A DNA stretch of 63,869 bases, the filler included, from an uncultured bacterium (GTDB taxonomy: Bacteria > B130-G9), in NCBI GenBank assembly GCA_965372715.1. It is 9 parts of 6 records of this genome, joined end to end, with 100 filler letters (N's around TTAATTAATTAA, not from the genome) between each part and the next. Parts side by side here need not be neighbours in the genome. Positions count along the whole stretch, not along the records: positions 37,973 to 63,869 come from CBDVDH010000054.1; 8 more parts are not named here. One strand, written 5' to 3'. This document shows, piece by piece, positions 1-63,869 of this stretch. The translations under genes and the position numbers were made by a program. Below the pieces are notes generated by a model that did no database searches, was not told the DNA's origin, and saw nothing but the letters and a program-made list of their open reading frames with translations. Position 1 is the first letter of the stretch. Each line of letters starts with the position of its first letter.

Positions 1-1
1 G

Positions 2-409
2 CTCGGCATTCCGGACCGCTTGATCATGAGACAGCCCTTCCCGGGACCGGGGCTTGCTGTCCGGATCATCGGCCCTATCGCGCCTCCTCAGCTCGCCGTC
101 TTGAGAGAGGCGGACGCCATCGTGAGGGAGGAGATCGAGAGGGCTGGACTGATTGATGACCTGTGGCAGTGGTTCGCGGTTCTGCTGCCTGTGAAGAGCG
201 TCGGCGTTATGGGCGATGAGCGGACCTACGAGAATGCTGTCGCTATCCGCGTCGTGGAGAGCCTCGACGCCATGACCGCTGACTGGGCAAGGCTGCCCTA
301 CGACGTTCTTGCGAAAATCTCCAGCCGCATCATAAATGAAGTCGAGGGGGTCAACCGCGTCGTCTATGACATCAGCACAAAGCCCCCGAGCACGATTGAG
401 TGGGAATAG
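2..409 (+). CDS. guaA: GMP synthase, C-terminal part (5' truncated by window edge)
   Basis: [33 protein letters not shown] and the diagnostic C-terminus [17 protein letters not shown]. Confidence 0.97.
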
Positions 410-459
410 GTCAAAGGCCGCGGAAACGTCGAAGGGCAGAAGCATGAACGGAGCAGACT

Positions 460-663
460 ATGCTGAAGTATTTCACTCTTGACTATTGGGAGGATGAGGG
501 CTGGTACGTCGGAAGGTTGAAAGAAGTTCCGGGTGTTTTCAGTCAAGGGCGCTCTTTAGAAGAGCTAGAAGAGAACATTGAAGACGCGTTTCGCCTGATG
601 TTGGAGGACGGACTGGAGTTGACCGGCGAGGTCCAAACCAAACAAGTGGGGATTGAGGTCTGA
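460..663 (+). CDS. hicB: HicB-like (UPF0150) antitoxin
   Basis: 67 aa; EDEGWYVGRLKEVPGVFSQGRSLEELEENIEDA matches the HicB N-domain pattern; GGAG upstream. Confidence 0.85.
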   Translation: MLKYFTLDYWEDEGWYVGRLKEVPGVFSQGRSLEELEENIEDAFRLMLEDGLELTGEVQTKQVGIEV

Positions 664-842
664 AGCGTCTGGTCCTGATTCGACAGCTTGCAGATGCCGG
701 GTGCCATCTGAAGCGGCACGGCAAGAAGCACGACCTCTTCGTCAACCCGAGGAACGCGAAAACAGCTCCTGGGACATGCCCTTGCTTGATATTGTGTGCG
801 GCTGAGCGGATGATACATCGGATCGTTAGAATAATGAGCTGA
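660..842 (+). pseudogene. hicA: HicA toxin, degenerate (CTG start, C-terminal half diverged)
   Basis: Manual translation LKRLVLIRQLADAGCHLKRHGKKHDLFVNPRNAKTAP... overlaps the hicB stop and has the HicA G-x-x-H motif; the usual VPRH and final helix are absent. Confidence 0.7.
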
Positions 843-906
843 AGGGCTATCAGAGGGCCCAAGATTCAGGCTGATCATTTCGGCCAAAAGATGAAGGGAT
901 AGGAGC

Positions 907-1650
907 ATGGCAGAGCTATCAGGACTTGAAGGCCTCAATCCAAGAGTCATAGAGGTCCTAAACCCGTATTGCCAGGAGATTATCTCGCTCCACGGCGACA
1001 ATCTCAAATCGATCGTTCTTTACGGCAGCGCAACGGGCGCCGACTTTGTGGCCAAGCGCTCGAACGTCAATCTGATGATAGTCCTGAGCGAGGTGACCCA
1101 GGCCGCGCTCAAAAAGAGCCTCAAAACAGTGGCCAAGGGCAGAAAGAAGGGCATCGTCGCGCCTCTTCTCCTGGACGAGGAGCACATCCGCCGGTCGGCC
1201 GACGTTTTCCCGATAGAGTTCCTCGACATACAGGAGAATCACGTCGCGCTCTTTGGCAAAGACCCCTTTGCGAGCCTCGAGATAGACAAAAGCAACGTAC
1301 GGCTCCAGTGCGAGCACGAGCTGAAGGGCAAGCTGATCCGCGTCCGGCAGGGCTATCTCGAACGAGGTCTTTTGAAAAGGGACATCACCGCACTGCTGGT
1401 CGAATCGCTGACCTCTTTCATCCCGATCTTCAGGAACATGCTCCGGCTGAAAGGTCAGGACCTTCCGAGAACGAGGCGCGAAGTCATCGAGAAAACAACC
1501 CAGGTCTTCGGGGTTTCTTCAAGCCCGTTTCTCAAAACACTCGGGTTCAAGGAGGGCGTGAAGGCGCCCGACGCCAAGACGGTCGATGAGATATTCGCGG
1601 ACTATCTGACGCAGCTCGACAAGCTGGCAATCGCGATCGACGAGCTATGA
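907..1650 (+). CDS. Pol-beta-like nucleotidyltransferase-fold protein associated with TPM/LemA
   Basis: IVLYGSA motif followed by SNVNL at the DxD position; DVFPIEFLDI; stop overlaps the start of the next gene. Confidence 0.75.
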   Translation: MAELSGLEGLNPRVIEVLNPYCQEIISLHGDNLKSIVLYGSATGADFVAKRSNVNLMIVLSEVTQAALKKSLKTVAKGRKKGIVAPLLLDEEHIRRSADVFPIEFLDIQENHVALFGKDPFASLEIDKSNVRLQCEHELKGKLIRVRQGYLERGLLKRDITALLVESLTSFIPIFRNMLRLKGQDLPRTRREVIEKTTQVFGVSSSPFLKTLGFKEGVKAPDAKTVDEIFADYLTQLDKLAIAIDEL

Positions 1651-2435
1651 GCCCGGGCATGAAACGTTCCAACAAGCGCCTCGTCAAAACGGTAATCTTC
1701 TGCCTGCTGCTAGCCGCGTCTATTGTGCTGGCCGGAAGCGTGAAGTTCCCCCAATACACGGGCTACGTCAACGATTACATCGGCCTTATCAAGCAGTCCG
1801 ACAAGGCCAAGCTGACGGCGCTGCTTTCTGAGCTCGACAAGAAGACAACAGCGCAGGTCGCTGTCGTGATGGTGAAGACGACGGCTCCTTTGGACCTTGA
1901 GACGTATTCGGTTGACCTCGCTCAAGAGTGGGGCATCGGCCGAAAGGGCAAGGACAATGGCGCCCTGATCTTGATAGCCAAAGACGACAGGAAGATGCGC
2001 ATAGAGGTTGGCTACGGACTTGAGCCGAAGCTCACGGACGGGATGGCGGGACGGATCATCCGCGAGTATTTCAGTCCGCATTTCAAGGAGGGCAGATTCG
2101 GTTACGGAACTGTAGTCGGGACAACCGCCGTAGCCAATCACGTTGCATCGATCTACGGCGTGAAGCTCGCAAGCGCTGGGGCCCTGCCCAAGGTTGGTAC
2201 CCCACGTGCAGCGCGGCGGGGCTTCGGATGCGGCGCGTTAGGGTTCCTGCCGCTTCTTATCTTGCTAATGCTTTTCCGGGGCTTCGGGCGGTTCTTTCTA
2301 TTGGGCTCGCTTCTGGGGATGGGCCGTAGAGGCGGGTTCTGGTCCGGGGGTGGCAGCTCCGGCGGTTTCGGAGGCGGATTCGGCGGCTTCGGGGGAGGTT
2401 CATTCGGAGGCGGCGGCGCCTCAGGGTCCTGGTAA
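1647..2435 (+). CDS. TPM-domain (YgcG-like) membrane protein with Gly-rich tail
   Basis: GYVNDY, WGIGRKGKDNGALILIA, RIEVGYGLE, C-terminal TM segment and GGGSFGGGGASGSW. Confidence 0.92.
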   Translation: MSPGMKRSNKRLVKTVIFCLLLAASIVLAGSVKFPQYTGYVNDYIGLIKQSDKAKLTALLSELDKKTTAQVAVVMVKTTAPLDLETYSVDLAQEWGIGRKGKDNGALILIAKDDRKMRIEVGYGLEPKLTDGMAGRIIREYFSPHFKEGRFGYGTVVGTTAVANHVASIYGVKLASAGALPKVGTPRAARRGFGCGALGFLPLLILLMLFRGFGRFFLLGSLLGMGRRGGFWSGGGSSGGFGGGFGGFGGGSFGGGGASGSW

Positions 2436-2501
2436 TGAAGCTGTCTTTGATAACGGCCAATAATCGCCTACCCGCGATGTAATTGAAGCAAGGAGAGATA
2501 G

Positions 2502-3083
2502 ATGTATATGAGCAAAGGTCTCAAGGTATTTCTTATCATCATTGCCGTCCTCTTGGTGACCCTATTCATTGCCGGGGGATGGTTTGTCAGAGGCTACAAC
2601 AGAGTCGTGTCGCTCGACGAGGGCGTCTCCGAGGCGTGGGGCCAGGTTGAGACGCAATTGCAGAGGCGCTACGACCTCGTGCCAAACCTGGTCGAGACGG
2701 TCAAGGGATACGCGAAGCACGAGAAGGAGGTGTTCACCGAGATCACAAAGGCAAGGGCCAGGGTCGGGTCTGCCCAAACCATCCCGGATAAAATAGCGGC
2801 AAACAACAACCTCACGTCCGCGCTTGCGCGGCTTCTGGTCGTCGTCGAGAATTACCCCGACCTCAAGGCCAGCCAGAACTTCCTCAACCTCCAGGATGAG
2901 CTGGCGGGTACCGAGAACCGCATCGCCGTCGCCAGGCGCCGCTACAACCTTGCCGCCAAGGAACTCAACACGTTCATAAAGGGCATCCCAGGCGTCATCT
3001 TCGCGCGAATAAGAGGCACAGAAGAGGCAACCTACTTCGAGGCGCCGAAGGAGGCCCAAGAGGCGCCCGGCGTGAAATTCTAA
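2502..3083 (+). CDS. lemA: LemA family protein
   Basis: N-terminal TM; QLQRRYDLVPNLVETVKGYAKHE, ENYPDLKA, ELAGTENRIAVARRRYN; AAGGAG RBS. Confidence 0.95.
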   Translation: MYMSKGLKVFLIIIAVLLVTLFIAGGWFVRGYNRVVSLDEGVSEAWGQVETQLQRRYDLVPNLVETVKGYAKHEKEVFTEITKARARVGSAQTIPDKIAANNNLTSALARLLVVVENYPDLKASQNFLNLQDELAGTENRIAVARRRYNLAAKELNTFIKGIPGVIFARIRGTEEATYFEAPKEAQEAPGVKF

Positions 3084-3177
3084 CGACGGCGCAGCGGCGA
3101 CCTTCGCCCCCGGGTGAGCGGAACGCGACGTGTAGGGGTCCTATGCGCCACAGGGTTATAATTGTATGCTGTGCTGT

Positions 3178-3204
3178 GTAGGGGCGTGGTCTCAGACCCG
3201 CCCT
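3178..3204 (+). repeat. GTAG-type REP-like palindrome
   Basis: GTAGGGGCGTGGTCTCAGACCCGCCC; the same sequence recurs at 41888 and with one change at 40011. Confidence 0.8.
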
Positions 3205-3229
3205 TTCGAATTGATGGTCGCATAAGATG

Positions 3230-3329
3230 NNNNNNNNNNNNNNNNNNNNNNNNNNNNNNNNNNNNNNNNNNNNTTAATTAATTAANNNNNNNNNNNNNNN
3301 NNNNNNNNNNNNNNNNNNNNNNNNNNNNN
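3230..3329. other. Artificial contig linker; also at about 21909-22008, 25070-25169, 29467-29566, 31655-31754, 34533-34632, 36376-36475 and 37873-37972
   Basis: 100-nt N blocks with an identical central TTAATTAATTAA (stops in all frames). Confidence 0.97.
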
Positions 3330-3358
3330 AGGCGCAGTCTCGCCAAAGGCGGATATGA

Positions 3359-3413
3359 AGGGCGGGGCAAGCACCGCCCCTACAATCCGCAACCCGACTT
3401 ATGGGACAGCCTC
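3359..3413 (-). mobile_element. Right end of a REP-carrying MITE (REP plus terminal inverted repeat)
   Basis: AGGGCGGGGCAAGCACCGCCCCTAC, then AATCCGC, then CGACTTATGGGACAGCCTC; same arrangement at 34799-34853. Confidence 0.7.
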
Positions 3414-3488
3414 TTGAACGCGGTTTGAACCCGGTGATATTGATAGCTCTCGTTATACTAACTCCTGACATCAGTCAGGTAGCCGTAA

Positions 3489-4928
3489 TCAGCCGCGCAG
3501 GAAGTGAGAGGCGAGCTTCTTGACGGTGTCGATGGGGGCGATTCGCAGCCGGTCTCGCAGGAAGCGCAGGTTGTAGATAAGTCTCTGCTTTCTTGCCATC
3601 ATCCATAGAACTTCATCAACGGCCTCGGTCGCGGTTTCGTAGTCAATGCTCCTTTTGAACTCCGAATCGACCGGGAACCTCTTGTTCAGCCCGATCTTGT
3701 AGTTCCGCCAGAGCTCGGGCGATAGTATCTCATCCATGTTGTACATCTCCCAGACTCTGGTCCCGGGATACGGCACGAGGTAGAGTATCTCGAAGTAGGC
3801 CAGCCTATCGAAGTTTGAGCGGATGAACTCGACCGTCATCCTGCTCTCCTCTGCCGTTTCCGTCGGCACGCCCGTAAGGAAGGTCGCCAGCGTCCGGACA
3901 TTGAGCCGCTCGAGCTTGTCAAGCGTGGCCTCGTTGTCCTCGGGGGTAACGCCCTTGCCCTTCAGGAATTCCAACACCCGGGCCGAGGCGCTCTCGAACC
4001 CGAACTCCATCTGTGCCATCCCGGCTTCCTGAAGGAGCTGAATGAAAGAATCCTCGCATTTGCTCACTATATTGGCCCGCCCATAGCACGGCCATCTGAC
4101 GCGCTTGGCGACGCCCTTTTGAAGCATCAGCTCCGCGATTTTCGAGGCGCGTTTCTGGTCGAAAATGAACGTGTCATCTATTATGCAGAGTCCCTCGAGA
4201 TCGTAGCTGCGAAGCAGGCTCTGCATCTCCTCGATGACGTATTCCGGCGAGTGATTCCGCAGCTGACGGCGATGAACCGAGATGCAGTATATGCACCGAA
4301 ACGGGCAGCCGCGGGACGTCATCAGCGTGGTGTTTCTGGTTATCATGCTGCGGACCGCGGCGTTACGGCGCAGGTAGTGCCTCAGGTCGAGGAGCGACCT
4401 GTCGGGGAACGGAATCGTGTCGAGGTCCTCGATGAACGCCGGCGGCTCGCTCAGACGTATCTCGCCGTTGTCCTTGAAACAGATGCCCGGAATGTCCCTA
4501 AGCGCCTCGCCGTTGATTGAGAAGCTTGACTCGCTCAAAGCATCGACAAGCTGCGTGAACGACCGCTCCGCCTCGGATATGACGGCGATATCGAAGAAGC
4601 CCTCTTTGATGACCTGCTCGGGCAGCGCGGTCGGATGCAGCCCGCCGATGACCAATGGCGCGTCGCTGAAGCTGCGGATTCTGCTGGCCAACTGCGTCGC
4701 ACGGTGATACTGCGCCGTCGCGGACGAGAAGCCGATAATGTCCGGCTCGAACTGCTTGGCGACCTTGACGGGATTGTGCCCCGCATACTCGTCAGCGAGC
4801 ACGATCTTATATCGCCCGCTTCCGTACTTCTTCAGATACGAGCTCAAATAGCACACGCCCAGCGGCGGCATGTCGTATATGCCCCGCCCAGGATTGACAA
4901 ATAGTATCTTGATCTCTCGCATCGTCAC
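3489..4928 (-). CDS. B12-binding domain radical SAM protein
   Basis: PPLGVCYL and GGLHPTALP cobalamin-binding domain; TSRGCPFRCIYC (CxxxCxxC); IDDTF; GFES. Confidence 0.93.
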   Translation of the reverse strand: MTMREIKILFVNPGRGIYDMPPLGVCYLSSYLKKYGSGRYKIVLADEYAGHNPVKVAKQFEPDIIGFSSATAQYHRATQLASRIRSFSDAPLVIGGLHPTALPEQVIKEGFFDIAVISEAERSFTQLVDALSESSFSINGEALRDIPGICFKDNGEIRLSEPPAFIEDLDTIPFPDRSLLDLRHYLRRNAAVRSMITRNTTLMTSRGCPFRCIYCISVHRRQLRNHSPEYVIEEMQSLLRSYDLEGLCIIDDTFIFDQKRASKIAELMLQKGVAKRVRWPCYGRANIVSKCEDSFIQLLQEAGMAQMEFGFESASARVLEFLKGKGVTPEDNEATLDKLERLNVRTLATFLTGVPTETAEESRMTVEFIRSNFDRLAYFEILYLVPYPGTRVWEMYNMDEILSPELWRNYKIGLNKRFPVDSEFKRSIDYETATEAVDEVLWMMARKQRLIYNLRFLRDRLRIAPIDTVKKLASHFLRG

Positions 4929-5026
4929 GTGCCACCTTCAAAGCGCTTGAGATATATGCTGCTAGTGGACGTTTATATCGATTTGGGGAGGGCGTGTCAA
5001 ATGGGAAGAGGGGCGGGCGTTCGGCC

Positions 5027-6787
5027 TCAATCCGTTCGGTGTAGGGCCTTCTTCAATCCGTCAAGGGCTTCATTCACGCGATTGATCGACAGATCATTAT
5101 AGCCAGGACTACCTGTGTCCACTCCGGTCAAGAATGTCCAGTCGAGGAGATCCCCATGCTTGGGCATGTCTTCTAGTGCTGCGTCAATCTGCGCAATGAG
5201 GCGGTCATTGAGTAACGAGGAAGATGCACAATTTGTCACAGGCCATATTTTCAGATTATGAGCGAGATAGATTCTCAGCGAAAGCCAGAAGGTGATGTAT
5301 TCCGACGCCTCATTCTCCTTCAGCCAAACATGCTGCAGAATCTCTTCGAGAAAAGACTCACTTAGAGGTGTGGCGCAGACTTCGAGATTGAATATCTTGC
5401 CACAATGAGAGATGTACAAGTATGGGTGTCTTGATCCAAAGACCTCGAATAGGGCGCGCCAGAAGATCTTGCGCACCGAAATAGTGTATTGTTTATGTTC
5501 ATTGACCACGCCGCTCGTGCAGCTCCAATGCTTAAGCAATGGTGCAGAATTACCGTCATCATCGACAACCTTGAGCATAATTGAATGGAGAAGGCCTCTC
5601 GTATCAAGGACGCCGGGGCTAGTGGTCCGCTTAATGACAATCATTAGGCCATCAATCAATGCACTTATATGCCCGAGCTCTGCTTCATCGGCAAGTTGAT
5701 CGAGTTGTTGAATGCGCAAAGAAATCGCATTGCCCCATGACTTGAGATAGGGTCGAATGAACTCGGAAGGGATTCTTCCGCTGAGCTTCTCAAGAATGGC
5801 CAATATACGTTCAAGTGGCTCGCTATTCTCGCATTCCCCGCATCCCTGCAATTCATCGGCCAAAGGCTCAATAAGCACCAGCAACCAATCCCTCATGAAC
5901 CGCTCCGATTCTTTGGCAATCGCCTCCTTTGCCTTACGGGATGTTCGTGCATCATAAAGAGCATCTATGTGGTCAATTAATGGAGCGAAGACCTCTAAGG
6001 CATAGGCGTCCATTACATCATGGACCGCTGAGGCTCTCTCTCCCTTGTCGTACACGCACTTATCCCAGATTCGAAGCGCTTGACCATAGGCTCCACATAG
6101 AATCTCCGATAGCAGGCCAAAGACCTTTCTATCTTCGCGTTTGATGAGCGTCTCACTAAGCTCAGTCAGAACACGGAGTTCTTCTGTGATGTCGAATTTG
6201 GCACGGGCCGCATCGCTGCCCCTAAGAAGCCTTGATTGATGAGAATGGAGCGCTCTCGAGTGAATCTCGAGAATTGTCTGAGGTCTTACGTAATCCAAGA
6301 CAAAGACGAAGAAGACCACAACAATGAACAGCACCACTGCCCCCAAGAAGAGACAGGCGAGGGCCCATGAAGAAACTGAGCCCGATAGTAGGAGAACCTC
6401 GTCCTCAGCCTTCTCTGGCAGCAGTGTCAGGACGACTAAGGAGGCGAGAATGGTTGCCGCCCCAATGGTGAGAAATGCATTCAATGTCACATTGCGCAGT
6501 ATCACATTCGCGGATCTCGCAGTCAGCCTGGCCGACGCTACTTGGAATATCACGAACGCAGCCGTGAAAGAGACAGCTAGCAATGCGGCGATGGTCTGAG
6601 CCAATGCGCTCAAGAAGTACCGCGCAGAATCGACAGGATATTCGGCAAGCCCCTCGGGAAAACCCAGGGCAATAGACGCGATGATTACCAACGTCGAAAT
6701 CCCTAGTAGCATAGCGGCTCTCTCTGGTTGCCCAAATCCATAAGTTTTGTATTTGAGGAATTGGAAGAACCTCCGCACAACTGACAT
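5027..6787 (-). CDS. Hypothetical membrane protein (N-terminal TM bundle, DUF2254-like, plus long helical C-terminus); start uncertain, up to 6886
   Basis: Long ORF with about 4 hydrophobic segments (RYFLSALAQTIAALLAVSFTA...); visibly more AT-rich than its flanks. Confidence 0.6.
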   Translation of the reverse strand: MSVVRRFFQFLKYKTYGFGQPERAAMLLGISTLVIIASIALGFPEGLAEYPVDSARYFLSALAQTIAALLAVSFTAAFVIFQVASARLTARSANVILRNVTLNAFLTIGAATILASLVVLTLLPEKAEDEVLLLSGSVSSWALACLFLGAVVLFIVVVFFVFVLDYVRPQTILEIHSRALHSHQSRLLRGSDAARAKFDITEELRVLTELSETLIKREDRKVFGLLSEILCGAYGQALRIWDKCVYDKGERASAVHDVMDAYALEVFAPLIDHIDALYDARTSRKAKEAIAKESERFMRDWLLVLIEPLADELQGCGECENSEPLERILAILEKLSGRIPSEFIRPYLKSWGNAISLRIQQLDQLADEAELGHISALIDGLMIVIKRTTSPGVLDTRGLLHSIMLKVVDDDGNSAPLLKHWSCTSGVVNEHKQYTISVRKIFWRALFEVFGSRHPYLYISHCGKIFNLEVCATPLSESFLEEILQHVWLKENEASEYITFWLSLRIYLAHNLKIWPVTNCASSSLLNDRLIAQIDAALEDMPKHGDLLDWTFLTGVDTGSPGYNDLSINRVNEALDGLKKALHRTD

Positions 6788-6990
6788 CGCCTGGCGATCT
6801 CGGCGCCCAAAGGAGTGCTCAAAGCACCATATAAGGCAGGTTTCCATCTTCCGCCAAACGAGATTCCTATCCGGACCCGACGGCACTAGTCATGTCTCCG
6901 ATTTAATGAAATAATTCGGGATTCATTATACATGGAGCGTTTGGACAGGCAAGCGGGAGGATATCGGCTCTACATTGCCTCCAATCCTGA

Positions 6991-7175
6991 ATCCCCCAAA
7001 AGGGGATAGCGTGAGTAGCCCCAGGCAAGCGATTCGCGCAGCCTGGGGATTCGGGAAGGCGGGAAAACATAGCTGCCCCGACCTTGCCCGTCCCCAGAAA
7101 TCGGGGACGGGCAAGGTCGGGGCGGAGGTTGGGCCGGGCGCGCATTAATCCCCCACGTTGGCACGTGGGGCTATT
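6991..7175. repeat. Multi-hairpin palindromic element of the CCCCTGAAAGGGG...GTAGCC family, containing a perfect 21-bp stem
   Basis: ATCCCCCAAAAGGGGAT-AGCGTGAGTAGCC resembles 31619-31654 and 39120-39167; 7075-7123 is a perfect 21-bp inverted repeat with a 7-nt loop. Confidence 0.7.
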
Positions 7176-7291
7176 CATGTTGCTCCCTTTCAGGGAGCCA
7201 ATAGGATGAAGAGGCGATCAATGATAGCGCGGTGTCAAGCCACCACAAGTGAAAGCGGCGTCAAGCCGCCGCAGTCCAAAGGACATCCCCC

Positions 7292-7537
7292 CTACTCCAA
7301 GAACTCGACTTCTTCCTTCGCCCAGTAGAACTGCGCGAACTCGGCGGCGGCGAGGCGGAAGCGCTTGTAGCCGGCGCGCTTGAAGGCGATGTCGTAGCCT
7401 TCGAGGATGAGCGTGGGGTTCTGGCGGATGATGTAGGCGTTGTCGCTTTTCAGGTGGCTGGTTATCAGGATGTTCTCGACGACGCCGTCTGGCCGGTCGG
7501 GGAAGACTTCTCCGTTGGGGTGTGACCCTGGACCGTA
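7292..7537 (-). pseudogene. 3' remnant of an unidentified gene, cut off at a MITE end
   Basis: Open frame YGPGSHPNGEVFPD...FYWAKEEVEFLE with strongly G/C third positions; its 5' end abuts the TIR at 7538. Confidence 0.55.
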
Positions 7538-7698
7538 GAGGCTGTCCAATAAGTCGACAATCGGGACTCGTAGGGGCGGGGCTTGTCCTCCGCCCATCTA
7601 TATGTTCGGGCAGACACAAGGCCTGCCCCTACGTGCAGTATGCCCCATTGCATCCTTCTGTGACATCTTCGTCGAAAACCGACTTATTAGACAGCCTC
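7538..7698. mobile_element. 161-bp non-autonomous MITE with 19-bp TIRs enclosing a REP doublet
   Basis: GAGGCTGTCCAATAAGTCG ... CGACTTATTAGACAGCCTC (18/19 inverted match); flanks CGTA/TGTA; inverted REPs at 7570-7595 and 7608-7632. Confidence 0.75.
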
Positions 7699-8243
7699 TG
7701 TAGATAGCTGATTCGCTGTCATCTCGACCGCGTTTCAACGCGGTCATATAGATGGCTCTCATTGTATTAACGCCCGACTTTGAGTCGGGTGGTGTGAGGC
7801 CGCCGAGGCACCCTATTCCTCCTCAAAACCCTCACCTAAACAGGATATAGAAGAGGATGTCGAGCTGGCCCAGAGCCCCCATTTGGAAGATGGGGGTTAG
7901 AACAATGGTAGCCTTCCGCATCGGCTCGGCTGAAGCCGGGCGATGAGGGACTCATCAACTCATCGCATGTCGGAGATCGCAACGTGGGCGGCATCTTCCG
8001 CAGGTATCGTCGCAGAAACCCAACTCTACCTTCAATCTAGAGGCACACCCTTCTCCGTTGGCGGAGCTTGACGAGTGACAACAGGATGATTACTATCAGG
8101 GCGGCGATTTGCCACGCCCCGCAGGATGAGGCGTTTCCTGTGAGCGACGCTCCTGACGGCTAACAGGGCCAACAAGATCGGGATGGCACTGTTTCCCAAC
8201 GTTTACCCTATATGATGGATAGCAAGATGATTGGAGACAGTCT

Positions 8244-9095
8244 GTGAGGACTAGCCTGGGGTTGCTAAGAAAGATTCTCGCCCTAATGCAGCTAACGCGA
8301 CTTTCCTTGTGTATCTTGCTGGGGGTTGCTGTGATTGTGGGGATTCACCTGCTTCCAACCTGGCTCCCTCTGTGGAAGACTATTATCTCATCGCTCGTGA
8401 TCATGTTCATGGCTGGAGGCGGACTGGCGCTAAACGACTACAGAGATATCGAGCGAGACAGATTGAACGCCCCTCATAGGCCTTTGGTTAAAGGAGCACT
8501 GAGGCATCATACTGGGCTTAGGGCCGGGGTCGTGCTCATATGTCTTGCTGTGGGCCTCTCAACATTGTTGGGGCCCTGGGCCCTCGCTTATACGTGTGGA
8601 CTTGCGGTCCTGGTCGTTTTCTACTCATACGCCCCGTATGGTTTCTTGCGATGGTCCAAGAACTTTTTGACGGCGCTTTTGGGTGTCTCTCCGTTCGGCA
8701 TGGCGTGCGTCGTGTCTCAGGTCTTCGGCGAGCTTGGATACGTTATGGTTATGGCTGGCCTATTCATCTTAGGTCGCGAGATGCTAATGGACGTGAAGGA
8801 CAAAGAGGGAGATGGTCAATACGGTCTAAGAACATTGGTGCAATACATGAAGAATTGGCAGGCCTTGGCCGTCTCATTTGGTGCTATGGCTCTGTCGCTC
8901 GTTCTCGCTATGGTGTTCGGATATATGCGCCAGTATGGTCCGGCGTTCCACCTGGCGATCATTGTGTGCCTCATGCTCACACCCATCATGCTTATGATGT
9001 TCCTTGCGGCAAAGACGCAGCGCCAGAAGGCTTTCGTTATGGAAGCTACAAAGGTTGAGTTGCTGCTTGGACTCGCTGCCTTCCTCGTCCGCTGA
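8244..9095 (+). CDS. UbiA-superfamily prenyltransferase, DGGGP-synthase-like subfamily
   Basis: Multi-TM; NDYRDIERDRLNAPHRPL and REMLMDVKDKEGD Asp-rich motifs. Confidence 0.8.
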   Translation: MRTSLGLLRKILALMQLTRLSLCILLGVAVIVGIHLLPTWLPLWKTIISSLVIMFMAGGGLALNDYRDIERDRLNAPHRPLVKGALRHHTGLRAGVVLICLAVGLSTLLGPWALAYTCGLAVLVVFYSYAPYGFLRWSKNFLTALLGVSPFGMACVVSQVFGELGYVMVMAGLFILGREMLMDVKDKEGDGQYGLRTLVQYMKNWQALAVSFGAMALSLVLAMVFGYMRQYGPAFHLAIIVCLMLTPIMLMMFLAAKTQRQKAFVMEATKVELLLGLAAFLVR

Positions 9096-9180
9096 CTTAC
9101 TGGTCTCCCTACCTGTTTCTTTCGAGCCTGGAGCTCTGAGCCTCTTGGTAGCTGTCTCCCACAGAACTCGGCGGTTTATA

Positions 9181-9228
9181 TTGACGCCTCAATCAAAGAG
9201 TCGCAGGTTGAGTTCGGGCATCAGGATT
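9181..9228 (+). repeat. 48-bp direct repeat copy 1 (degenerate promoter copy)
   Basis: 42/48 identical to 11261-11308. Confidence 0.85.
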
Positions 9229-9269
9229 CGGCGAAGCTTCCGGTCGACGCTGAACATTGCGAAGGCGAC

Positions 9270-11132
9270 CTATGGCGCGTCATTCTCGATCAGGACGCTG
9301 ACGCCTTGATGTGTTGAAAGCCACTTGTGGCCCTGATCGCCGATCGCGATGCCCGTGACTCTATTGCCAGAGATGCGGCTGTTCTCCGTTGTGTAGGTTC
9401 TCCAGGTTCTGCCGTCAAAGACGCTCAAACCGGTCTCGCACGCAAACCACACGCGCCCCGTCTCGCCTAACGCGATGCCATGCACAGGCCCCTCGGCCAA
9501 GGCGCTATTCCGTGCGCTGTAACCCGTCCATTTGCTCCCATCGAACACACACGCGCCCGCGGATGTTCCGAACCACTTCCGCCCTTCGGCGTCCTCGGCA
9601 ATTGCAGACACTTGCTCTGTCCCCAAGTCACAGGACCGAATGTCATACCTAGTCCAGTTGTCGCCGTCAAACGAGCAAGGCCCCTCGGACGTCCCGAACC
9701 AGATAAGGCCGGACCTATCCACCAGGATAGCCTCAACGTCATCATCCGACAGGCCACTGCTCTGAGTGTTGAAAGCGGTCCAATCGTTCTGATCGAGCAC
9801 GAACGCGCCGTGGCCGGAAGTTCCGAACCACATCCTACCTTTCTGGTCTTCGGCGATAGCCTTGACGATCGGTCCAGTCAGCCCGCTGTTCTGGGCGTCA
9901 TAGCTGCGCCAGCTTGCCCCGTTGAAAACGCTGACGCCATTGTATGTCCCAAACCACTTCCGACCTTTGCTATCTATCGCGATGCAATGGACGAAGAGAT
10001 TCGCGAGCCCGCTGTTCCCCGTGTTGTAGTTTGTCCAGTTCTCACCGTCAAAGGACATGGCGCCCCCTCCGGCGGAACCGAACCAGACGCGCCCGTCCCG
10101 GCCCATCGCTATCGTGGTCAAAGGAGCTGGCATGTCGTAGGCGCCTGGAAGAAGGCTTTCCCAAGTTGCTCCGTCAAAGACCTGGACCCCGCCTCCTGAA
10201 GTCGAGCAGAACCACTTCCGGTCCCTCTGGTCGATCAGTATTCTGTTGACATACTGTATCGATAGGCCGCTGTTTTCGGTTGTGTATGTCGTCCACTTCT
10301 CTCCATCGAATGCAGCTACCCCAGCGGCTGCAACCCACTTATGGCCCTCTTTGTCGATAGCGATCGCCTCCCTCGGCTTGTATCGCACGCTATCCGCTTC
10401 CGGATCGCACGTCGTCCAGTTCTTCCCGTCGAAGACGCAGACGCCATCCAAAAGAGTGGTAAACCAGGCGGAGCCGTCACTGTCCACTGCCATTGCCTGC
10501 ACGTAGAAGTTCGAGAAGCCGGCCTCCTTGGGATTGTAAGTCGTCCAGTTCTCGCCGTCGAACATCGTTACACCGGCATACGTGGCGAACCATACATTCC
10601 CCTCATTGTCGCACGCAACCGGCCTCACGTCATCATCGGGAAGCCCACTGTTGCCTGCATTGAACACACTCCACTTGCCGCCATCGAACATGCCGACGCC
10701 GCCTCTGTAACTCCCAAACCACACTCGTCCACGAGTATCGGCAGCCATTCGTCTCGCACAGCCAATGATCATTTTCGTGAAGCCTTTCGGCAGCCCGCTG
10801 TTCTCTGGTGTGTATGTCTTGAAGCTCTCTCCGTCAAACATGCACACGGCATCCCCTCCCGTGCTGAACCACTTGCGACCATCATTATCGACGACAACCT
10901 CCAAGAGCCAATTCGACGGAAGGCCATCAGCTCTTGTATAGACGACCTTCTCGCCGGTTGTTATGTCAAAGCGTGTCGCGCCGCCCTGGCCGACGCACCA
11001 CACAAAACTGTCCCCCTCCCGGGCGAGATCATTCACATAAGCACCCGACGTGTAGTTGAGCCAGGTTTCCGCCCCGAGACCGAACCCCGATACCACGACC
11101 AATAGAAATGCAATGACTGTAACGCGCATCAT
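9270..11132 (-). CDS. Secreted two-component-regulator-propeller (Reg_prop) repeat beta-propeller protein
   Basis: Signal peptide MMRVTVIAFLLVVVSGFGLGA; many repeats of D..G..WFGT..G...FDG..W..Y...NSGL; GGGAG RBS before ATG 11132. Confidence 0.9.
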   Translation of the reverse strand: MMRVTVIAFLLVVVSGFGLGAETWLNYTSGAYVNDLAREGDSFVWCVGQGGATRFDITTGEKVVYTRADGLPSNWLLEVVVDNDGRKWFSTGGDAVCMFDGESFKTYTPENSGLPKGFTKMIIGCARRMAADTRGRVWFGSYRGGVGMFDGGKWSVFNAGNSGLPDDDVRPVACDNEGNVWFATYAGVTMFDGENWTTYNPKEAGFSNFYVQAMAVDSDGSAWFTTLLDGVCVFDGKNWTTCDPEADSVRYKPREAIAIDKEGHKWVAAAGVAAFDGEKWTTYTTENSGLSIQYVNRILIDQRDRKWFCSTSGGGVQVFDGATWESLLPGAYDMPAPLTTIAMGRDGRVWFGSAGGGAMSFDGENWTNYNTGNSGLANLFVHCIAIDSKGRKWFGTYNGVSVFNGASWRSYDAQNSGLTGPIVKAIAEDQKGRMWFGTSGHGAFVLDQNDWTAFNTQSSGLSDDDVEAILVDRSGLIWFGTSEGPCSFDGDNWTRYDIRSCDLGTEQVSAIAEDAEGRKWFGTSAGACVFDGSKWTGYSARNSALAEGPVHGIALGETGRVWFACETGLSVFDGRTWRTYTTENSRISGNRVTGIAIGDQGHKWLSTHQGVSVLIENDAP

Positions 11133-11260
11133 CGGACTCTCCCCTGCGATTTGATGTATCCATCTTCCGACAAACCGAACGCAACGCACCGAAAGATTAC
11201 TGCGAGGCTAAACCTGGATCAAGGGCGTGTTCTCTCCCTCCCCATTCAAAGCGATCGCTG

Positions 11261-11308
11261 TTGACGCCTTAACGCAGGAGTCGTAGGTTGAGTTCGGGCA
11301 TCAGGATT
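11261..11308 (+). promoter_or_regulatory. Putative sigma70 promoter of the polyprenyl synthase operon; direct repeat copy 2
   Basis: TTGACG-17 nt-TAGGTT upstream of ATG 11335. Confidence 0.6.
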
Positions 11309-11334
11309 TGGTGACACCGGCTAGGAATGGAGCA

Positions 11335-12399
11335 ATGCTGGAAGACGTGTTTTGTGATATTTCGAGTGAGCTTGCGAGTGTGCAGGAGCAGCTTCAGGCT
11401 GTCCTTGCGGCGGATGAGCTACCGGTTGACGAGGTGCTTCGGTCCTCGCTGCATTGCTCCGGGAAGCTGCTTAGGCCGGGCCTACTGCTGCTTGTCGCCA
11501 AGAACGGACGGGAGTCTGATTCGAAGCGAAGCATCACCCTTGGGTGCGCGATCGAGATGCTGCACTTGGCGACGTTGCTGCACGATGACGTGATAGACCG
11601 CTCCTGCACGAGGCGCCGTCGGCCGACAGCCGCCAAGGTTTTGGGCGATAAGGGCTCCATCCTCTTGGGCGATTATCTGTTTGCCAGGTGCTTCAGGATG
11701 CTTGCTGAAAGCGGGGAGTTCGGGGCGCTCGGTTTGCTTGCCAGAACGGTGGAGGTGTGCGCCGACGGGGAGCTTCTGGAACAGGCGAACCTCTTCAACT
11801 TGGCGCTCACCACTGAGCAATACATCGGCATCACCAGCAAGAAGACCGCCGAGCTGTTCGCCGCTTCCTGTAGGCTGGGGTCGGACCTTTACGGGCATGA
11901 CGGAGCCGATTCGGACGCTTTGTCGGAGTTTGGCCGTCTGTTCGGACAGGGCTTCCAGATCATCGACGATGTTCTCGATTTCCTGGGCGACGCCAATTCG
12001 ATGGGCAAGCCTTCCGGTCAGGACCTTGCCCAGGGCGTTGTCACGCTGCCGACCATTCTCGCGCTGAAAGACGCTAGGGCGGTTCGTGAACCGGCCCTAC
12101 AAGGCGGGGCCGAAGCGCCGTGGTCGCATAAAGTCAGGTTCAGGCCCGAGGATGAGGCTCGAATCAGGAGACTCGTGCTTGAGGGAGGCGCCCTCGAAGC
12201 GACGCTCGGGGCCGCGAGAGATTCCTTTCTCAAAGCACAGCGCGGCGTTTTGGAGCTTGATCGGAGCGACGGCCTTGCCGATAAGCTGGTGGCCCTCAGC
12301 CAGGCGACCCTTGGAAGGGGGAAAGAGGCGCTTTCGAGGTTCAGAGCAAAAGTGAGCAAGTCAGGAGGCAAGATAAAAGGCAAAGACGATGCGAAGTAG
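11335..12399 (+). CDS. Trans-polyprenyl diphosphate synthase
   Basis: GKLLRP, first Asp-rich motif LLHDDVID..RR, KKTAELF, second motif FQIIDDVLD, GKPSGQDL. Confidence 0.93.
   Translation: MLEDVFCDISSELASVQEQLQAVLAADELPVDEVLRSSLHCSGKLLRPGLLLLVAKNGRESDSKRSITLGCAIEMLHLATLLHDDVIDRSCTRRRRPTAAKVLGDKGSILLGDYLFARCFRMLAESGEFGALGLLARTVEVCADGELLEQANLFNLALTTEQYIGITSKKTAELFAASCRLGSDLYGHDGADSDALSEFGRLFGQGFQIIDDVLDFLGDANSMGKPSGQDLAQGVVTLPTILALKDARAVREPALQGGAEAPWSHKVRFRPEDEARIRRLVLEGGALEATLGAARDSFLKAQRGVLELDRSDGLADKLVALSQATLGRGKEALSRFRAKVSKSGGKIKGKDDAK
12074..12100. repeat. REP-like palindrome in-frame within the polyprenyl synthase CDS
   Basis: CTAGGGCGGTTCGTGAACCGGCCCTAC, encoding RAVREPALQ; related to the intergenic GGGCGGCTCGTAAGCTGCTCCTAC near 30423. 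Confidence 0.7.
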
Positions 12400-13393
12400 C
12401 CAACCAAAAGAGGCGATGTTCTACGAGAAACTCGACGGCGCCAAGGTTCGCTGCAAGCTATGCCCGCACTTGTGCGTGATTGCCGACGGCAACGCGGGGA
12501 TCTGTCGTGGAAGGGACAACAGAGGCGGCACGCTCTACGCCTCAACCTTCGCTGAGACGATCTCGCTCACCAACGATCCGGTCGAGAAGAAGCCGCTCTA
12601 TCATTTCTATCCAGGCGGCTACCTGCTGTCGATAGGCCCCAACGCGTGCAACCTGCGCTGTCAGCACTGCCAGAACTGGGAGATATCCCAGGCGCGGGTT
12701 CGGACCTCGCACCTAACGCCCGAGCGAGCGGTCGAGCTTGCCCAAAGCGCTCGAAATTGCATCGGCTTGAGCTTCACTTACACCGAGCCGCTAATGTGGT
12801 TCGAATATGTGCTCGTGACGTCGCGGCTCGCAAGGTCCATGGGCGCAAAGACGACGCTCGTGACAAACGGGTTCATCAACCCGGAGCCGGCGGCCGAGCT
12901 TTTGCCGTTCATCGACGCCATCAACCTCGATATCAAGTCGATGGATGACGACTTCTACCGGAACGTCTCCGGGGCGAGGCTACAGCCGGTCCTGGACTTC
13001 GCGCTTCAGGCCCGCAAGACTTCGCACCTTGAGATAACAAACCTCGTCATCCCGGGCCTAAATGACCAACCGGGGCAGATAAAGAAGCTGGTTGACTGGG
13101 TTTGCGACAACCTGGGCCCCGAGACGGCGCTTCATTTTTCCCGGTATTTCCCGCGATACAAAATGACCAGGCCACAAACGCCGATCGAAACACTCGTTGA
13201 GGCGCACAACATAGCGAGAGAGAAGCTGAAGTTCGTCTATGTGGGGAACATAGTGGAGGACGACCTACACAGCACCTACTGCCCGAGCTGCGGCAGCTTG
13301 CTCGTCAAGAGGACCGGCTATCACACCAGCATAACTGGGCTTTCAGGTAGCAGATGCAAGAAATGCGACGAGAGCATCCCGATTGTTACGTGA
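12389..13393 (+). CDS. amrS: AmmeMemoRadiSam system radical SAM enzyme
   Basis: CKLCPHLC, DPVEKKPLYHFYPG, CNLRCQHCQNWEISQ, LHFSRYFPRY, TYCPSCG. Confidence 0.92.
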   Translation: MRSSQPKEAMFYEKLDGAKVRCKLCPHLCVIADGNAGICRGRDNRGGTLYASTFAETISLTNDPVEKKPLYHFYPGGYLLSIGPNACNLRCQHCQNWEISQARVRTSHLTPERAVELAQSARNCIGLSFTYTEPLMWFEYVLVTSRLARSMGAKTTLVTNGFINPEPAAELLPFIDAINLDIKSMDDDFYRNVSGARLQPVLDFALQARKTSHLEITNLVIPGLNDQPGQIKKLVDWVCDNLGPETALHFSRYFPRYKMTRPQTPIETLVEAHNIAREKLKFVYVGNIVEDDLHSTYCPSCGSLLVKRTGYHTSITGLSGSRCKKCDESIPIVT

Positions 13394-13399
13394 GTATCA

Positions 13400-13424
13400 A
13401 GGGTGCAGCAAGCAGCACCCCTAC
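13400..13424 (-). repeat. GTAG-type REP overlapping the stop codon of the pentapeptide-repeat gene
   Basis: Minus strand GTAGGGGTGCTGCTTGCTGCACCCT; its TAG is the stop at 13421-13423. Confidence 0.75.
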
Positions 13425-14353
13425 ACGAAGACCACGCCCTCAGCGAGGTCCTTGAAGCCGGGTGGAGGCTGGCTCGCAGAATCGAAGATCGCGCCCTTCC
13501 ATTCAGCCTTATGCCAGTTTGAGGCCTCAGAGAGATTGGCGCCGTGGAAGACCGCGCCGGCGAAGCTGCATCCATCCAGCTGGGCAAACGCCAGCTCAGC
13601 CTGCTTGAAGTCAGCGCCTGAGAAGTCAGCGTTCTTGAGGTCGGCGCCCACCAGGATCGCACTCTTGAGATTAGCGTTAGTCCCGCTCGCCTGCCTAAGG
13701 TCCGCCTCGTTGAGGATTATGCCCTGCATGTTGGCGTTCGTCAGGTTGGCGCGGTGCAGATTGGCGTAGCTGGCCGCGCATACCGACAGGTTCGCTCTAT
13801 TGAGATCAGTTGCTGTTAGGTTGGCCCCGGTGAGGTTCGACTTTGACAGATTCGCCTCCCCGAGGAAGGCGTTTTCGAGGTTGGCCCCAGAAAGAGAACA
13901 AGCCACGAGCTTGGCGCGTCCGAGTGTTGCGGCCCCCATCATGGCCTTTGAAAGGTCCGCCTCTGACAGGTCTGCGAGTTCAAGTTCCGCTCGCCGAAGG
14001 TCGGCCTGAACGAATATCGCCATCCTAAACACCCCGCGGCCCATTCTGGCGCCGCTGAGCAGCGCCTGGCGAAAATCAGTCTCGCTGGCGTTGGCCGCAA
14101 ACAAGTTGACGCGTTCGAGGTTTGCCCTTCGAAAGCTGGCGCGAGAGATGTCGGCCCTGGAGAGATTGGCGTCCATGAAGTCCGACCCGGACGCGTCAAC
14201 GCCGCGCATATTGACCCGAAAAAGATTGGTCCCCCTGAACTGGAGACCGGACAGGCTGAGCTCGGAGAGATTTATGCCGTAAAGACTCATCCCCGAAAGG
14301 TGCGCTCCCCCCGCCACGCGCTCAATAACTTGCAGTCTGGACATCCTGCCCAC
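13421..14353 (-). CDS. Pentapeptide repeat protein
   Basis: Almost entirely A(N/D)Lxx repeats. Confidence 0.93.
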   Translation of the reverse strand: MGRMSRLQVIERVAGGAHLSGMSLYGINLSELSLSGLQFRGTNLFRVNMRGVDASGSDFMDANLSRADISRASFRRANLERVNLFAANASETDFRQALLSGARMGRGVFRMAIFVQADLRRAELELADLSEADLSKAMMGAATLGRAKLVACSLSGANLENAFLGEANLSKSNLTGANLTATDLNRANLSVCAASYANLHRANLTNANMQGIILNEADLRQASGTNANLKSAILVGADLKNADFSGADFKQAELAFAQLDGCSFAGAVFHGANLSEASNWHKAEWKGAIFDSASQPPPGFKDLAEGVVFV

Positions 14354-14578
14354 GAGAACCCCATTAACTGACGGTCGATGAAAACCTGCTTATGCCAAAG
14401 GCCATCTATTCAAATGAGATTTCGTCGATTTCGGGACTAAACTTTAGCCTTGTGCCCCGGCAAGCAATCCCACATCACTGCCTTGTCTTTGTGTATCGGT
14501 GCGTCTCTATGGTAAAACCACCGCAAACGCTACGCCAATTCGCGCAATCAACTACTGGTGCAAAACGACGTGGGAAGA

Positions 14579-15412
14579 ATGAAGTATCGGCTTCTGGCGC
14601 TGGACCTCGACGGCACGCTGCTTACCGATGACAAAAGGATCAGTTCAAGAGCAGTTTCCGCCCTTCGGGACTCGATTGATGCCGGCGCCGTTGTAGTTTT
14701 CTGCACCGGAAGGCGCTATCGCACTGTGATTCCCATGGTCGAGCAGATAGACCGTCCGATCCTGGTCGCCTACAACAACGGGGCCGCCGTCAGAGAATGC
14801 CCAAAGCATCGCGTTGTGCTGAAGAATCTATTCCCAAAGGAGCATTTCGTTCCTGTTATCGATCTTCTCGCCGGCTTCGAGCTCAATCCTGTCGTCCACG
14901 TCGATGCCTTTGATGATGGCATTGACCTCTACTGTAGTAGCAGCGACGCCAATCGCTACCACCGCGCGTATGTGTCGAGGAACTCAGAGTTCTTATGCGA
15001 GGTCGGTGATCTGAGAACTGCGCCGGCCGAAAAGATCATACAGTTCATCGTCATGGAGCCGCTTTCGAGGTTGACGCCTGCTTACGAGGCGCTGCAGGGG
15101 CTATCGGCGGACGGCTCGTTGAACGTGCACATCGTCAGGAACCTGACCATCCCCGTCAGCGCGCTGGAGGTTCTGAGCGCCAAGGGCGACAAATGGCAGG
15201 CCGTCTCGCACATCGCCGAACGCACGGGCATCGCGCTGGACGAGACCGTCGCAATAGGCGACGACATCTCGGACTGTTGCTTGCTGCGAAACGCCGGCGT
15301 GGGAATAGCGGTCGAGAACGCCCTTGAGGAGGTCAAGGACGCCGCCGACCTGCTTGTGCCCAGGAATAATGACGACGGCGCGGCGATTGCCATTGAGCGA
15401 TTCTTCCTCTGA
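14579..15412 (+). CDS. Cof-type HAD-IIB phosphatase
   Basis: DLDGTLL, CTGRR, K, and AIGDDISD motifs. Confidence 0.93.
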   Translation: MKYRLLALDLDGTLLTDDKRISSRAVSALRDSIDAGAVVVFCTGRRYRTVIPMVEQIDRPILVAYNNGAAVRECPKHRVVLKNLFPKEHFVPVIDLLAGFELNPVVHVDAFDDGIDLYCSSSDANRYHRAYVSRNSEFLCEVGDLRTAPAEKIIQFIVMEPLSRLTPAYEALQGLSADGSLNVHIVRNLTIPVSALEVLSAKGDKWQAVSHIAERTGIALDETVAIGDDISDCCLLRNAGVGIAVENALEEVKDAADLLVPRNNDDGAAIAIERFFL

Positions 15413-17397
15413 CACCGGAACTCTCGGAACGCAACGGCCAGCTCCCGTTGGTCGTCCCGGGCCCAGTCGCAATCGGCGGCGGGGCACAACGTGTGCCCGT
15501 ATGTGAACGTAATCGTGTTTTCGCCCGGTCTGAGTGCCCCAGCAGGCAGCGACATCACGTATTCATGCCACCCAGATGCCATGTCTATGCTGCCGAGCGC
15601 ATCGCCATTCAACGAGAGCTTCACGGACTGAGTCGACCGGCCGCCGAGGTCAAGCGGAAACGCCAGCACGACGAGCTCAAGATCAGCTTCCGTGGTTGAA
15701 GGCGCCACCGAGATGCTGGACGATTTCCCCTTGGACCACCTGAAGTCGAAACCACCATCAAACCAGCGCTCCGCCGGATAGAAACCGGAGACCAGCCGGA
15801 CTATCGAGGGTTCTACGAAGGCGCCCGACCGCCGCCTGCAAACCCAGATGTTCGTCCCATTCCAAGTTCCCGGCAGCTCTGAGACCAGCTCAAAGCCGGG
15901 GTAGCCGGCCTGCGTCGTCGCCTGGGCAAATCTGAAGAGGCTATACTGATAATCAACGATACAGTCTATTTGCGCCTCGACCAGATACTTGTCCAGAGTC
16001 CCGCTCACGAGATGTGGGATGACGCGGTTGTTGACGACGCCGTCGATGTTGACGACGTTTGCGTTAAGGAAGCACCCGGCGATGCCCGCGTTAAACGCGC
16101 CGACCCTTGCTTCGGCAGGGATATACTCTTGGAGCGCCTCAACGGCGCGCAGCATCTCTGGTTGCCAGGGGTAGAGGCCAGTTGAGCAAAGCGAGGGCGC
16201 ACCGATCGCTCCGGCAATGATGATCAACGCGGCAAAGGATGCTTTGAGGACTTTGCTCACTCGCTCGCTGCCCTTGGGTAGGATCTCGGAAACGCTTTCC
16301 GAAAGACCTCCGAAAAGCAGCGAACTAAAGCCAATGACGGCGACTGATGCGGGCACGAGATACCACAGCTGAAAATGGCGGAGCCAAAAGGCGTAGAAGA
16401 GCAGCAAAAAGGCCGAATGCAGGAAAAGCGGCAGCAGAGGGCGGGCTCGCTTGAGCAGTCTTCCCACGTGAACCAGCTCCGAGATGGCTGAGGCGCAGAG
16501 GAGCGCGACGAGCAGAAGCAGGACAGAAACGGTTGGGAACCCAGCAAGATCGAATGCGGTTGCAGCAGAATCTCTAGCCAGCTCCCAAGATGATTGCAGC
16601 AACCCTGATACGCCGCTGTCAGCGAGGCCCGCTGTGCGCCGGGACATGACGGTCAGCGCCAGGCCGCTTGACTGGAACGCCATGCCTGTTGTCCAAACAC
16701 ACCAGACCAAGAGCGCAAGAGTCGCAAGCACCGCGGGGAGAGCGAAAAGCGAGAGAGCTCGCCAGTGCAAAAGACGCCTGGAGGCTCGACCGGCGATGGC
16801 GAATCCGAGAATAAAGGCTGGAATTAGAAACAGGCAATCCGTTCGGGCGAGTATCGCAGCGCCGGTCAGAACGCCCAGTAGCAGCACTTTCAGCCGGGGC
16901 ACGCATTCGGCAGACGTTACTTTCAAAAAGACGAGGAGCGATGTGAGCAGAAGAAGCAGGGATAGCGAGGTCTCGAGCCCACCGACCGCTACGAGTAACA
17001 GAGAAGGCGCCGTGAGCAAAGCTGTGAAGGCGATGACCGACGTGTCGCGGCCCGCGGTCATTCTGATGATTCGTTTCAAAACCAGCGCAGAGGTGAAGAA
17101 GAGCAGGCCGCAAAGAAGGATTGTCCCGCGGATCGCGGTCTCGGGCGCCCGCTCGAAGACCGCCGCAATGGGAAGCAGAAGCAATAGGAAAAGCGGATGG
17201 ACGCCGCTGGTGGGGCCTAAACCGTCAAATGTTAGGCCCCGTTGGGCGACAACGTTCTGGGCGATCTTGAGGTAGTAGAAAGCATCGTCCGGGACGAACT
17301 TTATGAGCCCCTCAAGCGGAAGTCTGACTACCCACAGAAGATAGAAAGCAAAAACGAACATCGCCAAGCACGCGACGCACCTCAACAGCGTACTCAT
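15082..17397 (-). CDS. Polytopic GT-C-like membrane glycosyltransferase with C-terminal extracytoplasmic beta domain; last ~110 codons overlap the HAD gene antisense
   Basis: PDDAFYY after the first TM, GLET, LARTD, about 12 hydrophobic segments, GFYPAE..FRWS beta domain. Confidence 0.75.
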   Translation of the reverse strand: MSTLLRCVACLAMFVFAFYLLWVVRLPLEGLIKFVPDDAFYYLKIAQNVVAQRGLTFDGLGPTSGVHPLFLLLLLPIAAVFERAPETAIRGTILLCGLLFFTSALVLKRIIRMTAGRDTSVIAFTALLTAPSLLLVAVGGLETSLSLLLLLTSLLVFLKVTSAECVPRLKVLLLGVLTGAAILARTDCLFLIPAFILGFAIAGRASRRLLHWRALSLFALPAVLATLALLVWCVWTTGMAFQSSGLALTVMSRRTAGLADSGVSGLLQSSWELARDSAATAFDLAGFPTVSVLLLLVALLCASAISELVHVGRLLKRARPLLPLFLHSAFLLLFYAFWLRHFQLWYLVPASVAVIGFSSLLFGGLSESVSEILPKGSERVSKVLKASFAALIIIAGAIGAPSLCSTGLYPWQPEMLRAVEALQEYIPAEARVGAFNAGIAGCFLNANVVNIDGVVNNRVIPHLVSGTLDKYLVEAQIDCIVDYQYSLFRFAQATTQAGYPGFELVSELPGTWNGTNIWVCRRRSGAFVEPSIVRLVSGFYPAERWFDGGFDFRWSKGKSSSISVAPSTTEADLELVVLAFPLDLGGRSTQSVKLSLNGDALGSIDMASGWHEYVMSLPAGALRPGENTITFTYGHTLCPAADCDWARDDQRELAVAFREFRCQRKNRSMAIAAPSSLFLGTSRSAASLTSSRAFSTAIPTPAFRSKQQSEMSSPIATVSSSAMPVRSAMCETACHLSPLALRTSSALTGMVRFLTMCTFNEPSADSPCSAS

Positions 17398-17492
17398 CCT
17401 AGGAACACTTGCCGCGACGCAGAGCCGCCCCCTGCATCTGGCTCGTTCATTAAAGGAGAATCGCCGGCGTCAAGCCTCGTTCGGACGCTCTA

Positions 17493-18431
17493 CTACCAGC
17501 TATGAGGCAGGCCGTAACTCACGGTGAACATACCCCCATGGGACGTGATCCCGTTGAAGTCCGACCCGTTGAGAAGCCGATAATTATAGCCAAGCCCCGC
17601 TGTGAGCCGCTGCTTGCCTTTCAGCTCGAGCAACTTGGCAAAATCGTAGGTTACGGATGCCTCGCAGTCGGCGCCGTAAGCGCTCTCGAGTTTGTCCTGC
17701 CACTTCACACCGAAATACTCGGCCCTAAGAACCGGGGCGTATCTGCCCAAAAAGTGAACCGAAATCTGTTTCAGCGCATCGGTCTCGGACTCCGCAAAGG
17801 GCGCCCAATCCGCTGAAACGCCAAACTCGAACCCACGAGTCTTCAGCTTATATGCGCCGCCGTGGTCCTCGTCGTAACCGGACTCGTCGCTCCAGGGCAG
17901 AAGGTCCTCGTTCGGGTCCTCGTATGGATGGCCCACAATCGATATCTCAGTAACAGTGCGGTCGAACTTATAATGCTGCCAATTCCAGCCCAGAATCACG
18001 GCAAAGTTCAAATCTCGCAGAACCTTCAGCTCCGCCTCCGACCAACGGCGGATGAAGTTGCCCAAGAATACACGCATGTCGCAGTTATAGACGCCCTTGA
18101 GGACCTTGTTATGGGTCTCATAATTGTAGATGCGCTGCGCGGGCGTTCCAGGCGACACCACGTGCACGCCGGAGATTCCGTGAAGCTCGAACTCGCCCAT
18201 CTCAAGAGAGGTCAGCAACCCAAGCCGATCGCCCCACATGTTGATGCTCGCCTCAACCGCAACGACCCCGACTTGTGGCTGAGGGGCGGACGCCGGCATC
18301 ATTTCGACGTCAAGCGCCGGCCAAGAATACTTCAATCTGAAGTCTGTCTCGTCCGCCAAACCAAGATCAAAACATACGCTTGAAAACAGCACCAAGCCGA
18401 AAACCACAGCGAGGAACCGTGATGTCGTCAT
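17493..18431 (-). CDS. Secreted protein, putative outer-membrane beta-barrel
   Basis: Signal peptide, alternating amphipathic strands (LTAGLGYNYR, GGMFTVSYG), terminal Trp; AGGAG RBS; TTGACT-17-TACGCT promoter at 18520-18548. Confidence 0.6.
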   Translation of the reverse strand: MTTSRFLAVVFGLVLFSSVCFDLGLADETDFRLKYSWPALDVEMMPASAPQPQVGVVAVEASINMWGDRLGLLTSLEMGEFELHGISGVHVVSPGTPAQRIYNYETHNKVLKGVYNCDMRVFLGNFIRRWSEAELKVLRDLNFAVILGWNWQHYKFDRTVTEISIVGHPYEDPNEDLLPWSDESGYDEDHGGAYKLKTRGFEFGVSADWAPFAESETDALKQISVHFLGRYAPVLRAEYFGVKWQDKLESAYGADCEASVTYDFAKLLELKGKQRLTAGLGYNYRLLNGSDFNGITSHGGMFTVSYGLPHSW

Positions 18432-18560
18432 ATTCTCTCTCCTGTCTGTTCCAAGAAAGCACTAAGCAATGACCGATAAGGCCACCCAAAATCAACCTTA
18501 CTAAGATAATCGAGGCGCAAGCGTAACAACGCCGCCGATCCAAGTCAACTCTTTTGCGGA

Positions 18561-18826
18561 GGAGTTTCCCCACGCGGGGAAACGGGACAAAAGGGAAAAA
18601 GGGAGAAATGGGGAATCCACGTTCGTTGGCCGCGCGGCAAACAACGGTGGACAAGAAGGCGAAGGGCGACCCGAGTCTGGATCCATGGCCGAGGTTCGCC
18701 GCGCCAGATGGCAGTGTGGGGCAAGCCGAAAACTCCGATTGAAGGCGAGCTCCCTTGGGGTGCGAGCCGAGGACCCGCCGCCCACTCACACTTCTATGAG
18801 GCGAGCTCCCTTCGGGTGTGAGCCGA
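18561..18826. repeat. Mosaic of intergenic repeats
   Basis: GGAGTTTCCCCA..GGGGAAAC plus a purine tract (also 31809-31852); segment 18613-18654 similar to the reverse complement of about 59225-59267; two near-identical 28-bp units AGGCGAGCTCCCTT(G/C)GGGTG(C/T)GAGCCGA. Confidence 0.65.
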
Positions 18827-18852
18827 CAGCTTTCACTCCTGGGTAAAAACAG

Positions 18853-20094
18853 TTACGGGAGCGGAGGCTCTCCGCCGCTGTCGGCGAAGATTGGCTCGTA
18901 GTATTGCTCGACGATCGTGCTCCATTGGTATTTCTTGAGCACTTTCGCTCGGCCAGCTTTGCCCATCCGGTCGCAGAGAGCGGGATTCTCGATGAGCTTC
19001 TTGAGTCTGTCCCGCAGCGCCAATGAATCGAACGGCTCAACCACGAAGCCATCAACTCCATCATCGACGATGTGCTGGAGTCCGCCCACACGAGTGACTA
19101 CTACGGGCTTCTGGCAGGCCATTGCCTCGAGCGCGACGATCCCGAATGGCTCCGGCCAGACCGATGGCACGACGCATATATCCACGGTTGTGTAGAGCTC
19201 GGCAAGCGCCTTCTGGTCTAGCCATCCCGTGAACTTAACGAAACCCTCTGCCCGGGCTGGCGCATCCGTTACAAACAGCTCGAAATTCAGACCGTCTTGC
19301 GCCAGTGGGGCAAGGGCTTTGAACAGAACTTCATAGCCTTTGAGCGGGTCGTACGTTCGACCGCACATCAGGAGTCTGCTAGGACGCCGTCCGCGCTCCA
19401 GGGTCGAGGGTGAGAAATTCGAGGCGTCGATACCGGACGGGGTTATGCGTATGTTGGGGTTCATTGGCCGTAGCTTGCTGGCAATGTATTCGTTGTAGCA
19501 GATGATTGTATCGACGGAAGTGATTGCGCGACGGACGAGGTGAGGGTAGTGCGGCAGAAAGGCCAGCGCCCTCATGAAGGAGACCTTGAAGTGAGGGTCC
19601 TTGGGATGCTCAAACAGCCATCTGTGAGCGCACAGCACGCAAGGGAGGAAATCCTTCCACCCATTGAGCCAGTTGCGGTTGCACGGTCGCATCGTGTTGT
19701 CGATAAAATGCCCGTGAGACTTGGGGCAGAGCGTCTCGTGTGCGTAGAATCGCAGTATCCTCTTGTAGCCTTCCAGGGCGACGACGACATAGGGCTTGAA
19801 GTGCCAACCATCACCGATGAACACATAGTCCGGATTGAATTCATCGACAGCGGCCCTGAAGCGCCGGGGCAGTGTGAAGGCCTGGAACTCGAAATCTCTG
19901 AAGGGGACCTTCTGGACCGCGACCCCCGGCTCCTCGCTGATATTGCCTCTCGGACAACCCAGCCGGAAATCAGGGCAAAAGAGCAATACCTGATGGTTCC
20001 GCGAGAGGCCTGACGCCACGTGCTGTATGTCCGTTCTGGCGCCTCCATCAGGCGGCCAGTTGAATAGAAGATCAATTATCGCGATTTTGGCCAT
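18853..20094 (-). CDS. Glycosyltransferase family 4
   Basis: DGGART, KGYEVL, PSVWPEPFGIVALEAMACQKPVV. Confidence 0.93.
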   Translation of the reverse strand: MAKIAIIDLLFNWPPDGGARTDIQHVASGLSRNHQVLLFCPDFRLGCPRGNISEEPGVAVQKVPFRDFEFQAFTLPRRFRAAVDEFNPDYVFIGDGWHFKPYVVVALEGYKRILRFYAHETLCPKSHGHFIDNTMRPCNRNWLNGWKDFLPCVLCAHRWLFEHPKDPHFKVSFMRALAFLPHYPHLVRRAITSVDTIICYNEYIASKLRPMNPNIRITPSGIDASNFSPSTLERGRRPSRLLMCGRTYDPLKGYEVLFKALAPLAQDGLNFELFVTDAPARAEGFVKFTGWLDQKALAELYTTVDICVVPSVWPEPFGIVALEAMACQKPVVVTRVGGLQHIVDDGVDGFVVEPFDSLALRDRLKKLIENPALCDRMGKAGRAKVLKKYQWSTIVEQYYEPIFADSGGEPPLP

Positions 20095-20146
20095 TTGCTA
20101 CGAAGAGGGGAGAAAAGGAAAAAAGGAGAAACGGAAAAGGGATGAT

Positions 20147-20219
20147 GTAGGGGCGGTGCTTGCCCCGCCCTGTGTGCATTTGACGAATTGAAGCAGGATG
20201 CGGCAAGCGGCACCCCTAC
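20147..20219. repeat. Inverted REP doublet (REPIN-like)
   Basis: GTAGGGGCGGTGCTTGCCCCGCCCT ... AGGATGCGGCAAGCGGCACCCCTAC. Confidence 0.8.
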
Positions 20220-20236
20220 GACCTTTGGACTTTGGA

Positions 20237-21908
20237 CTAACTACTGAATACATCAAATACCCCACCGATATGGCGGAAGAGCTCGAACTTCCAAAGCTCC
20301 TTGTTACCGATGGGCAAGTCGATCTTTTTGGGCCGAACGTCGAGGTCCTTTTGGAAGATTGCCGACCGAATCAGCCCCAATTGGCCAAGGATCAGCGATG
20401 TAAATGCGACGTATCGCAGGGATTCGTCAGCATCCATCCTCTGGTAGGCGGTCAGCTCGCGCCATATCTGTCGCAGCGTCAATCTACCGTCGCACGAATC
20501 GAAGAACGCCTTCACGAACTTCAGATACTCGGCGTGCCTTATCCTGTGTTCCATTGTCGTCTGATGCTCGTGGTAGAACTCGTAATTCGTCCCACCCGTT
20601 GCGTTGACGCATATCCAGTAATCGACTGGCCTGAGCTTCTCGATGTTTCTTATCGGGACGTCGTCCAGCAAGGAATCCGGAACGAAGTTGATCTTGTGGT
20701 GGTAGTAATCGGCCCAATCCTTGGCGAGGACTATCCCGAGGCGAGGCGCCATGTCATAGAGTTTTGTGCCTGGATGAGCGGTGCAGAACTGGCCCACGTA
20801 AACGGGATACGCTAACGGATGAAAATGCTCGGCCCACGGGAGGCCTTCATGTATCTTGTCGATGAACTTGGCCTGTAGGTAGTAGCCCGCTAGCGTCTCA
20901 CCGGGGTTGAACGCCATGTATGTGAACATAGGATACATCCCGACCTGCGCCTGAACTCTCGCGCACGTCATGATGTCCTCAAGCGACTCCTGTTTGTCTA
21001 TCATCTCGAACGTCTCGGGATTCGCGCTCTCGATGCCTATCTCCATCCCGATGCAGCCTGAGTCCTTGGCCAGCTGCATCAGATCAGCGTTCTTGACCAG
21101 GTGCGATGCTCGTGTTAGGCCCACCCAATTTATCCTCAGTCCTCGGCGGATTATCTCCTCGCACAATGGCTTGATGTAGTCGCGAACCATGAACAGGTTG
21201 TCGTCCCAGAAGTGTATCTGGTGGATGCCGAGCTGCTTGCCGATAGTCTCTATCTCATCGACGACCTTGACCGGGTCACGATACCTAACCTTGCGCCGCC
21301 ACAGAAATGGCGAGGTGCAATAGACGCAGTTGTAGGGGCAGCCGCGAGAACCGATGACCGGCACGCGCTTCCCGCCCGTTACGTGCATCTGGGTGGTGTA
21401 GCAATCGAGCTTCAGAAGGTCCCATGCCGGGAACGGCAACTCGTCGAGGTCCTGAATAAAGCCGTCATCCGGCCATGATTTGAAGTCCTCATCAGGGCTT
21501 GGGCGATAGCCAAATCCAGGGATGCCATCGAGCTTCTGGCCGGCCATCAGCCGCTTGACGAGCTCGCAAAACGACCGTTCACCCTCGCGGATTATGACGT
21601 AATCGGCGTGCTTGGAGGCCTCATCTGGAATGATCGTGGGGTGAACGCCGCCGAATACTATCTTGGCGTTGGGACAGAGCTTTTTGAGCGCCGGACTCAA
21701 AGCATACGCAAACGTGGCCTGCGCGGTCCAAAACGTTATCCCGATTACGTCCCGCCTCTTTAGCCAGGCGCGACGACAGAGCTCGTCGTAGGTGAGGTTC
21801 TCGGCCTGGGCGTCGAGTATCTCTACGTCAAGGCCAGAAATCTGCTCCCGCAGATAGGCCGCGATGTAAAGAAGCGACAGCGGCATGACACGCTTGTGTC
21901 GCTCGTTG
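20237..21908 (-). CDS. B12-binding domain radical SAM protein (5' end in gap)
   Basis: MPLSLLYIAAYL, GGVHPT, GSRGCPYNCVYC, WDDNL, GIES; frame stays open to the linker. Confidence 0.92.
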
Positions 21909-22008
21909 NNNNNNNNNNNNNNNNNNNNNNNNNNNNNNNNNNNNNNNNNNNNTTAATTAATTAANNNNNNNNNNNNNNNNNNNNNNNNNNNNNNNNNNNN
22001 NNNNNNNN

Positions 22009-24314
22009 GGAACCTGGCCACCGCCCAAAACGACCGGCCCGTCAATGTCGCCGGCGGAAGGCCACCGACCTGTTTTGCCGTAGATGTCGTCGAACTCGAA
22101 GTAATACGTGTGATCGGCCTCGGTCAGGAAAGTCTCATACTTGTAGAGCCCATTGTTGGCTGTGCCCGACGCGAGCCACATCTGATAGGGGACGTTATCT
22201 ATGAAGAGGTAGGGATTCCCCGGGGCATCACCGTCGGCGTCATAGTAAGACACCGAATACGTGAAGAGCGTGATGCGCGAACCCGTAGATGGCGAAACGC
22301 TCCCGTTCGTAAGCTCCGGCGCGGCGTTATACTGTTCGCCTACTCTGACGTTCTCGTATGTCCCGCCTCGAGCTGGAAGCCTGGCCGTGCCCCCGTTGCC
22401 GTCCTTGAAGTAGTAGTAATAGCGATGAATGCCGGGGCCAAGCGGCACATTCGCCTCGTAATAGCAATCAGAGCGCTTATCCACGGCGGGATCGCCGAGC
22501 ATGAGCATCGGGTAAGGGACCTCATCAATCACGACCCGGCCTTCATACGGGCCGTTATCTCCGTCCCACATCCCGTTGCAGTTGTCGTCGTCGAAGCGCT
22601 CGGACTCCCACCGTCCATTGCCGTTAAGGTCGATGAATGAATCCCCATCCTTGGGGTTATACGGGGTGTATTGGGATGACCACCAGTCTGTTGGGTCTGG
22701 CCACGGGTCGGAGCCCGGATCGGCATACCACGTGTCGTCGGAGCAATGGTCGCCCATATCGTTCCAGGACTCATACTCAATCATGCCATTGTTGGCAATC
22801 AGGTCGCCCTTGTAATCCCTCTGCAAGCTGCCGTCTGCCCAGTTGCCGCCATTGTCATCTGAGGCCAGAAACGGCTCGAAATCCTGCGTACCATCGACAT
22901 AGAAACCGGCCTCATTCGAGTCAAAGTAGTGTAAAGTGAACGTAAACACCGTGCCCGGAGGGCCCGAAAGCGGCGCAACCGAGGGCTCGGTAAGCTCCGG
23001 CGGAGTGTTGAAGAACCCAAGTGGTGAGGCCGTTATGATCGACCAATCCTGAAAGTTCTCCATCGCCGCGTGAGGCTTGCTGCCGTGCGACCACCACCAT
23101 GTGTTATGCGCAATGACTTGATGGGAACCGGCTGAATAGTTGTAGCCTACGCCCAAGACCGCGTGTGTGTTCCAGCCGTTGCCAGAATAGTCGGAGCTTA
23201 TGCCAAAATAGACAGGATGATTCTTGTTAATCTCCTGCTGAAGCGTGCTGATAATCGCGGGGGAAACGCCGAGGCCCCAATAGTCCAGGTGGTCGGTAAC
23301 GAAGGTATAGCCGTAAAACTTGCCCGTCTCCTCTATCGTCCTCTCAGCGACCGGCCTTGATATCCCGTATTTCATCAGAATGCAGCCATCATAGCCCGGG
23401 CCGCCTAGCTCTTCTCGACCAAACTCGCTGTCGGCTATGTTCTGTCCAAACTCAACGATCTTGTCGTGAAGCTCCTGAATCGTGAACGGCGCTGACCCGC
23501 ACCAATTGAAGCTCATTGGACCACCGAGCCACAAGTTCCTGAACCCCCACGCGTTGCCATAATAGCCTAACATCATCGCCATCGAGGTCGGACCGCAGCC
23601 CCTATACCAGGTGAATTCGTAGTCGTGCGCCTCTGCGTTGATGATCTTAGCAACGAGGATGTCAGAGCCTTGCTTGACCGCGGGTGGCCCGTTTGATGAT
23701 AGAACGTGTTGACGCCAGAAGCCCTTGACCCGGTCTTGCCTCTCCATGGACACGCTAGTGTATCTGTTCAGATGCTCGACCACTTCGGCCTTGGGGCAAA
23801 CCTCAAAGCTGCCCAGATGGACCACGATACCATCGGCGACGGCGCGATTCGTGGCGTTCTTAGGTTTGATCTTCACCAGATAGTCGAATGGCGGTGCGAA
23901 AACGTATTGAATGTCTTCCGGCTCGTAGCCCATGTCCCAGACTGTGTCCAGTGACCTTTCAAGCCCCCAAGACGGGCGCAATCCTCCCGAATACTCGAAA
24001 AACGGGTGGAAGTCGTCCCTGGCGCTGACGGTCATACATCCCAGATAGACGTTCTCCCGCTTCACTGAATAGACATAGGCCATCGGGACGCCATCCATGT
24101 CGTAATAAGTTACGGGATCGGTGAAGTCCGCATCCCTCCACTCAGGAAACGAACCAGATGCGACAGCTCTACAATACTCAAGCGATTTCTCGAGCTTCTC
24201 GGGCGTCAGAACAGCCCCAAATGAGAAGCTTGCTGAAACAACTAGCACCAAAGCCGCAAAGACAAACAGATGAAACAACGACCTTGTCCCAGAATTCCTC
24301 GCTAGGTTGGCCAT
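22009..24314 (-). CDS. Secreted papain-like (C10/C39-type) cysteine protease with prodomain and Ig-like repeats (3' end in gap)
   Basis: Signal peptide; GCGPTSMAM (Cys), THAVLGVGY (His), IAHNTW (Asn); two repeats N..PELT..SV.P..G...T.FT; GGAGG RBS. Confidence 0.75.
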
Positions 24315-24444
24315 TTAAGCTTCCTCCCTACAATATCTAGTGGTTCTAGCATTATAATCAGACGAGTATATATAATATAACGAGGCGCCGACCCCGTTGT
24401 CAAGCGAATCAGGCCGAGGAGTTTCCCACACCGGGGAAGGCCGT

Positions 24445-24843
24445 CTAAAACCTTCCGTTGAAGTAATCCTCGAGTATTTGCCGGTGATCGAAAGCGATTT
24501 CGTCCGGCAAGTTGTCCTTAGTGAACACTTCCGCTCTGACAGCGTCGTCGGCGCCTCTCGGTGTGCCCCTTGCTGTTGCGATAAAGACGGTCGAGACCGA
24601 ATGATGTCTATTGTCTCGGCCCGGATCGGAATAAGTGTGAAACTGCCGCATCAGCTTGACGTCGAGCGAGGTCTCCTCCCTCGCCTCTCGCACCGCGCAT
24701 CGCTCCAGGCTTTCCCCATAATCGACGTAGCCCCCGGGGATCGCCCACCCCAGCGGCGGGTTCTTGCGCTCGATTAGGACAACGCCCCCGCCTTCAAGCT
24801 CGATGATAATGTCAACCGTTGGTATCGGGTTGCGATACTTCAT
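24445..24843 (-). CDS. NUDIX hydrolase
   Basis: [25 protein letters not shown] Nudix box; AFDH. Confidence 0.93.
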
Positions 24844-24957
24844 TTATCGATTGACCGCCTCCTCCAAAGCCCTCAAGTGCTCGGCTATTGGAACAGGAAT
24901 CCTGCTCGGTCCGTTGTTGCTCTTGTCCTTACTCACTGTTCCGACCCAGTTTCTAAA

Positions 24958-25069
24958 CAGGCTGTGTCATGATTGGTTTCTGCATGTGACAACCGCGCCT
25001 CGTGCGGGATCAGGGCGTAGTAGGGGCGGTGCTTGCCCCGCCCTTGTCTGACGCGACCGAACGTATGAA
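24958..25069 (+). mobile_element. Left part of a REP-carrying MITE (degenerate TIR, REP, conserved linker), cut by a gap
   Basis: CAGGCTGTGTCATGATTGG TIR variant; REP 25020-25044; linker GCGACCGAACGTATGAA also near 34782-34799. Confidence 0.6.
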
Positions 25070-25275
25070 NNNNNNNNNNNNNNNNNNNNNNNNNNNNNNN
25101 NNNNNNNNNNNNNTTAATTAATTAANNNNNNNNNNNNNNNNNNNNNNNNNNNNNNNNNNNNNNNNNNNNACTCATAACAGAAAGCGAAAATAGCATCAAG
25201 TGAAATGTGTTACACTACACTAGGTTGTGGCTGCTTGTTTGGCTTTCTGTCGCTGACGTTCACGGAGAAGGAACA

Positions 25276-26439
25276 TTGAAGTCTGGATCGAGCCGGCTGA
25301 ACCTGCTTCAGCCCTACCTGTTTGCGCGGCTTGACACCAAGAAAGCCCAGGCGGTCAATTCGGGAGTTGATGTCATCGATTTCGGCGTCGGGGACCCTGA
25401 TCTGCCAAGCCCCAGCGAGGCGGTTGAGGCGCTTTGCGAGGCGGCCCGTCGGGGCAAGTATCATCGGTATCCGCCATATCGTGGGACACGCGAGTTTCGC
25501 GAGGCGTGCGCGGACTGGCTCAGAAGGAGGCACGGTGTAAATGCCGACCCGGAGACAGAGATACTTGCGCTGATCGGCTCCAAAGAGGGGCTCGCGCACC
25601 TTTGCCTCGCCATCGTTAGCCCAGGCGACGTCGTGCTGTGTCCTGATCCCGCGTATCCGGCGTATTGCGCGGCAGCGATTCTTGGGGGCGGCGAGCCGTT
25701 CAAAGTTCGATTGTTCGAGCATCTTAGGTATTTGCCCGACCTCGGGGCCATTCCACAGCGCACCGCCGAGCGTGCAAGCCTCATGTTCCTGAACTACCCA
25801 AACAACCCGACGGGCGCCTGCGCCAGCGGGGCTTTTTTTAATGATGTCGCCGGTTTTGCGAGGGCGAATGACCTAATAATATGTCACGACGCGGCATACA
25901 TCGATACCGTATTAGATGAGCCTGCGCAGCCCTGCATGCTCGCAACCTGCGAAGACAAGTCCAACGTAATCGAGCTGTTCTCATTCTCTAAGACGTTCAA
26001 CATGACAGGATGGCGAATAGCGTTCGCGGCAGGGCACAGGGAGCTGATCGCGGCCCTGGGCAAGGTCAAGAGCAACCTGGACTCGGGCGCGTTCGTCCCG
26101 ATTCAGATGGCAGCTATTGAGGCGATGAGAAGCTGCGAGCAGTTTCCGGCCAGGACCTGCGCGGTCTATCGGGAGCGTCGGGACATACTCATGCCAGCGC
26201 TGAACAAGATTGGGATAGAGGCCCAGACGGCTCGAGCGACATTCTACGTTTGGGGCAAGATACCAGGTGATTTGGGGTCTGCGGCGTTTGCTGAACAGCT
26301 TCTCTCACGATGCGGGATACTGGCGGCCCCTGGCGCGGCCTTCGGCAGGCACGGCGAGGGCTACATCCGCTTCTCGCTCACGCTGCCGACCGAACGCGTT
26401 GAGGAGGGGGCCAAAAGGCTTTCAAGCACACGTTTCTGA
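25276..26439 (+). CDS. Class I/II PLP aminotransferase (LL-diaminopimelate aminotransferase-like)
   Basis: DFGVGDPD, LIGSKEGLAH, LNYPNNPTGA, HDAAY, SFSKTFNMTGWR; TTG start after GGAGAAGG. Confidence 0.9.
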   Translation: MKSGSSRLNLLQPYLFARLDTKKAQAVNSGVDVIDFGVGDPDLPSPSEAVEALCEAARRGKYHRYPPYRGTREFREACADWLRRRHGVNADPETEILALIGSKEGLAHLCLAIVSPGDVVLCPDPAYPAYCAAAILGGGEPFKVRLFEHLRYLPDLGAIPQRTAERASLMFLNYPNNPTGACASGAFFNDVAGFARANDLIICHDAAYIDTVLDEPAQPCMLATCEDKSNVIELFSFSKTFNMTGWRIAFAAGHRELIAALGKVKSNLDSGAFVPIQMAAIEAMRSCEQFPARTCAVYRERRDILMPALNKIGIEAQTARATFYVWGKIPGDLGSAAFAEQLLSRCGILAAPGAAFGRHGEGYIRFSLTLPTERVEEGAKRLSSTRF

Positions 26440-26449
26440 GGAGGGCATA

Positions 26450-28684
26450 ATGGAGCCCAAAAGCATAATGATAATCGGCGCGGGCACTCTTCAGCTGCCC
26501 GCGATTCAGATCGCGAAGGAGATGGGCCTGATCACGATGGTCACGGACATGGACCCGCGGGCGATTGGGATGAGATACGCCGACATCCCGATAACAATAA
26601 GCACCCGTGACATCGAGGGCACGGTCCGCGCTGCCAGGAGTTACGCCACACATCGCAAGATCGACGGCGTTATCACGACCGGGACGGACGCCTCGAGAAC
26701 CGTCGCAGCCGTGGCCAATGCGCTTGGCCTTCCGGGCAATAAGTTCGAGGACGCTGAGGCATCGACCAATAAGATCAAGATGCGGCGGCGTTTTGCGGAA
26801 CACAACGTTCCGTCGCCGAATTTCCGGGGCGTATGGACGCTTCAAGAAGCGTATCGAGCTACGGAGGAGCTCGGTTCGTGGCCGCTGGTCATGAAGCCCT
26901 CCGACAACATGGGCGCACGGGGCGTCATGCGCATCGATTCAAAGGAGAGCATCCCGGAGGCTTTTCACCGGGCCAAGGAGGCCTCCCCCTCGGGCGAGCT
27001 GATCATTGAGGAGTTCATGGACGGTCCTGAGCTCTCAATCGACGCCCTTATCTGGGACGGCGGCGTGACATTCGTGGGCATCGCCGACAGGATCATAGGG
27101 TTTCCGCCATTTTTCGTCGAAATCGGCCACACAATGCCGAGCGTGTTGCCTCAGGACACGCTCGACGAGGCCCGCGACGTGATGCTGCGGGGAATAAAGG
27201 CGCTTGGGCTAACGATAGGCGCCGCAAAAGGCGACGTCAAATTGACATCAAGCGGCGTCATGATTGGCGAGCTCGCGTCGAGGCTCTCTGGCGGCTTCAT
27301 GTCGAGCCACACGTTTCCACTGTCCTCAGGCGTCAGCAGCATCAAGGCGGCGCTTGAGATCGCCCTGGGGATGCCTCCGACTGACATCGAGCCGAAGTTC
27401 AGCAAAGTTGCCGCGGAGCGCGCGGTATTCTGCGAGCCGGGGCAGGTCCGAAGGATAACCGGTATCGATGCCGCCCAAAAGGCGAACGGCGTCACGGACA
27501 TGATCGTCCAGATTCGACCTGGCGACTACGTGCATCCACCCACATGCAACCTGGATAAGCCAATGAACATTATCACCGTTGCCGATACTCGCGACGAGGC
27601 CGTGCGCCTCAACGACCTCGCGCGCGAGATGATCTCAATTGAAGTCGGTAAGCCCGTCAGGTTGACGCACAAGATACTACGCGACAACGCAAGAAAGCTC
27701 TTTGGGCTGGTGTGCAGAGCATGTGACGTCTGCGACGGTACAGACTGCCCAGCGGGAGTGCCCGGAATGGGGGCCGTCGGCACCGGCGCCTCGTTCAAAG
27801 CGAACATCGAATCGCTGAAGGAATACAAGATCAACGTCCGGTCGATCCACAACGTCAAGAGGGCCGACACCTCCTGCGAACTCTTCGGGACCGCTCTTTC
27901 CTGCCCTGTTCTTGCAGCCCCGATTACCGGCACGAACCTCAATATGGGAGGCGCACTGACGGAGGAGGAATATACAAGGATTATAGTCAGCGGCTGCAAA
28001 AAGGCCGGCACGATTGGCATGGTCGGCGATGGCGCCTTGCCGGAAATGTATCATGCGGGCCTGTCAGCGATCGCAGAATGTGGCGGCTTCGGCATCCCAA
28101 TCTTCAAGCCTCGCGTTGACTTCGACGCCATCAAGGAGCGGGTTGAGGCGGCGGAGCGAGTGAGCTGCATCGCGGTCGGAATGGACGTTGACGCCGCTGC
28201 TTTCCTGACGATGGACTTGATGCAGCAGCCTGTGGAAACGAAGTCGGTCGAGCAGCTGAAGGAGATCATCAAGGTGACGGACCTGCCGTTCATCGTCAAG
28301 GGCGTCATGACGGTCTGGGATGCGGTGGCAGCGGTTGAGGCGGGCGCAGCTGCCATTATCGTGTCTAATCACGGCGGCCGAGTGCTCGACAACATGCCAG
28401 GGGCGCTTCACGTTCTGCCCGACATCGCGTCGGTCGTCAGGAAGAAGATCGTTGTCCTCGTTGACGGCGGGATAAGATCAGGCGCGGACGCGCTCAAGTG
28501 CATCGCGCTCGGCGCCGACGCCGTCCTAATCGGCCGACCAATCTGTGTGGCAGCGTTTGGAGCAGGGATAGAGGGCGTCGAGTTCTACATGAACGACATC
28601 AGAAAGGAGCTCGAGAACTCGATGATCCTTACCGGCTGTTCCAGCATCGAGGAGATAACTCCCGATGTGGTCAAGAAAGTCTGA
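26450..28684 (+). CDS. Fusion of an ATP-grasp domain and an FMN-dependent alpha-hydroxy-acid dehydrogenase domain
   Basis: N-half: IIGAGTLQ, NKIKMR, KPSDNMGARGV, EEFMDGPELS, ELASRLSGG. C-half: CRACDVCDGTDC, APITG, KGVMT, SNHGGR, DGGIRSGAD, GRP. One open frame; GAGGAGG RBS. Confidence 0.88.
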   Translation: MEPKSIMIIGAGTLQLPAIQIAKEMGLITMVTDMDPRAIGMRYADIPITISTRDIEGTVRAARSYATHRKIDGVITTGTDASRTVAAVANALGLPGNKFEDAEASTNKIKMRRRFAEHNVPSPNFRGVWTLQEAYRATEELGSWPLVMKPSDNMGARGVMRIDSKESIPEAFHRAKEASPSGELIIEEFMDGPELSIDALIWDGGVTFVGIADRIIGFPPFFVEIGHTMPSVLPQDTLDEARDVMLRGIKALGLTIGAAKGDVKLTSSGVMIGELASRLSGGFMSSHTFPLSSGVSSIKAALEIALGMPPTDIEPKFSKVAAERAVFCEPGQVRRITGIDAAQKANGVTDMIVQIRPGDYVHPPTCNLDKPMNIITVADTRDEAVRLNDLAREMISIEVGKPVRLTHKILRDNARKLFGLVCRACDVCDGTDCPAGVPGMGAVGTGASFKANIESLKEYKINVRSIHNVKRADTSCELFGTALSCPVLAAPITGTNLNMGGALTEEEYTRIIVSGCKKAGTIGMVGDGALPEMYHAGLSAIAECGGFGIPIFKPRVDFDAIKERVEAAERVSCIAVGMDVDAAAFLTMDLMQQPVETKSVEQLKEIIKVTDLPFIVKGVMTVWDAVAAVEAGAAAIIVSNHGGRVLDNMPGALHVLPDIASVVRKKIVVLVDGGIRSGADALKCIALGADAVLIGRPICVAAFGAGIEGVEFYMNDIRKELENSMILTGCSSIEEITPDVVKKV

Positions 28685-28760
28685 GATCACGGGACAGGCA
28701 TTGGGGATTGCTATCAAGACGCGCTCAAAAAGTGTGAGTGATAACCACATCGAGATTTCT

Positions 28761-28847
28761 GTAGGGGTTCGCCGCGCGGCGAATGTCTGCCCGATTTCTG
28801 ATACCTTGAAGGCACGTCAAATGGGCGGAGACAAGCTCCGCCGTTAC
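28761..28847. repeat. Degenerate REP doublet
   Basis: GTAGGGGTTCGCCGCGCGGCGAA ... GGGCGGAGACAAGCTCCGCCGTTAC. Confidence 0.6.
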
Positions 28848-28913
28848 AGGATGACGATGCCCTTGCACAGGTGGAATGCGAGGCCCGCCCGCTGTAATCG
28901 ATAACAGCCATCA

Positions 28914-29059
28914 AGCTGGATCAGTTCTTGACCCAGCGCCGCAGCCGGAACAGGTGGGTCAATTCTTGACCCACCCCAAGAGATGTGGCTAATAGACGTG
29001 GATTAGGCCCAAGCCGAGCGTGCTCCACACCTACAGGTGGGTCAATTCTTGACCCACCC
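28914..29059. repeat. Three copies of the palindrome GGTGGGTCAATTCTTGACCCACC
   Basis: Identical 26-mers at 28951-28976 and 29034-29059; degenerate copy at 28914-28937. Confidence 0.8.
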
Positions 29060-29234
29060 TGGCTATGTCGGGTTTTGGCTGACTCCTTGTGCAGCTTTTC
29101 GGAGAGGCAGCAATATAGGTGCATTTGCGCTGCTACGTGCAAAACAGATCACAATTTGGCATGGAATCCGCTTAAACAAATGCAGATAATACTTGTTTTC
29201 AACCATTCTTGTCATCTCAAAGGAGACCTAAGAC

Positions 29235-29466
29235 ATGAGAACGAGAATCGGACAACTGATTGTCTTGTTTGTGGCGCTGGCAGCGGCAAGCGCAAGCGCG
29301 GCGGAGTTCCACGTCAAGCTCGACGGGACGGGCGATTTCACCGCGATACAGGAGGCGATAGACGCCGCCGAGGAGGGCGATACGATCATCGTCCACCCCG
29401 GCACGTTCTACGAGAATATCCACTTCAACGGCAAGAATATCACGCTGCGCTCGACGGATCCGACCG
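29235..29466 (+). CDS. Secreted right-handed beta-helix (pectin-lyase-like) protein, N-terminal fragment
   Basis: Signal peptide then DGTGDFTAIQEAIDAAEEGDTIIVHPGTFYENI; AAGGAG RBS; runs into gap. Confidence 0.8.
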
Positions 29467-29567
29467 NNNNNNNNNNNNNNNNNNNNNNNNNNNNNNNNNN
29501 NNNNNNNNNNTTAATTAATTAANNNNNNNNNNNNNNNNNNNNNNNNNNNNNNNNNNNNNNNNNNNNT

Positions 29568-30287
29568 TCTGATCCCGAGGTTCGGGAGCAGCAGATCCTT
29601 GAGATGGTCCCCTATGTCAAGTATATCGTCCAACGGATAGCGTTTAGGCTTCCTCCCCATATCGAGACAGACGACTTGGTCAACGCCGGCATTCTCGGTC
29701 TGATAGACGCAATGAACAAGTTCAATCCGGACCGCGAGGTGCGCTTCAAGACCTATGCCGAAAACCGTATTCGCGGCTCTATTCTCGACGAGCTCCGCTC
29801 GCAGGACTGGATACCGATCTCTGTGAGGCGCGAGTCGCGTCAGATCGAGAATGCGATACTTCGGGCCTCACAGGAGAGGAATCGGATGGCCACCAATGAG
29901 GAGGTGGCCGAGACGATGAACCTCACGTTGATGGAGTTTGAGCAGCTGTTGAGCAAGGTCGCGAGCGTGACGCTTTTGAGCCTCGACTCAGTCCTGACCA
30001 GCGAGAACGATAAGTGGAGCCACGACAAGCTGCTTCTGGACGCCTCTTTCCAGATACCCGCGCCCGACACGAAATACGCCGCCGAAGAGGTGCGGTCCTT
30101 TCTCGGAAAGGAGATAGAGAAGCTTTCCCGAAAGGAGAGGCTGGTCCTTGCTCTCTATTACTACGAGGACCTAACGATGAAAGAGATCGCCACAATACTG
30201 AAGATAACAGAGGGCAGAGTCTCGCAGCTTCATGCCGGTGCCGTCTTGAAGCTTCGTGCCAGGCTCAGAACCCTTCTTGAAAAATGA
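29568..30287 (+). CDS. fliA: FliA/WhiG (sigma-28) family RNA polymerase sigma factor (5' end in gap)
   Basis: RLPPHIETDDLVNAGILGLIDA, FKTYAENRIRGSILDELRSQDW, LYYYEDLTMKEIA..L.ITEGRVSQLH. Confidence 0.9.
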   Translation, partial: SDPEVREQQILEMVPYVKYIVQRIAFRLPPHIETDDLVNAGILGLIDAMNKFNPDREVRFKTYAENRIRGSILDELRSQDWIPISVRRESRQIENAILRASQERNRMATNEEVAETMNLTLMEFEQLLSKVASVTLLSLDSVLTSENDKWSHDKLLLDASFQIPAPDTKYAAEEVRSFLGKEIEKLSRKERLVLALYYYEDLTMKEIATILKITEGRVSQLHAGAVLKLRARLRTLLEK

Positions 30288-30341
30288 GGCTGCCAGGTCC
30301 CATTGAAGGCTGAGGCGCATGTAGCGGCGCCCCTCAGTTAC

Positions 30342-30446
30342 GAGGCTGTCCCATAAGTCCCTCTCGAGCATGGTCGGGGCGGCTCACGAGCCGCCCACCT
30401 CTAATGTCTGACCGCAAATTGAGGGCGGCTCGTAAGCTGCTCCTAC
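30342..30446. mobile_element. MITE left TIR followed by a REP doublet
   Basis: GAGGCTGTCCCATAAGTCC; GGGGCGGCTCACGAGCCGCCC ... GGGCGGCTCGTAAGCTGCTCCTAC. Confidence 0.65.
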
Positions 30447-30448
30447 AA

Positions 30449-31393
30449 CTAAGGCAGCGACACCAGTATCCCGTTCTTACCGCAGGAGAAGCCCGATTCG
30501 GCGTTAAGCATGAAAATCGAGTGGAGCCACGTATCCTTGTCGATCAGGATCACCTTTTGCCAGGTTTGCCCACCGTCGGTTGTTCGCAGGAATATCGATT
30601 CTTGACCCACGATGAAGCCCACATCCCTATTGACAAAATACACGCCGTTGAGCTCGTGCCTTGCCCCGCTTTGCTGCCTTACCCACGTCTTGCCGCCGTC
30701 GGAGGTGTGCAAGATGACGCCGGCCATGCCGACAGTCCAGCCGTTGCTGGCGTCAACGAAACACACGTCAAGAAGGATCGATGCGGTCCCAGAATCCTGC
30801 AAGTCCCACGTCCTGCCGCCGTCGGAGGTGTGAAGAATCGTCCCGCCCAGTCCGACTGCCCAGGCGAGCTTCTCGCCAATACAGGACACACCAAGCAGAA
30901 GGCGCGACGTTCTCCGCCTCGCCTCAGTCCAGCTCGCGCCTCCGTCGTGCGTCCAAAGAACCCGCCCTGAAAGGCCAACGGCGTAGCCAATCCTCCTGCC
31001 GCAAAAGGCCATGTCCTGAAGCTCGGCCCCGAACACCTGAATCCTGCTCCATGTCTTTCCACCATCAGCGGTCGAGTAGAGCGTGCCGAGTTCCCCGCAG
31101 ACCAAGCCATTGGCCCTATCGAAGAACCAAACGCCGGTCAGCCGAACTTCGCTAGGGATGCCGCTCTTCAGCTCGACCCAGGCCTTGCCTCCGTCGTCGG
31201 TCCTTCGCATTCGAGCGCCGTCACCGACCATAAACCCCATCTTGGCGTCAACGAAGAACAAGCCGTGCCAGCTGTGCGCCAAATCAGCCTCTTGCAGGAC
31301 CTCCGCGGCAAAAGCACAGCTAAGCAAAATGGCCAGAACACCTAGAACGAGCAGAATTGGCCTAAGAGAATGCGTCATTGCCCAGTTGTCCAT
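30449..31393 (-). CDS. Secreted YCF48-related (BNR repeat) beta-propeller protein
   Basis: Signal peptide; repeated G..VG..G.IL.T.DGG.TW. Confidence 0.9.
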   Translation of the reverse strand: MDNWAMTHSLRPILLVLGVLAILLSCAFAAEVLQEADLAHSWHGLFFVDAKMGFMVGDGARMRRTDDGGKAWVELKSGIPSEVRLTGVWFFDRANGLVCGELGTLYSTADGGKTWSRIQVFGAELQDMAFCGRRIGYAVGLSGRVLWTHDGGASWTEARRRTSRLLLGVSCIGEKLAWAVGLGGTILHTSDGGRTWDLQDSGTASILLDVCFVDASNGWTVGMAGVILHTSDGGKTWVRQQSGARHELNGVYFVNRDVGFIVGQESIFLRTTDGGQTWQKVILIDKDTWLHSIFMLNAESGFSCGKNGILVSLP

Positions 31394-31618
31394 TCGTTGG
31401 TTCTCTCGCCGCGGCGCTGACCGAAAAGGCTACCGTCCGGCGGAACAGAAGAATACTCGGTTATCCAGACCCTGCAAGTGGTTCGTAAGAGGAGTTTTCG
31501 TAATAGTATGCGTGGGGGCGCTTGCACACATGGTGGGCGGCTGACTTTGAGGGATTCTGGCCCCAGAAGCTCATGCAATCTGGGCCGGAGGCGGGGACTG
31601 TTCGAGAGTGATGCTTCA

Positions 31619-31654
31619 ATGCCCTGAAAGGGCATCATGTGGGTAGCCGTGGGT
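31619..31654 (+). repeat. CCCTGAAAGGG...GTAGCCGT palindromic element, cut by gap
   Basis: ATGCCCTGAAAGGGCATCATGTGGGTAGCCGTGGGT; homologous to 39120-39167. Confidence 0.7.
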
Positions 31655-32274
31655 NNNNNNNNNNNNNNNNNNNNNNNNNNNNNNNNNNNNNNNNNNNNTT
31701 AATTAATTAANNNNNNNNNNNNNNNNNNNNNNNNNNNNNNNNNNNNNNNNNNNNCAAGCCGCCGCACTCCAAAAGGCCAGAGCCGCCGGCGTCAATCTGA
31801 TTTTTCGGGGAGTTTCCCCATTGGGGAAACGGGAGAAAAGGAAAAAGGGAAGACGTCTTGATCGAGGGTGTCAACTGGCCGATGAGGAAACGGTCTTGAA
31901 GCTCAAAGGGCACAGGCGTTTCGCGCCCGACCGAGAGGAACGGTTCATGCCGATTCGGGAATCACGCAGGAGTTGGGTCGGGCTCCAATGAGGCTATACG
32001 CCAGTCCAGACACGGCGCAGGCAGTCGGAAGATTGACAAGCTGTTAAAGATCGCGGTAGTTTCATTCGAGAGAGACAGCGGGGCACTCAAGTGTCTGACG
32101 TAGTTTCTGGCTTTGCTGCGGTTTGGTGTTTTGAATACAGGTTCCCACCTGGCGATGATGGAGCAGGATAAAAGTTGGTGCTCTCTGTGTATGGGAGCCT
32201 ACTGACAAGGTTGTATCTTGAGGAGTGCCTGTCGTGCGGGAATCCCCTGAGTAGCTAAAGGTGGCGCGAGAGAA

Positions 32275-34350
32275 TTGGTTGAGCCCAAGATAGCCTTCAA
32301 CTTATCCAGAGAACTGCTGGACGATGTTCTTGACGGGATACTGGTCCTCGACGAGTCGGGATGCGTGGTTTATGCAAATGCCTTCGCCGAGAAAAAGCTG
32401 TGGAGCAGTTCGGTATGCGCCACGGAGCGGAGGATATCGGAGTTGCTGCCAGCGCCGGCGGAGATGAGTTGGGATGAGGCATGGCATCGCCTCTGCACGC
32501 GAAAGGAGAGGGTCGAGCTCGATTTCCTTGCGCTCGAATCGCTCAAGCGCAAGGAGATGTTCTTTTTTGACGCCATGCTGCTTCCTCGAATAGGCATTGA
32601 TGGCGAGTTCCAGGGCGCGGTCTGTCTGCTGCATTTCGCTTCTCCCGCAGAGAAATTGGCAATGGAGGTCGAGACGGCTAAGGAGACCATGGAAAAGCAG
32701 CTTCGGCAGTTGGAGGACTTCACGGCGATTGGCGATGAGATAGTAGGCGAAACCGACCTTGGGCAGGTGTTGAAGAAGGTCGCCGAGGCCATTCGGGAGC
32801 ACTCGAATTTCCAGCGAGTCGTTGTCTCAAGATTCGCTGGTGAGAAAGGACAGAGGGAGATTGGATGCGCCGGAGTATCAGAAGAAGAGGAGAAGGCCCT
32901 TAGGTCAAAGAGGTGGTCAGAGAGGATCAACAAGGAGCTGTTCCGCGAGCAGTTCAAGATGGGGCATTCATCGTATTACGTTCCTCATGGGCTGACTGAC
33001 ACAATCCCGATCTATGGTGTTGGGAGCAAGATTCCTGCGCGTGAGATGAAGGATTGGCATCCCAACGATTGCTTGCTAATCCCGCTTCATGGTAGGGGAC
33101 GAAAACTGATTGGCCTTATCTCTGTCGATGATCCCAGGGATGGGAGAGCTCCCACTGCCGACGCTCTCAGGCCACTGGAGCTGTTTGCCTCGCAAGCGGC
33201 AAGGGCCATCGAGGAGGCCACGCTCAAGCGCGAGCTGATGGAGGCCAAAGACAACCTCAGGCGCCTGATAGACAGCACGCCCGACGCGATTGTCGCTACC
33301 GACGCTCACGGTGTTGTTACCTTTTACAGCGACGGGGCGGAGCGTATGTTCGGCTATCTGCCTGAAGAGATAGTCGGCAAGCGCCTTGCGCAGTTCTATT
33401 CCGACGACCCCGAGACCGGCTGGGCGAGAGCCCGGAAGATCATGGATGATCTTTTGAATAGTCCTACTGAGAGTATTACCGGCAGGATTCTTGAGTTTCC
33501 TAGAAAGAGCGGCGGCCGGGTGCCAATCATGATCTCTGCTGGCCTGCTCCGGAATGAGAAGAATGAGGTAGTTGGCACGATCGGCGCCGCAAGAGACATA
33601 AGCGAGGACATAAAGCTCCGTCAGCAGATAATGGAGAAGAACCGAACGCTTGAGGCGAAGAACGCCGAACTGGAAGAGTTCGTTTACGTCGCCTCACACG
33701 ATCTTCAGGCGCCTTTGGTTTCGATTCAGGGGTTTGGGACGAAGCTAGTCAGGGACTATGAACATCTGCTTGGCAATGATGGGCTGCATTGTCTGTCCCG
33801 GCTCAACGCTAACGTCTCTCGTATGTCCGTGTTGCTGAAAAGCCTACTTGAGCTTTCGAGGGCTAGCACAAAGGCTCTTCAAAAGGACCCCTGCGATCTC
33901 TCTAGCATACTAGATGACGTCCTCGAGGATTACTCCGAGCAGATTGAGACGATGAATGCAGAGATTAGGAGGCCCAACTCACTGCCGGTTGTTTTATGCG
34001 ACGGAATACAGGTCGCTCAGGTGCTTTCGAACCTCATCGGCAACGCGCTGAGGTATAGGTCAGAGGATAGGTCCCCGGTAGTAGAGATAGGTAGCGAAGA
34101 GAGCGATTCATCCTATAGTATATACGTCAAGGACAATGGGATAGGCATTACGGAGCCTGAGGTTGAGGCGGTGTTTCTTCCGTTCAAGCGGCTTAGACAT
34201 AAGGCTTCGAACGGGATAGGAATAGGGCTTTCCATCGCGCGGAGTATTGTCGAGCGGCATGGCGGAAGAATATGGGTTGAGCCGAATCTGGATGTTGGAA
34301 GCAAGTTTCGCTTCAATCTTCCCAAGGAGAAACGGGCGACGGAGGAATGA
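32275..34350 (+). CDS. PAS-GAF-PAS sensor histidine kinase
   Basis: H-box YVASHDLQAPL, N-box NLIGNALRY, KDNGIGI, GIGIGLSI; PAS (STPDAIVATD..G) and GAF segments. Confidence 0.92.
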   Translation: MVEPKIAFNLSRELLDDVLDGILVLDESGCVVYANAFAEKKLWSSSVCATERRISELLPAPAEMSWDEAWHRLCTRKERVELDFLALESLKRKEMFFFDAMLLPRIGIDGEFQGAVCLLHFASPAEKLAMEVETAKETMEKQLRQLEDFTAIGDEIVGETDLGQVLKKVAEAIREHSNFQRVVVSRFAGEKGQREIGCAGVSEEEEKALRSKRWSERINKELFREQFKMGHSSYYVPHGLTDTIPIYGVGSKIPAREMKDWHPNDCLLIPLHGRGRKLIGLISVDDPRDGRAPTADALRPLELFASQAARAIEEATLKRELMEAKDNLRRLIDSTPDAIVATDAHGVVTFYSDGAERMFGYLPEEIVGKRLAQFYSDDPETGWARARKIMDDLLNSPTESITGRILEFPRKSGGRVPIMISAGLLRNEKNEVVGTIGAARDISEDIKLRQQIMEKNRTLEAKNAELEEFVYVASHDLQAPLVSIQGFGTKLVRDYEHLLGNDGLHCLSRLNANVSRMSVLLKSLLELSRASTKALQKDPCDLSSILDDVLEDYSEQIETMNAEIRRPNSLPVVLCDGIQVAQVLSNLIGNALRYRSEDRSPVVEIGSEESDSSYSIYVKDNGIGITEPEVEAVFLPFKRLRHKASNGIGIGLSIARSIVERHGGRIWVEPNLDVGSKFRFNLPKEKRATEE

Positions 34351-34532
34351 CTGAGAGAGTAATTGATCTGAATCCTTGCGGGAACGAGGAGGCTGGGCTG
34401 ATCGACCTCATTTTGTTGGTTGAGGACGAGCGGGACCACGCAGAACTTGTCATCGACGCTCTGCGCGAGGTTGGCAGTGTCAAGAGGGTTGTGTTGATTG
34501 AGAACGGCCAGACGGCCCTGGACTATGTGTTC
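34347..34532 (+). CDS. Response regulator receiver, N-terminal fragment
   Basis: ILLVEDERDHAEL...NGQTALDY; overlaps the kinase stop (ATGA). Confidence 0.8.
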
Positions 34533-34632
34533 NNNNNNNNNNNNNNNNNNNNNNNNNNNNNNNNNNNNNNNNNNNNTTAATTAATTAANNNNNNNNNNNN
34601 NNNNNNNNNNNNNNNNNNNNNNNNNNNNNNNN

Positions 34633-34853
34633 ATAAGAGCCATTCATATCACCGCGTTGAAACGCGGTGAGTCAGAGGAACCTACCTACAAAAATATGCG
34701 TATAATTGTCAGGTCTGAGACACCGGCCCTACACAACCGCAACGACTTATGTCCCAGCCTCCTTGCCCCGTCCTTATCTGGCGCGACCGAACGTATGAAG
34801 GGTGCGGCAAGCGGCACCCCTACAATCCGCGTCCCGACTTATTGGACAGCCTC
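34633..34853. repeat. Repeat mosaic: ACCGCGTTGAAACGCGGT palindrome, REP remnants and two tandem right TIRs
   Basis: CGACTTATGTCCCAGCCTC at 34743 and CGACTTATTGGACAGCCTC at 34835; REP at 34799-34823. Confidence 0.7.
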
Positions 34854-35007
34854 TTCCGTTGGGTGCGAATCAAGTCCCCCAACACGTTTGACTAATCATC
34901 TTACGTGTTCATTCCGATACAAAGAAAAGTGAGGTCTTTGGCAGCGGATGACAAGGCGGGAGCTTCACGATTTCGCTTGAATAGCTTTCTTGCTACACGG
35001 AAAGGGA

Positions 35008-36375
35008 ATGACGGTAAGTGATCGCGAAGGTCCGGCCAATCTGCACCGGCCGCTAAAGGAAAGTATCCAGAGTATTCTCATCGTCGAGGGTGATCGGTCA
35101 AGCGCTGCGTCAATCTCGGAGGCCCTGGAGCGGGCGTTTGAAAATGTGACAGTCAGAACAGCAGCTACAGGAAAGCAGTGCAGGGCAGAACTGAAAGGCA
35201 CGACCTACGACTGCATCCTGCTCGGCCACGAGGCGCCGGATACCGGCAGCATCGAACTGCTTGGCCTGATTGCGAAGGAATACACGCATATCCCGGTAGT
35301 GGCGTTGGCAGATGACGTCTCGTTAGCGACGCAGGCGATGAGGGGCGGGGCAGCCGGATACTTCCTCACGAACGAGACGCAGGGGGATTTGGGCCTCTTG
35401 CCTGAGGTTATCCAACGGGCCGTGGAGCTGGCTCGGCGGCGAGAATCGGCCGAAGACTCTAATCGCGTGTTCGATGAAACGCCACTGATGGTCTTCGATA
35501 TTGGACCCGAGGGACAGCTGCTGTGGGCAAATCGAGCGGGACTTGAGCATCTGGGCTACGCGTTGGACCAGTTCCAGGCTGCGAACATCCGCGACCTGAT
35601 TCCCGAATATGAGTGGAAGTGGGTGAACTACTGCTTCGAGCAGGCCAGAGATGCTGGGGCCGCGACGGCCGAGTCAGCTCTTCTGACGAAGGAAGGCCAA
35701 TGTGTGGATGTTCAGATAAACGCCGTGATCGTGCCTGACCCAAGCGGGCGCCTCGTCAAGATCAGGGTCTTCATGAGCGATATTGCGCGAGTAAGGCAGC
35801 TTGAGGAACAGCTTTTGCAGTCGCAGAAGATGGCGTGCATCGGAGCGCTCGCGGCGGACATTGCACACGACTTCAACAACATCCTGGGCACGATTCTCCT
35901 AGCTGCCCAAATGATCAACATGGAGGTCGGGACAGACTGCGTGCTCAAGAGGCAGGCGCAGAGCATTCAGAGCAGCGCGGAGCTCGGCGCGGAGCTCGCG
36001 AGCCAGCTGCTGTCGTTCGCGGGGGCCGATCGGTGCGAATCAGAGACTGTCGAACCCAATAGCCTCGTCAGGGAGATCGTGAGCCTGTCGAGGCCGTCCA
36101 TCGACAATTCTATATCAATAGAGCTTAAGCTTGACCCTAATGTCCGGCGCATTCTCGCCGACCGCAATCAGATAGCGCAAGTAGTGCTGAACCTGGCGTT
36201 GAACGCCAGGGACGCCATGCCGAAGGGGGGCACGCTCACATTTGCGACGGAGAACATCCAAGTAAGGGATGACGAGTTGTGCAGGAAGGTCGGCATCCAG
36301 AAAGGAGAATACGTTCGTATCTCGGTCACCGATACCGGTTCTGGAGTCAATGAGAGGGTCTTGGCTAAGATCTTC
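35008..36375 (+). CDS. Receiver-PAS-histidine kinase (CckA-like), 3' end in gap
   Basis: QLLQSQKMACIGALAADIAHDFNNIL, QVVLNLALNARDAMP.GG, DTGSG; degenerate N-terminal receiver domain. Confidence 0.88.
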
Positions 36376-36475
36376 NNNNNNNNNNNNNNNNNNNNNNNNN
36401 NNNNNNNNNNNNNNNNNNNTTAATTAATTAANNNNNNNNNNNNNNNNNNNNNNNNNNNNNNNNNNNNNNNNNNNN

Positions 36476-37708
36476 CAAAGCGAACGTGAGCTTGCCATTT
36501 TCGATAGCATAACCCTCGCCCACGCCGACAACGAAATTGCCGGAAAGGACGTCAACGTTCCCGCCACGCGCGATTGTCTTTATGTAGATGCCGTTCTTTG
36601 TATCGGCCAGTATCGCGCTGGGGTCATCGGCGCCGTCCTCAACGTAGGTGTTTGTCATCCTTGGGATCGGCGGATGTTCGTAGCTCTGGCAGCGGCCGTT
36701 GCCGGTGCTCTTGACCCCATCGACCATCGCTGTGCGCATGTCATACATGTAGTTAGTGAGAATGCCCTCCTCGATCAGGACAGTCTTCTGCGATGGATTG
36801 CCCTGATCATCGAACGCCAAGGAGCCGCCCGAACTGAAAACCCGTCCATTGTCAACCAGCGTCACCAGCTTCGAGGCGACCTGCTTGCCCATTCTCCCCG
36901 CAAAAGAACTGCCCTTCTGGACGAAATCCGCCTCAAACGAGTGACCGCACGCCTCGTGAAACAAAACGCCCGGGCTGCCCGGCGCAAAAACAACCGGCAT
37001 CTGCCCCTCCGGCGAAGGCTTTGCGTCGATAAGAACCACCGCCTTGCGGACCGCCTCCCTCGCCACGTCCTCGGGCCGCTTGCCTTCTTCCTTTAGAACC
37101 TCGAACCCAGACAGAGCGCCAAACATATCGCCAGCGGCGAGAAGCTCTCCGTTTACCCGAAGAAATGCCCGGACGACCAGCTCGAGCATCGATCGATCAT
37201 CCTGCACAATCCGCCCCTCAGATGTCAAAGTCAGCGCCTTTCGCGTGTAGTCGTAATACACAATGGTGAGCTGATGAACACTCTTGTCGGCCTCCCGCCC
37301 CGCCGAGTCCGCAGCCCTCACCGCCTCGAGCTTGCGCGAGAGATCAACAGCGCAGACCGGCTCGACGACATCCTGGACGGGCTCCGCACCGACCTCGAAC
37401 GGGCTAATGCTCGTGCTCTCCCCTGCGACTCCCTCGCGCTTCAACGAGGCGCAAACAGCATCCGTTATCCTGTCAATCGATTCGGGCGCCGTCCCGTCGC
37501 AGCAGCTGTGGAAGCTCCTGCCGGAAGCAACTGCATAGACGGACACGCCCAGTCGTGAAGCGTTGGACACGTTGGTTTTCCGGTCGTCGCACAAGAGGCG
37601 CCACGTGGTTACGTCCTCGACCAGGACCTCGCACCACCCAGCGCCAGCGGCCATCAGCCGCTTGATTCGCTCAAAGCCGAAGTCTGGATCGAGCAGGTAC
37701 TCATCCAT
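36476..37708 (-). CDS. tldD: TldD/PmbA family metalloprotease (3' end in gap)
   Basis: GVLFHEACGHSFEAD, FDDQG, TGNGR..SY..PPIPRMTNTY. Confidence 0.9.
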
Positions 37709-37974
37709 GACAGAGATAATGAGATAACTCGGTCAGTCGGTCAAGCCGTTTGTGGGGAAGTTCTCACCACAGAGACACAGAGACACAGAGAAAACTGGGC
37801 AGATATGAGATCAGACGCTTGATCGCCTAACTTGCGTTCTGCCCTTCAAACCATATCACTTCCGGACCTAGGNNNNNNNNNNNNNNNNNNNNNNNNNNNN
37901 NNNNNNNNNNNNNNNNTTAATTAATTAANNNNNNNNNNNNNNNNNNNNNNNNNNNNNNNNNNNNNNNNNNNNAT

Positions 37975-38985
37975 ACTTCGTGCCTCGCGCTCGCAATTGC
38001 GCTAAGAAAGCCGACAATCGTCCATTCAATCGGCGCAGGGCCGATAAAGTCGCTCTCCGGGAAGATACTGACGCGAATGCTGCTCAACCGAGCGTCTGTT
38101 ATTACTGTCCGGGACGCGAACTCCGCCGAGGTCCTCAGGTCCTGCGGCGTCGATGCCAAGAGGATAATCGAGGTTCCCGATCCCGCGCTGATCCTGAGGC
38201 CAGATGAGAGCTTTGACGTTGAAGGCTGCCTGTCTGATCTTGGACTCGACACTAAACGGCCTATCTTGGGGATTGCGGTGAGGCGCCTGTTTCATCGCAA
38301 ACACGGTTTCCTGCCGATAAGGCTCAGAGTGAGGCTGGGTCTTATCTCATCAGGCCAAAAGGCACGGTTTGAGAACTTCAAAACTGAGCTCGCGCGGTTC
38401 GCCGACTACGTCGTATCGCGATATGGCTTCCAGGTGCTTTTCATCCCGATGTACACCGAGGTTGGTCAGAACGATCATGGCGTCGGGCGGGAGATCGCCG
38501 CGCTCGCATCCCACAAGGACGACATCTTCCACCTGTCGATTGCATATACCAGCCGGCAAGTTCTGAGCGTGATCTCAAGGATGTACGCCATGGTCGCGGT
38601 TCGGATGCACGCTGCGGTGCTGTCCGCGGTCGCCAACGTGCCGCTTCTCTCGATTCACTACGCCTCAAAGGGCAAGAGCTTCATGTCCGACATCGGGCTT
38701 GCCGACTACACGCTAGCTGCCGAGGACGTCGGCTGCGATATTCTGGTGCGGCAGTTCAACTGTCTGATTGACAACTACACGAACGTCAAGTCGGTCCTTG
38801 CCGGAAGCGTGCGAGCCTCCTCCAAGGACGTACTTGCCAACGTGTCCCGCGTCAGAGAACTTCTCGGTATGGCGCCTCTCGATGAGACCACGGTGGCCGA
38901 GTTCTTCGACTCGATTGGCCTCAAGAGCGACGAGCAGTCTGGTTTCGACGACGTGAAACAACAACGCACGCTGGCAAGCTGTTAA
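37975..38985 (+). CDS. Polysaccharide pyruvyl transferase family protein (5' end in gap)
   Basis: SIGAGP, ITVRDANS, VPDPAL, AVRMHAAVLS, YASK. Confidence 0.85.
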   Translation, partial: TSCLALAIALRKPTIVHSIGAGPIKSLSGKILTRMLLNRASVITVRDANSAEVLRSCGVDAKRIIEVPDPALILRPDESFDVEGCLSDLGLDTKRPILGIAVRRLFHRKHGFLPIRLRVRLGLISSGQKARFENFKTELARFADYVVSRYGFQVLFIPMYTEVGQNDHGVGREIAALASHKDDIFHLSIAYTSRQVLSVISRMYAMVAVRMHAAVLSAVANVPLLSIHYASKGKSFMSDIGLADYTLAAEDVGCDILVRQFNCLIDNYTNVKSVLAGSVRASSKDVLANVSRVRELLGMAPLDETTVAEFFDSIGLKSDEQSGFDDVKQQRTLASC

Positions 38986-39119
38986 GGTGGTGTAACACAT
39001 TTCGTTTAGAATACTCTTGGCGTCGCGGAATGCCTATGTGAGCGTTGGATCAAGAGGCAAGAAATCAATGAACGGTCTTTTGTTCGTACCAGCAAAAGCA
39101 GCCGGACCCAGGTTACGTA

Positions 39120-39167
39120 ATCCCCTGAAGGGGGATAATGTGAGTAGCCGTAGGTTTCAACCTACGG
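39120..39167 (+). repeat. CCCCTGAAGGGGG...GTAGCCGTAGGTTTCAACCTACGG palindromic element
   Basis: Two adjacent hairpins; family shared with 6991 and 31619. Confidence 0.75.
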
Positions 39168-39186
39168 ATCAGGAAACAGCGCCCAG

Positions 39187-39924
39187 ATGATTGAGATAGT
39201 CGAACTCGAAAAGACGCTCGATGGTCAACACGTCCTCAACGGAATCAATCTGACGATCGACACGGGCGAGACCACGGCGATCATCGGCTCGTCCGGGGCG
39301 GGCAAATCGGTCCTCCTGAAGCATATCATTGGCCTTCTCAGGCCCGACAAGGGCAAAATAATCATCGACGGCATCGATACGACGAACCTCAATGCGCGCA
39401 AGTGGATGGAGCTGCGGAAGGAGAAGTTCGGGATGCTCTTTCAGGAAGGCGCCCTCTTTGACTCGATGAACGTCTATGAGAACGTCTCGTTCTTCCTCGT
39501 TCAGCACACGAAGCTCTCCCGCGCAGAGATTGACGAGAAAGTCCAGGAGAAACTCCAGATCGTCGGCCTGGAAGGCGTCGAAGCCAAGATGCCATCCGAC
39601 CTCTCCGGCGGCATGAAGAGGCGCGTCGCGCTCGCAAGGGCGATCATCGCCGACCCGCAGATACTCCTCTTCGACGAACCCACCGTCGGCCTCGACCCGA
39701 TCATCTGCGCCTCGATCATCCAGCTGATCAAGCAGACGCAAGAGCGCCTGGGCATTACGTTCGTGCTGGTTACGCACAACATCCTCGCCGGGTTTTCCGT
39801 CGCGCAGAAGGTCGCCATGCTCCACGACGGCAAGATCATCGCGTCCGGCACGGTCGATGAGATGAGGGATTCCGACAATCCCGTCGTCCAGGGCTTCCTC
39901 AAAGGCGTCGCCTTCTCCGCCTGA
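39187..39924 (+). CDS. mlaF: MlaF/Ttg2A-like ABC transporter ATP-binding protein
   Basis: Walker A GSSGAGKS, FQEGALFDSMNV, PSDLSGGMKRRVALARA, FDEPTVGLDP. Confidence 0.85.
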   Translation: MIEIVELEKTLDGQHVLNGINLTIDTGETTAIIGSSGAGKSVLLKHIIGLLRPDKGKIIIDGIDTTNLNARKWMELRKEKFGMLFQEGALFDSMNVYENVSFFLVQHTKLSRAEIDEKVQEKLQIVGLEGVEAKMPSDLSGGMKRRVALARAIIADPQILLFDEPTVGLDPIICASIIQLIKQTQERLGITFVLVTHNILAGFSVAQKVAMLHDGKIIASGTVDEMRDSDNPVVQGFLKGVAFSA

Positions 39925-39964
39925 TTGACGCGCCTGCCTTCTCCACCGCGAAAACGGGCCATCG

Positions 39965-40090
39965 GTAGGGGCGCCGCTTGCCGCGCCCAATGCACATCCG
40001 GGCGATTCCCGTAGGGGCGCGGTCTCAGACCCGCCCGTAAATGAATCGGTCCACGAAGGACACGAAGAACCACGAAGAGGCCACGCGGAA
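39965..40090 (+). repeat. Two tandem GTAG REPs followed by CACGAAG short tandem repeats
   Basis: GTAGGGGCGCCGCTTGCCGCGCCC; GTAGGGGCGCGGTCTCAGACCCGCCC; CCACGAAGGACACGAAGAACCACGAAG. Confidence 0.75.
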
Positions 40091-40142
40091 TGCAAGATCA
40101 ACCCTCCTATGTTGACTTTCGGCTTCCAACTGAAAAAAGGGC

Positions 40143-40170
40143 TTGACAATCCCGAAAACGCCGCTATTAT
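40143..40170 (+). promoter_or_regulatory. Putative sigma70 promoter
   Basis: TTGACA-16 nt-TATTAT. Confidence 0.55.
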
Positions 40171-40493
40171 TAGTGCCTAGTTTTTGCGCAGATTGCGTTT
40201 GGAGTGTCCGTCCGGCCGATGGAAACTCTCTTGGAGGCGCTTATGATAGGCTCGTTCGACAAAACGATTTGAGTCGGGTCTGTGAGGCGCCTCACCGTCC
40301 GATCTCGCAGACCCTGATTCCCGCGCTCGCACTGTATTCGTTCTGGTCACATGCTGAAGAGACGGCAGAATACCCGTAGTTGTCACAAGGGCAGGCCTTT
40401 TTTCCTGTTCCCAAACACTTCAAACGGAGGAAATTGGCGAGCATTTGGCCACACCGCACGAAAAGAAAATAGGATTAGTTAGGAGCTGTAAAG

Positions 40494-41843
40494 ATGCATA
40501 GATATTTACTGTGCGGCATTGGATTGATGGTGTTCGCGTTTGTGAGTTACTCCTTTGGGCTCGAGCTCGACCGTTACCTTGAACACTACACCGAGGAAGA
40601 CGGTTTGGGCTCCAACGTCGTGAGCTCCATCTGCTTAGCAGATTCTGGTGTCAAGTGGTTCGCTGGCGTGCGCGCGGCTGGGTGGTCCAGTGATTCGGTC
40701 GTTTCGCGCTTCGACGAACGTTCTTGGCAAACCTTCAACCATTGCGGCGTGGTCGCTATGGCGGTGGATACTACCGGGCAGCTATGGGTCTGCAGCTTGG
40801 CCGGTCCCGGCATCTACTATCTGAAGGAGGGCCGATTCCAGCCTTTCCGGATTTCGGGGTATGGGGGCTTTAGCTATGGTATGGCGATAACATTTGGCGT
40901 CTCTAGGGAGATGTGGATGGGTGGTATGGGGGGGTCGATGACGATATGCCGGTACAGAAGGGAACTGGACCAATGGAGTGCTTGGGGGGAAGAAGTTGGA
41001 TACCCAACGATGTTCGCGGTCGATGCCGAGCAGCGGGTCTGGTTCGTTGACGCGTACGGCGACGGCGTGTACCGCATCTCAGAGAATGGTGAGGCGTGGG
41101 ACAGAATCGATGACAACCTCCGACTGCCGAGCGGGATTAAATATCGGCAGATATACGCATCTCATACCGGCCGGGTCTGGGTGCAAGCTTCTCGTGCACG
41201 ACCGTTCTATAGCGATGATTATGATAACTGGGTTAAGTTCGATGAATCTCCGTTGAAGCCATTCGCAGGCGATCAGCTGTGGATACAATGCGTTGCTGAA
41301 GACGGTATCTGGTTAAATGTGTACTCCAGCCGCTATCGACGCAGCGCCTTTTACCACGACTACTCCGACTGGCGTTTCATCAGAGTGGGCGCCACTGTAT
41401 CAACGATAGAGGTCGATGAGCGGTCGCGTGACGTCTGGTTTGGCACTACTAACGGCGCGTATGTGATGCGGGGTGGGCCGGAGGCGTGGCCGCCAGTGTG
41501 GATTGAGCTTGAGGCGCTCGTGAACCCGGGCGGGGCCAGACCGACCCTCTCGCTGCTAGGAAGCGCAGAGTTTCAGATGGACCTGCAACTCGACCTATAC
41601 GTCGCGGTCGAGCTTCCCGACGGCAGGCTTCTGTTCGGGCCGGATTGGACGCCGGCGATGACGCCTCTAGTGCCGAACCTGGAGGTCCCCATAGGTCTGA
41701 ACATAAAGGACCTGCCTCTTGTCGAACTCGACCTTGCAGGCGTCCCGGAGGGTAGCTATCGCTGGTTCGCGGCGTGCACCCACGCGGGGACGACGGGATT
41801 TGCGAGCAACATCGCCTCATGCGAGTGGGAGTTCATTAGATAG
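40494..41843 (+). CDS. Secreted beta-propeller protein with shared C-terminal domain
   Basis: Signal peptide, YTEEDGLGSN and W-rich blade repeats, CTD beginning near DLYVAVELPDG; AGGAG RBS. Confidence 0.8.
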   Translation: MHRYLLCGIGLMVFAFVSYSFGLELDRYLEHYTEEDGLGSNVVSSICLADSGVKWFAGVRAAGWSSDSVVSRFDERSWQTFNHCGVVAMAVDTTGQLWVCSLAGPGIYYLKEGRFQPFRISGYGGFSYGMAITFGVSREMWMGGMGGSMTICRYRRELDQWSAWGEEVGYPTMFAVDAEQRVWFVDAYGDGVYRISENGEAWDRIDDNLRLPSGIKYRQIYASHTGRVWVQASRARPFYSDDYDNWVKFDESPLKPFAGDQLWIQCVAEDGIWLNVYSSRYRRSAFYHDYSDWRFIRVGATVSTIEVDERSRDVWFGTTNGAYVMRGGPEAWPPVWIELEALVNPGGARPTLSLLGSAEFQMDLQLDLYVAVELPDGRLLFGPDWTPAMTPLVPNLEVPIGLNIKDLPLVELDLAGVPEGSYRWFAACTHAGTTGFASNIASCEWEFIR

Positions 41844-41946
41844 GGGGAGAAAAGGAAAAAGGGACAAAAGGAGAAAGGGAAATTCATGTAGGGGCGTGGT
41901 CTCAGACCCGCCCGTATAGGTCAATCGGTCAACGGGTCAATAGGTT
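41843..41946 (+). repeat. Purine tract, REP and GGTCAA tandem repeats
   Basis: GGGGAGAAAAGGAAAAAGGGACAAAAGGAGAAAGGG; REP 41888-41913; GGTCAATC-GGTCAACG-GGTCAATA. Confidence 0.7.
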
Positions 41947-42058
41947 ATGGGAGCGGAGACCCGCCGTCCTGTGGTCTCTCGAACCTGACAAATTACTTGC
42001 CGCCGGCGCCTGTCTTTGGCTAAGATGCACCGCAAGACGGTGAACTCTGAGGTCGAGG

Positions 42059-43165
42059 ATGGCGAAGGAAAATATGCTCTGGGTTGCGCTTGGACTGGCT
42101 CTGGGCGAGAAGCGCGTGACGTTCAGGAATCTTATCGCTGAGTTTGAAGATGTCGATGCGATTCTCGGCGCCTCGACACTTTCGCTGTGCAAGGTCAAGG
42201 GCGTAACGCACGAGCTGGCGGCGGCAATTAGAAAGGCGCCCGACAGCCCAGAGTTTGAGAAAGAGCGGGACACGATTGAGCGGCTAGGGCTTTCGATAAT
42301 CACGCTCAAGAGCCCGGATTATCCCGAGAATCTCCGACACGTTCCGGACCCGCCGGCACTGCTCTACGTACGCGGCGAACTTGAGGCGCGGGACAGCTTT
42401 GCCATCGCGATCGTGGGGACGCGCTCCTGCACTCATTATGGAAAGGAGACGGCTCAGAGCCTCGGGATGCAGCTCGCCTCGATGGGCCTGACCGTCGTCA
42501 GCGGGCTTGCCAGGGGCATCGACAGCCATGCCCACAGAGGCGCGCTCATGGGCAAGGGCCGGACCATCGCGGTGCTCGGCACTGGGCTCGACAACGTGTA
42601 TCCTGCTGAGCACGCATCGCTGGCCGACGAGATAGCGAAATCGGGTGCTGTTATCAGCGAGTTTCCGTGTGGTGTCGCTCCACTCCCCAGGAACTTCCCA
42701 ATTCGCAACAGGATCATTAGCGGGCTTGCCCTCGGAACGGTAGTGGTCGAGGCGCCTCCGCAGAGCGGTGCGTTGATAACAGCGCGGCTGGCGCTCGATC
42801 AGGGTCGGGAGGTCTTCGCCGTGCCCGGCAATATAACGGCGGTGACGAGCCGCGGCCCCAACCTGTTAATCCGCCAGGGCGCGAAGTCGGTGCTCTCCGC
42901 CAGGGACATCATCGAGGAGATCGCCCCTGAGATTAAGGGCATGATGCGAGAGGAGACGATCAAGCAGGCGGCCGAGGCGAAGCTCAACCTCGACCCGAAC
43001 GAGCGGAAGATCTACGAGACGCTGTCGCAGGAGCCGCTTCACATCGATGAGATAACGCTCGCAACCGCCCTGCCGCTGCCAAAGATAGGGATGGGCCTAT
43101 TCAACCTCGAGATAAAAGGCCTCGCCAAAGAGCTCCCCGGCAAGCTATTCGTCAGAACGCTGTAG
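42059..43165 (+). CDS. dprA: DNA-processing protein DprA
   Basis: AIVGTR, VVSGLARGIDSHAH, FPIRNRIISGL, SGALITA, GREVFAVPG, C-terminal winged helix. Confidence 0.96.
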   Translation: MAKENMLWVALGLALGEKRVTFRNLIAEFEDVDAILGASTLSLCKVKGVTHELAAAIRKAPDSPEFEKERDTIERLGLSIITLKSPDYPENLRHVPDPPALLYVRGELEARDSFAIAIVGTRSCTHYGKETAQSLGMQLASMGLTVVSGLARGIDSHAHRGALMGKGRTIAVLGTGLDNVYPAEHASLADEIAKSGAVISEFPCGVAPLPRNFPIRNRIISGLALGTVVVEAPPQSGALITARLALDQGREVFAVPGNITAVTSRGPNLLIRQGAKSVLSARDIIEEIAPEIKGMMREETIKQAAEAKLNLDPNERKIYETLSQEPLHIDEITLATALPLPKIGMGLFNLEIKGLAKELPGKLFVRTL

Positions 43166-43195
43166 AGCCTCTGTAAACCACTGGTCTTAGGGGAT

Positions 43196-44227
43196 TCAGT
43201 CCCCGTATCTTTGGCTTACTTCCAGAAATGCTTGTGCCGATTCTGCGAATGCGTCCAAGACCCTGGGATCGAAATGAGGTGGCATGGTTCTTCCGTCACC
43301 CTGGAGAATGATCCCTGCGCTCTTCTCGTGGGAGAAAGGTCCTTTGTAAGGCCTTTTGGACCTTAAGGCGTCATAGATATCGGCAGCGGCGAATATCCTT
43401 GCTGAGACAGGGATGTCCTCTCCTACCAGACCATCATAACCGGAGCCGTCGTATTTCTCGTGGTGAAAATAGGCTATGTCTCGCGCCATCACCAGTTCTC
43501 CCCTGGTAATCTCGAGGGCTCCTACTACCGCGTTAAGAGTATCGCCTCCTACTTTCGTATGTGTTCTCATGATTTCGAATTCGTCGCTGGTTAGGGCGGC
43601 GGGCTTCAGAAGCACACAATCAGGGATGGCAACCTTTCCAATATCGTGGAGGACACTTACGGAATAGATGTTCTGAACGAAATCGGCGTCGTGCCCCAGA
43701 CATTCTGCGATTATTCTTGAGTATTCTCGCGTCCTTTCGAGATGTGCGCCGGTCTCAGGGTCTCTTGATTCAGCCAGTTTGGCCATAGCGAAGATCGTTG
43801 CATCCTTTGTCGCTGTGTATTCCTTCGCAAGAATGCCGATTGTCTTATGATGCAATTGGTCCAGCAAGATGATTGGCTTCAGGATATCATCGCCGTATCT
43901 CTTCCACAGGACACCGGCGTAAGCTTCCTCGAAATCATGGAACGCCTCCAAGAACGAGTCTTGGTGGATATCCGCAGCTGCGGTTGTTCTTCCAATTGCT
44001 GAATTGGCCTTGAAATAAGCAGCCAAATCGCCCTTTGACAGATGCTCTATGAAGGCATCTACGAGCATCTCGATGCCTTTTTTCAGAGGCTCGAACTTCG
44101 GAGAATCAGTGTCGATTTGCTGCGCAACCCAGTTGTCAACAATCTCGCTTCTATTGTCGCCAAACATAGAGGCGATTTCCGTCAGAAGCGCTACTCTGTC
44201 TTCTCTGTAAAGGTCTTTCTTTCCCAT
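43196..44227 (-). CDS. HD-GYP phosphodiesterase with N-terminal helical domain
   Basis: RDPETGAHLER, LHDIGK, HHEKYDGSGY, ADIYDALRSKRPYK, HFDP. Confidence 0.88.
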   Translation of the reverse strand: MGKKDLYREDRVALLTEIASMFGDNRSEIVDNWVAQQIDTDSPKFEPLKKGIEMLVDAFIEHLSKGDLAAYFKANSAIGRTTAAADIHQDSFLEAFHDFEEAYAGVLWKRYGDDILKPIILLDQLHHKTIGILAKEYTATKDATIFAMAKLAESRDPETGAHLERTREYSRIIAECLGHDADFVQNIYSVSVLHDIGKVAIPDCVLLKPAALTSDEFEIMRTHTKVGGDTLNAVVGALEITRGELVMARDIAYFHHEKYDGSGYDGLVGEDIPVSARIFAAADIYDALRSKRPYKGPFSHEKSAGIILQGDGRTMPPHFDPRVLDAFAESAQAFLEVSQRYGD

Positions 44228-44305
44228 TTTTTCACCCAGAGTTCTATGTGCTGGTTTGGCATAGCCTTTGCCTCATATTGTCTAATATGCTAACCGCGCT
44301 CGGCG

Positions 44306-44798
44306 TTATTGCAGCGTGAATCCTGCCATGCCGATATCGCAGAACGGCGTGAGCGTGCCCGGCTCGACGAAGGCCGTGAATAATGTGAACTGTCCGGCTG
44401 AGTCAAATGGCGCCCCGGATGGCAGATTGGCCACAAAAGCGTCGAGGCTAAGTTCCCAGTTGGGTTGCGTCGGTAAACTGGAGTAGAATGCGTGCAGGTC
44501 CTCTGACCAGGCCGTGTCGGCGCCGAAGTCGTCCGGCGACCAGAACTGGCCGCCCGGCGTAAGCAGGACCACGTAGAAATCCGCCGTCATTGGCGTATGC
44601 CCCAATGGCGAAGTCATCGTAGCCGTCGCCGTTGACATCGCCAGCGTTTGAGACAGACCAGCCTGCGAAATCCTCGCATGCCTCGCCCCAAAACGACGCG
44701 TCCGAATCCGAAAGGCTCGTATCCATCGCAAAATCCGCATACAAACCAGTGCTTGCTACTATCAGGATCAACGCCGCCAGCAAAAACACCCTCTTCAT
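44306..44798 (-). pseudogene. Internally deleted, frameshifted secreted FG-GAP repeat protein (signal peptide, first FG-GAP repeat, out-of-frame CTD)
   Basis: Frame from 44798 gives a signal peptide and AGDVNGDGYDDFAIGA; near 44585 the coding signal switches frame to TADFYVVLLTPGG...GFTLQ, stop at 44306. Confidence 0.75.
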
Positions 44799-44936
44799 CC
44801 TGTAATCCTCCCAGGTTAATAGGTCCGAAGGCCCAGCGTCATCGGCTCATGGTCCTGCACAGTTATAGTAGAGAGAATAGCGGACAAACGCATCCCCGTC
44901 GTGTAGAGGCGGGGCTTGTCTCCGGGCGCAAGGCTG

Positions 44937-45920
44937 CTACTCGTGCAGTTCCCCGATTGTTATGGTGGCCATGCCCTCCTTGGAGAGGACGACCTTCATC
45001 GCGCGACTGGCCAGGATAGCGGCGTTTTCGTAATCCGCGCCCGCCGCGAGCGCCAGCGCAAAGGTGCTGCAAACAGTGTCCTGGACCCCGGCGGGATTGA
45101 AGTTGTTCGAGGCACCGACCTGGAGCGTCTTTTGGGCGCCGTCCTTCGTGCAGATCGCAATCTCCTGCCCCTCCCGGACCACAAGCGCCGCCTCGCAATC
45201 GAGCAGCTTGACAACTTCCTCGCCTATGGCGGTGATACTCGTGAAGAAGTTGCCGTTGACGATATGGACGAAGTCTTGGGCATCGTAGTAGTTAGGAATG
45301 ATGGCGGTCGCATTTGTGAAAAGGCGGAAGTGCCGCTGTTTGGAGCTGACGATTGTGGGGACTTTCTTCTCTCGCGCGAGGTCTATGATGAACCTAGGAA
45401 GTGTGTTCCCAAGCAGCATCCCCTTGTCATAGTCAGATATCAGAATCGCGTTTATTTGGTCGATATTCGACTCGATATATCGCTTAACAGTGGGCGTCTC
45501 ATTTTCGGTCAGCTGTCTTCTGCTCTCATAGTCGTATCGCACGATCTGCTGGTTGTATGGCAAGGCCACGACGCGCACTTTGAGAGTGGTTGCCCGGTCG
45601 GACGAAGGGAAGATACCGCCCGACTCGATTCCGGTGTCTCGAACCGCCTTTCTGAACATGTGCGCCGCATCATCGTAGCCCACAACACCACACAAAAGCA
45701 CTGTTGCGCCGAGCTGTTTGGCGTTGTGCGCAACGTTGGCCGCGCCGCCGAGGCGATACTCCTCCTTCTTGACCTTGATAACAGGAACCGCTGCCTCGGG
45801 TGAGAGTCGCTCGGCGTTCCCATAGACATATTTGTCCGCCATGAGGTCGCCGACCACAAGGATGCGCAATTTGCTGAAACTCGACATTATCGAAGCGAGG
45901 CTCTCATTGCTCTCGGTCAC
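44937..45920 (-). CDS. RfaE/HldE kinase-like PfkB family sugar kinase, divergent
   Basis: ILVVGDLMADKY, RLSPEAAVPV, GGAANVAHN, ISDYDKG; the PfkB GAGD motif appears as GVQD. Confidence 0.8.
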   Translation of the reverse strand: MTESNESLASIMSSFSKLRILVVGDLMADKYVYGNAERLSPEAAVPVIKVKKEEYRLGGAANVAHNAKQLGATVLLCGVVGYDDAAHMFRKAVRDTGIESGGIFPSSDRATTLKVRVVALPYNQQIVRYDYESRRQLTENETPTVKRYIESNIDQINAILISDYDKGMLLGNTLPRFIIDLAREKKVPTIVSSKQRHFRLFTNATAIIPNYYDAQDFVHIVNGNFFTSITAIGEEVVKLLDCEAALVVREGQEIAICTKDGAQKTLQVGASNNFNPAGVQDTVCSTFALALAAGADYENAAILASRAMKVVLSKEGMATITIGELHE

Positions 45921-46025
45921 AGAATGCTCCTTTCCCGGTAGTTACCCACACTATTCGCCAGCTAATGCTCCCTATAATCGGGAATGTAAGACCGTCGCTG
46001 CAAAAAGCAAGCTAGCCAACGCAGT

Positions 46026-48647
46026 TCATTCCTGAGCCACTTCAGGGACGCTCGCAACCTGGACGTAGTGGGTGAAGTATTTCCTCGCCACGCGCATCAC
46101 GTCTTTGGCCGTAACCGCCGCGATCCTCTCCTCGTACTGAAGGTATGAGTCGTACCCAAGTCCGTAGAGCTCACCGAGGCACGCGGCTGCCGATTGCTGG
46201 GACGCGGTCTGTCGGCGATGGACCTCCTCGGCCGCGATGCACATCCCCTTCGCTATGGTCAGTTCTTGAGCGCTCACGAGGTGTTTGCCAATCTTGACCA
46301 CCTCCTCGGCTATCACGTTCTGAACCTGTCCAAGGTTCTTCGGAAGGCATGACGCATAAATCAAAAACCATCCCGGGTCCACTCCCAACCGATTGTATGC
46401 GTGGACGAGATAAACCAGTTGGCTGTTACGCAGCCTCGAGTGAAGCCTCCCGCCCGGAGAATGAATCCCGGACAGAACGCCATCCAACACATCCAGAGCG
46501 CATTTGTCCTCGTCGGAAACAGAGCACGACCTGAAGCCATAGAACACCGCCGCCTGCTTCCATCCCGTCTTGTCAGAAATCACGATGTTCTCAGCCAGCG
46601 GTGGATCGAGCGAGACCTTGGGCCGAACAGTTCTGCCACCAAGCTCGGAGAAATGCTCCTCAACCAGCGACTTTGCGTAGGCGCTGTTGGCCGCGCCGAA
46701 AATCGAAAGGACCATGTTATCCGGCTTGACGTAGGCCTCGTAGTAGTCCCAGACGTCATCTACGGTGAGCCTTGAAACGCTTTCCAACGTTCCATACTTG
46801 CTCATTCTGTAGGGATGAGAGCTGTAGAGGCTAGAAAGCATCATCTGACGAGGTTTTTCATGCCAATAGTCAGCGCGGCGCTTGATCACGGCCAGAGCAT
46901 TCTTCTGCTGCCGCTTGAACTCCTCATCGTCGAACTTGGGACGCAGGATGATGTCGGCCACAAGCTCGAGCCCCTGCTCAAGGTCTTCCTGCAACATCTC
47001 AACCGACACGTGGAACGTGTTCATATCGGACGAGGCGGAGACCTTGGCGCCCATCTGGTCGATAGACAAAGCAATCTCCTCGGCAGTCCTGGATTTCGTC
47101 CCCTTCAAAAGGAGCGGCGCCATGAGATTCCCCACGCCATTGGTCTTTGGCGTCTCGTATCTTGTCCCACCTAAGAAGTAGGCCTCAACGGAAACAGTCG
47201 CCGCCTTCTCACCCTCTTGGGTCAGCAGACGGAGGCCGTTGGGCAGCGTCGCCTTTTCGATGCGAGGCCTTTCGGCCGCTTTCTTGTCCTTACCCTCGGC
47301 TCTCACCTCGCCCTTGCCCTTGGGCACTATCGCGACCACGCAGAGCTGGTCCTCGTCTAGATACGTGCGGGCAACGGCCATAACCTCCGCAGACGTCACG
47401 CTCGCAATCCCATCAAGATAGCGATAGCTAAAGCCTACCTCGTCCGTAGCCAGGATGTCGGAACCCAGAAGCCGCGCCTTCTGCTCCATCGTGTCAACAC
47501 CGAGCAAGTAGCCGCTCTTGATCAGCTTCTTGGCCTTTTGCAGCTCTGACTCCGAGACCGTGGCCGTCTTCACCGGCTCGATCTCCGCATGGACAGCCGC
47601 AAGCGCCTGGTCAATGTTCTCATGGGGAAGAGCCGCCCGTATCAAAAACGCCCCGATACCGTAGTTCGCCGTCCAGGACGATACCGTTATGTCCTGAGCC
47701 AAACACTGCTTGTCTTTGATGTTCCGAACCATTCGTGCGCTCTTGCCACTACCGAGTATCGCCGCCAGCACATCGAGCGCGTAAAGGTCCGGATGCTGAA
47801 GAGGAACCGTCCGAAAGCCAAGCATGAGATACGCGAGGTTCACATCCATCTCAACGACTGAGTTACGCACGTGAAGCTGCCGCGGCTCCTGCGGAAGCAC
47901 AACCGGCGCAAATGGCCGAGCGGAGAAATCCTTGAACGCCAATTCAGCCTTCTTTAGCGCCTGCGCCTCGTCAACGTCGCCCACTATAACGACGATGGTG
48001 TTTTCTGGCACATACATCCGGCGATAGTACTTGAAGAGGTCGTCCCGCGAAAGCCCCATGAAGAGGTCCTTCTGGCCAATCGTGGGGTGGCGAATCGGAT
48101 GCTTCTTGAACATGGTCCTCATCATCTGTCGCCACATCAGGCGCATCGGTTCGTCAAGGTCCTTGGCTATCTCGTTAAGAATGACGCCTCGCTGGGTCTC
48201 AACCTCCTCTTCGGGAAACGTGGCTTCGGTGTAGCAGTGCGACAAAAGAAAGAGAACCTTGTCGAAGTAGCGCGATGGGGCGACCGCGTGATAGCACGTA
48301 TGGTCGGCCGTGGTGTAGGCGTTCACGAGACCACCGAACTCGTCTGAGAACCTGTCGATCTCCTCCTTTGTCATCTTCGCCGTGCCGTCGCTCTCCACGT
48401 GCTCAACGAAGTGCGAAATCCCGCAACCCAGGTAGTCTTCCTCGTAGATAGCTCCCGCTCTTGCGATTATGCGAATCGCGACGACCGGGGCGGAGTGGTC
48501 CTCCGCAACGGCGATTGTGAGACCACTTGGCAGCCGCTTCAGCGCTACCTTATCGGGCGGGATCATGGCCGAAAACCCGTCCGTGAAGCCGATCAGCATC
48601 ACGAGTGTTGATACTGCGGCCCCTATCTTGATTTGCTTCAGACTCAT
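46026..48647 (-). CDS. M16 (pitrilysin-family) zinc peptidase, two-module, probably exported
   Basis: HFVEH (HxxEH), NAYT, second module lacking the metal motif, N-terminal signal-like sequence; GGAGG RBS. Confidence 0.92.
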   Translation of the reverse strand: MSLKQIKIGAAVSTLVMLIGFTDGFSAMIPPDKVALKRLPSGLTIAVAEDHSAPVVAIRIIARAGAIYEEDYLGCGISHFVEHVESDGTAKMTKEEIDRFSDEFGGLVNAYTTADHTCYHAVAPSRYFDKVLFLLSHCYTEATFPEEEVETQRGVILNEIAKDLDEPMRLMWRQMMRTMFKKHPIRHPTIGQKDLFMGLSRDDLFKYYRRMYVPENTIVVIVGDVDEAQALKKAELAFKDFSARPFAPVVLPQEPRQLHVRNSVVEMDVNLAYLMLGFRTVPLQHPDLYALDVLAAILGSGKSARMVRNIKDKQCLAQDITVSSWTANYGIGAFLIRAALPHENIDQALAAVHAEIEPVKTATVSESELQKAKKLIKSGYLLGVDTMEQKARLLGSDILATDEVGFSYRYLDGIASVTSAEVMAVARTYLDEDQLCVVAIVPKGKGEVRAEGKDKKAAERPRIEKATLPNGLRLLTQEGEKAATVSVEAYFLGGTRYETPKTNGVGNLMAPLLLKGTKSRTAEEIALSIDQMGAKVSASSDMNTFHVSVEMLQEDLEQGLELVADIILRPKFDDEEFKRQQKNALAVIKRRADYWHEKPRQMMLSSLYSSHPYRMSKYGTLESVSRLTVDDVWDYYEAYVKPDNMVLSIFGAANSAYAKSLVEEHFSELGGRTVRPKVSLDPPLAENIVISDKTGWKQAAVFYGFRSCSVSDEDKCALDVLDGVLSGIHSPGGRLHSRLRNSQLVYLVHAYNRLGVDPGWFLIYASCLPKNLGQVQNVIAEEVVKIGKHLVSAQELTIAKGMCIAAEEVHRRQTASQQSAAACLGELYGLGYDSYLQYEERIAAVTAKDVMRVARKYFTHYVQVASVPEVAQE

Positions 48648-48680
48648 CGATGTCCTCCAACGGCGCTCTTGCGCGCGCCA

Positions 48681-49757
48681 TCAAAACGACGTGACCTCTT
48701 TGTGCCGCGCCTCATCATATTCCTTCAAAAACCAATATACTAGCTCGACGGTGTTCTCGAAATCCGTGCAGCTGATCAGCCCGGCCGCCGAATGGACGTA
48801 TCTGCACACGACGCTGACGACCGCGCAGGGCACCCCAGACCCAGAAATCTGTATCTGCCGGCCGTCCGTTCCGCCTGTCCTGCGCACCACGACCTGATGT
48901 GGAACGTCGTGTGACTCCGCAGTTTTAATCAAGAGCTCAACTAGCGGGCGGTTTGGGAGCATCGAGGGATCATAGAACCGAATCTGTGGGCCGGCGCCCA
49001 CCTTGATCTCCGCCCCTTTCTCGCCGCCAACGGTGTCGTTCGCGGGAGAACCCTCTAGAACGACGGCAACATCAGGTTTGACAATACTTGCCGCGGGCAC
49101 AGCACCTTTGCAGCCAACCTCCTCCTGAACCGTCCCTACGCCATAGACGGTATTGGGATGGCTCTCATCCCGCAGCCGCTTCAGCGCCTCAACGATGACA
49201 GAGCAGCCGGCCCGGTCGTCCCACGCCTTGCCGAGATACATATCGCCCGGTTCGAGGTGCTCGAACCGCGTGTAAGGCACAAACGGCGTGCCCACTTTGA
49301 CCCCGAATCGTCTCGCGTCGTCTTTGTCCCTTGCGCCAAAATCGACGAACAGCTCCGCCATCGTAGGGTCCCAACCGGACTTGTTCTTGTTCCTCGTGAA
49401 GTGGACAGGTACCGAGCCGATCACGCCGCGTACGAAGCCCGATTCCGTCTTGAGTGTTACCACCGTGCCCGGTAAGTCACTTACTCGCCAGCTGCCCAAG
49501 CCCACAAAGGCCGCGCACCCGTCGTCTCTGATCCCTTGAACCATGAATCCGATCTCATCCATGTGCCCGGCGAGCATTATCTTGGGTGTCTCAGACGCTC
49601 CCTTCTTGCGGCAAATAACGCTGCCAACCCGGTCGTTGCTAACCGCGCAGAACGAGCCCAATTCATCTCTTATTACGCTCCGGACATCGTCCTCGAATCC
49701 CGGCGGGCCAAACGCCTCGGAGAGTTTCCTCAATAAGTCCTTATATCTCTGCTGCAT
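48681..49757 (-). CDS. M42 family aminopeptidase
   Basis: AGHMDEIG, KAWDDRAG, VQEEVG, GGTD, RYVHS. Confidence 0.93.
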   Translation of the reverse strand: MQQRYKDLLRKLSEAFGPPGFEDDVRSVIRDELGSFCAVSNDRVGSVICRKKGASETPKIMLAGHMDEIGFMVQGIRDDGCAAFVGLGSWRVSDLPGTVVTLKTESGFVRGVIGSVPVHFTRNKNKSGWDPTMAELFVDFGARDKDDARRFGVKVGTPFVPYTRFEHLEPGDMYLGKAWDDRAGCSVIVEALKRLRDESHPNTVYGVGTVQEEVGCKGAVPAASIVKPDVAVVLEGSPANDTVGGEKGAEIKVGAGPQIRFYDPSMLPNRPLVELLIKTAESHDVPHQVVVRRTGGTDGRQIQISGSGVPCAVVSVVCRYVHSAAGLISCTDFENTVELVYWFLKEYDEARHKEVTSF

Positions 49758-49993
49758 GTCTGTCCTCTAACGTATTGATAACTCGCGTTGCTAACGTCCT
49801 GACCCCGGCAACATGGAAAGGCAAGGCCAATCCGATCCGCACCGTCGCTGCCTCGCCAAACGCTCCATGATACCTTATGAACAACCACCGGGCACGACAA
49901 GTTCTCTCTTCAATCCCCACAAACGAACGGGCGCGCATCCGTCAACTGCAAGACCACTCTCCTAACGAGACGGCGAAAAACAAGAGATAAGGC

Positions 49994-50428
49994 CTATCGA
50001 TTCGCTGAGGCAAGATAGCGCGCGTTGAGCCGGGCGGTGGCCCTCATGAGGGCAACTTCTGCACGCCTGACATCGATGTCTCCAGTGCCCCTTCTAGCGC
50101 TATCCAGCCTCTTCTTGGCTTTATCCCGTGCTTCCTTTGCACGCCCCTCTGAAATCGAGGCAGCGCTCTCGGCTGTCTCTGCCAGAATGATGACTCTGTC
50201 CGGAATAACCTCAGCAAAACCCGCACTGACAGCAAAGTAGCGCGTTTCCTCTCCGACCTTGTAGGACAGGACCCCCGGCCTCAAGGAAGTGAGGAACGGC
50301 GTGTGCTCGAAAAACACATCAAAGTCGCCCTCAGCGCCCGGTATGCTGACCTCGTCAACCTGCTCGAACAAGAGATGCGCCGTCGGCGTGACTATATCAA
50401 GCGAGAGCTTCTCAAGCTGTTCTTCCAA
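49994..50428 (-). CDS. atpC: F1 ATP synthase epsilon subunit
   Basis: LDIVTP, IPGAEGDF, HTPF, SAGFAEV, IILAETAE. Confidence 0.95.
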   Translation of the reverse strand: MEEQLEKLSLDIVTPTAHLLFEQVDEVSIPGAEGDFDVFFEHTPFLTSLRPGVLSYKVGEETRYFAVSAGFAEVIPDRVIILAETAESAASISEGRAKEARDKAKKRLDSARRGTGDIDVRRAEVALMRATARLNARYLASANR

Positions 50429-50490
50429 TTGCTACTCCCTTGCTCTGCCCATTTTCATGCATCATGCCTGCGCAACGGCATCGCGCTCGC

Positions 50491-50653
50491 GTAGGGGCGG
50501 TGCTTGCCCCGCCCTTCTCCAATGTGACCGACTATGAAGGGCGGGGCAAGGAGGCTGAGACATAAGTGGCCGCCCGCTCAGTGTAGGGGCAATCGCCCCG
50601 CGGTTGCCCTTTACGATCAATAAGATAGGGCAGGCACGGTGGCCAGCCCCTAC
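50491..50653. repeat. REP cluster (about 4 units) between atpD and atpC
   Basis: GTAGGGGCGGTGCTTGCCCCGCCCT; AGGGCGGGGCAAG; GTAGGGGCAATCGCCCCGCGGTTGCCCT; GGGCAGGCACGGTGGCCAGCCCCTAC. Confidence 0.8.
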
Positions 50654-50683
50654 AAGACGCAAATGCCCTTGCATATTTGTCAT

Positions 50684-53039
<2,356 letters not shown>

Positions 53040-53055
53040 ACCTAGAACCTAGCGG

Positions 53056-54564
53056 CTAGTGGAAGAACTGCTTCTTGAACTCATCAAGGCATCTCTTTAG
53101 GCTCGCCTCAATCTCCTCCGTAACCTCTTTCTTCTCTTTGACTGCCTCAAGAACATCGGGGTGCTCGGCGTCCATGAACCGATACAGCTCCTGCTCAAAA
53201 CGCTTTATCTCTTCTACCTCAATGTCATCGAGGAGGCCGTTGATCCCAGCGTAGATTATCAGCACCTGCTTCTCTGTGGGCAGAGAGATGTATTGGTCCT
53301 GTTTTAGGACCTCAACCATTCGCTCACCTCTCATGAGCTGATGTTGAGTCGCCTTGTCGAGTTCAGACCCGAACTGGGAGAACGCCGCTACCTCACGATA
53401 CTGAGCGAGGTCGAGCCGCAACGTTCCCGCGACCCGCTTCATCGCCTTCACCTGAGCGTTGCCGCCAACCCTTGAGACCGAGATGCCGACGTTAATCGCC
53501 GGACGAACACCCGAATAGAAGAGGTTTGATTCAAGGAATATCTGACCGTCGGTGATTGAGATCACGTTGGTCGGGATATACGTAGAAATATCCCCGGCCT
53601 GTGTCTCAATGATTGGGATGGCCGTGAGAGAGCCGCCGCCACGCTCATCGTTGAGCTTTGCTGCGCGCTCCAGAAGCCGCGAGTGGAGATAGAACACGTC
53701 CCCCGGGAATGCCTCCCGACCGGGCGGCCGCCGCAGAAGAAGAGAGAGCTGTCGATACGCTTGAGAATGCTTCGATAGATCGTCGTATATTACGAGCGCA
53801 TGCTTGCCATTGTCCCTGAAATACTCCCCGATCGCACAGCCGGCGTAAGGCGCGATGTATTGCAGCGTCGCCGGCTCGCTCGCGCTGGCTAAGACGACCG
53901 TGGTGTAGTCCATCGCGTCGTATTCCTGAAACGTTTTCACCACACGGGCGACGGTTGAACGCTTCTGGCCTATCGCCACGTAAATGCAGATGACATCCTC
54001 GCCCTTTTGACTCAGAATCGTATCGACAACGACTGCCGTCTTGCCAGTCTGCCTGTCCCCGATCACGAGCTCACGCTGGCCGCGGCCGATTGGAATCATC
54101 GCGTCGATCGCCTTGATCCCAGTGTGAAGCGGCTCCTTGACGGGCATCCTATCGACGACGCCGGGCGCGATTCTCTCGAGCGGGCTGAAGTTCTTGGCGC
54201 TGATCGGGCCCTTACCGTCGATCGGCTGGCCAAGCGCGTTGACGACGCGCCCAACCATCTCCTCACCAACCGGCGTCTCGGCTATCCTCTTCGTCCGCTT
54301 GACGAGGTCGCCCTCCTTGATATATCGGTCCTCACCAAGAAGAACGGCGCCAACGTTGCCCTCCTCCAGATTAAGAACCATGCCCCTGATATCGTGAGGA
54401 AATTCAAGCATCTCCCCGGCCATCGCGTTGTCGAGGCCGTAAATCCGCGCGATGCCGTCCCCGACCTCGATGACGCGGCCAACCTCAGCAAGCGTTACCT
54501 CGGTCGTGTAGTTCTCGATCTGTTCCTTGATGATCGAGCTGATCTCCTCAGGCTTTATTCGCAT
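53056..54564 (-). CDS. atpA: F1 ATP synthase alpha subunit
   Basis: [31 protein letters not shown]. Confidence 0.99.
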
Positions 54565-54606
54565 CTAATCCTCCAGTCAGCCTCTAGAAGGTGATGTTCA
54601 GAAGGA

Positions 54607-55164
54607 CTAACCACGGCCAGCCTCCAATAAGCCGCCGATACGCCCCTTAACTTTCATGAGCTCCGACTCAAGCGTCGCGTCGAATAGCCAATCGCCGATC
54701 CTAACCGTGAACCCTCCAAGAAGTGAATTATCCTGCCTCTGCGTCAGCAAAACATCGCCTCCCAAGAACTCGCCCAGACGCTCCCGCAACCTCTCTACGT
54801 CCTCAGCTGGCAGCTCAATAGGAACCAACAGCTCACCGCGAATCCTGCCGAGACGGCGATCGGCGTCTCGACCAAATTGAGCCACTATCTCGCCGATCAA
54901 CGAGATGCGAGAGTGTCGAAGCAAAACGTGAAAGAAGTTGAACAGAACCTGCGGAGGCTCGAGCCTGCTAAGCACCGCATCCAAGAGCTTCTGTCGAACG
55001 TGAAGCTCCAGCGTATTGTTATTCAGAGTATTGCAGAACTCCTGTGACTCGCGCACCAAATTACCCATGGCACAAAGCTCCTCGCGAATCTCGTCCAGCT
55101 TGTCCTCAGGAACTACCTCACAAAGCGCCTTGGAGTAGCGCCTCGCCAAGAGGGCCTTTTTCAT
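54607..55164 (-). CDS. atpH: F1 ATP synthase delta subunit
   Basis: ARRYSKAL, SLLGGFTVRIGDWLFDAT; position in operon. Confidence 0.93.
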   Translation of the reverse strand: MKKALLARRYSKALCEVVPEDKLDEIREELCAMGNLVRESQEFCNTLNNNTLELHVRQKLLDAVLSRLEPPQVLFNFFHVLLRHSRISLIGEIVAQFGRDADRRLGRIRGELLVPIELPAEDVERLRERLGEFLGGDVLLTQRQDNSLLGGFTVRIGDWLFDATLESELMKVKGRIGGLLEAGRG

Positions 55165-55763
55165 GCGCGCCTCCCGATTGCGGACATCCGAGCCCTGATC
55201 AGAGCGAGTTGAATCTCGGGTGTAAGCTTCTCTAGAATCCGCGACCGAGCCAAATCCACACAGCGTCCGGCCATTTCCTCACGTATCTCCTGCCGAATCT
55301 CACGCTCGCGACCCTCGAGGGTTACGTGGGCCTGCGCCACGATGTTACCCGCACGCTCCTTGCCATCGTCTATCAGCCCGTCTCGCTCCATATCGCCCAG
55401 CTCCCGCGCTCGCGCAAAGAGCTGCTCGATCTCATCATCAACCCCGTCGATCGCGCGCTGCGCGTCCTCACGCTCCGCTCTCGCCTCCTCAAGCTGAGAC
55501 TTTGTGCTGGTCAGCAACTCGTCAACGTCGGCGATCTTAGAATCAATTATCGCAAGCAGGGGCTTCCTAAGAAAATGGTAAATCAGTCCCACGAAAATCG
55601 CGAAGTTGACGAGCTTCATCGTCTCAGGATACGGATGATCGGCCACCCTGAGCACAAAATTGATTATCAGGTAGGCCCCAAGAATATAGACGACCGTCAT
55701 CGAACGCCTGAGGAACCCTTTAGAACGCTCCTGCTTCCTGTTTTCGCTATCCTGCATCGTCAA
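55161..55763 (-). CDS. atpF: Fo subunit b
   Basis: VNFAIFVGLIYHFLRKPL followed by a long charged helix. Confidence 0.88.
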   Translation of the reverse strand: MTMQDSENRKQERSKGFLRRSMTVVYILGAYLIINFVLRVADHPYPETMKLVNFAIFVGLIYHFLRKPLLAIIDSKIADVDELLTSTKSQLEEARAEREDAQRAIDGVDDEIEQLFARARELGDMERDGLIDDGKERAGNIVAQAHVTLEGREREIRQEIREEMAGRCVDLARSRILEKLTPEIQLALIRARMSAIGRRA

Positions 55764-55765
55764 TC

Positions 55766-56197
55766 TCAGATGTTTACCGCAGACAGTATTCTTGAGACGA
55801 TCTGGTCCGCCATGGAGCCTATCTCCTCATCCTTCACGGCGAGAAGCGACTCTCGCTTCGCAGCCAAGAGCTCCTTCTCGCCCTCGGAAACAACTCGCTC
55901 CGACTCGTCCATCGCTTCATCTATCAAACGCAGACGCTCAACACGACCGTCCCTTATCAAGCCATCTCGAAGCTTGATCCCCTCTTTTCGCGCAGCGCGG
56001 ATGCGGCTTGAGTATTCCTCGCGCATCTTCCGCGATTCGGCCTGAAGCTTCTCGATCTCCTCCTTGCGACCGGCAATCAGACCGTCTCGCCGGTCTATAT
56101 GCCTCATCAAAGGTTCCCATAGGACCCTCTTCAAGACGAAGACCAAGAGCAAAAAATTGATAGCCTGAATGACTATCGTAAGGTTTATGTCAACCAT
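55766..56197 (-). CDS. Fo subunit b' (second b paralogue)
   Basis: QAINFLLLVFVLKRVLWEPL..RR followed by a coiled coil. Confidence 0.88.
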   Translation of the reverse strand: MVDINLTIVIQAINFLLLVFVLKRVLWEPLMRHIDRRDGLIAGRKEEIEKLQAESRKMREEYSSRIRAARKEGIKLRDGLIRDGRVERLRLIDEAMDESERVVSEGEKELLAAKRESLLAVKDEEIGSMADQIVSRILSAVNI

Positions 56198-56250
56198 ATC
56201 CGCTCGTTATCCAATACGGGCAACAGCCAACGGGCGTATGCAATACGCCC

Positions 56251-56508
56251 CTAGCCGCCGACCACGAAGATCAGAAGCAGCGCAACCACCAGCGAGTATA
56301 TCCCGGTCGACTCGGAGACCGCCTGGCCAATGAGCATCGTTCTGGTCAGGAGGCCCGCCTCTTTGGGCGCCCGAGCGATGCCCTCACACGCACGGCCGGC
56401 CGCATAACCCTCGCCAATGCCGGGGCCTATCGCGCCAAAACCCATGCAGATGCCCGCTCCTAGGAGCGCGGCTGCCTTGATGATAGTAGTAGAAGTTACT
56501 TGATCCAT
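56251..56508 (-). CDS. atpE: Fo subunit c, single hairpin, Na+-binding type (85 aa)
   Basis: GAIGPGIGEG (E33) and GQAVSESTGIY (E66/S67/T68/Y71); GAGGAG RBS before ATG 56508. Confidence 0.95.
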   Translation of the reverse strand: MDQVTSTTIIKAAALLGAGICMGFGAIGPGIGEGYAAGRACEGIARAPKEAGLLTRTMLIGQAVSESTGIYSLVVALLLIFVVGG

Positions 56509-56595
56509 AGCATCTCCTCTCAAAACCGTTCTAGATTGACGACAAGACGCCGCCAAATAAGGGCAACAGAACCCATGAATACACAGACTCCAAAA

Positions 56596-57558
56596 TCAAA
56601 CCACAAATAGCAAAAACAACGCAACAATCAACGAGCCGATAGCGGGCGATTGCGCAACTGCCTGACCAATAAGCATGACCCTCATCACCACAGAGCTAGT
56701 CCGCTCGTTGATCCGAATAGCTGTGCAGGCCGAGGCTGCGGGCATCCCTGTCCCAATTCCCGCGCCTATTGCGCCCATTCCCATCGACAGCCCGGCGCCC
56801 AGGAACGCCGCTATCTTCACGATACTGGCGCCATCGCCGTGCGCAAACATCAACAGGAAGGCGATAACCAACGCAAAAATGGCCGAAGTCTGAGTAACCG
56901 CCTGACCGATAAGCATCATCCCGAGGACCTGGCCCCGAACTTCCTCGCGCCTCGCGACGACGGAGCAGGCTGCCCCACCGGGTAGGCCCCCTCCAATGCC
57001 GCTTCCAAAGGCCCCAAAGCCCATCGCTATTCCTGCTGAAAGGAGCCCAAACGCCTTCTCCAAACCGCCGGAGAAGGCCGAGTAGAGCAGTATGAACGCC
57101 ACCACGAGCGCAAATATCACGGGCGTCTCCGCAACGGCCTGACCCACGAGCATCGTCCCGGTCACCTGACCGCCAATTGTGGGACGCCTCGCCACGCCAT
57201 CGCACGTCCGACCCGCGCAGTAGCCAACGCCAATCGCGACGCCAAATCCGGCGACGCCGACCGCTATCCCGGCGCCCATGAGAGCTGCCATGTTCAGCAC
57301 CGCGTCGCCCTCTAGCCCGACATTCGTGCTGATCATCAGAACTGCGATTACCAGAGCAAAAATGCCCGACGTCTCCGTTATCGCCTGGCCGATCAACATT
57401 GTCTTGACAAGCTGACCGGAAGCCTTTGGTTGACGGGAGATGCCGAGCGCGGTCTGCCCCGCGGCGTAACCCTCACCGATGCCGGCGCCTATCGCGCCAA
57501 ACCCCATGCAAATCCCGGCCGCGAGATACTTGACGGCCTCTGCCCAGAAGACTTCCAT
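56596..57558 (-). CDS. atpE: Four-hairpin (8-TM) Fo subunit c, 320 aa
   Basis: Four tandem ~80-aa c repeats: MLIGQAITET, MLVGQAVAET, MLIGQAVTQT, MLIGQAVAQS; lies between atpB and the single atpE. Confidence 0.93.
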   Translation of the reverse strand: MEVFWAEAVKYLAAGICMGFGAIGAGIGEGYAAGQTALGISRQPKASGQLVKTMLIGQAITETSGIFALVIAVLMISTNVGLEGDAVLNMAALMGAGIAVGVAGFGVAIGVGYCAGRTCDGVARRPTIGGQVTGTMLVGQAVAETPVIFALVVAFILLYSAFSGGLEKAFGLLSAGIAMGFGAFGSGIGGGLPGGAACSVVARREEVRGQVLGMMLIGQAVTQTSAIFALVIAFLLMFAHGDGASIVKIAAFLGAGLSMGMGAIGAGIGTGMPAASACTAIRINERTSSVVMRVMLIGQAVAQSPAIGSLIVALFLLFVV

Positions 57559-57573
57559 TACTACCTTTAGATT

Positions 57574-58257
57574 CTAATCCGAACGAACCGCTACAGAAGT
57601 GTAGGTCAAGAACAGCATTGTGAACACGAACGCTTGAACTGAACCCACAAATACGCCGAAGAAGCCATTCAGAAGTATCGGCACGACGAGGAACATCAGA
57701 AGGTGGGAAACAACGATTATGATTATCGCTCCACCCATGATGTTGCCGAAGAGACGGAATGAGATCGATATGACCTTTGCCAGCTCGCCGACAACATTGA
57801 GCGGCATCATAAAGAAAATCGGCTGGAAGAACTCCTTTACGTATTCCATGACGCCCTTGGCCCGAACCCCGGAGACGTGCCAGATGAAAAAGCCCATCAC
57901 ACCAAGCGAGAGCGGCGTATTGATGTCCTTGGTCGGCTCCTCAAGACCGGGGATGATCCCAATCCAGTTGGACAGGATAAGGAAGATAAACAAGGTCCCG
58001 ATTAGCGGAAGATAGGCCCTATCGTCGCGCGCCAAAGCATCCTCTACGAGGCCATCAAAGAACCGGGCCAAAAGCTCGACAACCAGCTGCACACGCCCAG
58101 GAACCTCCTTGAGCCGCCTGGCAATCAGAACCGCGGACACGATAATGATGGCCATCACGACCCAAGTCATGAGCACCGTAACATAGTTGACGGTGCCAAA
58201 CGGGGAGCCCGGTTCGCCAAACAATTGTATCTGGGCTACGTGCCCTATCTCTTCCAC
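57574..58257 (-). CDS. atpB: Fo subunit a
   Basis: VPGRVQ, PTKDINT, ISISFRLFGNI (conserved Arg), QAFVFTML. Confidence 0.95.
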   Translation of the reverse strand: MEEIGHVAQIQLFGEPGSPFGTVNYVTVLMTWVVMAIIIVSAVLIARRLKEVPGRVQLVVELLARFFDGLVEDALARDDRAYLPLIGTLFIFLILSNWIGIIPGLEEPTKDINTPLSLGVMGFFIWHVSGVRAKGVMEYVKEFFQPIFFMMPLNVVGELAKVISISFRLFGNIMGGAIIIIVVSHLLMFLVVPILLNGFFGVFVGSVQAFVFTMLFLTYTSVAVRSD

Positions 58258-58263
58258 GCTGCG

Positions 58264-58719
58264 CTAAACCTCCCCAGAAAAGACACCAGAGCGCCTCTTC
58301 GAGCTCGCGACGAACCGACTTATCACAGGTTCGTAAAGGATAAGTATCACGTTGCAGAGAAATATCCCCGCAACGACAGACGCGAAATCGATCCACGAAC
58401 ACCGCGCCCCGATCAAGAGCGCCAAACCGTACAGCAAAAACCTGGGCAGAAACCACTTGAACGAGAAAGCCGCCGCGCTGGTCGATCTCCCAATTGAAAA
58501 AAGCATGAGCGACTTCTTGGCCGCGAGCGAAAACCCCACGATGCTGACAACCGACCCAAGCCCAAAACCTAGAGCAACGGCCCAATAGCCAAGTAGCGCG
58601 CTTGAGGCGCAGATGACAAGAGCGGAACCGGCGGCGATTCGGATCACGCGCCGCCTGAAATCGAGCATGTATTTTACTTGTTCGTCTATCTCAGGTAACC
58701 TTTTCAACCAATCTGTCAA
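58264..58719 (-). CDS. atpI: ATP synthase protein I (UncI-like, 4 TM)
   Basis: Four hydrophobic segments; directly upstream of atpB. Confidence 0.7.
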   Translation of the reverse strand: MTDWLKRLPEIDEQVKYMLDFRRRVIRIAAGSALVICASSALLGYWAVALGFGLGSVVSIVGFSLAAKKSLMLFSIGRSTSAAAFSFKWFLPRFLLYGLALLIGARCSWIDFASVVAGIFLCNVILILYEPVISRFVASSKRRSGVFSGEV

Positions 58720-59003
58720 TCGTCTTTCGTTTCATCGCCTTCACCAGCAGCCGCTGGAGGCACAAATCCCTTCAGAAGTACCCGGTATACGTTCCAGAAA
58801 GCTGCGCCAATCCCGAACAATATACCAACAATCAGGAAAGTGTGGCCTGTGTCAAGCCACCTGTCAACGTAGAATCCCGCCGCAAAGCCGACGCCAATGG
58901 CGATGACCATCGTTAGGCCGATCTGCGTAACAAGCGAGATACTCCTGAAGAACTCCTTCGCAGCGTCGTCCTGGGGCCGCCTCACCTTTCCGGCACGAGG
59001 CAC
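58716..59003 (-). CDS. AtpZ/AtpI family (ATPase gene 1) membrane protein
   Basis: TQIGLTMVIAIGVGFAAGFYVDRWLDT..F.IVGILFG; first gene of the operon. Confidence 0.85.
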   Translation of the reverse strand: MPRAGKVRRPQDDAAKEFFRSISLVTQIGLTMVIAIGVGFAAGFYVDRWLDTGHTFLIVGILFGIGAAFWNVYRVLLKGFVPPAAAGEGDETKDD

Positions 59004-59091
59004 TCAAGTCTCCTGTGCTTTATTTGGTAATCTCTAGCCAACGACTCCATTGAAACCACTGCCCAGCAAGCCGTCCCTGGGGGACAATCGG

Positions 59092-59120
59092 AAGCTACTT
59101 AATGCGCAATTGCAAGTCAA
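59092..59120 (-). promoter_or_regulatory. Putative sigma70 promoter of the atp operon
   Basis: Minus strand TTGACT-17 nt-TAGCTT. Confidence 0.5.
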
Positions 59121-59329
59121 CATTTTCTCAAGAGTGGCTTCACTCAGCAATGCTGAGACATAAGTCACAGGTAGCTGTGCAAGGGCGAGCTTGGGCTGAA
59201 AAGGAGGATTGCCTTTTTCCCTTTTTGTCCGCCGTAGTTCGCAGCGCGGCGAACGAAGGAGGATTCGCCGGTCTCCGTTCTATCGGAGACTCGACGAACG
59301 GCGAACGGAAATCCCTCTCGACCTTCGAC

Positions 59330-59359
59330 TTGACATTTCGAGCACGCAATCACTATGTT
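59330..59359 (+). promoter_or_regulatory. Putative sigma70 promoter of the ftsB-tRNA unit
   Basis: TTGACA-18 nt-TATGTT. Confidence 0.5.
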
Positions 59360-59402
59360 ATACGTGTTTGGCGTCTCCGCCTAACCTGTGAAGGGAGTTT
59401 AG

Positions 59403-59702
59403 TTGATAAAGAAGACGCTCTGGTTGAGCATCGTTGTCTATGTATTCGGGCTGTTGTGGGTCTCCTTCTTTCAGGAGAGTGTCCCGCAGATGAACAGCCT
59501 GCGCAGACAGCGAGACGCTTGGTCGCTGAGAGTCTCAAAGAGAATTGCTGAGAACCTCGAGCTTGAGAATGAGATCGAGGGGCTCAAAAGCGATTTTAGA
59601 TATTCGGAGAAGATACTTAGAGAGAACTTGTTGCTACACAGAAAGGATGAGCTGATAATCCTAGTCCCTGATGACTGGGCGCCGCAGGGAGTTGGCAGCT
59701 GA
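59403..59702 (+). CDS. Septum formation initiator (FtsB/DivIC family)
   Basis: N-terminal TM, coiled coil ENLELENEIEGLKSD, then EKILRENL...KDE. Confidence 0.8.
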   Translation: MIKKTLWLSIVVYVFGLLWVSFFQESVPQMNSLRRQRDAWSLRVSKRIAENLELENEIEGLKSDFRYSEKILRENLLLHRKDELIILVPDDWAPQGVGS

Positions 59703-59750
59703 GGCTCCGCATAAACTGCGGAGGCTTTGCTATTTCCTCTCTTGATGCGT

Positions 59751-59827
<77 letters not shown>

Positions 59828-59834
59828 CACTCAT

Positions 59835-59908
59835 GGCGGTGTAGCTCAGCTGGTTAGAGCACGCGGCTCATATCCGCGGCGTCCGGGGTTCAAGTCCCTG
59901 CACCGCCA
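59835..59908 (+). tRNA. tRNA-Met (CAT), probably elongator
   Basis: GGCGGTG/CACCGCC acceptor stem, TAGCTCAGCTGGTTAGAGC D arm, CGCGG-CTCATAT-CCGCG; followed by CCT, so CCA is not fully encoded. Confidence 0.9.
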
Positions 59909-59916
59909 CCTCGCAC

Positions 59917-59945
59917 TTGACAATCGAAGCTGCGTGCATTATGGT
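59917..59945 (+). promoter_or_regulatory. Putative sigma70 promoter
   Basis: TTGACA-17 nt-TATGGT. Confidence 0.5.
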
Positions 59946-60080
59946 TCTATTATAGTCATATTGTTATCCTTGTTCGTTATCGATCATAAGGAGTTTTTTC
60001 TTTAATCACTTGCATGCCTGAGAAACATCGCCTCCTGCTGTGGCGGTGTTTTTCCCGGATGCAGGCCCATTTTTCCAGGA

Positions 60081-61877
60081 GTGATAGCCATGAAATTGAA
60101 ACTCACCTTGATCGTCACAGCCATGATCGTCATAACCGCTTTGTCTGTCTTCGCTTGGAATAACATCCTGACTTGCAAGCCCCCGCCAAATGAGCGACCG
60201 ATGCCTGTCCATAAGGAGGAGGCAGACGCTGCCGACCTGCTGATGTTACATCCAAGAACACTGCCTTCCCCGCGCTCAGATGGCTTTCAGCTTATGGGCA
60301 GCAATGAATTCGTGCAAGTCAACTACGACGGTTTTGGGGGGGATCAGGATGATAGGAGACACAGATGCCAGACATTCGCCATCCAGCAGTTCACCCGGAG
60401 CGTGGGAAACGAAACGAAGACGGAGCTCTACGTGGGAGTAGAAGCTGGTGCCAGCAACCGTTCGCAGGTCTGGCGCAGCGATTACCCTCCGGCTCCCGAA
60501 AGCTGGTTTCAGGTGGCCAAGGACGGTTTTGGTGATCAATACAACCAGCACATTGATTCTGCAGCTGTCTTCAAGGACAAGTTTGATCAGACCAAGCTAT
60601 ACATGGGCGTGTGCAATGAGGAGACGGGCTGTCAGGTTTGGTGCACCGACGGGTCAGAGGACACGGGTAACGAGCCGTATCTCAAGTGGACCAAAGTGGC
60701 TCAGAACGGCTTTGATAGCGATAACGGCAACGCCTATTGTATGGCCGTGTTCAAAGGCTACGTCTATGTTGGCACGTTCAACACGAACACTGGGTGCGAG
60801 GTGTGGCGGAGTAATAACCCTGCGACAAGTACAGGTAGTTGGGAGCCGGTTAATTACGGGGGCTTTGGCAGCGCGGACGACAATGAACCCGACAACATCT
60901 GCGTGATGGATATGATCGTCTTTAACGGCCAGCTCTACGCGGGAACGTGGAATACGGACCATACCCAATCGACGGTAGGCCGCATATTCCGCTACACTGA
61001 AAATGGCAAGGATTGGACGGAGGTCTGGGATGGGAACGTTGGGGGCAATTGGTACGCTATAGCTGCCCGGTGTTTCGCGGAGTTCGAGAACGAGCTGTAC
61101 GTTGGCATTTTCCATGATGCGGGTTCAGGCGATGACATTTTCAAATATGAGGGTGGCTCTACTTGGACGGGTGTTTGCATTATAGATGGCACGAATGAAA
61201 GTGACGTCATAGACCTGATCAACTTCTATGACATGAACGGCGAGGACCCACCAGCGAGCTTCCTTTACGCCACTACTGGACAGGGCGACCTGGACTTGGT
61301 CTGGCGCAGCAGCAACGTGACAGACTGGGTTGAGAGAAGTGAGAATGGATTTGGGGACGACAACAACGATAGTCTATTCTGCTTCGGAACCTTTGGTAAG
61401 CGTCACGACTTCAATGCACTCTATGTCGGCACCTGGAATGACTCCGACGATACGGGAACCGGCACGGAGATATGGCAGACCCCCATGACTGAGACTGATT
61501 GCACCTACATCACGCTCGAGTCGTTTGAGGCGGTCGCGCGGAAGGACGGCTCGATACTACTGCATTGGGTCACCGGGACCGAGATCGGGACTGCCGGGTT
61601 CGACCTCTATCGGAGCGAGTCCCCTGACTTCGAGTCTTTTGAGAAGATCAATCCAAGAATGGTCGAGCCAACTGGGTCACCTGTCGCGGGCGCCGAATAC
61701 AAGGTGCTCGACAGGTCCGTCAAGCCCGGAACGCTCTACTATTACTTCTTGGTCGAGATAGACGTCAACGGCAAGATGTCCACTTTCGGCCCCGTTCAGG
61801 CCAGGGCCAGGATTCCGGTTCCCGAGGTCTTCGAGATGTATTCCGCCATCATCCAGATGGACACGTTCGGCGTGTAA
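60081..61877 (+). CDS. Secreted beta-propeller protein with C-terminal FN3/Ig-like domain
   Basis: Signal peptide; repeats F...LYVGT.N...GC.VWRS...W..V...GFG; terminal ITLESFEA..ILLHWVTGTEIGTAGFDLYRS module. Confidence 0.8.
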   Translation: MIAMKLKLTLIVTAMIVITALSVFAWNNILTCKPPPNERPMPVHKEEADAADLLMLHPRTLPSPRSDGFQLMGSNEFVQVNYDGFGGDQDDRRHRCQTFAIQQFTRSVGNETKTELYVGVEAGASNRSQVWRSDYPPAPESWFQVAKDGFGDQYNQHIDSAAVFKDKFDQTKLYMGVCNEETGCQVWCTDGSEDTGNEPYLKWTKVAQNGFDSDNGNAYCMAVFKGYVYVGTFNTNTGCEVWRSNNPATSTGSWEPVNYGGFGSADDNEPDNICVMDMIVFNGQLYAGTWNTDHTQSTVGRIFRYTENGKDWTEVWDGNVGGNWYAIAARCFAEFENELYVGIFHDAGSGDDIFKYEGGSTWTGVCIIDGTNESDVIDLINFYDMNGEDPPASFLYATTGQGDLDLVWRSSNVTDWVERSENGFGDDNNDSLFCFGTFGKRHDFNALYVGTWNDSDDTGTGTEIWQTPMTETDCTYITLESFEAVARKDGSILLHWVTGTEIGTAGFDLYRSESPDFESFEKINPRMVEPTGSPVAGAEYKVLDRSVKPGTLYYYFLVEIDVNGKMSTFGPVQARARIPVPEVFEMYSAIIQMDTFGV

Positions 61878-61981
61878 GAATGGACGAGGCGGGTGTTGGA
61901 CCCGCGCCGAGTCCAATGCCCTCATTTGTCGATCTCTTGCCGCCATTCAGGCGCTTCGCAATCAGGACAGCCCTTGACGGC

Positions 61982-63388
61982 TCAATCTGTTCGTTTCCGA
62001 ACTGCCCACGCCTCAGCGCCAGCAGACAGCAGCAGCACAACTGCAAACACAAGCAAGAAGTTCATCGGGACACGGTGGCGCGCGGTCCCTACGTTAACAG
62101 CCGAGGACACCAGGCATGAATAAATCTGCCACGTTACAACCAGCAGGAACATTCTCCGCAAAGCCGGGGCCTTCTCAGAAGAGAAGGCCATGCGCTTCGC
62201 AAACGCGAGCTGAAGCGCAATTATGACGGGTATCATAAGAAACAGCGCGGACGCTACGAACTCAAACAGGCTCCAGACCAGCTGGATCAGTCTCGAGTTC
62301 CCGAACGACAGCTTCGAGACGGACGGGAACCAGTAATTGACGCAGGCATGGCCGACGACTGCAAGATAATGCATGGGCGATGCCAGTATCAAACGTATCT
62401 GCAGCCGGGTCATATAGCTGCACTGCTCCCCGATGCCCATTCCGGTAAGCTTTCTAAGCTCAGGCTCAGCCTGCCAAATATACATCAATCCGGTGTGGGA
62501 GCTGCCCCTTGCAGCAAGGCTTTCGTCCCGGTATTTGATCAAGAGCTCCCGGACCTCAGCGTGAGAATCCGGTATCCTCTCAAGGACAGGAACAGTTCTT
62601 GTGGCGAGAAACTGACCTTGCATGGTGCTCAGACCGAACCAACCAAAACGGACATAATTGGCGAAACTCCAACCGAGCACGAATACAGCGAAAGGTAGGA
62701 GAAACGCGGCCGTCATCTTGAGCATTTCCCCGCGGCGGAATCTACGTTTTCCGCGCACAAGGAGAGCAACTAGGCAGAAGACAAGGGTGACCGGCGAAAG
62801 CAGCATGAACGTTGGACGAACAAGCGCGACAATAGAGCAACACAGCCCCGCAATCCAAACGGGAACGTTGGCGAGGCTGTTTGGCTGACTTACACTATAC
62901 TCATCTTCTCTGAGGAACAGGTAGCAGCCCAAGAACCCAAGTGAAAGAAGCAGCTCCGCGGGCGCCTCAGTCATAATATACGCACAGTGGTCGGCGTAAG
63001 GTGGAAGCCATAGAACAAGCGCGGCAGCGATAGGAGCAATCATCGGCAGCCCCAGGTCTCGAATGACGTAAACTACTACCAGCACCACGACACCGTGCAT
63101 CAAGAGATGCGCAAGAAGCAGCAAGCGAGAGTTCGAATCCAGCGTTGTTACCCCTGTCAAGGCGGGTGTAAGAGAAGCCAGGGGGACACGGTGAGGGTTC
63201 GTCGGGAAACGTAGGTTAGCGATGTTATGTGCATTAACAAGATAGCCTTGTGTGTCGGCTGTGACGCGTGCGTACTTCCAGACTCCCCAGTAAACCAGGG
63301 CAGGCAATAGCACGAGAAGCACAACGGATACCAGCTTAGCGCGCCTGCTGAGTGCGCGATTTGCCGGTAGGATACCATCATTTAGCAC
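61982..63388 (-). CDS. Polytopic membrane protein, GT-C/PMT-like glycosyltransferase
   Basis: TADTQGY after the first TM, IMTE, LVRP, ARHRVP; GTG start after AAAGGAG. Confidence 0.7.
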   Translation of the reverse strand: MLNDGILPANRALSRRAKLVSVVLLVLLPALVYWGVWKYARVTADTQGYLVNAHNIANLRFPTNPHRVPLASLTPALTGVTTLDSNSRLLLLAHLLMHGVVVLVVVYVIRDLGLPMIAPIAAALVLWLPPYADHCAYIMTEAPAELLLSLGFLGCYLFLREDEYSVSQPNSLANVPVWIAGLCCSIVALVRPTFMLLSPVTLVFCLVALLVRGKRRFRRGEMLKMTAAFLLPFAVFVLGWSFANYVRFGWFGLSTMQGQFLATRTVPVLERIPDSHAEVRELLIKYRDESLAARGSSHTGLMYIWQAEPELRKLTGMGIGEQCSYMTRLQIRLILASPMHYLAVVGHACVNYWFPSVSKLSFGNSRLIQLVWSLFEFVASALFLMIPVIIALQLAFAKRMAFSSEKAPALRRMFLLVVTWQIYSCLVSSAVNVGTARHRVPMNFLLVFAVVLLLSAGAEAWAVRKRTD

Positions 63389-63794
63389 AACGACTCCTTT
63401 CTGGGAAAGTCGGACCCTAGCTAAACTAATCACCTCAACGTGCAAGAAGATACGTCAACCTACAGGGTGCGTCAACCCGAGACCATATCTACGGAGACCC
63501 TACCTGGAATCTAGATGCAAACCCTCAGAAGAGTTTTCGCAAGTGCTGGAAGGGTGTTTCTGAGTAAGTCCCTGTCTGGGTGATAACTGAAAGACGTCCA
63601 AGTGGGATCGTGCCGAAGGGAAAGTCACCTGTCGTTTCCCTCGAAGGCAATTAGCAGATATGACGGCAAGACTCGACAGTCCCAGAGATCCATGCAGAAC
63701 TAACGCGGCGCAGACGGGGCGGGGGATCGTGCCGTTTCCACCAACAGAAAGCCTCTGAAGCAGACCATTACGCAAACTGCTCTGCCGGTCGGCC

Positions 63795-63823
63795 TTGACA
63801 TCGTCCCGCCTATTGGCTAGTGT
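63795..63823 (+). promoter_or_regulatory. Putative sigma70 promoter for a gene beyond the window
   Basis: TTGACA-17 nt-TAGTGT. Confidence 0.45.
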
Positions 63824-63869
63824 AGTGTATCTTATTTACCTTTCACATACGAGGTTGTAGAGCGGGGCC

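Follow-up and report, generated by a model that had tools for sequence, protein, structure and literature searches.

A conserved four-hairpin c subunit in a sodium-type bacterial F1Fo operon: a candidate for a hybrid rotor with ion-blind positions

We describe a conserved 320-aa protein made of four tandem c-type hairpins, encoded in an F-type ATP synthase operon of an uncultured bacterium, which is probably (at roughly 0.6, in our estimate) a functional part of the rotor in a sodium-coupled F1Fo enzyme, an extended form of Acetobacterium woodii c1 that takes part in a mixed ring. In rotary ATP synthases, the count of c subunits is generally considered to fix the ion/ATP ratio. Among bacterial F-type enzymes we know of one exception, the A. 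woodii hybrid ring with its single blank position. For the present gene set, the best reading is a hybrid ring that has fewer sodium sites; the data show the anatomy, conservation, family and predicted fold of the gene, whereas co-assembly, stoichiometry, sodium coupling and direction of work are inferred. The family of multi-hairpin subunits to which the protein belongs probably reduces the number of sodium ions needed for each ATP. All positions below refer to the window, i.e. the whole stretch of 63,869 nucleotides that was analysed, and the genome comparisons drew on G001, the nearest genome, and on the family around it.

The operon and its two c genes

A complete F-type operon was found in the window, with the gene order atpZ-I-B-c4-c-b'-b-delta-alpha-gamma-beta-epsilon as determined from ORFs, Pfam profiles and comparison with relatives. 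Its features are as follows:

58716..59003, minus strand: atpZ-like gene, the operon's first; 95 aa (PF09527 ATPase_gene1, E 1.3e-17)
58264..58719, minus strand: atpI; 151 aa (PF03899, E 2.2e-4, 22.1 bits, slightly short of the 25.1-bit cut-off; place conserved among relatives)
57574..58257, minus strand: atpB, Fo subunit a; 227 aa (PF00119, E 2.2e-49)
56596..57558, minus strand: four-hairpin c subunit (c4); 320 aa (four PF00137 stretches, E 2.7e-51; eight predicted membrane helices)
56509..56595, minus strand: spacer before the single c gene; 87 nt, with a strong Shine-Dalgarno GAGGAG
56251..56508, minus strand: single-hairpin c subunit; 85 aa (PF00137, E 3.4e-18)
55766..56197, minus strand: b' subunit; 143 aa (PF00430, E 9.3e-16)
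55161..55763, minus strand: b subunit; 200 aa (PF00430, E 6e-12)
54607..55164, minus strand: delta subunit; 185 aa (PF00213 OSCP, E 1.3e-30)
53056-54564, minus strand: alpha, named from sequence and operon position
52125-53039, minus strand: gamma, named from sequence and operon position
50684-52105, minus strand: beta, named from sequence and operon position
49994..50428, minus strand: probable epsilon subunit; 144 aa, 255 nt 3' of beta, named by position and size only

As an earlier note on this DNA had read it, the four-hairpin ORF, with its four PF00137 stretches, sits in an F-type operon between atpB upstream and the single-hairpin c gene; two PF00430 b-type genes follow downstream. The alpha, gamma and beta genes show 97-98% identity to their counterparts at locus L002, where their order is the same, and the atpB product shows 50-56% identity to the a subunits encoded 5' of multi-hairpin c genes at Desulfobacterota loci. 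These four plus one hairpins were the only PF00137 matches in four related genomes that are 83-96% complete, and the operon was the sole rotary ATPase rotor gene set found. Rnf/Nqr-type genes occur in three of four relatives and a membrane pyrophosphatase in all four, which is the same setting as that of the sodium-based energy metabolism of A. woodii. An N-ATPase, which the available part of its description defines by an operon starting with beta-epsilon and lacking a delta subunit, was ruled out, as beta and epsilon stand last here and a delta gene is present.

The start of the single c gene is most likely the ATG at 56508 (85 aa) rather than the TTG at 56556 (a 101-aa ORF, 56251-56556), because relatives conserve the GAGGAG Shine-Dalgarno and 23 homologues align from there; the numbering E33/E66/S67/T68/Y71 already matches the 85-aa form. 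These five residues make up the full two-carboxylate sodium motif that had been claimed for this subunit, and they proved invariant in all 23 homologues from Fo clusters having multi-hairpin c genes. They are equivalent to E32/E65-S66-T67-Y70 of the Fusobacterium nucleatum c subunit (PMC3692424, available part). The single c also obeys the rule for sodium-binding c subunits, E[STQ][STQ]xxY with a helix-1 E/Q, given in the accessible part of bioRxiv 10.64898/2026.10.01.756066. Sodium specificity is here a prediction from the sequence motif only.

Within the window's family, the single c gene is whole in the window and at loci L001, L002, L008 and L010, the L009 copy being cut by the locus end. 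In five of five loci it has an upstream GAGGAG or GGGAG and an ATG start, whereas the four-hairpin gene has a weak AAGG/GGG ribosome site and, in three of six loci, a TTG start. This difference in translation signals suggests unequal dosage of the two subunits within one transcript, and would fit a small number of c4 copies among many of c.

The four-hairpin protein, its structural relatives and its conservation

The 320-aa protein scores 172 bits against PF00137 (cut-off 24), and its four hairpins were delimited as follows, each with its helix-1/helix-2 ion-site pair and the position of its cytoplasmic loop:

57313..57558, minus strand: hairpin 1, aa 1-82; E29/E62, T63-S64..F67, loop RQP (42)
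57076..57312, minus strand: hairpin 2, aa 83-161; V111/E144, T145-P146..F149, loop RRP (124)
56836..57075, minus strand: hairpin 3, aa 162-241; G190/Q223, T224-S225..F228, loop RRE (203); without carboxylate
56596..56835, minus strand: hairpin 4, aa 242-320 plus stop; T270/Q303, S304-P305..G308, loop INE (283); without carboxylate

The two members of each pair are 33 residues apart, and every ion-site and loop residue that the earlier note had named was confirmed in the translated ORF. The Gly-rich packing motif of helix 1 is retained in all four hairpins, and an AlphaFold2 model (pLDDT 94.5, pTM 0.90) showed eight long helices, i.e. four helical hairpins. Compared with an ordinary F-type c subunit, the protein agrees in its PF00137 profile and in having its gene between subunits a and b of an F-type atp operon, but it has 320 aa and four hairpins instead of a single hairpin of ~70-90 aa, and in place of one helix-2 carboxylate per hairpin it has Glu in hairpins 1 and 2 and Gln in hairpins 3 and 4.

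The top PDB match by both sequence (E 6e-26) and fold (E 2.2e-7) was 4BEM chain J, the A. woodii c1 subunit (atpE1), in line with the analogy drawn at the outset; at most about half of the model was covered by any one PDB chain (query-normalised TM-score no higher than 0.46). According to the available part of PMC9171764, c1 is the two-hairpin member of an F/V hybrid ring of nine c and one c1. Like the gene for c1, the four-hairpin gene lies between atpB and a sodium-motif single c gene in an F-type operon; in both proteins the first hairpin reads E-T-S..F with Glu, and Gln replaces Glu in a later hairpin. In a hairpin tree, two-hairpin proteins of other loci share the first-hairpin and last-hairpin classes. 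The two proteins differ in that the window protein has four hairpins rather than two (four helices, ~18 kDa in c1), two consecutive carboxylate-less hairpins rather than one, an extra Glu-bearing second hairpin, Glu rather than Gln as the helix-1 ligand and, in its clade, a last hairpin without Thr and Tyr. Furthermore, co-assembly and a 1:n ratio are established for A. woodii (PMC9171764, available part), whereas for the window protein both are predictions. The second and third PDB sequence matches were the c11 rings of F. nucleatum and Ilyobacter tartaricus (PDB 3ZK1, 1YCE), which are homomeric with one site per hairpin and for which the available part of the source mentions no multi-hairpin partner.

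The structural matches from rank 2 on belonged to the V/A-type duplicated-hairpin and archaeal multi-hairpin proteolipids. In V/A-type and archaeal c subunits, duplication and carboxylate loss lower the number of ions per turn (available parts of PMC9171764 and bioRxiv 10.64898/2026.10.01.756066); relatives of this kind are Enterococcus hirae NtpK, the yeast and mammalian Vo c subunits, Pyrococcus c, and archaeal c subunits with 3 or 13 hairpins. These proteolipids carry Glu in the later hairpin and Ser/Thr/Tyr in the earlier one (bioRxiv 10.64898/2026.10.01.756066, available part), whereas the order in the window protein is reversed. Moreover, they belong to A/V-type operons and have at most one blank between sites, whereas the window gene lies in an F-type operon. 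A V/A-type proteolipid was ruled out by this reversed half-site order together with the F-type operon.

The four-hairpin gene is intact in all six genomes of the same family, which are separate assemblies, at 73-96% identity; the random decay or stop codons that the earlier note had named as evidence against its reading were not seen in these orthologues. Pairwise between loci, dN/dS per hairpin was 0.02-0.34 for all four hairpins, with the lowest dN in hairpin 1. The ratio was 0.09 at dS 0.22 between the window and L002 and 0.21 at dS 0.15 between L009 and L010, and the whole-gene values for the remaining pairs, where dS is saturated and some pairs are not computable, were 0.02-0.11. E29, E62, Q223 and Q303 are invariant in the six loci. 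Because each hairpin has a dN/dS well under 1 and Q223 and Q303 do not vary, the sequence data support a gene under selection rather than in decay, as had been suggested. Conservation of the E,E,Q,Q pattern held for E62, Q223 and Q303 but failed for E144, which is Glu in four loci, Ser in L009 and L010, and Gly in another relative; among the best 120 homologues, the patterns EEQQ, ESQQ and EGQQ occur eight times, twice and once, respectively. Across 32 four-hairpin proteins E29, E62 and S304 are invariant and Q223 is at least 90% conserved, hairpin 1 being the sole hairpin with a family-wide conserved Glu pair. Within the family, the loop of hairpin 3 is RRE and that of hairpin 4 is INE, IND or IHE.

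It is very improbable that the gene is an assembly artefact or a functionless tandem duplication in decay, and no evidence for this was found. Besides the intact orthologues in six separate assemblies and the low dN/dS of each hairpin, the hairpin-coding segments are just 57-61% identical to each other in DNA and 33-46% in protein, which makes a collapsed or expanded repeat implausible, and homologues occur on multi-megabase contigs, one of them with the source name Desulfosarcina variabilis.

A family of multi-hairpin F-type c subunits

Searches for homologues returned a large family: F-type c subunits with 3 to 6 hairpins occurred in 64 of the 151 genomes sampled from one Desulfobacterota class. 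The window protein is one branch of this very large family. It shows 40-47% identity over its full length to the Desulfobacterota proteins, with which it shares the first, internal and last hairpin classes and a setting of atpZ, a and then a single c with E/EST..Y. A single c of this type (E / E-S-T..Y) comes immediately 3' of the multi-hairpin gene in 20 of 21 Desulfobacterota loci, the remaining locus having it elsewhere in the same cluster; every examined multi-hairpin locus has a single c, and L022 has two such genes. Most of the Desulfobacterota proteins read E,Q,Q,Q(,Q,Q), with Q-T-P..F in the second hairpin and Q-S-T..Y in the last, whereas the window protein reads E,E,Q,Q and ends in Q-S-P..G. 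In addition, they belong to a second Fo set that lies away from the F1 genes, with a separate a+c module also kept, whereas the window gene is part of the only, complete operon.

The database labels of the family are 'ATP synthase F0 subunit C' and, in one Desulfosarcina variabilis record, 'AtpE4'; the protein-atlas annotation of relatives reads 'ATP synthase subunit c, Thermodesulfobacteriota'. Going by source name, at least one cultured species, D. variabilis, appears to carry a member of the family. Bacterial F-type c subunits of more than two hairpins were not found described in the full-text literature searched, and the earlier note likewise knew of no characterised example; the genome paper of Desulfococcus multivorans does not mention the ATP synthase. 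The family is apparently undescribed so far. Several side observations were also made: a search above 560 aa gave one 1020-aa relative (28% identity), the profile search returned proteins of 8 to 14 hairpins that retain all carboxylates (whole-ring single polypeptides), and locus L005 was set aside as an example, its multi-hairpin gene being out of frame past ~2.5 hairpins.

The hairpin classes were scored on 119 of the best 120 homologues, one partial protein being left out. The first hairpin carries the helix-2 Glu in 117 of them and Phe at +5 in all 119; the internal hairpins (n=362) are Q-T-P..F blanks, with Gln in 351, Thr at +1 in 353 and Pro at +2 in 335; and the last hairpin has Ser at +1 in every protein, with Thr at +2 and Tyr at +5 in 115 each. 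A. woodii c1, when aligned, follows the same rule, with ETS..F and then QTT..Y. This pattern fits ion sites that are shared between adjoining hairpins, as in the published geometry of the F. nucleatum sodium site, where Glu32 and Glu65 come from one subunit and Ser66 and the Val63 carbonyl from its neighbour (PMC3692424, available part). Because sodium sites lie between hairpins in that geometry, counting sites hairpin by hairpin is too simple. Of the site count first put forward for a ring, the Gln blanks in hairpins 3 and 4 stand, but its per-hairpin basis does not, and the reduced second site is not conserved. The window's clade has lost from the last hairpin (QSP..G instead of the usual QST..Y, in 4 of 119) the Thr and Tyr with which the site of the adjacent single c would be completed, a loss that does not fit a strictly preserved donor half-site.

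The proposed hybrid rotor and other readings

In the proposed hybrid rotor, the four hairpins would be arranged next to one another in the manner of four ordinary c subunits, and the four-hairpin protein would co-assemble with several copies of the single c into one mixed ring. Each sodium site would combine the Glu pair of one hairpin with the Ser, Thr, Tyr and backbone carbonyl of the hairpin before it. The E29/E62 pair of hairpin 1 would thereby supply a complete Glu half-site for the ring neighbour that precedes it, while hairpin 4, the predicted docking edge, would give a Ser half-site to the single c next in the ring. Two consecutive ion-blind positions would result from Gln for Glu in hairpins 3 and 4, and hairpin 2 would have a lone Glu in a poor site, dispensable in relatives. 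Each c4 copy would subtract two, functionally three, ions per turn and so lower Na+/ATP; for example, an 11-hairpin ring with one c4 copy would use 8-9 ions per three ATP instead of 11.

A complex model of c4 and the single c reached a score of 0.68 (best control, 0.00), a pass that may reflect likeness to solved c-rings; 58 of 80 solved complexes and 2 of 110 mismatched pairs attained this mark. The runs share at least 98% of contacts, with a partner pLDDT of at least 85, and place the single c against residues 245-320 (hairpin 4), where residues 298-309 contact E33 and helix 1 of c. Such a model would probably dock any two c hairpins. A difficulty lies in the direction of work: by our estimate, a run of two to three ion-blind hairpins would need to travel past subunit a with no torque from ions, which should be easy when driven by ATP and kinetically hard in synthesis. 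The difficulty in the synthesis direction counts against the hybrid rotor; no other rotor gene set was found in these genomes.

Two other readings take the protein to be functional. The four-hairpin protein might form rings by itself, e.g. of three copies and 12 hairpins, and the single c ordinary rings, so that the cell would switch between a low-ratio and a high-ratio rotor. The half-site rule would hold just as well if hairpin 4 abutted hairpin 1 of a second copy; exchangeable Fo parts do exist, as the second, separate a+c module of the Desulfobacterota carriers shows, and the same search yielded the whole-ring polypeptides of 8-14 hairpins. We nevertheless regard separate rings as unlikely, since a single c accompanies the multi-hairpin gene in every examined locus, twice over in L022, and the weak or TTG signals of c4 against the strong ones of c suggest unequal dosage in one transcript. 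Moreover, a homomeric ring made of E,Q,Q,Q proteins would move about one ion per ATP, and the only characterised precedent, that of A. woodii, is a mixed 9:1 ring (PMC9171764, available part).

Equally doubtful, in our judgement, is a mainly structural role, in which the protein would serve as a nucleus for ring size or assembly, or as a platform for the gamma/epsilon foot via its RRE and INE loops, the loss of carboxylates being tolerated. The loops of hairpins 3 and 4 do deviate from R-Q/N-P and are yet conserved within the family, atpI and the atpZ-like assembly gene go with the module, and one protein spanning four positions would break the symmetry of the ring. Against tolerance, however, the Gln found in 351 of 362 internal hairpins and the fixed Q-T-P..F motif point to selection on the site itself, and a structural role is in any case compatible with the hybrid-ring explanation.

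More broadly, and at somewhat less than even odds, the arrangement [Glu hairpin]-[Gln blanks]n-[Ser-Thr-Tyr hairpin] may be a widespread bacterial device for inserting ion-blind arcs of 2-5 hairpins into sodium-binding F-type rings. If this is true, such enzymes would have the lowest ion/ATP ratio of any F-type enzyme, roughly 2-3, and the F-type motor would have to turn, and perhaps make ATP, over ~65-100 degrees without a coupling ion. The Desulfobacterota module would then be a swappable Fo 'gear' next to a conventional a+c module, and the window an instance in which the cell has no other rotor. A conserved c4 that has two blanks in a row, together with relatives that have as many as five, would greatly extend the A. 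woodii principle and would offer a natural test of Fo torque when several successive rotor positions carry no ion. Since the cultured D. variabilis is among the apparent carriers, the question is open to bench work. The finding would also bear on the tuning of gear ratios in anaerobes near the thermodynamic limit, or in marine sulfate reducers that must expel sodium.

A four-hairpin c subunit in a complete F-type operon

ORF listing and Pfam matches placed a complete F-type ATP synthase operon on the minus strand of the window, with the following layout:

58716-59003 (-), atpZ-like gene
58264-58719 (-), atpI
57574-58257 (-), atpB
56596-57558 (-), 320-aa four-hairpin ORF (hereafter c4)
56251-56508 (-), single-hairpin c subunit (hereafter single c)
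55766-56197 (-), b'
55161-55763 (-), b
54607-55164 (-), delta
50684-54564 (-), alpha, gamma, beta
49994-50428 (-), probable epsilon

For the single c, the most likely start codon is the ATG at 56508, which a GAGGAG ribosome site precedes. Between beta and the probable epsilon lie 255 nt (window 50429-50683), an unusually wide spacing. Two long ORFs without a Pfam match adjoin the operon, encoding 598 aa (60081-61877, +) and 487 aa (61982-63445, -); the latter, judged by eye from its sequence, looks like a multi-pass membrane protein.

The ATP-synt_C profile matched four stretches of the 320-aa protein (E 2.7e-51), as expected from the earlier note's claim of four tandem hairpins in an F-type operon. 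All the residues and loops named there were found at their positions, namely the pairs E29/E62, V111/E144, G190/Q223, and T270/Q303 and the successive loops RQP, RRP, RRE, and INE, as was the full site of the single c (E33, E66, S67, T68, and Y71). The single c and the four hairpins align without internal gaps, and the Gly-rich helix-1 packing motif is present in all four. The hairpin-coding segments recur with a period of 237-246 nt, share only 57-61% DNA identity, and include no near-identical repeats, which makes mis-assembly of a repeat an implausible source of c4.

The c4 gene is intact in all six same-family genomes (the nearest genome and five others, 73-96% identity). Nei-Gojobori estimates over six loci gave a dN/dS of 0.09 at dS 0.22 between the window and family locus L002 (0.07, 0.08, 0.12, and 0.06 for hairpins 1-4; 0.05 for the single c) and of 0.21 at dS 0.15 between family loci L009 and L010. 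Among the other pairs, for which dS was saturated, whole-gene values were 0.02-0.11 where computable, and per-hairpin values over the six loci spanned 0.02-0.34. These data support the view that c4 is under selection rather than decaying. Conservation of the E,E,Q,Q pattern, which the earlier note proposed checking, held in part: E29, E62, Q223, and Q303 are unchanged across the six loci, but E144 is replaced by Ser in two of them; V111 is Gly or Asp in other loci.

PF00137 matched only the 4+1 hairpins of this operon in four family genomes (83-96% complete), making it the only rotary-ATPase rotor gene set found in them. In one of the four (G002), contig C43 encodes a 586-aa PF00006 protein and, adjacent to it, another that is partial; the pair may represent the A and B subunits of an A/V-type enzyme, although G002 has no extra PF00137 match.

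A wide family with predicted half-sites at its edges

In a search of 5.8 billion proteins, at least 2112 of the 8000 candidates that were scored matched at E <= 1e-3, and a profile search of 1.84 billion gave 225 cluster representatives at E <= 1e-30. The best 120 of the 2112 matches are about 305-325, 400-410, or 480-490 aa long, and their source names, where given, are Coatesbacteria, Desulfobacterales, Desulfobacteraceae, Desulfarculaceae, Desulfosalsimonas, and Thermodesulfobacteriota. Split by a profile built from the window's five hairpins, these 120 show the helix-2 patterns EQQQQ (56), EQQQQQ (26), EQQQ (13), EEQQ (8, the window's group), EQQQE (8), EQQQQE (3), ESQQ (2), QQQQQ (2), and EGQQ (1), with one partial protein. 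Multi-hairpin c genes beside a single c, which the earlier note had suggested seeking with PF00137, were indeed found: 64 of 151 genomes in a sample of the class holding a Desulfobacterales genome carry a multi-hairpin c at E <= 1e-25, and a single c (E / E-S-T..Y) follows it directly in 20 of the 21 loci fetched, the remaining one (L035) having the order c4, atpZ, a, c. One homologue, on a 9.6-Mb contig, bears the source name 'AtpE4 [Desulfosarcina variabilis]', so that a cultured species appears to carry the gene.

According to PMC3692424, the sodium site in published structures sits between two adjacent c subunits, Glu32 and Glu65 coming from one and Ser66 and the Val63 carbonyl from its neighbour, while Glu65 is hydrogen-bonded by Ser66 and Tyr70 and Thr67 holds a water. 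In 119 of the best 120 homologues (the partial protein was dropped), helix 2 of the first hairpin has Glu in 117 cases and Phe at +5 in all 119, Tyr never occurring there. The 362 internal hairpins mostly have Gln (351), followed by Thr at +1 (353) and Pro at +2 (335), and the 119 last hairpins have Gln (108) or Glu (11) with Ser at +1 (119), Thr at +2 (115), and Tyr at +5 (115). This pattern makes the N-terminal edge a Glu half-site and the C-terminal edge a Ser-Thr-Tyr half-site. Ring neighbours would complete both, and the hairpins between the edges would be blank. The two-hairpin c1 of Acetobacterium woodii has the same layout in a sequence alignment (ETS..F then QTT..Y). The four last hairpins breaking the rule (QSP..G or A) all come from the clade of the window protein; in the window organism, Thr and Tyr would be missing from the site that hairpin 4 forms with the following c.

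AlphaFold2 modelled c4 as eight long helices (pLDDT 94.5, pTM 0.90, 32-sequence alignment). The best Foldseek match was A. woodii c1 (4BEM_J, E 2.2e-7, 37% identity), followed by two-hairpin V-type proteolipids; the solved chains found by Foldseek each covered about half of the model at most (query-normalised TM-score <= 0.46). The pairwise model of c4 with the single c scored 0.68 against 0.00 for the best control, passing a mark that 58 of 80 solved complexes attain, as do 2 of 110 mismatched pairs; the pass may only reflect likeness to c rings already solved. Its runs share at least 98% of contacts, with a partner pLDDT of at least 85. The single c is placed on hairpin 4, whose residues 298-309 contact E33 and helix 1 of c, which is the orientation that the half-site rule predicts.

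Origin and variants of multi-hairpin c proteins

A maximum-likelihood tree was built from 75 hairpins of 1- to 6-hairpin proteins, with the five site columns removed; supports are moderate because only 72 columns remained. All 35 internal hairpins lay to the same side of one branch (support 94/75), as did all 16 first hairpins for another (83/85). Last hairpins were intermixed with single c subunits; keeping these together was not rejected (p-AU 0.66). A quick all-column tree gave the same split (98 SH-aLRT). The picture suggested by these sequences is of a two-hairpin, c1-like ancestor that grew by added internal hairpins, the window protein being among its descendants.

Intermediate forms occur in other phyla: the complete operons of L003 and L004 encode a single c together with a two-hairpin c in which both Glu are kept, and in L012 a single c accompanies a three-hairpin protein of the E,Q,Q type. 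Another four-hairpin family, more distant (28% identity to the window protein), has the helix-2 pattern E,Q,E,D and a length of about 316-321 aa. It was seen in 30 cluster representatives and in L013 (genome G011, about 1.2 Mb), where the gene sits after subunit a and an adjacent single c was not found. In L022, the four-hairpin gene is followed by two single-c genes, reminiscent of the duplicated atpE2/atpE3 of A. woodii. The L005 gene (G041, Desulfobacterales) is out of frame past about 2.5 hairpins, owing to a sequencing error or a frameshift. Five proteins of 631-1139 aa, with 8, 9, 11, 12, and 14 c hairpins in one chain (P0224, P0211, P0143, P0191, and P0153), keep Glu in almost all hairpins and look like whole rings made as one protein; P0191 has Gln in the first of its 12 hairpins only, and P0153 contains 14 repeats of 'I/EAL.Y'.

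In contrast to the window's family with its sole rotor set, Desulfobacterota carriers (G065, G057, and G117, loci L034, L035, and L036 with L039-L041; also G112 and G134) encode Fo twice. The first module, atpZ-a-(multi-hairpin c)-c, contains a single c with the sodium motif and an a subunit 50-56% identical to the window's; the other is atpZ-a-c, with a conventional c ('Q..IESLCIY') and an a subunit 32-33% identical. In these carriers, the module with the multi-hairpin c may serve as an alternative Fo. Because the 16-kb loci surrounding the c4 module in G065, G057, and G117 lack alpha and beta genes, one common F1 may serve both modules.

A candidate low-ratio sodium rotor

An October 2026 preprint (bioRxiv 10.64898/2026.10.01.756066) describes F-type rings as predominantly single hairpins, with A. 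woodii as the mixed case, and a 2026 paper reports that several atpE copies are common in Rnf-dependent anaerobes. In the full-text literature searched, no description was found of a bacterial F-type c subunit exceeding two hairpins, in line with the earlier note, although one may have been published. Among known systems, the nearest is the A. woodii hybrid ring, given as nine single c plus one c1 (PMC9171764).

The interpretation in the earlier note is partly supported: the architecture stands, and c4 is best explained as part of a hybrid sodium rotor with a low ion/ATP ratio, which we infer with a probability of about 0.6. In such a mixed ring, proposed by analogy with A. woodii, one c4 would take the place of four single c subunits and would remove two, functionally three, sodium sites. 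A strong ribosome site and an ATG start mark the single c in 5/5 loci, and the c4 gene has a weak ribosome site, with a TTG start in 3/6; these signals would fit few c4 copies per many c copies. Relatives' genomes encode Rnf/Nqr-type subunits (either type) in 3/4 cases and a membrane pyrophosphatase in 4/4, which fits a mixed sodium ring. A difficulty is that several consecutive blanks would yield no ion-driven torque. This would not matter for ATP-driven rotation but would pose a problem for synthesis, yet this is the sole rotor gene set found in the family genomes. Overall, c4 is best regarded as an extended form of hybrid-rotor subunit, widespread and apparently uncharacterised.
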